Source of the DNA: a virus
Length of the DNA: 28,877 bases
Reading direction: 5' to 3' (one strand)
IMG/VR virus record: IMGVR_UViG_3300000882_000001
Shown here: positions 1 to 28,877 of the stretch, piece by piece
How positions within the stretch are numbered: position 1 is the first letter of the stretch
Layout: the number at the start of each line of letters is the position of its first letter
Translations under genes and position numbers: made by a program
Notes under the pieces: generated by a model
What the model was told of the DNA's origin: nothing
The model's input: only the letters and a program-made list of their open reading frames with translations
Databases searched by the model: none

Positions 1-23
1 GGGGCGGCATGAGCGCCAGCGAG
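1..23. repeat. Terminal overlap identical to 28855-28877 (circular closure or short direct terminal repeat)
   Basis: GGGGCGGCATGAGCGCCAGCGAG is read at both ends of the window. The ORF ending at 28866 and the ORF starting at 9 form an ATGA overlap inside it. Confidence 0.9.
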
Positions 24-236
24 TTGATCGCCCCCATCTACCGCCGCCGGGATCACCACCCGCGCGGGTCGGCGGCGTGGGTGGATCTTGACCGGGCGGT
101 GCTGCTGATCGACCGGGCGCTGTCGCGGCCTGGGCGCGGGTCGATGGTGGAGCTGGCGGAGGCGGAGCGGCTGGTGGAGCGGCGGGCGCCGGAGCTGGCG
201 GGGGATGTGCGGGCGGTGGCGGGGGGTGGGCGATGA
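9..236 (+). CDS. hypothetical small protein (75 aa)
   Basis: The ATG sits in an ATGA overlap with the preceding ORF across the join. The gene ends GGGR-stop inside the conserved junction cassette. Confidence 0.5.
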   Translation: MSASELIAPIYRRRDHHPRGSAAWVDLDRAVLLIDRALSRPGRGSMVELAEAERLVERRAPELAGDVRAVAGGGR

Positions 237-282
237 TGGCGCCGGTGAGGGCGGGTGGTAATTCTTTCCAGTGGAGGGCATG

Positions 283-573
283 ATGAACGCTGAATTCCAG
301 GCTGCGCTGTGGGCGAGCCTCGCGCCGGAGCTTCCCCCCCGGCTGCGGGCCTACGTGGACGGGTTTCTGCAGAACCCGCCCGTTGAGCGCCACCCCGATC
401 CGGCAGTCGAGCTGCTGCGTGCGATGATCCGCGCCATCCTCTGCGCCCATGAGTGCATGCGCCAGGGCAGCATCGGCAGCGACGGATGGACGGGCCAGCA
501 GCAGCACTACCTGATCGTCAGCGCTGACGAGCTGCTGGAGAAGGTGATGAGCGCGGCGGGGGGTGGGCGATGA
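283..573 (+). CDS. hypothetical protein (about 96 aa; alternative starts at 271 and 280)
   Basis: GGAGG at 273-277 lies 5 nt before ATG 283. The gene ends GGGR-stop in the same 19-nt cassette. Confidence 0.55.
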   Translation: MNAEFQAALWASLAPELPPRLRAYVDGFLQNPPVERHPDPAVELLRAMIRAILCAHECMRQGSIGSDGWTGQQQHYLIVSADELLEKVMSAAGGGR

Positions 574-869
574 CCGATCCGGCCACCGTCGCCCTGCTGT
601 CGCGCGCCGCCACCCTGAACGCCATCCTGGAGGTGCTGCTCGACATCGCCATCGAGCAGATGGCCGCGCAGGGTGGCCCAACCGAGGCGGACTACGCCTA
701 CAGCCGCGACGTCGGCATGCGCCTCGCGGGGAGCGGCGATGCCCTCCAGTTCGGCGGCGGGACAGCGGAGCGCAGGCCTGCTGGATCGGGACAGGTCGCG
801 AAGGCATTGGCCCCGCAGGCATGGGCGCCGGGCGGGCTGACGATCAACGGCAGGGAGTGGAGACGATGA
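570..869 (+). CDS. hypothetical protein (99 aa)
   Basis: ATGA overlap with the upstream stop. The composition is protein-like. Confidence 0.5.
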   Translation: MTDPATVALLSRAATLNAILEVLLDIAIEQMAAQGGPTEADYAYSRDVGMRLAGSGDALQFGGGTAERRPAGSGQVAKALAPQAWAPGGLTINGREWRR

Positions 870-1138
870 GACCAGAGAAGGGCTACACCGGGCCGTACAC
901 CGTCTGGTCAGAGGAGATGATCGAGGATCTCCTCTCCCTGCACTCGCAGGGGTACGGCTACCGCACGCTCGCTGAGCAGTTCGACCGCACCCGCGACGCC
1001 GTCCGCTCCATGATCCGGGAGCAGCGGGGGGAGCGCCGCGCAGACCGTGCCAGGGGAGAGCGCCGGTTCCGTGACATGCGCGCGTGGCGGCTGGCGACAA
1101 TGGGCGTGGACGAGACACGGAAGGGGGGCGGGCGATGA
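866..1138 (+). CDS. small helix-turn-helix protein (90 aa), GcrA/Myb-like N-terminal pattern
   Basis: ATGA overlap at 866-869. The pattern WSEEMIEDLLSLHSQGYGYRTLAEQFDRTRDAVRSMI resembles an HTH. The part of ORF 563..1138 upstream of 866 overlaps the 570 gene and is taken as spurious. Confidence 0.55.
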   Translation: MRPEKGYTGPYTVWSEEMIEDLLSLHSQGYGYRTLAEQFDRTRDAVRSMIREQRGERRADRARGERRFRDMRAWRLATMGVDETRKGGGR

Positions 1139-1380
1139 TGGCGCTGCTGCTCCTGGTGCTGGCCTGCGCCGACGCGCCGGAGTGCCTGCCGATCACCGGC
1201 TCATGTCTGCCCGGGCAGAGCGGCTACAGCGAAGTGGAGGCGGGGTGCGTGGTCGCGTCGGCGGAGATCTGCACCGGGGGGTGCATGGCGCTGGAGGTGA
1301 CGGAGACGGAGGGGACGGTGGGATGGGAGTGCGAGGGCAGGATCGGGGAGGTGCGGATCGAGATGGAGAGGAGCCGATGA
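1135..1380 (+). CDS. small Cys-rich lipoprotein (81 aa)
   Basis: MMALLLLVLAC is a signal peptide with an L-A-C lipobox. The mature part has six further Cys. ATGA overlaps occur at both ends. Confidence 0.6.
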   Translation: MMALLLLVLACADAPECLPITGSCLPGQSGYSEVEAGCVVASAEICTGGCMALEVTETEGTVGWECEGRIGEVRIEMERSR

Positions 1381-1613
1381 CCTCGCTGAAGGAGCGGGCC
1401 AGGGCGGCAGGAGGGTCGGCTGAGACGCTGGCTGACATCATCGGCGACCTGCCGGTGGATCGGGTCTCCCAGGTGGCTGGGCTGGCGCGGGGGACGCTGC
1501 GCTACCAGCTCCGGGCGGCGCGGCAGGACGGCCCTCGCGAGTCCACGCTGGCGGCGGTGACGGGGGCGGTACGCCGGCTCAGGAAAGAGAAGGACAGAGA
1601 AGGACAGAGGTGA
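1377..1613 (+). CDS. hypothetical small protein, possible HTH (78 aa)
   Basis: ATGA overlap at 1377-1380. The segment VSQVAGLARGTLRYQL is HTH-like. Confidence 0.5.
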   Translation: MTSLKERARAAGGSAETLADIIGDLPVDRVSQVAGLARGTLRYQLRAARQDGPRESTLAAVTGAVRRLRKEKDREGQR

Positions 1614-2083
1614 GGAGAATCCCCGCCGACTTTGCCAGCCGGAGGGCTGTGGGGGAGAGCCTCGCTGCTCTGTCGAAGCACTACAAGGCGGCGCAGGATA
1701 CTGTAAAAACATGGGATACTTCTGAAGAAGTCCAGTCAGAAATACAGCGTATCCGTGACCAGATCACCGGAGAGGCAGCCGGGCAGCTCGTGGGCGCTGC
1801 CGGGGAGGCCATCGGCGCCGTGCTCGGTGTGCTGCGCGGCACGCCCGCCTGCGACAAGTGCGGGCGCGCGGCGACGGCGGACAGGGACCGGCTGAAGGCG
1901 AGCGAGATGATCCTCGCCAGGATCTCCGGCCTGGAGCCGGGCGAGCGGCGCGAGGTGACCGCCCGTATCGCGCCCGACGCCGGGGCGGATGCGCGGCTGA
2001 TTCTTCAGGAGGCTGCCCTCATCCTCGAAGAGCGCGGGCTGATGGAGCTGGCTGTCGCGGTGCGCGAAGAGTCGCGGCGGTGA
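1610..2083 (+). CDS. terS: putative terminase small subunit (157 aa)
   Basis: GTG start in a GTGA overlap. It lies immediately upstream of terL, with an N-terminal HTH-like region and a C-terminal helical region. The call rests on synteny. Confidence 0.5.
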   Translation: MRRIPADFASRRAVGESLAALSKHYKAAQDTVKTWDTSEEVQSEIQRIRDQITGEAAGQLVGAAGEAIGAVLGVLRGTPACDKCGRAATADRDRLKASEMILARISGLEPGERREVTARIAPDAGADARLILQEAALILEERGLMELAVAVREESRR

Positions 2084-3432
2084 GCGGAGGGCGCGAGACT
2101 GTCGCATCGAGGGCGCGAGCTCGCAGGGATGCGCGACGTACTGCACCGCTGGCTCATGCTCGGCTTTGGGATCGGGAGCTGCCGCGCACCAGCCAGCGAC
2201 GGGCGGCGCAGCTCGCGCTGAGCGGTCGCCGCATCACGATGGTCAACGGCGGCAACCGGGCCGGGAAGACCGACCTGGGCGCGCAGTGGGCAGTCGCGCA
2301 TGCACTCGGTCGGGATCACCCGCACACCCGCGCATGGCTCGAAGCCAACGGCCTCGACGGTCGCCACATCCAGCCGGGGCCGGGCATGGTGTGGGCGGTC
2401 TCGCTGACCTTCCCCGACAGCCGCCGGTACGTCCGCGACAAGCTGGATCGCTACCTCCCGGCCGGAACCCGCTGCCGCAACTGGACAGCGGAGAACGAGG
2501 CGCAGGCGGTGCTGCCGAACGGCGGCAAGATCGTCTGCAAGGCCTGGGCGCAGGGGCGCGAGGGCTTCCAGGGGGACGCGATCCACGCCGTGTGGTGCGA
2601 TGAGGAGCCGGGCGACGAGCCAGCGTGGAACGAACTGCTGATGCGCCTCGCAGACTACGACGGACGCGCGCTCATCACGTTTACTCCGGGGCTGATGGGT
2701 CTGACCTGGGTGTATGAGCGGTACGCGAAGGTGCCTCAGCCGACGGTCGCTGCAACGGTGATTTTCGGCACCGATAACCCGCATGTCTCCCCGGACGTCC
2801 TGCGCGAGCTGCTCAGCCAGTTCGGCGCAGGCGAGCGGGCGGCGAGAGAGCGCGGCGAGTGGGTACAGCTCGAAGGGCGCGTCTGGCCCCAGTGGCGGCG
2901 CGATCTACATGTCGTCGCGGCGGCAGCGCTGCCAGCCCAGTGGCGCAGGTGGCGTAGCATAGACTTCGGGGTGCGCGATCCGTTCTGCTGTCTGTGGGCG
3001 GCGCGCGATCCGTCGTCGGGTCTGCTGCACATCTACCGGTGTTTCTACCGGACGCAGTACACCACCGGGCAGAACGGGCTGGAAGTCAAGCAACTGACCG
3101 GTGCCGAGGTCGTCGAGGCGACGGTGGCGGACAGCGCCGGGCTGGACCAGCGCCGGACGCTGGCGGCGGAGTGCGGGATCGTGACTGCAGCCAGCCCGAA
3201 GGACATACGCGAGGGCGTCAACGCGGTGGCTGAGCTGCTGGAGCCGGACGCGGAGGGCAGGCCCGGCCTGGTGGTGCACGAGTGCTGCACTGACCTGATC
3301 CGGGAGATGGAGGGCTACCGGTGGGCGGATAAGGTGCGCGAGGTGCCGGTGGACAAGGACAACCACAGCCTCGACGCGCTGCGCTACCTGTGCCTCTGGC
3401 TGAAGCGCGTCCGGGGTGCCGGGGCGTCCTGA
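2080..3432 (+). CDS. terL: terminase large subunit
   Basis: Walker A NGGNRAGKT and Walker B VWCDEEP are present, followed by a C-terminal nuclease-like region. The GTG start sits in a GTGA overlap with terS. The longer ORF from 1858 overlaps terS and is rejected. Confidence 0.9.
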   Translation: MSGGRETVASRARARRDARRTAPLAHARLWDRELPRTSQRRAAQLALSGRRITMVNGGNRAGKTDLGAQWAVAHALGRDHPHTRAWLEANGLDGRHIQPGPGMVWAVSLTFPDSRRYVRDKLDRYLPAGTRCRNWTAENEAQAVLPNGGKIVCKAWAQGREGFQGDAIHAVWCDEEPGDEPAWNELLMRLADYDGRALITFTPGLMGLTWVYERYAKVPQPTVAATVIFGTDNPHVSPDVLRELLSQFGAGERAARERGEWVQLEGRVWPQWRRDLHVVAAAALPAQWRRWRSIDFGVRDPFCCLWAARDPSSGLLHIYRCFYRTQYTTGQNGLEVKQLTGAEVVEATVADSAGLDQRRTLAAECGIVTAASPKDIREGVNAVAELLEPDAEGRPGLVVHECCTDLIREMEGYRWADKVREVPVDKDNHSLDALRYLCLWLKRVRGAGAS

Positions 3433-3478
3433 CCTATTTGACCGTTGCGCCGCCGCCAGCACCCCATATTCTGTACAG

Positions 3479-5926
3479 ATGGGCTGGTTCACCTCGATAC
3501 TACGCGCCGCCGGGCTGATGGAGGAGGCACCGAAGCCTCCACCTGCCGGTGCCGGTGTGGGCCAGCCGACCGCCCCCGACTTCGGCGTACATGCCAGCCT
3601 GACGGCGTTCGCGCAATTCCCGTGGGTGCGTGCCTGCGTCGATGCCATCAGCACCGATCTGGCCGGGCTGCCGGTGCGGATCGTGCGGGGGGATGGGGAG
3701 GCGTCGGAGGTGGTAGACATCCCCGCCCTGCGCGCCCTCCTGGAGCGCCCGACGTCATGGCAGACCCGGAGCGAGTGGATGGCGACGCTGATCGCCCACC
3801 TGCTGCTCCCCGGCAACGCCTTCGCGCTGATGGTCGGGCAGGCCGGGCGGCTGCCGGACAGCCTGCCGCTGCTCCATCCCGAGCTCACCCGCGTCGTGCC
3901 GGGCGCGTTCGGTGGCCCCGCCGGCTACGAGTACAGCCCCCCCGGCGGCGTGGCTGTCGGCTACGACGTGGATCTCTTGATCCACTGGCGGCTCACCGCA
4001 TGGCAGTACGGACCCCAGGGACTGCTCGGAGAGGGGCTGATCCGCGCGCTCACCGCCGACCTCAACGCCGACCTCAACGCCGCGCGCCTGGCCGCGACGA
4101 CTGCCCGGCAGGGCCGCCCGTCGGCGGTGTTCAGCCCGTCAGCCGAGGGCGACATGTGGCCCAAGGAGGTGCGCGAGGAGATCGCCAACGCCTATGGCCG
4201 GATCGTCAGCGAGAACCGCCCCGCGATGGTGCTGTCTTCAGGCACGAAGGTGGAATTCCCATCCTTCACGCCGCGTGACCTGGAGTTCAGCGAGGCCCGC
4301 GCCCTGACGCGCGAGACCGTGCTGGCTGCGTTCGGCGTGCCGCCCACCCGGGTCGGGCTGCCCAGCGCCAACTACGCGACGGCCCGCGAGCAGTCGAACA
4401 TCTACTGGCACCGGCTCCAGGGACTCGCGCGCCAGATCGATGCCGGGCTGACGCGGATCGCCAAGCGGCTCGACCCGTCGTTGAGCGTCCGACACGACTT
4501 CAGCGGCGTGGACGCGCTGCAGGAGGCGCGTACCGCCCGCCTCGACCGCGTATCGACCTGGGTGCTGCTCGGTGCGGATCCTGCCGCAGCCGCCGCCTAT
4601 GAGGGCTTCGACGACGCCCCCGTGCAGACGGCAGATGAGCAGCCGCAGGCGCAGTCCCTCGCTGTCGGTGAGCGTGGCCGCGTGCTGTCGATGCGGGCCG
4701 CCTCTCCCTCCCTGGAGCTGTGGCTGGGCGGCGCAGCTCGCGCCATCGACCCGGACGCGCCCGACCTCGACGACAGCGCCTACGCCCGCCCGCCGCATGC
4801 CTATGTCGCGGCGCTCCAGGGAGAGTACCCGGAGATCTGGAGCGCGGGCGGAACCGAGCGGGGCGGCGAAGCGTTCGAGTACTGGACGAAGTACCAGGGC
4901 GGCGACCGCTCCAAGGCGGTCCTCGACTGGGTGATGGAGCGCGAGGCATGGGCCGCCCGCCACTTCGACAACGGCGACGCCTTCGCCGGGCCCTCCCCGG
5001 AGTCGCCGACGCTCTCGAACATCGGCGGCGTCGTCGCCTGGATGAAGTGGGGCGTCGTCGGGCAGCTCGGCTGGGACAAGATGAAGTCCCTGATCGAGAC
5101 CCTGAAGGGCGAGCTCGACGGGCAGGATGAGGAGAAGGCGCGCGAGGCCGGGCTGGTGGCGGTGTGGCGCGGCTGGGTCGATGAGGTGCACGAGCCGAGC
5201 GAGAAGGAACTGGCGCTGTCGATGCGCCGCGCCCTGAAGCGGCAGTCAGAGGTGATCGCAGAGCGGCTTGCCAGCCTGGAGGCCCGCAGCCTGCGCCGCG
5301 ACGTCCTCGACGTGGTGCTGGCGACCATCTTCCCTGACAGCGTGCGGAGCCTGCTGGCGGAGATCGCCCGCAACGCGATGCAGCGGGCCGTCCGGGTCGC
5401 CTGGGGCCGGGCTGCGCGCGAGGTCGGCGCGACGCTCGACAAGGCCGCCGCCGACGCGCTGGCGGAGAGCCTGCTCAGCCGGGCGGTCGGGCAGATCAAC
5501 CTCGCCACCGGGGATGCCATCCTGGCGATCCTCGCAGACGGGCTGGCCGGCGGCGCGACCATCGGCGATCTCCAGGGGCGCATCATGGACGCGACCGCGT
5601 TCGGCCCCGCCCGCAGCCTCGCCATCGCCCGCACCGAGACCACGCGGGCGGCGGCCACCAGCTCGACAGCGGCCTGGCGCGCGGCCGGAGAGGCCAGCGG
5701 CACCACGATCCGCCGCCGCTGGCTGGCTGCCCGCGATGGCTCGACGCGCGAGGCTCACCGGGCGCTCGACGGGCAGGAAGTGGACCTGGGCGAGATGTTC
5801 GTGGTGCCGGTCGGCGGCGGGGATCATGTGGGCGCGAAGGGTTCGGGGCCGGGCGAGTTCTCGGCTCCGGGGATGTGCGTGAATTGCAGGTGCACCATCG
5901 TCCCGGTGGTGAAGGAGTCAGCGTGA
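3479..5926 (+). CDS. portal protein (HK97-type) fused to a C-terminal MuF/SPP1 gp7-like head morphogenesis domain
   Basis: The N-terminal 400 aa show a portal pattern (PGNAF, VFSPSAEG, FGVPPTRVG). The C-terminus shows a MuF pattern (RDGSTREAHRALDGQ, CVNCRCT). It is one uninterrupted frame. An alternative GTG start is at 3416. Confidence 0.85.
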   Translation: MGWFTSILRAAGLMEEAPKPPPAGAGVGQPTAPDFGVHASLTAFAQFPWVRACVDAISTDLAGLPVRIVRGDGEASEVVDIPALRALLERPTSWQTRSEWMATLIAHLLLPGNAFALMVGQAGRLPDSLPLLHPELTRVVPGAFGGPAGYEYSPPGGVAVGYDVDLLIHWRLTAWQYGPQGLLGEGLIRALTADLNADLNAARLAATTARQGRPSAVFSPSAEGDMWPKEVREEIANAYGRIVSENRPAMVLSSGTKVEFPSFTPRDLEFSEARALTRETVLAAFGVPPTRVGLPSANYATAREQSNIYWHRLQGLARQIDAGLTRIAKRLDPSLSVRHDFSGVDALQEARTARLDRVSTWVLLGADPAAAAAYEGFDDAPVQTADEQPQAQSLAVGERGRVLSMRAASPSLELWLGGAARAIDPDAPDLDDSAYARPPHAYVAALQGEYPEIWSAGGTERGGEAFEYWTKYQGGDRSKAVLDWVMEREAWAARHFDNGDAFAGPSPESPTLSNIGGVVAWMKWGVVGQLGWDKMKSLIETLKGELDGQDEEKAREAGLVAVWRGWVDEVHEPSEKELALSMRRALKRQSEVIAERLASLEARSLRRDVLDVVLATIFPDSVRSLLAEIARNAMQRAVRVAWGRAAREVGATLDKAAADALAESLLSRAVGQINLATGDAILAILADGLAGGATIGDLQGRIMDATAFGPARSLAIARTETTRAAATSSTAAWRAAGEASGTTIRRRWLAARDGSTREAHRALDGQEVDLGEMFVVPVGGGDHVGAKGSGPGEFSAPGMCVNCRCTIVPVVKESA

Positions 5927-6573
5927 ACGTGGTCAGAAGGCTCTTCCTCGTACAGCGGGCGACCCCGCCGACCGACGACGGCGCGACGTTCATCGCCAGC
6001 ACCGCCGCGTCTGACCGCTACGGCGATGTGGTGGATCAGGCCTCCTGGAAGCTCGACAGCTACAAGCTCAACCCGGTCATCCAGATCGACCACGACTACA
6101 GCGCTGAGAGCACCGTCGGGCGCGCTGCTGCTGTCGAGGTGCGCGACGGCGCGCTCGTCGTCGATGTGAAGTGGGGCTCTGACGAGCGGAGCCAGCGCAT
6201 CGGCCAGAAGGTCAAGGACGGCCTGCTGTCGGCGGTCTCCGTCGGCTTCATCCCCGGCCGCGCCACCCGCCGCAGCGAGTTCCCCGCCGACGACCCCTAC
6301 TACGCCGACGGGAAAGAGAACCCCTACGGCTACGCCTACTACGACAACGAGCTGCTGGAGATCTCCGTCGTCGCGGTGCCTGCCAACCAGGAGGCCCTCG
6401 CCCAGCGCTCGGCTCCTGCGCCCGTTCCCGGCCTCAGCGAGCCGGACGTCGAGCGCATCATCTCCCGTCTCCTGCCTCGCCTCCTGGCGGCGCGCGAGCT
6501 GTCCGCCCCCGTCCCCCCTGCCCCTACCCCTGATACCAGCCTGGAGTCCTGGCTGGCCGGAGCACCCCGATGA
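5923..6573 (+). CDS. HK97-family prohead protease (S78-like)
   Basis: Motifs: ASTAASDRYGDVV, NPVIQIDHDY, LSAVSVGF, EISVVAVPAN. GAAGGAG lies 5 nt before a GTG that sits in a GTGA overlap. Confidence 0.85.
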   Translation: MNVVRRLFLVQRATPPTDDGATFIASTAASDRYGDVVDQASWKLDSYKLNPVIQIDHDYSAESTVGRAAAVEVRDGALVVDVKWGSDERSQRIGQKVKDGLLSAVSVGFIPGRATRRSEFPADDPYYADGKENPYGYAYYDNELLEISVVAVPANQEALAQRSAPAPVPGLSEPDVERIISRLLPRLLAARELSAPVPPAPTPDTSLESWLAGAPR

Positions 6574-8003
6574 CCCCGAATGAAGTGATCGAATTTGTCA
6601 AGGAGGCCAAGGCTGTCCTCCCCCGCACCGCCGCCGCTATCGAAGACCTGTCGAACAAGTACCAGCGCCTGTCCGAGCGTCAGCTCGACAATGCCCGCGA
6701 GGCCCGGCCCACCGGGGAGAGCGTCACCAAGTTCATCAAGGCTGACGGCTCTGTAGCGCTGAAGGGCGGCGTCGAGCGCATCACCTTCGCGGGCAAGTCT
6801 GTCGAAGTGGAGCGCGAGGGGCTCCTCGATGGCGCGCCCTGCGATGAGTGGCACGTCGATCTGCTCCGCCTCAGCGCGGCGCGTCACACCGCCCGCCGCC
6901 TGCTGTCGAAGGGTCACCGGATGGCAGAGACCCCGGTGCTCGACGCCAAGATCCTGTCGCACGCGGCGAAGGCCCCGGCCTCGATCCGCAGCGCCCTGGA
7001 GAAGACCATCGAGAAGTCGATGAGCGACACCGCCGGCAGCGGCGCGGAGTGGATCCCCGACACCTGGAGCCAGCAGCTCTATGAGGAGTACTACACGCCT
7101 GCCGGGATCGACGCGCTCTTCAACGTCGTGGACATCCCCGGCCCCATCGTGGTGCCGTCGATCACCGACATCATCCGGCCCTACCTGAAGGGCAAGGTCA
7201 CCAGCGACGACCCCGCGCAGTACACCGCCTCGACGCCGACGACCGCCAACACCACCATCGAGCCGGTGGGCTTTGCGGCGCGCGTCCTGATCGACGACGC
7301 GGCCGCCGAAGACAGCATCGTGCCGCTGCTGCCTGAGATCCAGCGCCGCCTCTCCCGCGCCCTGCGCGACGGGTACGAGGATGCGATGGTGAACGGCGAT
7401 TCCACCGCGACGCATGAGGATGCGATCGCGACGTGGAACGCCCGCAGCCGCTGGGGCGCTTCCGGCCTGGGCGGGGCGTCCGATCACCGCCGCGCCTTCA
7501 AGGGTCTGCGCCGCATCGCCGTCGACCGCAGCACCACCACCGATCAGAGCGCCGGGCAGACCGTCGCGAAGGTCATGGAGGAGCTGATGGGCGGCCTCGG
7601 TGAGCGCGGCAGCATGGACGCCGTGATCCTGGTCTCCCCGGAAGTCTTCTTCAAGAAGCTGATGACGGACAGCAACGTCCTCACCGTGGACAAGCTCGGA
7701 CAGAATGCCACCCTGCTGCGCGGCCAGCTCGCGGCCATCAGCGGCGTGCCTGTGGTGATGACCCGCTGGCTCACGGCGGACATGGCGACCACCGGGCTGT
7801 ACACCGGCTCCGGCGCCAAGAGCGGCGTGCTGGTCGTGTCCCGCGAGGAGTTCAGCCACTACCAGCGCCGGGCGTCCCTGGTGGAGCTCGACAAGGACAT
7901 CACGCGCGGCGCGTTCAACCTCGTGGCCACCCTGCGCCGCACCTTCAAGACGCTCTCCGGCAGCAGCTCCAAGGTCGTCACCTACGGCTACAACTGGCTC
8001 TGA
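6570..8003 (+). CDS. major capsid protein (HK97 fold) with N-terminal delta/scaffold-like region
   Basis: It follows the protease with an ATGA overlap. It is 477 aa with a coiled-coil N-terminus followed by a capsid-like body. Confidence 0.85.
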   Translation: MTPNEVIEFVKEAKAVLPRTAAAIEDLSNKYQRLSERQLDNAREARPTGESVTKFIKADGSVALKGGVERITFAGKSVEVEREGLLDGAPCDEWHVDLLRLSAARHTARRLLSKGHRMAETPVLDAKILSHAAKAPASIRSALEKTIEKSMSDTAGSGAEWIPDTWSQQLYEEYYTPAGIDALFNVVDIPGPIVVPSITDIIRPYLKGKVTSDDPAQYTASTPTTANTTIEPVGFAARVLIDDAAAEDSIVPLLPEIQRRLSRALRDGYEDAMVNGDSTATHEDAIATWNARSRWGASGLGGASDHRRAFKGLRRIAVDRSTTTDQSAGQTVAKVMEELMGGLGERGSMDAVILVSPEVFFKKLMTDSNVLTVDKLGQNATLLRGQLAAISGVPVVMTRWLTADMATTGLYTGSGAKSGVLVVSREEFSHYQRRASLVELDKDITRGAFNLVATLRRTFKTLSGSSSKVVTYGYNWL

Positions 8004-8008
8004 TCTGA

Positions 8009-8031
8009 CGGGCGGTCTCGCTGGCCGCCCG
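8009..8031 (+). terminator. GC-rich hairpin after the capsid gene (possible attenuator or terminator, no U-tract)
   Basis: CGGGCGG (8009-8015) pairs with CCGCCCG (8025-8031). Confidence 0.3.
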
Positions 8032-8072
8032 CTCCCCGCCTCCCCGCACCACCTCCCTCCCCTGGAACCCCA

Positions 8073-8456
8073 ATGAACACTCAGTCAGGCCAGATCGGCG
8101 TCAGCGGAACGAACGCCGCAGACACCAACTACATCATGAATCCGTACCCGTTCAAGGTGCGGGTCAGCGCGATCAGCATCCTGCCGAAGACGGCGGTCTC
8201 GACGCACGCCAGCAACTACATCACCACCAGCATCAAGAAGGCGTCGGCGACGCTGGCCGCGCACACCACGAACAGCAGCGGCGGCAGCGCCCTGGCGGCC
8301 GGCTCGGTGAAGGGCCTGTCCATCACTGGCACCGGGCTGGATCTGGAGATCGATGCTGGCGGCGTGATCACCGTCGAGGTCGCCAACACCGGAACCGGCC
8401 CTGCGTACAACCACGAGGTCGTCTGCCAGCTCACCCCGATCCGCGACCTCACCTGA
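8073..8456 (+). CDS. hypothetical structural protein (127 aa), possible head decoration protein
   Basis: It sits directly after the capsid gene. The sequence is Ser/Thr/Asn/Gly rich and beta-strand-like, and looks lower in GC than its neighbours. Confidence 0.5.
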   Translation: MNTQSGQIGVSGTNAADTNYIMNPYPFKVRVSAISILPKTAVSTHASNYITTSIKKASATLAAHTTNSSGGSALAAGSVKGLSITGTGLDLEIDAGGVITVEVANTGTGPAYNHEVVCQLTPIRDLT

Positions 8457-8495
8457 TGCACCGCGCCGTACTGGCGCCGTACCGGAGACCGCCCA

Positions 8496-9110
8496 ATGGC
8501 ACTGATCAGCACTTCAGAGGCAAAGCAGATGATCCCCGCGCTCTCTTCTGGGAGCACGGAGGACACGCTGCTGACCTCGCTGATCAGCGCTGTGGGGGCG
8601 GCGATGGCGGCCTGGTGCGGCTACCCGTCGGTATCAGCGGGTGCTGCGCCGACGATGGAGAGCGCCACCTACACCCGGTACCAGGACGGGCCGGGTGAGC
8701 GGCTGCTGGTGCTGGATGTCTGGCCGGTGACGAGCATCACCAGCATCTACGACAGCCAGGACCGCAGCTACCGGGCGTCCGATCAGGTCGCCTCCGGTGA
8801 CTTCACTCTGGTCGAAGGCGAGCGCGGGCTCGTCGAGCTGGACTGGGACGCCAGCCACGGATCGTGGTCCACAGCCCGCCGCGCCATCAAGAGCACCTAC
8901 GTCGCGGGCTGGGCGACGGTGCCGGAGAACCTCAAGCAGGCGGCCCGCATCGCCGTCCGCGCCCTCTACGACAAGCGGCAGACGCTCTCGTTCACCTCTC
9001 AGAGCGTCGGCGGCGCGTCGGTCGGGCTGGTCACGCCCGCCGATCTGCCTGCCGAGACGAAACAATTGTTAGCGCCGTACCGCCTGCCGCGCGCCCTGGT
9101 GCCGGTATGA
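8496..9110 (+). CDS. head-tail connector/adaptor (gp6-like) with C-terminal extension
   Basis: N-terminal pattern ISTSEAKQMIP..DTLLTSLISAVGAAMAAWCGYP and a later STYVAGW..PENLKQAARIAVRALYDKR. Confidence 0.7.
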   Translation: MALISTSEAKQMIPALSSGSTEDTLLTSLISAVGAAMAAWCGYPSVSAGAAPTMESATYTRYQDGPGERLLVLDVWPVTSITSIYDSQDRSYRASDQVASGDFTLVEGERGLVELDWDASHGSWSTARRAIKSTYVAGWATVPENLKQAARIAVRALYDKRQTLSFTSQSVGGASVGLVTPADLPAETKQLLAPYRLPRALVPV

Positions 9111-9649
9111 GCCCGTCCGACCTCACCGCCCGCCTCGATGCCCTCGCGCGCACCCTCCCTGCCGAGCTGCGCCGCGCCGCTGTCGCCACCGCGCTCGACG
9201 CAGAGGCGAAGGCCAAAGAGAACGCCACCACCACCCTCAACGTCCGCACCGGTCGCCTGCGCGCGTCCATCGCCGGGACAGTCGAGGGGGAGGGTGGAAA
9301 TATTTCCATCGTGCTGCGGGCCGGGACTGCTGATGGCCGGGTGCCGTATGCCCGCATCCACGAGGAGGGCGGCACGATCCGCCCCAAGAATGGCCGCTTC
9401 CTGAAGATCCCGGTCGGCCCCGCCCTGACCGGCGCGGGCGTCGCACGGGGTGGCGGAAAGAGCGGCCTCCACTTCATCCGGCGCGGTGCGGGCGGCCTCC
9501 TGGCCGACGCAGAGGGGCGGATCTGGTTCGTGCTGAAGCCGTCGGTGAAGATCCCCGCCCGGCCCTATCTGCGCCCCGCGCTCGACGCGGTGCAGCCCCG
9601 GCTCATCGACCGCCTGCAGCGCATCATCGTTGACGGGGTGACGGCATGA
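9107..9649 (+). CDS. HK97 gp10-like head-tail joining / tail completion protein
   Basis: ATGA overlap. The patterns RTGRLRASI and YARIHEEGG are typical of the gp10 family. Confidence 0.7.
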   Translation: MSPSDLTARLDALARTLPAELRRAAVATALDAEAKAKENATTTLNVRTGRLRASIAGTVEGEGGNISIVLRAGTADGRVPYARIHEEGGTIRPKNGRFLKIPVGPALTGAGVARGGGKSGLHFIRRGAGGLLADAEGRIWFVLKPSVKIPARPYLRPALDAVQPRLIDRLQRIIVDGVTA

Positions 9650-10077
9650 GCCAGGAACAGACGATCCGGAACGCAGTGGTTACGGCGCTCCAGGCGATCT
9701 CCGGCATGACCTCGAAGGTCGTCATCGGCCGCCCGGCAACGCTGACGGAGGGGCCATCCCCGCCCGTCATCTGGGTCGCCGTGGGCGACATCGGCGATGA
9801 GTTCGGCCCTGACCTTCCGAGCTACCAGACGCGGCTCACGCTCGATCTGGTGTGTGTTGCTGCCGCGACCGACAGCACCCCGGAGGCGCGCGAGAATGCG
9901 AGCCTCGATCTGATGACCTCGATCCGCGCTGCTGTCCGGGCAGTGGCCCCGTCGGGGATCGCGCTGCTCCAGGCTCCGCTGTGTGAGGTCGCCGTCCGCC
10001 TGGAGGCGATGAGCAGCAGCGGGATGCCGGCCATCGTCGGCGCGGCACAGTTCCTCTACTTGAGCGAGGTGTCCTGA
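9646..10077 (+). CDS. tail terminator-like protein (143 aa)
   Basis: Its position between gp10-like and the tail tube, its size, and an ATGA overlap. Confidence 0.5.
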   Translation: MSQEQTIRNAVVTALQAISGMTSKVVIGRPATLTEGPSPPVIWVAVGDIGDEFGPDLPSYQTRLTLDLVCVAAATDSTPEARENASLDLMTSIRAAVRAVAPSGIALLQAPLCEVAVRLEAMSSSGMPAIVGAAQFLYLSEVS

Positions 10078-10859
10078 TGGCATGGGTCCGGGTCGGCAGT
10101 ACCGTGCCTCAGTTCCGCCGGTCGATCTCGGTCGACGCGACGGCAGCGGCGACAGCCTCTGACGTGCAGATCACCATCCCGTCTGTGTTGTCGGAATTCT
10201 GGGACGTGATCGACGCGAGCGGCAACGAGCTGCGCGTCACCGACGCCGACGGGCAGACGGTGCTGAACTATAAGGTGACCGGCTCCATCAGCGGGTTCGA
10301 CCGCACCACCAGGGACGGCATCATCCAGATCGACAACTACGATCCGGCGGCGGTCTGCGTCGGGCAGGTCTGGCTGTACTACGGGATCACCGGCGCTTCC
10401 AGCGGCGCTACATCGTTCACCTACGCTGCCAGCCGCACCGGCTACCTCTACCCCGGCGCGCCCATCAGCATCATCAGCGCCGTGCCGCAGCGCCCTGGAG
10501 ACACCCGGCCCCGTGACGCCATCAGCAAAGCCGCCGATGAGATCACCTGGGTGTGGTTCGACTTCCACGATCTGCTCCAGCAGCTGACGACCCCGGACGG
10601 GCAGCAGGAGCAGTGGGAAGAGCTCGATGAGATCACCTACTTCGTCACCCTCGCGGGCGCGACGCAGGCGGGAATGGTCAGCGCCAGCAGCGTCCGGGTG
10701 ATCGGCGGGCGCTACGTCCAGGTGCTCGTGCAGGGCGGCGCGACGGGCAGCAGCTACACCCTGGTGGTGCAGGCCACCACCACCTACCCGACCCAGCAGA
10801 CGGGACGCACGCTCGCGGCGCGCTGTCTCGTCAGGGTCAAAGACGTTTCGGAGGTTTAG
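10077..10859 (+). CDS. structural-module protein with an N-terminal DUF2341/LamG-like pattern (260 aa)
   Basis: The segment FRRSISVD..ITIPSVLSEFWDVIDASGNELRVTDADGQTVLNYKV..VWLYYG resembles the DUF2341 consensus. TGATG overlap. Confidence 0.55.
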   Translation: MAWVRVGSTVPQFRRSISVDATAAATASDVQITIPSVLSEFWDVIDASGNELRVTDADGQTVLNYKVTGSISGFDRTTRDGIIQIDNYDPAAVCVGQVWLYYGITGASSGATSFTYAASRTGYLYPGAPISIISAVPQRPGDTRPRDAISKAADEITWVWFDFHDLLQQLTTPDGQQEQWEELDEITYFVTLAGATQAGMVSASSVRVIGGRYVQVLVQGGATGSSYTLVVQATTTYPTQQTGRTLAARCLVRVKDVSEV

Positions 10860-10862
10860 GCG

Positions 10863-11816
10863 ATGGCCTTACAGCTCGGCAAGGACGCGCGCATCAGCGC
10901 CGGAGAGGAGTCCACAGCAGGCACGGAGGTCAGCCGGACAGCCGTGGCACGGCTCGTCAGCACCACGCTGCAGCGGGCCATCGAGAAGGACGTGGTACCG
11001 CACCTGGTGGGGAGCGGCGCGGCTGCTGCCAACCCGGTGGACTTCTTCGAGACCGTCGGCAGGGTCGGCGGCGACCTGGAGATCAACGCGGCCTACCAGG
11101 GCAGCGCGCTGGGGCTGTGGCTGAAGCACGCCCTTGGCACCGTCAACACCACCGGCAGCGGGCCATACGCGCATGCGTTCTCCCTGGCCGGGGCGCTCCC
11201 GGCGGGCCTGTCGCTCTGCGTCGAGCGGGGCAGTGGCGGGCTGGGCGACGAGGAGCTGCTCGGCTGCAAGATCAGCAGCTTCGAGCTCAGCGTGGCGCCC
11301 GGGCAGGTGATGGCCTGCCGCATGAGCATCATCGGGATGGGCGGCAGCGCGCGAGGCAGCGACAGCCCGCCCGCGATGGCGACGCTCTACCCGATCACCC
11401 ACAAGCACGCGGGGCAACTGTCCTTTGACAGCGCCAGCTACACGCTCTCCGCCTTCACCCTGCGCGTCGACAACAACCTCACGCCGCTGCCGGAGCTGGG
11501 CTCCCTGTACTCCTCAGAGCCCCAGCGCAACGGCTTCCAGACGATTGAGATCGAGGCCGAGCTGGTGGCGCGCTCTGACGCGCTGTTCACCGCCTCTCTG
11601 GCCTCGACGCAGGGCGACGTGACGATCACCTTCACCGACAGCACGCGCAGCCTCGCCATCGTGCTGCACAACGCGGTGATCTTCAGCTACTCCGACCCGA
11701 TCTCTGCCTTCGGCGTCATCAAGCAGAAGGTGGTGTGGCGCGGCCTGGGCGACGGCACCGACCACGGGCTGCTCGTCACCCTGACCAACGCGAATTCGTC
11801 GGCAGTGGTGAGCTGA
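10863..11816 (+). CDS. major tail (tube) protein candidate (317 aa)
   Basis: GGAGG lies upstream. It sits immediately before the chaperone and tape measure genes. The N-terminus is LQLGKDARISAGEESTAGTEV. Confidence 0.6.
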   Translation: MALQLGKDARISAGEESTAGTEVSRTAVARLVSTTLQRAIEKDVVPHLVGSGAAAANPVDFFETVGRVGGDLEINAAYQGSALGLWLKHALGTVNTTGSGPYAHAFSLAGALPAGLSLCVERGSGGLGDEELLGCKISSFELSVAPGQVMACRMSIIGMGGSARGSDSPPAMATLYPITHKHAGQLSFDSASYTLSAFTLRVDNNLTPLPELGSLYSSEPQRNGFQTIEIEAELVARSDALFTASLASTQGDVTITFTDSTRSLAIVLHNAVIFSYSDPISAFGVIKQKVVWRGLGDGTDHGLLVTLTNANSSAVVS

Positions 11817-12406
11817 TGGGCCTTGCCAGCACCATCCGGCAGGCTGCGCTCATCGAGGTCGAATACCCCGTCGGCGTTGTCTGCTACCGGCTGCGCCCCA
11901 TCACCAGCGGCGACCTGCTGACCGAGCACTTCTGTCTGCTCTCCCTCCTGTTGCCCCCCTCGCAGGAGGATCGGGCGCAAGCAGAGGCAGAGAAGGAGTG
12001 GCCGGAGGCGGAGCGCCAGCAGGCGGAGCAGCGCCGACAGATGGACATGGCGCGCAAGCTCTCCGACCCGGCGGTGCAGCAGCGTATCCGCGACTTCAAC
12101 ACGGCCATCGTCGGGGCCGCCCTCGTCGATGCCCGCGACATGGCCGATGCGTCCGCCACATGGGAGCCGATCAGGCTCGTCAGCGCGGCAGAGAGCAACC
12201 CGGCAGCGGGGAATTTCTCCCCGGAGGACATCGGCCCCGCCGCGATGGAGCACCTGGCCGCAGTCGTCCGGACTGCCAGCTTCGGCGGGGAGGTGGCGCG
12301 GGCGAAGCTCGCCACCTTTCGTGGCATCCGGCTGGGTGCTTCCCATCGCGCGAATGGCTCGCCTGTGGGGGACGCCGCCTCACCTGCTCCTGCGCGCGTC
12401 GGTTGA
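11816..12406 (+). CDS. tail assembly chaperone (G-like, 196 aa)
   Basis: Position before the tape measure gene, TGATG overlap, and an acidic/helical middle region. Confidence 0.65.
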   Translation: MGLASTIRQAALIEVEYPVGVVCYRLRPITSGDLLTEHFCLLSLLLPPSQEDRAQAEAEKEWPEAERQQAEQRRQMDMARKLSDPAVQQRIRDFNTAIVGAALVDARDMADASATWEPIRLVSAAESNPAAGNFSPEDIGPAAMEHLAAVVRTASFGGEVARAKLATFRGIRLGASHRANGSPVGDAASPAPARVG

Positions 12407-12512
12407 GGAGATGCGGATCAACCTCGCCTGTCTCGACGCCTGGGACGCTCATATCGAGCGCCAGATCCGGGAAGGAAAGCCGATGGCGACTGTCGATGTC
12501 GGGGGGGTGTGA
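12321..12512 (+). CDS. tail assembly chaperone extension (T-like), probably reached by recoding from the 11816 frame
   Basis: Its frame lies one nucleotide downstream (+1) of the 11816 chaperone frame. It is open from 12129, looks protein-like from about 12330 (IARMARLWGTPPHLLLRASVEEMRINL), and stops 1 nt before the tape measure GTG. No SD precedes GTG 12321 or ATG 12345. Confidence 0.45.
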   Translation: MASGWVLPIARMARLWGTPPHLLLRASVEEMRINLACLDAWDAHIERQIREGKPMATVDVGGV

Positions 12513-14390
12513 GTGGCTTTAGCGACTGTCATCCTGAGTGTCCGAGACGCGGCCAGCGGCCCGCTGGATGACATCGCCGATGCCTCGCGGGATGCGACCG
12601 CGCAGCTCGCGCGCACCGACAACGCCCTCGACAAGACCGGCGCGTCCGCATCGGCAGCGGGCGGGCGCATCGGCGGGGCGGCGTCGGCGCTGTCGAGCCT
12701 CAGCGCGACCGGGGGCGGCGCTGTTGTGGCGGGGCTGGGCGGGATGGCGGCGGTTCTGCTGTCGGTGGCGGCGTCGGCTGCGCTGGCGGCGGGCAGCCTG
12801 GGCGCGGCCACACTGGTAGCCGACGACGCGCTGGCCTCCCTGGAGGGCTTCCAGCGGATCGGGAGCGACTTCTACCCGTCGGTTCCGCCCGCCACCATCG
12901 CCAGCATCGAGGCAGCCAACGCAGCCATCGACGCGCTGGTGAGCATCGCCGCGAAGATGGCCGTCGTCGTCGGCGGCGCTGCGGCTCCGGCCATCGAGCA
13001 GATCGCGTCGTTCACGGTCGGGCTGGCGCTGGCCACGCTGGATCTGGTTGAGGTTCTGACCGCCGGGGAAGACGTGTTCCGGTCGCTGACCGAGTTCATC
13101 CTCACCGGGTTCTACAAGGCGCTGACGCTCCCCATCGTGCCGCTGCAGGAGCTGGTGCGCGCGATGCTGCTGCTGGCCGATACGGTCGGGGTCAAGCTGC
13201 CCGCTCCAGCCCGCGAGGCCGCAGACGCGCTGCTCTCGATGCAGAGCGACATGGCGAGCGCGACCGTCGAGATGATCCTCGGCACCAGCGCGGCCACGGG
13301 GCTCAGCGAGACGCTCGCAGGGCTGACCGAGCGGGGCCGCGACTTCATCGGCACCCAGCAGGCGGCGACGGCGGCGATGGAGCGTGGCAGCGCTGCCACG
13401 AAGGACGCGGCGGCGGCGACCGATGCGCTGGCCGAAGCACGGAGCCGCCTGATGGCGGACAGCGCGGCAGAGTTCGCAACGACCTTCCAGGCGCGCGAGT
13501 CCCCGCAGATCGAATTCCTGACCGAGTTCTATGACAGGCTGAAGCAGGCCAGCGGACAGCGGGACTTCCAGATGCTGCTCGCGGATCTGGCGGTCGGGAT
13601 GGACCGGTACCGGCTCACCATCGAGCAGACGCTGGCGGCGCAGGAAGCGCTGATGCAGGGCGCGGCAGGCGGCGGCGGAAGCGCCATCGGGGCCGCAGCG
13701 GCAGGCGGCGCGACGACGCGCGGACAGGCGGCGACGGCGGCGATGGAGCGTGGCAGCGCTGCCGCCAGCAGCCTCGGGGGGCTGACCGCGCTTGACCCCA
13801 GCGGTATCAGCGGGGCCGTCGTCGCGGGCATCCAGTCGGTGATCGACATCAGCAACGGTGGCGGCATCACCGGAGACATCACGGCGCTGCTCGAAGGGCT
13901 GGCCGCCGCCCTGCCGGAGTTCATCCCGGCGTTGGTCGACTTCGCGACCAACCTTCTGACCTCGCTCATCCCCGGCCTCGCAGATGGCCTGGTGGGTGTC
14001 GTCGAGAGTCTGGGCGAGGCGCTGCCGGAGCTGATCCAGGGACTGATCGGCGGGCTGGGGAAGACGGTCAGCAGCCTGCTGATGCTGGTGCCGAAGCTGC
14101 TCATTGAGGCGGTCGGGATGCTGCTGAGCCCGCGCTTCTGGATCGACATGGGGAAAGCCTTCGTCGATGGTCTTCTCGACCTGTTGAACCCGTTCAAGAA
14201 CGAAGATGGCACGGGCGTCTTCCAGCGGAACGGGAGCGCGGGCCGAACTGGCGCGGCGCTCAAAGACCTGTTCAACGGCAAGAAGGACACCAGCAACCTC
14301 ACGGTGAACGGGGCCATCGCGGCAGACATGCGGGACTTCAACCGCAAGCTGCTGGGGTACAGCTCGCGCTCACAGACCAGGGGGACGTGA
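12513..14390 (+). CDS. tape measure protein (625 aa)
   Basis: Ala/Gly-rich helical protein after the chaperones, with an internal duplication and hydrophobic C-terminal segments. Confidence 0.85.
   Translation: MALATVILSVRDAASGPLDDIADASRDATAQLARTDNALDKTGASASAAGGRIGGAASALSSLSATGGGAVVAGLGGMAAVLLSVAASAALAAGSLGAATLVADDALASLEGFQRIGSDFYPSVPPATIASIEAANAAIDALVSIAAKMAVVVGGAAAPAIEQIASFTVGLALATLDLVEVLTAGEDVFRSLTEFILTGFYKALTLPIVPLQELVRAMLLLADTVGVKLPAPAREAADALLSMQSDMASATVEMILGTSAATGLSETLAGLTERGRDFIGTQQAATAAMERGSAATKDAAAATDALAEARSRLMADSAAEFATTFQARESPQIEFLTEFYDRLKQASGQRDFQMLLADLAVGMDRYRLTIEQTLAAQEALMQGAAGGGGSAIGAAAAGGATTRGQAATAAMERGSAAASSLGGLTALDPSGISGAVVAGIQSVIDISNGGGITGDITALLEGLAAALPEFIPALVDFATNLLTSLIPGLADGLVGVVESLGEALPELIQGLIGGLGKTVSSLLMLVPKLLIEAVGMLLSPRFWIDMGKAFVDGLLDLLNPFKNEDGTGVFQRNGSAGRTGAALKDLFNGKKDTSNLTVNGAIAADMRDFNRKLLGYSSRSQTRGT
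13359..13397 (+). repeat. 39-bp perfect direct repeat, copy 1 (inside tape measure)
   Basis: CAGGCGGCGACGGCGGCGATGGAGCGTGGCAGCGCTGCC is also found at 13725-13763. Confidence 0.9.
13725..13763 (+). repeat. 39-bp perfect direct repeat, copy 2 (inside tape measure)
   Basis: Identical to 13359-13397. The offset is 366 bp, which is in frame (122 codons). Confidence 0.9.
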
Positions 14391-15196
14391 TGGGGTCACC
14401 GACGTTCTATTGGTACCCCAAAGAGGGGGGAAGCCTCGAAAAAACTGTTATGACCCGCGCGCTCTCCCGGATGGAGGCCGACGACCGGCCCCAGGCAGAG
14501 GACAGCTACAGCGGCGCGCAGGCGATGACGCGGGTGTTCTACGGCACCAGGCGGCGCGTCCGGCTCGCCTGGGAGCGGCTCAACCTGTTGAGCAGCGCCG
14601 GGGCTGCCGATCACCGCTCGCTGCTGCCGGTCATCGCCCACCTGCAGCGGGGCGGGGCGGTCGGGTTCAGCGCCGACGGAGCCAAGACCATCGGCGGCTA
14701 CCCCGGCGCGGGGAACTGGAGCCGGGGGGCCGGGACGCTGACGTGCGGCAGCCCGACCAACGCCTTCAGCGCGTGGCAACCGCTCGCGGCCATCGCTGCC
14801 GGTGACCAGGTGGTGATCGAGTCCGAGGCGGTCTACGGGCGCAGCGAGCAGCGGAGCGCCACCAGCTTCAGCGCCGGGGTGCTGACGCTCGCCTCGCAGA
14901 CGCTGGTGTTCGACTACGCCGGGGCCGGGCCGATGTGGCGCTGGTACCGGTTCTGGCCTGCGCTGAGGCTGCCCGCCGATCAGCTCGGCTCCCCCCTGGT
15001 CACCAACGACCACGGGATCACCGCCTCTGTCGAGCTGGTGCTGGAGGTCGATCCGGTCGTGCACCTGCTCACCACCTCCGGCCTGGGCGGGCGGTTCGGG
15101 CTGGCCGACACGACGGTGCGCGGCATCGACGCCCAGCCTACCCTCGACACCCTGCTGGCGAGCGCGCGGGTGCGCAACGCCGCTCGGCTGCCCTGA
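14387..15196 (+). CDS. distal tail protein candidate (269 aa)
   Basis: It is the first gene after the tape measure gene. The start is GTG 14387 (GTGA overlap) or ATG 14390. Confidence 0.5.
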   Translation: MMGSPTFYWYPKEGGSLEKTVMTRALSRMEADDRPQAEDSYSGAQAMTRVFYGTRRRVRLAWERLNLLSSAGAADHRSLLPVIAHLQRGGAVGFSADGAKTIGGYPGAGNWSRGAGTLTCGSPTNAFSAWQPLAAIAAGDQVVIESEAVYGRSEQRSATSFSAGVLTLASQTLVFDYAGAGPMWRWYRFWPALRLPADQLGSPLVTNDHGITASVELVLEVDPVVHLLTTSGLGGRFGLADTTVRGIDAQPTLDTLLASARVRNAARLP

Positions 15197-16734
15197 TGGC
15201 CTGGGGCGCGCAATTCCTCGCAGCCCTGGATCAGCCCGTGCTGATGATGCGGTGGGTGCTGCGGGCCACCAGCATCAACAACACCCCGGCAGACCCCGGC
15301 TACTTCGCCACCAGCATCGCCGGGAGCGGCGATCCGATCATCGCAGAGCGCGGGGTGCGGATCGACGGCAGCGCGCTCTCAGCGGGCGCATGGAGCAGCA
15401 GCACCGGCCAGTGCGACATCGAGCTGAGCGGTGATCTGTCGCGGCTGCTCCAGTCGGTGACCAGGGGGACGTTCTGCACCCTCCAGATGGGGCTCGAAGT
15501 CGGCGGCGGACAGTGGGTCTATGAGGTGGTTTTTATCGGGCAGGTACAGCAGATCGAGCGCCGGAGCCTCGCCACCGGCACGCTCAGCCTGCGGGATCTG
15601 CTCTCCGCCCTCCGCTCGCGCCCGACGCTGACCGCCGGGCAGCTCGCGCTGTTCTACGCCGACGACGGTGACACCACCGTAGACAGCCCGTGGACGGTGG
15701 GCGACGCGACGCTCTCCATCGTCGCGGGCGGAACCTTCGAGCGTGACAGCGCGGGCAAGGGGGCGGTACAGATCGAGCCGACGACGGGCGAGCCCTTCTA
15801 CCTGCTCTGGACAGGCACGCCGGGCGCGACATCGCTGACCATCAGCGGCCCCAGCACCGACCGGCACGGCACCACTCCGGTCGACGCCGACAGCGGGGAT
15901 GCCGTCCACCCGCTGCTCTACATCGAGGCGCACCCGATCAACGCGGCCCGCAAGATCCTGTGCAGCACGGGCGGGGGCAACAACGGGGCCTATGACACCC
16001 TGCCGATCTCCTGGGGTCTCGGTCTGCGCGATGCCTGGATCGACCACACCGACGCCGACAGCTACCTCCAGGTGAGTCGATCCGTGATGGATTGGGAGTT
16101 CCTGGCCGACGCGCAGATCACCGATCCCCTCGGCTGGCTCACCGACATCCTCGCGCGGGGCGGGTTCTTCCTGACGGTGCGGCAGGGACTCTTGACGGTG
16201 CGGGCGGCGCTCTCCACGGGGATCAGCGTGTTGAACCCGGGTGGCACGGCAGGCACCGACGTCCTCCATCTGACTGACCTCGACATCGAGAGCATCGCCT
16301 GTGAGCTCTGGGATCAGGATGCTTCAGAGGAGAGCGTAAACGTCACGGTCTACGCGAACTCCACCAGCGCGAGCATCGGCACCGAAGCGCCCGCCACCCT
16401 CCCGGCCATCGACCGGGCAGAGTACGATCTGGCCGATCTGCTGTTCAGCGACGAAGCCGACGCGGCAACCTCCGTCCTCAACCGTGTGTGGGAGGCGACA
16501 CAGCGCGTACCTGAGCGATACACGATCACCTGCTCCGGCCTGCGTGCGGCGCAGCTCGCGCCCGGAGACCTGATCCGCATCTCGACGCGACGGATCGGCG
16601 GGCGCATGCAGGCGACGCTGCGGGGGCTGGTGGCGACGCGCGCCCTGGTGGTGCAGGTCAGCCCCGACTTCGGCAGCGGGCGCGTCGAGGTCGTCGCGCT
16701 GGTCTACCCACTCACCGGGGAGGTATGGTCATGA
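15196..16734 (+). CDS. tail tip / baseplate hub-like protein (512 aa)
   Basis: It is the second gene after the tape measure gene, with a TGATG overlap. The upstream part of ORF 14935..16734 overlaps the previous gene. Confidence 0.5.
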   Translation: MAWGAQFLAALDQPVLMMRWVLRATSINNTPADPGYFATSIAGSGDPIIAERGVRIDGSALSAGAWSSSTGQCDIELSGDLSRLLQSVTRGTFCTLQMGLEVGGGQWVYEVVFIGQVQQIERRSLATGTLSLRDLLSALRSRPTLTAGQLALFYADDGDTTVDSPWTVGDATLSIVAGGTFERDSAGKGAVQIEPTTGEPFYLLWTGTPGATSLTISGPSTDRHGTTPVDADSGDAVHPLLYIEAHPINAARKILCSTGGGNNGAYDTLPISWGLGLRDAWIDHTDADSYLQVSRSVMDWEFLADAQITDPLGWLTDILARGGFFLTVRQGLLTVRAALSTGISVLNPGGTAGTDVLHLTDLDIESIACELWDQDASEESVNVTVYANSTSASIGTEAPATLPAIDRAEYDLADLLFSDEADAATSVLNRVWEATQRVPERYTITCSGLRAAQLAPGDLIRISTRRIGGRMQATLRGLVATRALVVQVSPDFGSGRVEVVALVYPLTGEVWS

Positions 16735-18080
16735 CGCCGGGTATGGTTCTGCGCCGGATCACCGGCAAGGTCGGCGCAGCTCCTGTCGGGCGGGTGATGC
16801 TGTTCTACTCGGCTACCCTGCGTCGGCTCCGGCTGGTGGACGATGCGGGCAACGCCAGCGACATCAGCGCCGGGGGCGGCGGGGGCGGCGGGGGCGGCGG
16901 ACTGTGGGCGAGCAGCGGATACACCGGGACAGCCAACCGGATCGCGGGCTTTGATGGCTCCGGCGCCGCTGGCCTCGTCACCCTGACATCCCCCCTCGCC
17001 CTCTCCGGCGGCGCGCTCTCTATCGACCTGTCGGCGTACCTGACGACGACGACGGCGGCAGCCACCTATCAGCCACTCGACGCCGGGCTAACCTCGTTAC
17101 TGGCGGCAGACACGGCGGCGGGACTGCTGTACACGACGGCGGCGGCGACATGGGCGCGGGCATCCGTCGGCGATCTGTTGGTCGTCAGCGGGGCTTGGCG
17201 CGTCGTCGGCATCTACGAGGCGGGCGGGACGGATCTGACGCTGGCGACCATCAACGACGGGGAGCTGCTCCGCCGGGTCGGGACGACGGTGGACGGGATC
17301 GCGGCGACGGCTACACCGACTGCAGACGCGGTTCCCATCGCCGACGGCAGCGGCACGCTGGATGCGTGGGTTGGCGCGGCGGTGAAGGGCGTCCGCACGA
17401 ACGTCATTTTTGTGTACGTCCTGCCGCAAGCCGGAACCAACGTCAACCTCGACGGCAGCGGCCCGACGGTCAGCACGGGCGCTATCCTCACCCCGTCGCA
17501 GTCGGAGGTAGATTATTTCTGTACACAGTTCGGGGATGCCAGTGCGTTTTATGCGCGCTGGTACGTCGTCGGCGGGTACCGGACGAATCAGGGAACCATC
17601 GTCCTCAACTGGAACTTTCGGCTCGGCAGCGACACCACCACCAGCACGCAGCACGGCTTCATGGGCCTGTCCAGTGCGACCACGCTGGCGACGGCAAACC
17701 CGGCGGGCGACATCGCGGCGCTCCGGTGGGATGTCACGACGGCGAATTTCAAGCTGTTCACGAAGGACAACACCACCGGCACCGACACAGATACCGGTGT
17801 CGCCGTCACCCCGTCTTACTATTACATGGTGCAGATGACATTTACAGCTGCTGCTGGGGTGCCATCTTCGATCTCCATCAAGATCGGCAGGGGGAGCACA
17901 GCCTCAGCGGCGGCGTCCAACTTCACTGGCGCATCGACAACCACCACATCTACCACGATGCCCCGCAGCACCGTTGATCTGCTGGCGATCATGTCATTAT
18001 ACCGGCTGGCAGCTTCAACAAATAGAAGCTGGCGATTCAACTATTTCAGAATGACCATCACACCTTCCTGGGCTGCCTGA
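16731..18080 (+). CDS. tail fiber / receptor-binding protein candidate (alternative start 16725)
   Basis: ATGA overlap at 16731-16734. It has a Gly10 linker, Ala/Thr/Gly-rich repeats and a lower-GC C-terminal domain. It is the last structural gene. Confidence 0.6.
   Translation: MTPGMVLRRITGKVGAAPVGRVMLFYSATLRRLRLVDDAGNASDISAGGGGGGGGGGLWASSGYTGTANRIAGFDGSGAAGLVTLTSPLALSGGALSIDLSAYLTTTTAAATYQPLDAGLTSLLAADTAAGLLYTTAAATWARASVGDLLVVSGAWRVVGIYEAGGTDLTLATINDGELLRRVGTTVDGIAATATPTADAVPIADGSGTLDAWVGAAVKGVRTNVIFVYVLPQAGTNVNLDGSGPTVSTGAILTPSQSEVDYFCTQFGDASAFYARWYVVGGYRTNQGTIVLNWNFRLGSDTTTSTQHGFMGLSSATTLATANPAGDIAALRWDVTTANFKLFTKDNTTGTDTDTGVAVTPSYYYMVQMTFTAAAGVPSSISIKIGRGSTASAAASNFTGASTTTTSTTMPRSTVDLLAIMSLYRLAASTNRSWRFNYFRMTITPSWAA
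16872..16898 (+). repeat. (GGGGGCGGC)x3 tandem repeat encoding most of a Gly10 tract
   Basis: Three perfect 9-bp units were read directly. Confidence 0.9.
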
Positions 18081-18292
18081 TGCCGACTGACCTCTCTATC
18101 CCGCCCCCGATCAACACCGTCGTCATCTGGCGCCACAGCGCGGAGGAGACGGTCATCACCCGCCGCGTCCCGCCGGATGCGGTCGTGGACTGCTGGCGGA
18201 TCGGGGTGGCGGGGTCGGCGTCGATGATGGATTGGCAGGGGGCGCCCCCTTCTTCAATCTTTGTCGAGGGCTACTCACAGGAGCCGCTATGA
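18080..18292 (+). CDS. hypothetical protein (70 aa)
   Basis: TGATG overlap upstream and ATGA overlap downstream. No TM segment is seen. Confidence 0.4.
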   Translation: MPTDLSIPPPINTVVIWRHSAEETVITRRVPPDAVVDCWRIGVAGSASMMDWQGAPPSSIFVEGYSQEPL

Positions 18293-18894
18293 ACGTTCCC
18301 TCTCCCGCCGAACTGATCGACCTGCTCCAGACCCGCCTCGGTCGCACCCCTTTCCGGTACGACCCGGCACGCCCCGGCATCAACCTCAACCTCATCGGCC
18401 TTCGCGCCCTCCCCGGCACGCCGGACCGCTTCGACGATCTGATCTGCGCGCTGTATCAGCAACCGGACGGCGCCTGGATCGTGCGCGCCTTCCCGGCGAC
18501 GACCGACCCCGGCGGCTACCACCTCCGCAGCCCCGGCCGCGTCAACGGGACGGCGATCATGGTTCACGACCGCTGGTATCCGGCGGTGTGGCGGATCGGG
18601 AAGCACAAGGGGGAGTACCCGGCGTTGACGCAGAACACCAGCCGCCCACCCCCGCCGGTCTGGCGCGACGGGGACAAGGACGGCGCTCCCCGGTACGGCG
18701 GGCAGGAGCACGGGGACGCGGGCGGGATCAACCTCCACCACGCGGGGACGGCTTCGACGGTGGTGGACAAGTGGAGCGCGGGCTGCCAGGTGGTGGCGGC
18801 GCGGGCGGATTGGGATGCGCTGTGGGATCTGATCCTCAAGAGTGCGGCAGTCTACGGGCAGACGTTCTCGTATGCTCTGATCGGGGTGAGCTAA
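18289..18894 (+). CDS. putative cell-wall hydrolase / endolysin with an L,D-transpeptidase-fold-like His...SxGC motif (201 aa)
   Basis: Motifs: INLNLIGLR, TTDPGGY, INLHHAG..WSAGCQVV. It sits directly before a membrane protein at the end of the late operon. Confidence 0.5.
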   Translation: MNVPSPAELIDLLQTRLGRTPFRYDPARPGINLNLIGLRALPGTPDRFDDLICALYQQPDGAWIVRAFPATTDPGGYHLRSPGRVNGTAIMVHDRWYPAVWRIGKHKGEYPALTQNTSRPPPPVWRDGDKDGAPRYGGQEHGDAGGINLHHAGTASTVVDKWSAGCQVVAARADWDALWDLILKSAAVYGQTFSYALIGVS

Positions 18895-19268
18895 TGGCGC
18901 CAACGTCAAGCCTGACCCAGCGCGAACGGGACAACCTACATGAGCAGACGGTGGAGGCGCTGCTTGACCATGAGGCGGAGAGCAGCAGGCGGCAAGAAGG
19001 GCTGACTACCCGCCTTGACCGCATCGAAGCCACACAGCAGCGCATCCTTGACGCGCTGAACCTCGGCAATACCTCGATATGGGGCGTCATCCTCCGCTTG
19101 ATCGACCGAGCGACCGCCAGCACTATCGGCACCGTCGCCCTGCTGTCCTTGATCGCCGTCGCCCTGCTGATCGGCGCCTCGGTCTATCTCGGCGCCGACC
19201 ATGTCCTCGCTATCGTCGCGGGGCGCGTTAGCCTCGGCGCTCCTCTGCCACCAACGGAGACACCATGA
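18894..19268 (+). CDS. holin-like membrane protein (124 aa)
   Basis: TAATG overlap. The N-terminus is coiled-coil-like, followed by the hydrophobic segment TIGTVALLSLIAVALLIGASVYL. Confidence 0.5.
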   Translation: MAPTSSLTQRERDNLHEQTVEALLDHEAESSRRQEGLTTRLDRIEATQQRILDALNLGNTSIWGVILRLIDRATASTIGTVALLSLIAVALLIGASVYLGADHVLAIVAGRVSLGAPLPPTETP

Positions 19269-19477
19269 TCAATGAGCCTGATGTTTCCATCTCCAGCTCC
19301 GGCGGAGTCTACGGGTCCGGCTCCAGCCTGCCGACCGTCAGATCCCGGCAGCAAGGGGTAGCCCTGTCTCGTCTGCGGGCGTGGCATCGTTGCCTACTCT
19401 CTGGCGGCGATGATGCAGCCCGCGAGGCGGCATTGTCCGGGCCGGTATTCAGCCCGGTACCCGCCAGAACAAGCTGA
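19265..19477 (+). CDS. hypothetical ORF (70 aa), coding status uncertain
   Basis: The only support is an ATGA overlap with the upstream gene. The composition is not convincing. Confidence 0.25.
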   Translation: MINEPDVSISSSGGVYGSGSSLPTVRSRQQGVALSRLRAWHRCLLSGGDDAAREAALSGPVFSPVPARTS

Positions 19478-19576
19478 CCTGCCCTGTCGGCGGCGTCTCT
19501 GCCCTGCGCGCGGGGGTCGGTGCCGGGGTCATGGTCGGGCGTGGCCATGCCTCTATTGTAGCCCGTCGCAGATCCT

Positions 19577-19622
19577 CCCGGCCCGGCCGCCTCCCCCTGT
19601 GACAGCCCGTGGCCGGGTCGGG
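19577..19622. terminator. Long GC hairpin at the convergent junction (possible bidirectional terminator and/or part of attP)
   Basis: CCCGGCCCGGCC (19577-19588) pairs with GGCCGGGTCGGG (19611-19622) at 11 of 12 positions. The loop carries the palindrome CTGTGACAG. Confidence 0.4.
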
Positions 19623-19649
19623 CAGCGCGGGGAAGTTGACCCGAAAAAA

Positions 19650-20831
19650 CTATCGGCGTTGTCCCTTGACGTTGACATCTATTTCAGTCTCTGTCATACC
19701 TTGCGACCCCTCGGACAAACGCCGGTAAGTGCGCGTTGTGACAGGATGCTGTGACAGGCTGCCATTTTCACCGCCCAGCCCCGCCCGCTCGACTGCCCGC
19801 ACGAGGTCAGCCGCCGATGCCCGCCGGTAGTGCCGCAGCGCGGTGGCGGCGGAGTGACCGAGGATCTGCGCGGCAGCGCCGACGTCGGCCCCGCTCTGGT
19901 AGAGGGCATCGACGGCAGCCCGCCTCAGCCCGTGCGGGGTGACGTGCGCGATCCCCAGGTCGCGGCAGCCCTGCCGCAGCGCGAGCCGCAGACCCTGCCC
20001 GGCGGACACCGCAGGCCACACGCGCTCACCGGGCTGCTGCATGCGCCACTCGCGCAGGGTCGCCACGATCCCCGCGCCCAGCGGCACCACCCGCTCCCCG
20101 GTCTTGCCGCTGACGGTGACCCGCGCGCCGGACAGATCGACCTGCGCCCAGCACAGATCCGCGATCTCCCCGATCCGGCAGCCCGTGGCTCCCAGCAGCA
20201 GCAGCGCCACCCGCTGCCAGCCATCGGACTGCGCCGCCAGAGCGCCGATCTCTGCGCGGCTGGGCGTGTACCGCAGCCGCCCGCCCCGCGACACCACCCG
20301 CACCCTCGGCAGCGCGCGGGCTACCCAGCCCTCCTCCATCGCCCATCGCCACGCCGTACCCAGGATCGTCATGTCCAGCCGCACCGTCGCCGATGCCCGC
20401 CGCGCCCGGAGCTGGCGATCCCGGTAGCCCTCGACAGTCGCCCGGCGCACGTCGAGCAGCGCCACGTCGCCCAGCTCGTCAGCCACCAGGCGGCGCGCGG
20501 CCACGAGGTAGCAGTCCACCGAGGCGGGGCTCAGGTCGGCGCGCTGCTGCTGGCCGCCGCACCAGACTTCCAGCAGATCCCGAACCGTGGGCGGCGCACC
20601 GTGGGCGCGCGGGGCCGGGTCGGGGCGGTGGGTCTCTCCGGCGGCGACGCTGGCACCGAGGCGGCGCTGGATCTCTGCGACCGTACCCCAGGCGCACCAG
20701 ACGGTCTCGCGTCCGCCTGAGCCGTCCGCCCGATCCGCCCGCCAGTACCACCGGGCGTCTGCGCGAGGCCCTCGCGCAACCCGGGCGGTCAGCGGATCGG
20801 CATGGATCGGGCGGGGTCGCTTGGGCTTCAT
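19650..20831 (-). CDS. int: tyrosine recombinase / phage integrase (393 aa)
   Basis: Catalytic pattern: LLLLGATGCRIGE (Arg), HGLRR (His-x-x-Arg), ILGHS, LRHYRR (Tyr). Confidence 0.93.
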   Translation of the reverse strand: MKPKRPRPIHADPLTARVARGPRADARWYWRADRADGSGGRETVWCAWGTVAEIQRRLGASVAAGETHRPDPAPRAHGAPPTVRDLLEVWCGGQQQRADLSPASVDCYLVAARRLVADELGDVALLDVRRATVEGYRDRQLRARRASATVRLDMTILGTAWRWAMEEGWVARALPRVRVVSRGGRLRYTPSRAEIGALAAQSDGWQRVALLLLGATGCRIGEIADLCWAQVDLSGARVTVSGKTGERVVPLGAGIVATLREWRMQQPGERVWPAVSAGQGLRLALRQGCRDLGIAHVTPHGLRRAAVDALYQSGADVGAAAQILGHSAATALRHYRRASAADLVRAVERAGLGGENGSLSQHPVTTRTYRRLSEGSQGMTETEIDVNVKGQRR

Positions 20832-21100
20832 CGTTTGGGTCTCAGGTCTGCTCTGGGCATGGGCTTAACGGGGGTCGGGGGCGGGGTCGAATTGGCAGCA
20901 GGCTCCGGCTCGCGGAAAAACCGGATCACATCGCCCCAGATCACTACCTGCCGTCCTCGACGGCACCGGATCAGACCCTCCTCGCGCAGCAGCGCCAGCG
21001 CATCGGCCAGCCGCATCGGCAGCAGCGCGGCTGCATCGGTCGGGGAGAGGATCGCGGCCTCTCCGAGCTGCCGGCGGCGGTCATCTGCATCAGCCATCAT
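20828..21100 (-). CDS. xis: excisionase-like HTH protein (90 aa)
   Basis: ATGA overlap with the int start. The segment ILSPTDAAALLPMRLADALALLREEGLI resembles the excisionase/MerR-type HTH. AGGAGG lies upstream. Confidence 0.65.
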   Translation of the reverse strand: MMADADDRRRQLGEAAILSPTDAAALLPMRLADALALLREEGLIRCRRGRQVVIWGDVIRFFREPEPAANSTPPPTPVKPMPRADLRPKR

Positions 21101-21248
21101 CCACCTCCTGCGCCCGTCGGGCTTCTTCCCCTGTCATCGACACCGCCACCCAGCCGGTGATCCCTGTCGCTGTCAGCACCGTGATCGGCCCGCGCCACAG
21201 CAGGAGCAGGCGGGCGGCGAGGATGGCGAGCTCGTGCCTGCGTCTCAT
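21090..21248 (-). CDS. small membrane protein (52 aa), not in the supplied ORF track
   Basis: My own translation is MRRRHELAILAARLLLLWRGPITVLTATGITGWVAVSMTGEEARRAQEVDDG. ATGA overlap with the upstream stop. Its 3' end overlaps the xis start and carries the xis SD. Confidence 0.45.
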   Translation of the reverse strand: MRRRHELAILAARLLLLWRGPITVLTATGITGWVAVSMTGEEARRAQEVDDG

Positions 21249-21682
21249 ACCGCCCCCATCGCGCCGACCGCGCCCAGCCCCAGCATCCCCATCACCACCG
21301 CATCCTGCGCCGGGGCGCTCTCTGCGTACCGATCCAGCATCGCCCGCTCCCGGCGGCTGATCCTGCCGTAGCTCAGGGTGATCGGCAGGCGCCGGAATTC
21401 ATCGACGTAGGGGGCCAGCTCCTCCGGCCACGCGCCGCGCTTGAGGGTGTTGACGATGTGAGGCGGCAGCCCGCAGCACACGATCTCCGTCAGCACCAGG
21501 CCGCGCTCCTGGCTCTCGACATAGGCGGCCAGGATCGACAGCAGCCAGGGCGCCGCCTCGCGCCAGATCGACGGCCAGCCGTGGGCGAGGGGGTGAAGGG
21601 TGAGGGCCGTTCCCTGATCCAGTTCGGGCCAGGAGCCGATCCAGTGGACTCCGTCTGGAGAAAGGAAGAGGTGGAGGGTCAC
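21245..21682 (-). CDS. hypothetical protein (145 aa) with a Gly-zipper hydrophobic C-terminal tail
   Basis: GTG start in a GTGA overlap. The C-terminus is VVMGMLGLGAVGAMGAV. Confidence 0.55.
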   Translation of the reverse strand: MTLHLFLSPDGVHWIGSWPELDQGTALTLHPLAHGWPSIWREAAPWLLSILAAYVESQERGLVLTEIVCCGLPPHIVNTLKRGAWPEELAPYVDEFRRLPITLSYGRISRRERAMLDRYAESAPAQDAVVMGMLGLGAVGAMGAV

Positions 21683-23505
21683 GCCGCACCCGTCAGCGCC
21701 TGCGACCGCAGCACCATCGCCCTGTCGAGGCGGAGCGCCGCGACGCTGTCCAGCTCGTCAGCGCTCAACACGATCCCGCATGCCAGTGTCTCGCTCTGCT
21801 GCTGCTGCAGCTTCTCCGCCTCCTGCTCCAGCCGGTACGCGCTGCCCCACAGCTCGATCCGGCGCTCCAGATCGGCGGCGATGAGGTTCGGCGTAGCCGT
21901 GGCCAGCCGAACCTCAGCGAGCCGGAGGTCGCGCTCCAGGTCGCTGTAGGAGCGCCGCTCGGAGGCGAGTTCATCCATCAGGCCGGTGACGCGGCTCTTC
22001 AGATCCTTCACCTCGCGCTCCAGCCGGTCCGCCTTCACCATCGCACCCTGCTTCTCCTCGATCAGCCGCTTGACGATCTCCGTCTGCGCCCTGACCACCA
22101 CCAGCACATCGGCCCCGTCCACGCCCTCGTCGGTCTCGATGCCCAGGGCGTCGGCGAGGTCGGCGATCAGCGTCCCGGCGGCCTCCTCGGCGGCGAGGGC
22201 TTCCTGCAGGCGGGCGTCGGTGTCGGCGGGCTTCTTTTCAGCGGGCATGGCGGCTCCTTTCGAGGAGAGCGGGTAGAGACCCGGCAGCGCCGGATCGTTG
22301 GGGAGGATCAGCCCTTTCTTGCGGAGGGCGTGGGATGCGTCGTGGATCGCCATGATGCCGACGCCGAGCGCGGGCGCCGCGCCGACAGCGGAGATCCCCG
22401 GCTGTTCGGTGATGAGCTGCAGCAGCCGACCGCGCATGGTGTCTGGCTCTACGAGCGGGCGTTCGGGCGCCGGAGGCAGCAGACCCCGCTGGCGGAGGGT
22501 GCCGACGGCGCTGCGGACGCTGGCGGGGCTGGTGTTGAAGCGCGCGGCCAGCGTGGTGCTGGTGACCCGAGGCTCGGCCAGCACGGCGGCCTGGATGCGC
22601 TCCTGGAGCTGGGGTTCACGCGGCTGGGGCTCGGCGGGGGGAGCGGGTTCGGCGCGGCGACGGGGGGCGGGCGGCAGGGCGCCGGAGCGGCGCAGGAGGC
22701 TGATGCAGCTCCGCACGGTGTCTGGACTGGTGCCGAGGCGGGCGGCCAGGGCGGCGCTGCTGATGTCCGGGTCAGCCAGCACGGCGGCGCGGATCGCCTC
22801 CTTCTGAGCGCCAGCGCGCGGGCGCGAAGATGGGGCGTACTGGCGAGCGGGCGGGGGCAGCACCCCGCGCTTGCGGAGCCGGCAGACGCAGGAGCGGACG
22901 CCGCCCGCGCTGATGCCGAGGCGGGCGGCCAGGACGACGCTGGAGAGGTTCGGCTCGTCCATCATGGCGTCCTGCACTTTGTCCTGGATCAGTGCATCGG
23001 CCTCACCACCCACGGCGGCGGTCCTGGTGGCAGGCACAGCCTTCCGCGACACCGGCTCCGCAGGTCTGGCAGTCGTCGGGCTGGGCGCGGTCTTCGCGGG
23101 CGGGGGCGGTTCGACCGGCGAGGCGTCGGGCGGCGAGGCGGTGGGAAGGCTCTTTGCGGCGGGAACCCATTCTGTCTCCGGGGTAATATTGTTAGAAAGC
23201 GGGATTGATGCGCCAGTGTCGGCATCGACAGGCGGCGCGGGGGCAGGGGTGGAGGCGGTCTCCGTGGGCCGGGCGCGCAGCACCGGGGCGGGGGACTGGA
23301 TGGTGATGGGCGGCGCGACGGGAAGGGCGGCGCGGCGGGTGTCCTCTGCGGCGAGGGCGACGGCGTCCCGGCCTGACTGCCAGCGCTGCAGACAGAGGTA
23401 GCAGACCCATCCGTAGACCGTGTGGTTCCGGCTGGGGCCGCGCTGCTCGCAGATCGGGCAGAGGCGCGGGCGGGTGTCGGTGGCTTCGAATTCAGATCGA
23501 GACAT
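21679..23505 (-). CDS. multidomain DNA-binding protein (608 aa): N-terminal Zn ribbon, Pro/Ala linker, four tandem AsnC/Lrp-type wHTH-like repeats, C-terminal coiled coil
   Basis: AGGAGGG lies 8 nt before ATG 23505. The Zn ribbon is CPIC..CYLC. The four roughly 47-aa repeats are of the form (I/L)xxAVLAxPxxSSxxLAARLGxSPxTVRSxxxxLRxxGxLPP. A heptad-like region follows. Confidence 0.75.
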   Translation of the reverse strand: MSRSEFEATDTRPRLCPICEQRGPSRNHTVYGWVCYLCLQRWQSGRDAVALAAEDTRRAALPVAPPITIQSPAPVLRARPTETASTPAPAPPVDADTGASIPLSNNITPETEWVPAAKSLPTASPPDASPVEPPPPAKTAPSPTTARPAEPVSRKAVPATRTAAVGGEADALIQDKVQDAMMDEPNLSSVVLAARLGISAGGVRSCVCRLRKRGVLPPPARQYAPSSRPRAGAQKEAIRAAVLADPDISSAALAARLGTSPDTVRSCISLLRRSGALPPAPRRRAEPAPPAEPQPREPQLQERIQAAVLAEPRVTSTTLAARFNTSPASVRSAVGTLRQRGLLPPAPERPLVEPDTMRGRLLQLITEQPGISAVGAAPALGVGIMAIHDASHALRKKGLILPNDPALPGLYPLSSKGAAMPAEKKPADTDARLQEALAAEEAAGTLIADLADALGIETDEGVDGADVLVVVRAQTEIVKRLIEEKQGAMVKADRLEREVKDLKSRVTGLMDELASERRSYSDLERDLRLAEVRLATATPNLIAADLERRIELWGSAYRLEQEAEKLQQQQSETLACGIVLSADELDSVAALRLDRAMVLRSQALTGAA

Positions 23506-23929
23506 GGGCAACGCCCTCCTGTTGCGCGTACCAGTTGAGGCGGCGCCCAATGGACAGGCCGGCGAGGGGGCTGGACACCGGCACCGGCGACAGAGACCGG
23601 AGCAGCTCGACGTAGGGCAGGCCAGCGTGTACCTCGATGCGCGTAGCTCCGGTGATCGCGAGTGCCAGGCCGAGCTGCGCCCGCACATCGGCCTGATACC
23701 GGGCCAGCTCTACCGGCGGCTGACGTAGACGCTCATGCATGCTGAGGTCGTATGGAGCTATGCGAGCCAGCGGCCAGATCAGCCCGTGGAGGGCCGACAG
23801 GATGGCCCAGGGGGCGCCCTGTGCCTCGACGTACTGGCGAGCGGCGCGGAATAGACATCCGGTGTAGAGGTCGGCAGCCGGACACGCTCCAGCAGCCTTT
23901 GTTCTTCCACATCCGACGACGATCAGCAT
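23492..23929 (-). CDS. hypothetical protein, DUF6884-like pattern (145 aa)
   Basis: The pattern is VVGCGRTK..PAADLY.G.LF..ILSALHGLI.P...I.PYDLSM. AGGAG lies upstream of ATG 23929. The family assignment is from memory. Confidence 0.55.
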   Translation of the reverse strand: MLIVVGCGRTKAAGACPAADLYTGCLFRAARQYVEAQGAPWAILSALHGLIWPLARIAPYDLSMHERLRQPPVELARYQADVRAQLGLALAITGATRIEVHAGLPYVELLRSLSPVPVSSPLAGLSIGRRLNWYAQQEGVAHVSI

Positions 23930-23945
23930 TTTACACTCCTGGATG

Positions 23946-23987
23946 ATGATGCGCCGTCCCGGAGTCGAACCGGGGATCCGTGCGGCG
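23946..23987 (-). ncRNA. tRNA-like acceptor/T-arm minihelix (truncated tRNA remnant or structured RNA element)
   Basis: Minus strand reads GCGCCG-cacggatc-CCCGG-TTCGACT-CCGGG-a-CGGCGC-A-tca. It has a canonical T-loop and an acceptor-like stem but no D or anticodon arms. Confidence 0.5.
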
Positions 23988-23997
23988 CTGCTGGGGA

Positions 23998-24126
23998 TCA
24001 GGTCGCCTGACGACGACGACGATCACGACGACGACGAGGGGGACACATGAGGCGGAATCCGTACCCGGCGATCAGGCCGGCCTCGACGGTGGCGAGGATC
24101 TGCACGAGGATCAGCAGGTCGCTCAC
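23998..24126 (-). CDS. 42-aa hydrophobic peptide with poly-Arg tail, not in the supplied ORF track
   Basis: GTG start in a GTGA overlap with the upstream stop, with GGGAGG upstream. The translation is (M)SDLLILVQILATVEAGLIAGYGFRLMCPPRRRRDRRRRQAT. Confidence 0.5.
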   Translation of the reverse strand: MSDLLILVQILATVEAGLIAGYGFRLMCPPRRRRDRRRRQAT

Positions 24127-24605
24127 AGGTCACCTCCCGTCGGCGCCGAGCAGTCGCCAGCCTTCCAGCCCGCCACGCACACCACCCACACTTTGATGCA
24201 GGTCTCCCCGCTGGCCGGCGTCGTCGCACAGCAGGCGGCCAGGGCGCAGCGCGGCGCGACGCATGCGGCGGGCGCAGGGGGCGCGGTCAGGCTGTCGAGG
24301 TAGCCGTCAGCGTCGGCAGGCGGCGCGCTCTGGCTGTGGATCTGCGCGTCGTAGAGCCGGGAGACGACCTCCGCCAGCGTGATCGCGTCGCCGCTGCTCA
24401 TGCGGGCCGTGGCGACGATCAGCGCCCGCCACGCGCCAGAGCCAGCCGACGGGCGGGGCAGACCGAGGCGGCCCAGCTCGTCGGCGACCGTGCCATAGTC
24501 CAGCCCGAAGTCACGGAGGCGCGCACAGAACGCGCGGCGGACTTCGGCGGTGAACAGCGCGTCGTGGGCGGCTTTCGGCCCGCCCTGGCCACGGGCGCGG
24601 CTCAC
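24123..24605 (-). CDS. hypothetical protein (160 aa), HTH-like N-terminus and Cys-rich C-terminus
   Basis: GTG start in a GTGA overlap. The segment DYGTVADELGRLGLPR is HTH-like. Confidence 0.55.
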   Translation of the reverse strand: MSRARGQGGPKAAHDALFTAEVRRAFCARLRDFGLDYGTVADELGRLGLPRPSAGSGAWRALIVATARMSSGDAITLAEVVSRLYDAQIHSQSAPPADADGYLDSLTAPPAPAACVAPRCALAACCATTPASGETCIKVWVVCVAGWKAGDCSAPTGGDL

Positions 24606-24832
24606 AGCTCACACTCGCAAGACTCGATGCCGACGCCGCAGGACTCACAGGGGATGTTGACCATGCGCGGGCGGTACATCGGCACCCCGGAGCGGCACAT
24701 CAGACAGGCGATCTCGCCTTCGGGGAACGTCACCACCCCGCTGTCGTTGCAGACGGTGCAGGCGGGGGGAGGGGGCTGGCTGGGCGGGTTGCCGATGATG
24801 TAGCGCCCGCCGGGGATGCGCTGGATCATCAC
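24602..24832 (-). CDS. small Cys-rich zinc-ribbon protein (76 aa)
   Basis: Cys motifs: CTVC..SG, CLMC, CESC, CEC. ATGA overlap upstream. Confidence 0.6.
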   Translation of the reverse strand: MMIQRIPGGRYIIGNPPSQPPPPACTVCNDSGVVTFPEGEIACLMCRSGVPMYRPRMVNIPCESCGVGIESCECEL

Positions 24833-25092
24833 ATCACCTCATCAGCGGAGGCGAGATCGTCGCAGTCCAGCTCGTGCGTGTCGTCGTAGTCGTCGTCGCA
24901 GTCGTCGTAGAGCGGCCCGGTCTCGGCTTCGCCCTGGTCGCGGATCGCGTCGGCGATGTCCTGCGCGGCGTCGATGGCGATCTCAGCGAGGGCGGCGTCG
25001 TCGCAGTCGCAGGCGGCGGCCTGGATGTCGTGCAACAGGCCGAACAGCAGGTCGGTGGTGTGGAGGTGAGAGAGGGGGGAGAGGGTGTGCAT
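24829..25092 (-). CDS. highly acidic small protein (87 aa), first gene of the leftward early operon
   Basis: AGGAGG (25107-25102) lies 9 nt before the ATG. It has 20 Asp and 5 Glu, one Arg and no Lys. Confidence 0.7.
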   Translation of the reverse strand: MHTLSPLSHLHTTDLLFGLLHDIQAAACDCDDAALAEIAIDAAQDIADAIRDQGEAETGPLYDDCDDDYDDTHELDCDDLASADEVM

Positions 25093-25115
25093 CGTCGGAA
25101 GCCTCCTGACGATAT

Positions 25116-25151
25116 TAGTCTATGACCTGTCTCCCCTCATGTCAAGGACTA
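25116..25151. promoter_or_regulatory. Putative operator pair over the PL-like promoter
   Basis: TAGTCTATGAC (25116-25126), a 14-nt spacer, then GTCAAGGACTA (25141-25151). This is an imperfect inverted repeat related to GTCATAGGCTA at 25813-25823. Confidence 0.4.
25117..25145 (-). promoter_or_regulatory. PL-like leftward early promoter
   Basis: On the minus strand: TTGACA (25145-25140), a 17-nt spacer, TAGACT (25122-25117), then the SD and ATG 25092. Confidence 0.5.
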
Positions 25152-25161
25152 ATACGTCGTC

Positions 25162-25191
25162 TTGACATACGGTATCGGTGGATACCAATAT
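25162..25191 (+). promoter_or_regulatory. Orphan rightward promoter-like element pointing into the 3' end of the repressor gene
   Basis: TTGACA (25162-25167), an 18-nt spacer, CAATAT (25186-25191). The spacer contains the palindrome GGTATC-GGTG-GATACC (25171-25186). Confidence 0.35.
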
Positions 25192-25361
25192 TGCGCAACA
25201 TGCCGGCAGGGCATCTGGGTTATGTGGCTGGCATGTTCAGCAACAAACGACCGGCGATGCTCGCCCGTGCCATCAACGCGATGAGTACACTGTCTGACGA
25301 TCTTCTCACAGCCGAGGTACTGCGACTGGAGTCTATGTCTGGGGTAAGTCCGCCGGCTACA

Positions 25362-25796
25362 CTATCGGCTTTGTGCCAGCAGGACGACGGCGCGCCGGGT
25401 GTCGGAGGGGAGGGCGCCCCAGCAGAGCGCCAGACTGATCAGCTCATTCCGCAGGTCAGCGGGGAGCGAGATCAGGCGGCGGCGGGTCTCACCGGGGATC
25501 GTGACCCAGACCTCGGCGATCTGGCGGATCTCTGCGAGATGCAGCGCTGAGAGCCTGCCCATGCCCAGATCCAGCGGGTCGGGGCGCCGCACTTCGACTG
25601 TGGCCCCGCAGGCCTCCGCCCACTTGTCGAGCAGATCGGTAGGCAGGAAGCGCCTGCCTGTCTCGTAGGAGGAGATCGATGACTGGTCCAGGCCGATGGC
25701 GGACGCGATCTGCTTCTGCGTCAGCCCGGCCGCGACGCGCATGTCCCTGAGTTCGGTGTGCCACTGTGTCATGCTGTCGCTCATACCTGCTGACAT
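25362..25796 (-). CDS. CI-like repressor, XRE-family HTH (144 aa; longest ORF start at 25817)
   Basis: The HTH segment is LTQKQIASAIGLDQSSISSYETG. GGAGG (25810-25806) lies 9 nt before ATG 25796. It is divergent from a Cro-like gene. Confidence 0.8.
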   Translation of the reverse strand: MSAGMSDSMTQWHTELRDMRVAAGLTQKQIASAIGLDQSSISSYETGRRFLPTDLLDKWAEACGATVEVRRPDPLDLGMGRLSALHLAEIRQIAEVWVTIPGETRRRLISLPADLRNELISLALCWGALPSDTRRAVVLLAQSR

Positions 25797-25798
25797 GC

Positions 25799-25849
25799 TT
25801 GCGTTCCTCCATGTCATAGGCTAATATGCGCGTATGACCTGTTCGGCAA
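25799..25849. promoter_or_regulatory. Genetic switch: overlapping divergent promoters with shared -10 region and flanking inverted repeat
   Basis: Rightward: TTGCGT (25799-25804), 17 nt, TAATAT (25822-25827). Leftward: TTGCCG (25849-25844), 17 nt, TATTAG (25826-25821). The repeat GTCATA (25813-25818), 14 nt, TATGAC (25833-25838) brackets the -10 boxes. Confidence 0.45.
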
Positions 25850-26112
25850 GCCCCACCCGACCCCACCCGACCACCACTGGTGGATGGCTGCGACGCTGGC
25901 GCGAGCGCGCGGGGCTGACGCAGGCCCAGGCCGCCGAACAGATCGGCGTGATCCAGTCCACGATCTCGTTCTGGGAGAACGAGCGCAACAGCGTCCCGCT
26001 CGACGAGCTGCGCCGGCTGGTGGCGCTGTACGGCGTCCCCGTCGAGGAGGCCGGGCTGCGGGTGATCGCGCCCGCGCAGGCTCTGACCGCTCCCGATCAG
26101 GTGGCCGCGTGA
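25834..26112 (+). CDS. Cro-like XRE-family HTH regulator (92 aa), probably leaderless
   Basis: The HTH segment is LTQAQAAEQIGVIQSTISFWENE. There is no SD, and the ATG lies 6 nt after the TAATAT box. Confidence 0.75.
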   Translation: MTCSASPTRPHPTTTGGWLRRWRERAGLTQAQAAEQIGVIQSTISFWENERNSVPLDELRRLVALYGVPVEEAGLRVIAPAQALTAPDQVAA

Positions 26113-26621
26113 ACGCCATCCCCCTGTTCCCTGAGCAAACTGAGGTTTCCCATGCCAATCGCGGCATGGACTGGGAGCAGGTCGCCGAGGAGCAGATCGG
26201 GGTGTACCGGCGCGATGGGTGGTACTGCCTGCGCCAGCACCCGCCTGTCTGCATCCAGAAGGGCTACAACGCGACGGTGATCGGCTCTGCCGCCTGCGAC
26301 TGGGTGATCAGCCGGGGCGGGCAGACGGTGGTGTGCGACCTGAAGAGCTGGTCAAGCACGCTCCGCTGGCCGCTGGAGCAGGTCAAAGACCACCAGGCCG
26401 ATCACCTCGACGCAGCCAGCCGGGCGCACCTGATCGCCGGGATCGCGCTGCTGCTCGACAGCGCCGCCTGGTGGCTGCCCTGGGGCGAGATCGGGCCGAT
26501 GTGGCACCGGTGGCGGCGCGGGGTGGCGGCGCGCGGGGAGTGCAGCCTCGGCGCGGAGCAGCTGCTGATCGTGGGCGAGCGATGCAGCGGGGTGGACTTC
26601 CTCGCGGTGGCGGTTCGATGA
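26109..26621 (+). CDS. recU: RecU-like Holliday junction resolvase (170 aa)
   Basis: GTGA overlap. Motifs: NRGMDWEQ..Y, DW..(x)..CDLKSW, PLEQVKDHQADHL. These follow the RecU pattern NRGM..E / D..DxK / HQ. Confidence 0.6.
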   Translation: MNAIPLFPEQTEVSHANRGMDWEQVAEEQIGVYRRDGWYCLRQHPPVCIQKGYNATVIGSAACDWVISRGGQTVVCDLKSWSSTLRWPLEQVKDHQADHLDAASRAHLIAGIALLLDSAAWWLPWGEIGPMWHRWRRGVAARGECSLGAEQLLIVGERCSGVDFLAVAVR

Positions 26622-26710
26622 GCTTCAATCCTCTCGCGGGAGAGACGGTGCTGGCGTCCTGCCTGGGGCGGCGCCCTCTCTCCCGCATTTCTATTCCCAG
26701 GCAGGGGTAA
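26618..26710 (+). CDS. possible 30-aa ORF
   Basis: The only support is an ATGA overlap with the recU-like stop. Confidence 0.2.
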   Translation: MSFNPLAGETVLASCLGRRPLSRISIPRQG

Positions 26711-26713
26711 CAA

Positions 26714-28447
26714 ATGGCACATGAAGGGCGTCCGACGGACAGATCCGTCAGCTACGAGATCGAACACGGCATGATCGGCGCGCTGCTGATGTACGGGCGC
26801 ACCGGGCTGGCGATCGCGCAGGCGGAGGGCTGGTCTCCGGCGCTCTGTCGTCGCCCGCAGCATGAGGCGCTGGCGGAGTGGCTCGCCGAGGGCATCGAGG
26901 CGGGCGCGGTCAGCGACCTCAACACCGCCCTGGCGCACCTCGCGCTGAGCCCGCCGACGCATAGAAACGCGCCGGGACACAGCGATGCGCTGATGATGCT
27001 GTGCGTCGCGCCGCAGCATGCGCCCATCCTGGAGGCGATCCCCGCGTCGGTGCGGGCGATGGCGCAGGCCGTGGCCGTCGAGCGGCTGGCCGAGCTGCGG
27101 GTCGCCCTCGATGTCGCGGCGCGCAGCGGGGACATGGCGGAGGTGGGGCGCATCGCCGGGCGGATCGCGGCGCTGACTGCCGCTCCGAAGGCGCCCAGGA
27201 AGACGGCCCCGGAAGAGGCGGCCATCGGCGACGACGACCGGCCCGACAGCGGCACCATCGCGGCGCTGAAGAAGATCCCCAAGCGCGCCCGCGACGACCG
27301 GCGCGTCCAGGCGCGGGTGGTGATCGAGAACGACCCCCGCTGGTCTTCGCTCCGGTTCAACGAGATGAAGCAGCGGGCCGAGCGCAACGGGCGGCTCTAC
27401 ACCGACGCCGACGACGCTGGCACCACCGACTGGCTCTCCTGGGTCTACGGCATCCAGGTGGGCCGTGACGTCGCGGCAGGCGTGGTCGATCTGGTGGCGC
27501 GGAAACGCAGCTACGACCCCCTGCGCGACTACCTGACGGGGCTGGCGTGGGATGGCGTGCCGCGCCTCGACACCTGGATGCAACGCGGCCTGGGCGTCGA
27601 GGACGGCCCCCTCCAGAGCCGGATGGGCGCATGCTGGATGATCGGCGCTGCGGCGCGGGCGCTGCGGCCGGGCTGCCAGATGGACACCATGCTGGTGTTC
27701 GTCGGCAAGCAGGGCAAGGGGAAGACGCGGGCGATGGAGGCGATCGCCGGTGCCGAATTCTTCAACGAGACCGAGATCCGCATCGGGGAGATCCGGGGTC
27801 TCCAGCAGCTCGGCGATGCCTGGATCCATGAGATCGGGGAGATGACGCCGCTGCTCGCCAACCGCGTCGACCGGAACGTCTTCAAGAACTTCCTCACCGT
27901 CAAGGTGGACAGCTACCAGCGGCTGCACGCGAAGCGGAGCGGGGAGCATCCCCGCCGGTGCGTCTTCGTCGGCACCTGCAACGACAAGGAGCTGCTCAAC
28001 GACCCGACCGGCGCCCGCCGCTTCTGGCCGGTCATCTCTACCAGCGTGGACCTCGCCTGGATCCGCGCCAACCGGGATCAGCTCTGGGCCGAGGCGCGCG
28101 TCCGTCTCGACAGCGGGGAGCAGTGGCACCTGACGCCCACAGAGGAGGCCGAGCTGGAATTGCTGCAGCGCCCCTTTCGCAAGACCGACCCCTGGGAGGA
28201 GCCTCTGAGCGTGTGGCTGTCCCAGCCTGAGCGCAGCCATGAGCCGGAGACGGCGATCACCGCTGCGCGCCTTTTGGCGGACGTGATCTCCCGCCCGCTG
28301 GGAATGCAGACCCAGGCGGACAAGACCCGCCTCGGCGCGTGCATGGCGGCGGTGGGCTGGATGCACAAGGTCGCGTGGTGCAAAACCGCCAAAAAAGCGG
28401 TCAACTGCTACGTCCCCGATCCCTCGAAAGTGGAGGTTGAATCGTGA
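26714..28447 (+). CDS. replicative helicase: DnaB-N-terminal-like domain plus VirE/D5-type SF3 P-loop NTPase (577 aa)
   Basis: The N-terminus is EIEHGMIGALLMYG..PQHEALAEWL. The VirE pattern is YDPLRDYLTGLAWDGVPRLDTW, GKQGKGKT (Walker A), WIHEIGEM, FVGTCND, TGARRFWPV. Confidence 0.8.
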   Translation: MAHEGRPTDRSVSYEIEHGMIGALLMYGRTGLAIAQAEGWSPALCRRPQHEALAEWLAEGIEAGAVSDLNTALAHLALSPPTHRNAPGHSDALMMLCVAPQHAPILEAIPASVRAMAQAVAVERLAELRVALDVAARSGDMAEVGRIAGRIAALTAAPKAPRKTAPEEAAIGDDDRPDSGTIAALKKIPKRARDDRRVQARVVIENDPRWSSLRFNEMKQRAERNGRLYTDADDAGTTDWLSWVYGIQVGRDVAAGVVDLVARKRSYDPLRDYLTGLAWDGVPRLDTWMQRGLGVEDGPLQSRMGACWMIGAAARALRPGCQMDTMLVFVGKQGKGKTRAMEAIAGAEFFNETEIRIGEIRGLQQLGDAWIHEIGEMTPLLANRVDRNVFKNFLTVKVDSYQRLHAKRSGEHPRRCVFVGTCNDKELLNDPTGARRFWPVISTSVDLAWIRANRDQLWAEARVRLDSGEQWHLTPTEEAELELLQRPFRKTDPWEEPLSVWLSQPERSHEPETAITAARLLADVISRPLGMQTQADKTRLGACMAAVGWMHKVAWCKTAKKAVNCYVPDPSKVEVES

Positions 28448-28866
28448 GCCTTATACCCTCCTTATACCCTCCTTATACCCTCCTTATACCCTGCCTTATA
28501 CCCTCCTCGATCCAGGTTGGAAGCGGGTTCTTATACCCTTATACCCTGTTCTGCGGTTCCGGTTGCTGCACTGCGCCGCCCCTGCCTCTCTCTACTCTCT
28601 CTAAGGGTATAAGAGGGTATAAGGGTATAAGGTCATCGGTTGAACGCCGGTCATTTCCTTATACCCTCCTTATACCCCCCCAGGGTGAGCGGTATAAGGC
28701 GACCGAGCGGCGCGCCCCCGGCTGCATCGTCTGCGGCGGGAGCGGCCTCGACATCACCCGCCCGCTGCCCTGGGGCGGCTACGAGAGCTGCGCCCGCTGC
28801 CTGATCCCGCCGGGCTGGCCGCCGACGGTGCATCCGGCCTGGCGCCGGCACATGGGGGCGGCATGA
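28444..28866 (+). CDS. ORF spanning the iterons with a C-terminal CxxCxGxG...CxxC zinc-ribbon; coding status uncertain
   Basis: GTGA overlap with the helicase stop, and an ATGA overlap with the next gene across the join. The only canonical in-frame start is GTG 28444. The C-terminus reads GCIVCGGSG..CARC. Confidence 0.35.
   Translation: MSLIPSLYPPYTLLIPCLIPSSIQVGSGFLYPYTLFCGSGCCTAPPLPLSTLSKGIRGYKGIRSSVERRSFPYTLLIPPQGERYKATERRAPGCIVCGGSGLDITRPLPWGGYESCARCLIPPGWPPTVHPAWRRHMGAA
28449..28699. repeat. Iteron field: 13 copies of an 11-bp unit, CCTTATACCCT (9 direct, 4 inverted); probable replication origin
   Basis: Direct copies start at 28449, 28460, 28471, 28482, 28494, 28529, 28537, 28657 and 28668. 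Inverted copies lie at 28604-28614, 28614-28624, 28622-28632 and 28689-28699. Confidence 0.85.
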
Positions 28867-28877
28867 GCGCCAGCGAG
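28855..28877. repeat. Terminal overlap identical to 1-23
   Basis: Direct comparison of the two window ends. Confidence 0.9.

Follow-up and report, generated by a model that had tools for sequence, protein, structure and literature searches.

Which function does a temperate phage assign to an early protein of 608 residues that carries four helix-turn-helix (HTH) modules in a row, preceded by a four-cysteine motif and followed by a long helical tail? The protein is encoded in a window of 28,877 nucleotides (IMG/VR record IMGVR_UViG_3300000882_000001; the window is the whole stretch of DNA that was analyzed), which stems from a small temperate phage with an alphaproteobacterial host. A first-pass annotation of this DNA had suggested that the modules bind phased iterons located elsewhere in the genome. 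The analysis described below tentatively favors another reading, to which we assign a probability of about 0.4: the protein may be a multivalent DNA-binding regulator, probably dimeric, that is made early from the leftward promoter.

The gene and its operon

The features considered here are compiled in Table 1. The start codon of the gene was placed at position 23505 because the codon-position GC changes frame upstream of this site, an AGGAGG motif is located 9 nt 5' of the ATG, and the N-termini of the aligned homologs read MSRSEF or MSVSNF in all cases. A longer ORF reaching up to 23688 was rejected as unsupported for the same reasons. From 25092 down to 19650 all genes are co-directional, with overlaps of mostly 4–14 nt; the exception to this tight packing is a 193-nt stretch (23930–24122) between a 160-aa ORF and a DUF6884 gene. 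Only one sigma-70-like site was found between 19000 and 26300. This predicted early-left promoter is surrounded by an operator-like inverted repeat, no terminator-like site was found 3' of it on the minus strand, and it is predicted to drive the operon that contains the gene of the 608-aa protein.

The integrase gene follows 850 bp downstream in the same operon, which confirms one half of the proposal that the gene lies in a leftward early operon upstream of xis and int. The other half lacks profile support: the ORF named xis (20828–21100; 90 aa) gave nothing usable in a Pfam search at E ≤ 10. Given this proximity, the protein might serve the integrase as an architectural or directionality factor: Xis-like winged helices, linked covalently in one chain, would bend attP or attR. 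For comparison, the Xis protein of lambda is one such winged helix and occupies direct sites arranged in tandem. However, no tandem repeats were found in the att region (19203–19649), and the separate 90-aa ORF already occupies the usual position of xis. Furthermore, the modules of the related locus L001 are near-identical, yet its integrase is only 37% identical, and the gene of a relative with fused sigma domains (P0024, see below) is located in a contig stretch that contains no integrase between this gene and the lysis and tail genes. A role as integrase factor is thus very improbable.

Table 1. Location of the features discussed in the text. Positions refer to the window, residues to the 608-aa protein.
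Feature	Residues	Position	Strand	Remarks
Gene of the 608-aa protein		21679..23505	(-)	Complete ORF; stop codon 21679-21681
N-terminal four-Cys motif, RPRLCPIC-x15-CYLC (CxxC-x15-CxxC)	12-45	23371..23472	(-)	Putative zinc-binding head
Disordered Pro/Ala-rich linker	61-168	23002..23325	(-)	Composition and low pLDDT
HTH module R1	169-218	22852..23001	(-)	HTH_24/PaaX stretches; three helices, no wing (model)
HTH module R2	231-280	22666..22815	(-)	Best HTH_24 stretch, aa 242-275; three helices, no wing (model)
HTH module R3	298-346	22468..22614	(-)	MarR_2 and GntR stretches, aa 308-343; three helices, no wing (model)
Module R4, complete winged helix-turn-helix	356-416	22258..22440	(-)	Predicted fold and family conservation
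C-terminal all-helical acidic domain	429-608	21682..22221	(-)	Presumed oligomerization domain, variable stalk
Early-left promoter (predicted), TTGACA-17-TAGACT, 25145 to 25117		25113..25154	(-)	Within inverted repeat I18
VapE-like SF3 helicase gene		26714-28447		VapE-like_dom, E 3.8e-62
Iterons		28449-28700		Start 2 nt past the helicase stop codon; 9 forward and 3-4 reverse copies
Phased 11-bp iterons		28449-28505		Five copies

Modules, head and tail of the protein

Four tandem modules of about 47 residues (DNA 22300–22995) had been proposed, and their positions agree with those of the modules in Table 1. The Pfam profile HTH_24 (PF13412) matches three stretches of the protein with 58.3 bits (gathering cut-off 21.9; E 5.6e-16). 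R1–R3 are pairwise 45–57% identical; their local alignment scores are 112–140, compared to 21–24 ± 4–5 for shuffled sequences, which corresponds to z values of 19–26 (R1 versus R2 and R3, 19–23; R2, 19–26; R3, 23–26). R4 is more distant and reaches z values of 5–9 in comparison to R1–R3. Structures were predicted for the monomer only and from shallow alignments of 13–19 sequences. The modeled helices comprise residues 168–183, 189–196, and 200–212 in R1 (pLDDT 72–78), residues 231–244, 250–257, and 261–274 in R2 (pLDDT 77–87), and residues 300–310, 316–322, and 327–339 in R3. In a Foldseek search, single modules superposed on AsnC/Lrp DNA-binding domains with rmsd values of 1.2–1.6 Å over 45–49 residues, among them the N-terminal domains of AsnC, PH0061, and PF0864. 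The match to 2cg4_A has an rmsd of 1.6 Å over 48 residues, and those to 2dbb, 2ia0, and 7fby have an rmsd of 1.2 Å over 45–46 residues at a probability of 1.00.

The first-pass annotation regarded all four modules as winged HTHs and the fourth one as degenerate. An HTH was found for each of them; the wing, however, is modeled in R4 only. In the models of R1–R3 there are no strands, and helix 3 leads directly into a G-x-L-P-P-P motif, followed by a linker with pLDDT < 50; R1–R3 are accordingly modeled as wingless three-helix AsnC-type HTHs. In contrast, the model of R4 (pLDDT ~90) contains beta-bridges at residues 371, 400, 410, and 412 and superposes on the winged helices of Zalpha, LexA, YvoA, and MarR over 57–63 residues (rmsd 1.9–2.5 Å; TM(target) 0.72–0.82). 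Moreover, R4 accounts for the majority of the columns that are invariant throughout the family; they form a dense run from G359 to S415. Far from being degenerate, R4 shows the highest conservation within the family and is, as judged from the models, the sole true winged helix among the four modules.

The relationship to AsnC/Lrp proteins (FFRP) is confined to the HTH. The modules match the AsnC/Lrp-type profiles (HTH_24; HTH_AsnC-type, PF13404) above the Pfam threshold, whereas the protein lacks the RAM/ACT-like effector domain and has an all-helical C-terminus: AsnC_trans_reg gave no match at E ≤ 1, and NCBIfam AsnC scored 18.7 bits compared to a cut-off of 227. A further difference is the presence of four HTH copies per chain on disordered tethers. 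These proline-rich spacers, which had been noted before, comprise 12–25 residues. The canonical AsnC-type pattern LAxxLGxS...V..R...L..G is preserved in the modules, helix 3 is basic, and in each of the three beads R1–R3 the third helix starts with S/T-P-x-x-V-R-S. The net charge of the modules is +2 to +4, compared to -13 for the tail. In homologs with diverged linkers (38–45% identity) and a diverged stalk (11–13%), the modules are 71–98% identical, and 71–92% conserved where the homologs are distant; this indicates purifying selection on the beads. Because the beads are basic, share the start of helix 3, and are flexibly tethered, several of them could occupy spaced sites or bridge DNA. A comparable principle is known from Tc3/mariner transposases, the paired domain, and the DUX4 double homeodomain, where a long or divided DNA site is recognized by multiple HTH units that are flexibly linked. 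Such bipartite HTH readers and the tandem winged-helix transcription subunits RPC34/TFIIE-beta are among the Foldseek matches of two adjacent modules, at E values of 0.4–0.8 that allow for an analogy only; they possess two or three units with fixed roles, in contrast to the variable number of beads in the family studied here.

Tandem winged helices can also serve as protein scaffolds, as in UFL1/DDRGK1, cullins, and kleisin-binding subunits, and the beads could correspondingly be protein-interaction modules by which phage or host proteins are gathered. The top Foldseek matches of the full model include the tandem winged-helix scaffold UFL1/DDRGK1 (8b9x; E 0.03), and the absence of wings from the modeled R1–R3 as well as the conserved Cys residues in helix 3 of R1 and R2 are in line with this interpretation. 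However, these matches are not significant (rmsd ~20 Å), the modules have retained the canonical pattern and a basic helix 3, and single modules match DNA-bound HTH domains with an rmsd of 1.2–1.6 Å. A scaffold of this kind is therefore rather improbable.

The residues C16, C19, C35, C38, and W33 of the head are invariant in all ten aligned sequences that contain the N-terminus, and also in P0016 and P0023. Of the zinc ribbon that had been assigned to this region, the two conserved CxxC knuckles stand; the ribbon hairpin is without a confident model, since AlphaFold2 placed helices instead of hairpins there (pLDDT 36–58). A Pfam search at E ≤ 10 yielded no usable match for the head and, in particular, neither a zinc-ribbon family nor a known RNA-polymerase-binding domain. 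The adjacent linker had been estimated at about 130 residues. Its composition is as described (24% Pro, 19% Ala, 63% Pro, Ala, Ser, and Thr together; pLDDT < 50), whereas its length is only 108 residues.

The tail consists of helices formed by residues 430–454, 464–537, 543–572, and 582–605, the longest of which (73–74 residues) was modeled with a pLDDT of 91–98. It had been described as a heptad-rich coiled coil of about 180 residues. A long-helical region of 180 residues is indeed present, but it is only partly heptad-like: five to six of eight a/d positions conform in residues 463–530, and the overall z value is ~2.1 in comparison to shuffled sequences. The stalk, from K485 to L541, varies between 24 and 88 residues among the homologs. 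These differences are not multiples of 7 and thus keep no heptad phase; a hairpin tip therefore fits better than one continuous parallel coil. In L066, the tail is encoded as a stand-alone gene of 169 aa. Foldseek searches with residues 350–608 and with the full model against the PDB and BFVD had no match that reached E ≤ 1e-3; the weaker matches were single HTH or wHTH domains only. The best partial ones were TrmB/TrmBL2, MarR, and MntR/DtxR (all E ≥ 0.05, winged helix only), which R4 plus the long helices resemble in combining a winged helix with a helical dimerization arm. In contrast to these regulators, the 180-residue tail with its variable stalk has no structural counterpart in the PDB or BFVD. 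Pfam at E ≤ 10 likewise gave nothing usable for the tail. A PDB sequence search with the family profile was discarded, as it returned only tropomyosin-like coiled-coil noise and a weak match to 2l5q, an uncharacterized NMR structure (E 4e-4). The tail is presumed to be an oligomerization domain.

Relatives, bead number and domain swap

The view that no standard phage protein family has this layout was substantiated. A tblastn search with the protein and a megablast search with 25 kb against 50,697 phage records gave no match, PHROG and PADLOC returned HTH-level matches only, and literature searches on tandem-HTH, zinc-ribbon, and coiled-coil phage proteins and on DUF6884 retrieved no account of such a layout. 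The family is very rare, with 54 matches in a set of 1.84 billion representative proteins, none of which is named or characterized; the sole name in the source data is an automatic "DtxR family" label. Homologs of the 608-aa protein numbered 14. A scan of IMG/VR with family patterns detected no relative, and an IMG/VR search with the iterons recovered the same phage (L073), whose contig ends inside the gene. One match was found in 185,579 species genomes; as it belongs to a 4.2-kb contig of an Alphaproteobacteria MAG, the host can be placed only roughly.

The genes of the family always belong to the early-left operon, and always in one phage group, as judged from contigs long enough to be informative; those of P0016, P0021, P0022, and P0023 are too short. 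The number of beads varies, as a survey of homologs suggested at the outset revealed: upstream of R4, close relatives possess between one and at least four beads of the R1–R3 type, and both two-module and four-module variants occur. R3 is kept in the two-module variants, although in diverged form. With the exception of P0023, every complete family member has the core, i.e. R4 and the tail.

In P0024, the Cys head and R1–R2 are replaced by sigma-70 regions 2 and 4 (Sigma70_r2 and r4), which are fused to the core of R3, R4, and tail. The gene occupies the same position after the XRE switch as those of other family members, and the fusion junction is present in three independent samples. Note that the sigma fusion represents one lineage, and an association rather than a mechanism. 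P0025 was considered as a split version of this fusion and was rejected, because the gene call is truncated and stems from short contigs. Sigma-70 factors are themselves HTH beads on linkers, and P0024 carries genuine regions 2 and 4. In contrast, neither region was found above threshold in the 608-aa protein, where the only match was Sigma70_r4_2 (E 0.045; 13.9 bits compared to a threshold of 25.7), and a separate sigma gene was detected neither in the window nor in the related loci. The replacement of the head by sigma-70 regions 2 and 4 in a sister lineage points to transcription, via contact to or recruitment of RNA polymerase. The function of the 608-aa protein is therefore probably transcriptional, and the four-Cys head would be an effector rather than an anchor.

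Distant bead arrays that match the same profile are fused to a MucR/Ros zinc finger (P0022, P0030, P0033, P0036, P0037), the DNA-binding domain of the alphaproteobacterial H-NS-like silencer. These arrays are much longer (5–13 beads). Their existence is in favor of a low-specificity or host-directed DNA binder, namely a nucleoid-associated or bridging protein with which the phage would coat, compact, or silence the DNA of the host or incoming DNA in order to take over the host or exclude superinfecting phages. With its numerous weakly tethered basic beads and an oligomerizing tail, the protein would resemble bridging nucleoid proteins, and bead number varies freely among close phages, as if avidity mattered more than site layout. 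Moreover, lambdoid early-left operons typically hold genes for host takeover and exclusion, and PHROG yielded a weak match to a Ren-like exclusion protein. However, the latter match is at the HTH level only, and PADLOC gave no defense match beyond that level. The similarity to the MucR-fused arrays is distant and confined to the HTH region (E 1e-23 to 1e-9). In each orthologous bead, the recognition helix begins with residues that hardly vary, which suggests specific contacts. A nucleoid-type function appears unlikely.

Origin iterons and proposed function

The first-pass annotation counted five phased iterons as the only such repeats of the genome. They are real, and they are the only clustered direct repeat of the phage genome; their number, however, is about 13 if all copies are considered. 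When further candidate arrays for binding were sought by k-mer clustering, only these origin iterons and a coding repeat (24857–25008) emerged. If the beads bound the phased iterons cooperatively, the protein could be an origin-binding replication factor or a copy-number (handcuffing) regulator. Besides the uniqueness of the iterons, the common start of the recognition helix in three beads is as expected for direct repeats, the gaps of 17–25 residues between the modeled helices could span one helical turn (~37 Å), and PHROG indicated a weak likeness to O-like initiators. Like the plasmid initiators RepA/TrfA and lambda O, the protein possesses more than one winged helix or HTH per chain, and the binding of direct repeats would be the activity proposed for it.

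Several findings contradict this idea. In the related locus L003, whose helicase, integrase, and repressor are 94–97% identical, the protein has 486 residues and lacks R1 and R2, and yet the iterons have the same sequence and the same five phased copies. L001, on the other hand, has four modules and four phased copies; module number does not track iteron number. The helicase gene of every relative is followed, right after its stop codon, by the iterons, whose sequence changes in step with the divergence of the helicase (GTTATACCCT, CCTCATACCCT, TGTTCCTACCT). For example, TGTTCCTACCT occurs where the helicase core and the C-terminal 90 aa are replaced. It also occurs in IMG/VR beside helicases that are only ~27% identical to that of L017, and a co-variation of the iterons with the helicase C-terminus is therefore claimed for close relatives only. 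Helicase-plus-iteron modules are also present in phage contigs without an HTH-array ORF, and the gene of the 608-aa protein is located ~5 kb from the iterons in the opposite, divergent operon. The PHROG matches to O-like initiators (phrog_391, phrog_678) have E values of 0.26–0.36, no Pfam Rep family matched, and there is no significant sequence similarity to RepA/TrfA or lambda O.

Self-loading SF3 helicases read iterons just 3' of their own gene by means of a C-terminal winged helix (PMC9371898). The N- and C-terminal parts of the helicase gave nothing usable in a Pfam search at E ≤ 10; its gene with the 3' iterons, in both orientations around a central region, corresponds to the layout described for SaPI Reps. 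The likeness to SF3 initiators of the SaPI Rep and P4 alpha type is thus one of the neighboring helicase and its iterons; the 608-aa protein lacks an ATPase domain, and its gene does not border the origin. Given the unchanged iterons of L003, the change of the iteron sequence along with the helicase, and the SF3 precedent, the link between beads and iterons is unsupported, and the arrangement in the related loci is better explained by assigning the iterons to the neighboring helicase. We consider iteron binding by the beads improbable.

For the regulator reading favored here, the following mechanism can be envisaged. R4 and the long helical domain would form the conserved core, whose helices would keep at least two chains associated. 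Three basic wingless beads would precede this core on proline-rich tethers, such that the several beads of each chain may bind to short sites of similar sequence at loose spacing or connect DNA segments that lie apart. What the analysis establishes is the architecture, the fold class, the pattern of conservation, the position in the operon, the varying number of beads, and the domain swap; DNA binding, oligomerization, the targets, and the role in transcription are inferred. Some observations count against the regulator: the sole clustered repeat is the origin iteron, for which the helicase is the more plausible reader; scaffolds can also be built from tandem winged-helix arrays, and UFL1/DDRGK1 is the top Foldseek match; the zinc head is without a confident model; and the heptad signal is weak. 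A bolder interpretation, which we regard as unlikely at present, is that the protein is the founding example of an undescribed phage "HTH-array" class with a dimerizing core of winged helix and helical stalk, one to at least four wingless beads upstream of R4, and a swappable N-terminal effector (four-Cys head or sigma-70 regions 2 and 4). Such a protein would hold RNA polymerase at arrayed short sites and thereby act as an initiation factor that is modular and anchored to DNA; the MucR arrays would be cellular cousins of the same design.

Knowing the function of this family would annotate a conserved early gene that is shared by a group of alphaproteobacterial phages from freshwater and the sea. 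Their origin iterons appear to belong to a helicase-plus-iteron cassette that is swapped as a unit among close relatives. If the protein is a true multivalent binder with variable beads and a swappable head, it would offer a natural system to study how avidity and tether length determine the choice of DNA sites, and how phages reprogram transcription in the absence of a conventional activator. The sigma-fused relative would then allow one to test whether such arrays deliver RNA polymerase directly.

Reading frame and early-left operon

The window closes into a circle of ~28.85 kb and is a complete genome: its first 23 nt recur as the last 23 (bases 1-23 equal 28855-28877). Its terminase, portal, capsid and endolysin genes lie on the plus strand. 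The same phage is present as IMG/VR UViG 3300027213_000303 (L073), in which the stretch from the origin to the large terminase gene is ~1 kb shorter. Translation bore out the 608-aa reading frame at 21679-23505 on the minus strand. A longer, automatically called ORF reaching 23688 was rejected. The start was set at 23505 because the codon-position GC pattern shifts frame upstream of this position, AGGAGG is located 9 nt 5' of the ATG, and MSRSEF or MSVSNF is the N-terminus of every homologue.

The gene is part of a co-directional run from 25092 to 19650, in which most neighbours overlap by 4-14 nt; the exception is a 193-nt stretch at 23930-24122. Its own start is overlapped by 14 nt by the DUF6884 gene. 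Within 19000-26300, a single sigma-70-like promoter was found, the early-left one. It is enclosed by an inverted repeat of 17 nt (TATTAGTCTATGACCTG / CATGTCAAGGACTAATA) that is probably the repressor operator. No family match was found for the first two operon genes. In the related loci L001/L002, L003, L019 and L059, the gene likewise lies between the switch and the integrase; its immediate neighbours are not conserved. For example, the DUF6884 gene, which matches the PADLOC candidate PDC-M57A (7e-17) and, weakly, DpdC (7e-6), is truncated in the near-identical phage L003 and absent in L001, where a Lar-like gene takes its place. It is therefore not an obligatory partner. The first-pass annotation had located the gene upstream of xis and int. 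This is correct for int; the ORF in the xis position matched nothing in Pfam, PHROG or PADLOC, which leaves only position and size as pointers to an excisionase.

Features of the window and of a related contig (last line)
Feature	Coordinates	Strand	Remarks
Tyrosine integrase gene	19650-20831		
90-aa ORF in xis position	20828-21100	-	overlaps integrase start by 4 nt
DUF6884 (YaaA-like) gene	23492-23929	-	upstream of the 608-aa gene; motifs CxxxK (GCGRTK), LSAxxG (LSALHG)
Possible hydrophobic ORF	~23997-24125	-	42 codons
Second operon gene	24602-24832	-	76 aa; CxxC motif
First operon gene	24829-25092	-	87 aa, acidic; repeated TCGTCGCAGTC motif
Early-left promoter	25113-25154		TTGACA-17-TAGACT, 25145 to 25117; upstream of the gene run
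Terminator-like hairpin	25253-25265	-	3' of the 151-aa XRE gene
XRE-type switch gene	25362-25817	-	divergent
XRE-type switch gene	25834-26112	+	divergent
VapE-like SF3 helicase gene	26714-28447	+	
Phased iterons	28449-28505		CCTTATACCCT, five copies, 11-12-bp spacing
Further iteron copies	28530-28550		two
Further iteron copies	28602-28631		three, inverted
Further iteron copies	28656-28680		two
P0024 gene	2826-5036 of L005		sigma-70 fusion; early-left position of related phage; also in L006, L007

Head, beads and tail of the protein

The N-terminal head had been interpreted as a zinc ribbon. The four-Cys motif is real: C16, C19, C35 and C38, together with W33, are invariant in 10/10 aligned homologues having the N-terminus. 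A ribbon fold was not confirmed, as the head was poorly modelled by AlphaFold2 (pLDDT 36-58) and matched no Pfam family. The following Pro/Ala-rich linker was confirmed by its composition (24% Pro and 63% P+A+S+T over aa 61-168), and it is disordered in the model.

All four helix-turn-helix modules, or beads (R1-R4), were found where the first-pass annotation had placed them. R1, R2 and R3 are 45-57% identical to one another, and their local alignments score 112-140 compared to 21-24 ± 4-5 for shuffled sequences (z 19-26); the kinship of R4 to the others is weaker (z 5-9). Pfam HTH_24 matched three stretches of the protein, far over threshold (E 5.6e-16). R1-R3 are basic and all open helix 3 with S/T-P-x-x-V-R-S. 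In the AlphaFold2 model, which was calculated from a 13-sequence family alignment, each module consists of three helices (pLDDT 72-87), and the linkers between modules score below 50. Taken singly, modules match AsnC and archaeal Lrp-like proteins in their DNA-binding domains, with an rmsd of 1.2-1.6 Å over 45-49 residues. The label AsnC/Lrp-type is therefore fair for the helices; in the models, a wing is present in R4 and missing from R1-R3. The latter contain no strand, and their helix 3 runs into G-x-L-P-P-P followed by the tether, so that they are predicted to be wingless. A second model covering aa 350-608 (pLDDT 84) has beta-bridges at residues 371, 400, 410 and 412 of R4. Foldseek aligned R4 with the complete winged helices of Zalpha, LexA, YvoA and MarR over 57-63 residues (rmsd 1.9-2.5 Å, TM(target) 0.72-0.82). 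Moreover, family-invariant columns are densely packed in R4 and the adjoining motif P-x-D-x3-P-G-x-Y-P-L-x-S. R4 is therefore the conserved core of the family and not, as had been stated, a degenerate copy.

The tail, which carries a net charge of -13, comprises helices 430-454, 464-537 (pLDDT 91-98), 543-572 and 582-605. The helices of the expected coiled coil are long, but the heptad signal is modest. Between the invariant residues K485 and L541, homologues contain 24 to 88 aa; the length changes do not come in multiples of seven, and longer versions carry Gly-rich inserts. A helical hairpin, or a stalk that varies in length, therefore fits better than one continuous parallel coil. The tail has no significant match in the PDB or BFVD; elsewhere it is also encoded on its own, by a 169-aa gene.

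A rare family with a swapped head

A word-indexed search yielded 14 proteins, all metagenomic, for which an automatic "DtxR family" label is the sole source name. When 1.84 billion representative proteins were searched exhaustively with an HMM, 54 matched at E<=1e-3, of which just 9 reached E<=1e-30; 185,579 species genomes contained one match, an Alphaproteobacteria MAG. Bead number varies among homologues. Eight full-length members combine three R1-R3-type beads with R4, and four combine one such bead with R4 (P0005, P0006, P0016 and the L003 protein, re-read as 486 aa). In P0023, the R1-R3-type profile matched four times (five beads by eye), and there is no tail. The 608-aa protein is a mosaic: its R1-R3 match P0002 or P0004 at 94-98% identity, but R4 and the helices after it share 86-96% with the two-bead P0005 and only 46-62% with P0002. 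In homologues of ~50% overall identity, the beads are 71-92% identical, whereas the linker reaches 38-45% and the stalk 11-13%, which indicates that selection acts on the beads.

In the homologue P0024 (736 aa), Sigma70_r2 and r4 are followed by another winged helix, then by two beads and finally by the family's tail with its LALTG ending. Its gene follows an XRE switch, the same place as that of the 608-aa gene. The sigma-bead junction is not an assembly artefact, since it was also found in two further samples (three independent samples in all). On its 10-kb contig, the stretch from the P0024 gene to the genes for lysis and tail shows no integrase. Moreover, the beads of L001 are near-identical to those of the window although the integrases share only 37% identity. 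A role as architectural factor for the integrase is therefore highly improbable.

Free variation in bead number favours a low-specificity or host-directed nucleoid-type binder, as do distant bead arrays fused to a MucR/Ros zinc finger; we consider this reading unlikely, although it outweighs the other alternatives.

Five cellular or metagenomic proteins (P0022, P0030, P0033, P0036, P0037) carry this finger fused to 5-13 tandem HTH beads, which share the ending L-R-R-R-G-L-L-P-P. No description of this fusion was found in the literature searched. The finger is absent from other long arrays, namely P0028, P0029, P0034 and P0026, the last of which comes from a low-GC source.

Iterons and the putative role of the protein

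The five phased iterons noted previously are real. Altogether, ~13 copies with a TTATACCC core are distributed across 28449-28700, and except for one coding repeat the genome contains no other clustered repeat. The first-pass annotation had proposed the 608-aa protein as their reader, and tether lengths would be geometrically compatible with this model. However, L003, whose helicase, integrase and repressor are 94%, 97% and 96% identical to those of the window, encodes a version of the protein that lacks R1 and R2 and yet shares iteron sequence, five phased copies and overall layout; L001 has all four modules but four phased copies. In every relative, the array starts 2 nt past the helicase stop codon, and its sequence shifts as the helicase diverges: it is GTTATACCCT in L014 (helicase 70% identical), CCTCATACCCT in L015 (69%) and TGTTCCTACCT in L017, where the first 100 aa of the helicase are 98% identical, whereas core (43-48%) and last 90 aa (13-20%) have been swapped along with the iteron. 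Self-loading SF3 helicases read iterons immediately downstream of their gene by a C-terminal winged helix, and these iterons are oppositely oriented around a central region (PMC9371898); helicase and iterons of the window match this layout. IMG/VR contigs further contain helicase-plus-iteron cassettes without an HTH-array ORF. The helicase gene and its iterons resemble an origin cassette of a self-loading helicase, exchanged as one unit by recombination, and iteron binding by the 608-aa protein has become quite improbable.

Its modules place the protein in the HTH_24/AsnC-type HTH superfamily. In contrast to AsnC/Lrp regulators, it has no RAM domain and is not a member of that group; neither is it a Rep or O-type initiator or a sigma factor. 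As had been supposed, the layout fits no standard phage protein family: no named entry of Pfam, PHROGs, NCBIfam, PADLOC, PDB or BFVD corresponds to the whole chain or to the tail, and no description of such HTH arrays was found in the literature searched. We tentatively regard the protein as a multivalent DNA-binding regulator (probability about 0.4); a protein scaffold is very improbable. As a regulator, it would possess an oligomeric core formed by the modelled winged helix of R4 and the helical tail. Through avidity, the beads would strengthen binding to arrays of short sites similar to each other, or they would bridge DNA; the head may act as the effector, as the domain swap suggests. The process affected may be transcription: this is the only functional pointer, and it comes from sigma-70 r2/r4 replacing the head at the same genomic position in a sister lineage. 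The protein represents an unusual and rare architecture among HTH DNA-binding proteins, and its domain swap is of note.

Follow-up and report, generated by a model that had tools for sequence, protein, structure and literature searches.

The closest described systems are the Rep-ori modules of SaPI and PICI elements. In SaPIs the origin lies immediately downstream of rep and consists of 6–12 iterons arranged about an AT-rich centre, at least two per side and in opposite orientations, and these iterons are bound by the C-terminal winged helix of Rep, with no loader being required (PMC9371898). A replicon of the rep-ori layout from an E. coli PICI is functional in a plasmid-maintenance assay (PMC6092414). 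The SaPI origin features used here for comparison were taken from PMC9371898 and from direct reading of SaPI1-type loci. The design is thus already known from SaPI, and the phage field described below is very probably a further example of it.

The window, by which we mean the whole 28,877-nt stretch of DNA that was analysed, is a closed circular genome of 28.85 kb, as its first and last 23 nt are identical, and the motif count given below accordingly spans the whole genome. It encodes a large terminase, a portal protein with a MuF domain, a major head protein, an adaptor and tail proteins as well as an integrase; the source element is a complete temperate tailed phage and not a satellite. Its host is probably an alphaproteobacterium, judging from a relative in an Alphaproteobacteria MAG. 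The iteron field belongs to the early replication module, has a cI/cro-type switch upstream of it and lies where the early gene block gives way to the late one. A 170-aa protein encoded upstream of the helicase resembles a Holliday junction resolvase, and 3′ of the field there are small ORFs followed by the terminase gene, ~2 kb away across the circular junction. BLASTN of the helicase-ori segment against GenBank phages returned only weak matches of ~68% identity inside the ATPase core, with the field unmatched, and there was no Rfam match within 28200–28877. A PICI was also considered as the element type and rejected, since the genome has its own virion gene set and is no helper-dependent satellite. 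The features of the locus, in window coordinates, are the following:

26714–28447, + strand: initiator-helicase gene, 577 aa (Pfam VapE-like_dom, E 3.8e-62)
Residues 8–136 of the 577-aa protein: DnaB N-terminal-domain-like region (profile match, E 4e-8)
Residues 274–486 of the 577-aa protein: VapE-type SF3 ATPase
Residues about 517–568 of the 577-aa protein (nt 28262–28417): predicted winged helix, putative iteron-binding domain
28444–28866, + strand: putative 140-codon ORF, overlapping the helicase stop (GTGA) and spanning the whole iteron field
28449–28504, + strand: block A, five head-to-tail CCTTATACCCT iterons with spacings of 11, 11, 11 and 12 bp
28505–28528, + strand: gap 1, 24 nt, including GGTTGGAAGCGGGT, which resembles a gap 2 motif
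28529–28547, + strand: block B (inner-left), overlapping direct iteron pair, 8 bp apart
28548–28603, + strand: central spacer, 56 nt, candidate melting and helicase-loading zone
28586–28602, within the central spacer: CT run CTCTCTCTACTCTCTCT
28604–28632, − strand: block C (inner-right), three inverted iterons with spacings of 10 and 8 bp
28633–28656, + strand: gap 2, 24 nt, including GGTTGAACGCCGGT and a weak hairpin at 28635–28651
28657–28678, + strand: block D, two direct iterons 11 bp apart, the second with one mismatch
28689–28699, − strand: block E, single degenerate inverted iteron with 2 mismatches, right edge of the module

At no more than two mismatches CCTTATACCCT occurs 13 times, with all copies inside 28449–28699 (starts at 28449, 28460, 28471, 28482, 28494, 28529, 28537, 28657 and 28668 on the + strand, and at 28604, 28614, 28622 and 28689 on the − strand), against a chance expectation of 1.19 on average and 5 at most over 100 dinucleotide-preserving shuffles. 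The analysis bears out the thirteen 11-bp copies of the initial annotation and their positions, as well as the spacings that it had reported (11, 11, 11 and 12 bp in the first block, 8 bp in the direct pair and 8 bp within the inverted triple) and the CT-rich run that it had placed between the 8-bp pairs. Its remark that the 11-mer occurs nowhere else in the window holds as well, as the core 8-mers CTTATACC, TTATACCC and TATACCCT are absent outside the field on both strands of the whole circular genome. The gap that it had put at about 66 bp is really 56 nt (28548–28603); its figure is closer to the 67 obtained when starts are compared, beginning with the last direct copy. The first iteron begins 2 nt past the helicase stop codon, and two opposed iteron sets, the direct pair at 28529–28547 and the inverted triple at 28604–28632, are placed around these 56 nt. 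When gaps 1 and 2 are aligned locally with each other, 12 of 1000 shuffles equal or beat the result. For the window this is weak, marginal evidence of a second motif common to the two 24-nt gaps, and in most relatives such a motif does not reach significance.

The gene that precedes the field links it to the SaPI modules. Sequence and predicted structure both make the 577-aa protein a homologue of Rep1 from SaPI1, an initiator that is also a self-loading SF3 helicase. A profile search against the PDB matched the SaPI1 Rep1–DNA complex (7PDS, E 2e-61), with positions 191–507 aligned onto Rep1 residues 29–361, and in the helicase alignment (A1) the Walker A, Walker B and GARRFWPV motifs do not vary. 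Likewise, the best Foldseek match of the AF2 model (pLDDT 82) is 7pds_A (E 3.5e-21, 444 alignment columns against the 457-residue chain, target-normalised TM 0.66). The C-terminal domain does not align with Rep1 by sequence, its predicted fold alone does; the AF2 secondary structure in this part (H517–524, H534–546, E549–556 and E561–568, pLDDT about 83–87) suggests a winged helix, which in the light of this model is likely the iteron-binding domain. The N-terminal domain matches DnaB N-terminal domains and not Toprim or prim-pol, and no primase domain or gene was found in the helicase or among its neighbours.

In both the SaPI1 Rep1-ori and the phage the origin (proposed in the phage) begins directly at the stop codon of a homologous VapE-type SF3 initiator-helicase with a C-terminal winged helix (predicted in the phage), and the repeats follow at nearly identical offsets. 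Counted from the helicase stop, the window repeats are found at 2–47, 82/90, 159/169/177, 210/221 and 244, and the GGGACA repeats of L228 and other SaPI1-type loci at 1–33, 75/83, 161/169, about 212/220 and 254 relative to the stop of rep, the SaPI1 counterpart of block D (about +212/+220) being a less exact pair. In both cases the inner groups, whose repeats are 8 bp apart, are opposed over a lower-GC spacer of about 55–75 bp, and extra repeats lie outside. The differences concern the details of the module. The phage repeat core is 8–11 bp whereas penta- or hexanucleotide repeats are described for SaPI, the phage centre is pyrimidine-rich with a GC of 0.60 whereas that of SaPI is AT-rich, and block A points the same way as the inner-left pair whereas in SaPI1 the outer block points the opposite way. 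Additionally, SaPI/PICI elements carry a primase upstream of or fused to rep where the phage has the DnaB-N-terminal-like domain instead, the phage ORF remains open across the origin unlike in the SaPI1 module, and the element that hosts the module is a satellite in the one case and a complete temperate tailed phage in the other.

The Rep1 homology, the published SaPI layout and the matching offsets of the SaPI1-type loci support the proposal of the initial annotation that a replication origin lies beside the helicase gene. We estimate the probability at roughly 0.85 that 28449–28699 is the replication origin of the phage and that, with the preceding gene, it makes up a SaPI1-type Rep-ori cassette, a reading based on sequence, structure prediction and analogy. 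In such a model the 577-aa VapE/Rep1-type protein, a hexameric SF3 helicase, would load itself and double as initiator, its C-terminal winged helix reading the 11-bp repeat. The inner groups at 28529–28547 and 28604–28632, facing each other across the 56-nt spacer, would nucleate one hexamer each, the spacer with its lower GC and pyrimidine-rich top strand would melt, and the two helicases would then separate, each travelling 3′-to-5′. The outer blocks (the five phased copies of block A together with blocks D and E) would raise local occupancy or regulate firing. As no phage primase gene was found, the host primase would probably be recruited, by the DnaB-N-terminal-like domain. Binding, melting, double-hexamer loading and primase recruitment are all steps that we infer.

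The initial annotation had suggested looking for the same 11-mer beside the helicase genes of related phages. It is present in L061, and in ten relatives whose helicases are 82% to 32% identical the layout is retained with different repeat sequences (CGTTATACCCT, CTCTTATAGTC, CCTTATATCCT, TGTTCCTACC, TGTTCTATCC and TGTTCCr); a scan of viral contigs for two tandem copies of the window iteron recovered the same phage only. Measured from the stop codon, the equivalents of block B are pairs 8–9 bp apart at about +75 to +98, inverted groups corresponding to block C lie between about +140 and +180, and the position of block D is conserved at about +205 to +225. The equivalents of block A are inverted in L065 and SaPI1 and absent in L063, which hints that the block may be dispensable, and L004 has four block A copies compared to the five of the window. 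Array-positive loci, defined by at least six copies of one 7-mer no more than 400 nt 3′ of the stop codon, make up 79 of the 212 VapE loci on phage-like contigs versus 10 of 2430 control windows, and overall an iteron array with conserved stop-codon offsets stands behind about 37–50% of the 212 VapE-helicase genes. The first copy lies no more than 16 nt from the stop codon in 42 of 54 non-redundant related arrays, and the median gap at the direct-to-inverted switch in the surveyed arrays is 72.5 bp. The window and L061 carry the same iteron and differ at 4 of 137 nt within the iterons versus 31 of 126 nt outside them (Fisher p = 1e-7), which suggests that the iterons are under purifying selection, and with the ORF open across the field part of this constraint on the iteron sequence could come from coding.

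One relative (L067) is a natural recombinant, in which the middle and C-terminal parts of the helicase were exchanged together with the repeats as one unit. Helicase residues 1–120 are about 100% identical to those of the window and the 170-aa upstream protein is 100% identical, and beyond a recombination breakpoint at 28710/28711 the DNA from 28711 onward is 97.6% identical (on this short contig the downstream DNA is 92–98% identical over most of the covered part). Its helicase C-terminal domain is only 12–17% identical to that of the window, and its iterons are unrelated. This indicates that specificity is not set by the N-terminal domain, by the 170-aa upstream protein or by the downstream genes. 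Conversely, L060 and L067 have common iterons and different downstream genes, and from this pattern the repeat type follows the helicase and not the packaging genes. Across the family, iteron similarity tracks C-terminal-domain identity when the core is controlled (partial Mantel r = 0.19, p = 0.0005), and the reverse test for the core, with the C-terminal domain controlled, gives a weaker r = 0.09 (p = 0.036). The correlation with the C-terminal domain is modest, and most iteron classes coincide with whole-protein clades.

Two candidate binders had been named in the initial annotation, the C-terminus of the helicase and the 608-aa multi-wHTH protein encoded at 21679–23505. Of these the helicase C-terminus is favoured by the swap in L067, by the tracking of the C-terminal domain and by the more than 100 loci with varied gene neighbours in which an array lies directly behind a VapE helicase gene; the multi-wHTH protein is a less likely candidate and may be a second binder. 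Were the repeats bound mainly by another phage protein such as the latter, the field could be an operator array or late-gene switch instead of an origin. Its location at the early–late boundary would suit a switch, as would the weak, terminator-like hairpin at 28635–28651 (the sole one from the scan), and the several HTH_24/MarR-like repeats of the 608-aa protein could in principle read tandem sites. However, the array behind the helicase persists in many relatives despite different neighbouring genes, a promoter scan found no sigma-70-like promoter in the field, the search of viral contigs for multi-wHTH homologues returned this phage only and so showed no covariation with that protein, and in SaPI1-type loci of the same geometry the cognate Rep C-terminal domain is the reported binder (PMC9371898), all of which makes an operator array very unlikely.

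The repeats might also be conserved mainly because they encode part of a genuine 140-aa protein (28444–28866) that is translationally coupled to the helicase and has a repetitive N-terminus. In support of this, the start codon of the ORF overlaps the helicase stop (GTGA or ATGA), its tail (about 28718–28866) has a zinc-ribbon-like CxxC...CxxC pattern in which a TGC-to-TGT change is synonymous, and the frame is stop-free in 8 of 8 relatives with the tail, including L067 despite its unrelated iterons, whereas the other two frames contain 2–6 stops. Gene callers disagree on this ORF, however, and it has no Pfam or PHROG match; among the related arrays 28 of 54 have a stop-free frame, a count for which the repetitive sequence blurs the chance expectation. 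The 11-bp unit is out of codon phase, so that the 'protein repeat' varies between copies, and coding alone leaves the four inverted copies unexplained. Furthermore, L004 lost its start codon together with one repeat unit, and the same geometry is found without the zinc-ribbon tail in L042, L060, L064 and SaPI1. Coding as the main explanation is therefore highly improbable, and a coding role can in any case coexist with origin function, as in the lambda ori inside gene O.

That the field is a partition centromere or a pac site read by a small terminase is barely credible: R1 parC does consist of two sets of 11-bp repeats, which the two groups of tandem 11-bp repeats resemble, and P1 pac does have symmetric repeat sets flanking a central region, as here with a terminase gene about 2 kb downstream, but no gene resembling ParM, ParA, ParR or ParB was called either in this genome or in its relatives, no adjacent partition operon (parR/parM or parA/parB) emerged from the search for partition-family matches, an integrase is present, and L067 combines unrelated iterons with near-identical downstream DNA while L060 and L067 show the converse.

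With the field read as an origin, its contact with the helicase stop codon and with the ORF opens a further, rather speculative idea, which we think unlikely: the initiator might act preferentially in cis as it leaves the ribosome, and ribosomes or the zinc-ribbon product might gate firing. Capture in cis is suggested by the first iteron abutting the stop (42/54 arrays) and by the DNA-binding domain being made last, and gating by a stop-overlapping ORF that, in this clade, is open across the origin even after iteron replacement. The tight linkage may instead come simply from selection that keeps a co-evolving protein–DNA pair together in recombination. To our knowledge, coupling of translation to replication has not been described for SaPI-type replicons.

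Among other known systems, phage P4 encodes alpha, an SF3-type helicase with a primase domain and a C-terminal DNA-binding domain that reads short direct and inverted iterons, and requires two separate sites, ori and crr, several kb apart. The comparison with P4 made in the initial annotation is a fair functional analogy, as helicase and putative C-terminal iteron-reading domain are again united in a single polypeptide, but the SaPI/PICI Rep-ori module is the closer and homologous relative. In contrast to the two distant sites of P4, all phage copies lie within one 250-bp field and the motif occurs nowhere else, and in contrast to alpha the phage helicase has no primase domain. Many VapE-family iterons (TGTyCC.ACC) resemble the P4 type I iteron, TGTTCACC, and the P4 alpha structure is absent among the profile matches listed and the best 50 Foldseek matches. 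A P4-type ori/crr arrangement was rejected, there being no second distant iteron site and no fused N-terminal primase domain. Lambda O, which is no helicase, depends on P and the host DnaB, and its four 19-bp inverted-repeat iterons lie inside gene O. The phage field shares with the lambda ori the initiator-binding iterons (putative in the phage) beside a lower-GC region in the early replication module and the possible overlap of origin and open reading frame, whereas the lambda iterons are within the initiator's own gene and the phage field is 3′ of the helicase gene; homologues of lambda O and P were not found in the genome. The crenarchaeal plasmid pRN1 is also reported to have an SF3-type replication protein (orf904) with an essential 166-bp cis element just downstream of its gene, but this protein carries a prim-pol domain and belongs to another family, and the host is archaeal (PMC4234260).

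For an uncultured phage these comparisons provide a confident origin annotation and a testable initiator–DNA pair, and from the layout the position of origins beside VapE genes can be predicted in a simple way. The presence of a Rep-ori layout in a complete tailed phage and at many VapE loci bears on the criteria by which PICIs are identified. The natural swaps and more than 50 distinct pairs of iterons and C-terminal domains are material for the study of winged-helix specificity and for the design of orthogonal replicons.

Finally, the field as a whole has a GC of 0.48–0.50 versus about 0.70 in its surroundings. The spacer (58 nt analysed) has a GC of 0.60 versus 0.69 for the genome, lower than the genome yet in absolute terms not AT-rich. 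The left half of the spacer is GC-rich, so that any placing of the start of melting is tentative. Among related arrays the GC of the spacer is below that of the locus in 36 of 38 (p = 6e-10). The top strand of the spacer is 72% pyrimidine; across the family the pyrimidine tract is a weak effect (mean 0.55–0.57, p = 0.01–0.04) that is strong only in the window's own clade, and from these sequences we treat it as clade-specific. In near-identical variants of the phage every substitution falls inside the spacer, at 28579, 28591 and 28592.

Scanning the window at up to two mismatches returned 13 matches to the 11-bp iteron CCTTATACCCT, every one of them inside 28449-28699; dinucleotide-preserving shuffles gave a mean of 1.19 matches and a maximum of 5. 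The initial annotation had described 13 copies in five groups with given spacings, which is accurate, and its coordinates are reproduced by our scan; its layout of a direct pair followed by an inverted group also holds, the sole correction being that 56 nt rather than ~66 separate the two. The repeat had been noticed nowhere else, and indeed its 8-mer cores are confined to the field when both strands of the window are scanned. Nucleotides 1-23 are identical to 28855-28877, so the assembly is a closed circle of ~28.85 kb and the motif count therefore spans the whole genome. A gene starting at 28864 runs on across the circular junction at 9-236, and the position of the field at an 'end' of the window is only apparent. 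GC content is ~0.48-0.50 inside the field against ~0.70 in its surroundings.

Features of the iteron field and its neighbourhood
21679-23929, minus strand: 608-aa protein beside a DUF6884 protein, several HTH_24/MarR-like winged helices, early-left operon
26109-26621, plus strand: 170-aa gene, flanked by the cro-like and helicase genes, PHROG 843 match (Holliday junction resolvase, E 1.4e-10)
28444-28866, plus strand: ORF of 140 codons, GTG start overlapping the helicase stop (GTGA), reads through every iteron, CxxC...CxxC tail
28449-28504, direct (plus): block A, five head-to-tail copies, spacings 11, 11, 11 and 12 bp
28529-28547, direct (plus): block B, overlapping pair 8 bp apart
28586-28602: CT run CTCTCTCTACTCTCTCT
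28604-28632, inverted (minus): block C, three copies, spacings 10 and 8 bp
28657-28678, direct (plus): block D, two copies
28689-28699, inverted (minus): block E, single degenerate copy

The genome is that of a complete small temperate tailed phage, with genes for the large terminase, a portal fused to a MuF-like domain, major head protein, head-tail adaptor, tail proteins and integrase. The field lies in the early-right operon, where the order is cI-like repressor (minus strand), cro-like HTH protein, 170-aa protein, 577-aa helicase, iteron field, small ORFs and terminase. This phage is also seen in several freshwater-type metagenome contigs, and an Alphaproteobacteria MAG holds a helicase 70-80% identical to that of the window.

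Pfam places a VapE-like ATPase domain in the 577-aa protein (E 3.8e-62), and a profile from 16 full-length homologues matches PDB 7PDS (E 2e-61). That entry carries the label 'Similar to D. nodosus vapE'; a data-availability statement gives it as the SaPI1 Rep1-DNA complex (PMC9371898). The same structure is the top Foldseek match of the AlphaFold model (mean pLDDT 82; 7pds_A, E 3.5e-21, 444 alignment columns, chain length 457 residues), with further matches to other SF3 helicases (NrS-1, SaPI5 PriRep5, and poxvirus and ASFV primase-helicases). The C-terminal end, modelled as helices 517-524 and 534-546 and then a beta-hairpin at 549-568, is a predicted winged helix.

In Staphylococcus pathogenicity islands (SaPIs) the origin directly follows rep. 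Its 6-12 iterons surround an AT-rich centre, two or more on either flank and oppositely oriented, and a winged helix within the C-terminal domain of Rep reads them; Rep is a helicase that loads itself and needs no ATP to bind or melt the origin (PMC9371898). Gram-negative phage-inducible chromosomal islands (PICIs) have the same organisation, stated not to be shared by any other known bacterial replicon, and an E. coli PICI replicon with the rep-ori layout is functional as judged by plasmid maintenance (PMC6092414). We fetched 80 loci encoding Rep1-like proteins and read the DNA 3′ of the stop codon. In L228, a locus whose Rep shows 100% identity to the 7PDS fragment, the geometry equals that of the window except for the orientation of the outermost block. 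The SaPI1 and window proteins are only ~20-22% identical, the former from a staphylococcal host and the latter from a high-GC proteobacterial one.

Iteron geometry as offsets from the stop codon
L228, 1 and 20: outermost GGGACA-type block, plus two degenerate copies between and after
L228, 75 and 83: inverted GGGACA-type pair, 8 bp apart
L228, between the 75/83 and 161/169 pairs: AT-rich stretch of ~70 bp
L228, 161 and 169: GGGACA-type pair, 8 bp apart
L228, ~212, ~220, then 254: further GGGACA-type repeats
Window: 2-47, 82/90, 159/169/177, 210/221, 244

The window shares the protein homology, the position and the opposed iterons of a SaPI1-type Rep-ori, and has its AT-rich centre in a relative sense only; no primase gene like that of SaPI1-type modules was found. 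The field thus appears functionally like, and homologous to, such a replicon. The element is not a PICI, because it is a complete phage; the SaPI1-type architecture is not peculiar to PICIs, and a known design is extended to true phages. The P4 system has a second site (crr) and a primase domain, and the field, being without both, is not a P4-type ori/crr. Homology to SaPI1 Rep1, opposed iterons and the position 3′ of the helicase gene support the earlier reading of the field as an origin of replication, to which we assign a probability of about 0.85.

Contigs of falling helicase identity to the window all retain a common layout: a block at the stop codon, ~25 bp, a pair 8-9 bp apart, a ~55-60 bp spacer, an inverted group, ~25 bp, a second pair and then more inverted copies. 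The repeat itself differs between relatives. The same 11-mer beside a homologous helicase, which the initial annotation had proposed to look for, is present in L061, whereas more distant relatives keep the layout with a different repeat.

Repeats of relatives, by helicase identity to the window
L061, 82%: CCTTATACCCT
L042, 70% (partial): CTCTTATAGTC
L058 and L059, 68-69%: CGTTATACCCT
L067 and L060, 58% and 45%: TGTTCCTACC
L063, 41%: TGTTCCTA, without outer block
L064, 36%: CCTTATATCCT
L066, 33%: TGTTCCr
L065, 32%: TGTTCTATCC

The architecture is common beside VapE-family helicase genes on phage contigs, its geometry anchored at the stop codon. Viral, metagenome and genome collections supplied 212 VapE-helicase loci for a survey. 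In 79 of them at least six copies of some 7-mer lie within 400 nt past the stop, compared with 10 of 2430 control windows taken within these loci. Removal of near-duplicates left 54 non-redundant arrays; the first copy is within 16 nt of the stop codon in 42, and 38 show a clear direct-to-inverted switch, with a median start-to-start gap of 72.5 bp (interquartile range 65-80). Spacer GC is below locus GC in 36 of these 38 (mean difference -0.16, p = 6e-10). Many distant relatives carry alternating purine-pyrimidine tracts mid-spacer, such as CGCGCACGCGCGCG and ACGCGTACGTATG, often beside TATATA (L196, L201, L200, L193, L115, L116, L119, L183, L034 and L044), which suggests a structure-prone melting site; in the window's clade a (CT)n tract at the spacer centre takes their place. 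An operator array for another regulator is disfavoured, as the arrays accompany the helicase gene over many differing gene contexts and a promoter-like site was not found in the field. A centromere or pac site is likewise disfavoured: no partition genes were found, and the repeat type goes with the helicase rather than with packaging genes.

Comparison of the window with L061 indicates where the field is constrained, as only 4 of 137 iteron positions differ (3 of these in the degenerate last copy) against 31 of 126 non-iteron field positions (Fisher p = 1e-7). In near-identical variants, 3/3 substitutions fall in the central spacer. The clearest evidence on which protein reads the repeats comes from L067, by its sequence a natural recombinant. 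Its helicase is ~100% identical to the window's at residues 1-120 and declines thereafter, to 12-17% over the final 57 residues; the 170-aa protein encoded upstream shows 100% identity, and its DNA from window 28711 on is 97.6% identical, despite iterons of the TGTTCCTACC type. As L067 shares with the window the N-terminal domain, the downstream genes and the 170-aa protein but not the iterons, none of these three sets repeat specificity. The breakpoints lie between 26714 and ~27300 and at 28710/28711, exactly the right edge of the field, and therefore bracket a single exchangeable cassette that comprises the helicase from its middle part to its C-terminus together with the putative origin. 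The 170-aa gene is missing from L060, where the origin layout persists.

Aligning the full-length homologues shows that the wing motif goes with the class of repeat across clades defined by the core. The core of homologue P0018 groups with P0024 and P0030, while its wing is window-like (W.HK..W..T.K..VN.[YF]) and its repeat is TTATAyCC; in P0030 a GTTCC repeat accompanies the G[FY].RR.[IV]R wing seen in P0014-P0016. Across 49 non-redundant loci, the similarity of the repeats rises with the identity of the C-terminal domains when the ATPase core is controlled for (partial Mantel r = 0.19, p = 0.0005), and the converse test gives a weaker correlation (r = 0.09, p = 0.036); this gives modest support, in the expected direction, to the C-terminal domain as the putative repeat reader. 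The swap, the wing motifs and the Mantel test agree in favouring the helicase C-terminus, one of two binders originally proposed. The other, the 608-aa multi-winged-helix protein, has homologues among viral contigs only in the window phage itself and is not beside most surveyed arrays.

By homology and anatomy, the helicase would act as both initiator and replicative helicase. Its C-terminal winged helices would bind the inner opposed groups (28529-28547 and 28604-28632), each side of the 56-nt spacer would assemble one hexamer, and the spacer would melt, the helicases departing in opposite directions, 3′ to 5′. Block A, five copies with 11-bp phasing on one DNA face, and the distal copies are probably accessory sites that raise occupancy or regulate firing; block A is variable, with four copies in L004 and none in L063. 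Residues 8-136 (26735-27121) resemble the DnaB N-terminal domain (E 4e-8), and precomputed PF00772 and PF05272 matches co-occur in several helicase homologues. DnaB is an SF4 helicase whose N-terminal domain binds primase, while the window's protein is of the SF3 type, which moves 3′-to-5′. Because no primase gene was found in the phage genome, we propose that host DnaG may be recruited through this domain. Three features set the proposed origin apart from those of SaPIs: a pyrimidine-rich centre, the helicase's DnaB-like domain and an ORF that runs through the field.

The frame of that ORF (28444-28866) is stop-free across the field in 8/8 relatives with the tail, including L067 with its unrelated iterons, and the other two frames have 2-6 stop codons. 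Gene callers differ on it, and in L004, with one iteron fewer, it has no start codon and its frame joins the helicase frame past the TGA. In the wider survey at least one frame is stop-free in 28 of 54 arrays. With the frame kept open in all relatives that have the tail, a translated ORF may overlap the origin, for which lambda, whose ori overlaps gene O, offers a parallel. A purely coding explanation of the repeats fails, since the 11-bp unit is out of codon phase, four copies are inverted and one unit is lost in one variant.

Block A is polymorphic in copy number, as L004, which encodes an identical helicase, has four copies (2483-2530) where the window has five (28449-28504); the shorter block may represent a genuine allele or a collapse during assembly. 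Iterons of many unrelated lineages among the 54 VapE loci have a common theme, TGTyCC.ACC (TGTTCCTACC, TGTCCAACC, TGGCCCTACC, CTTTCCAACC, TGTTCCCAGT), resembling the phage P4 type I iteron, TGTTCACC. Finally, the 24-nt gaps between outer and inner groups (28505-28528 and 28633-28656) share a similar second motif, GGTTGGAAGCGGGT and GGTTGAACGCCGGT, matched in 12/1000 shuffles for the window and thus statistically weak; the corresponding gaps of SaPI1-type origins likewise hold a second repeated motif, most evident in the locus L291.
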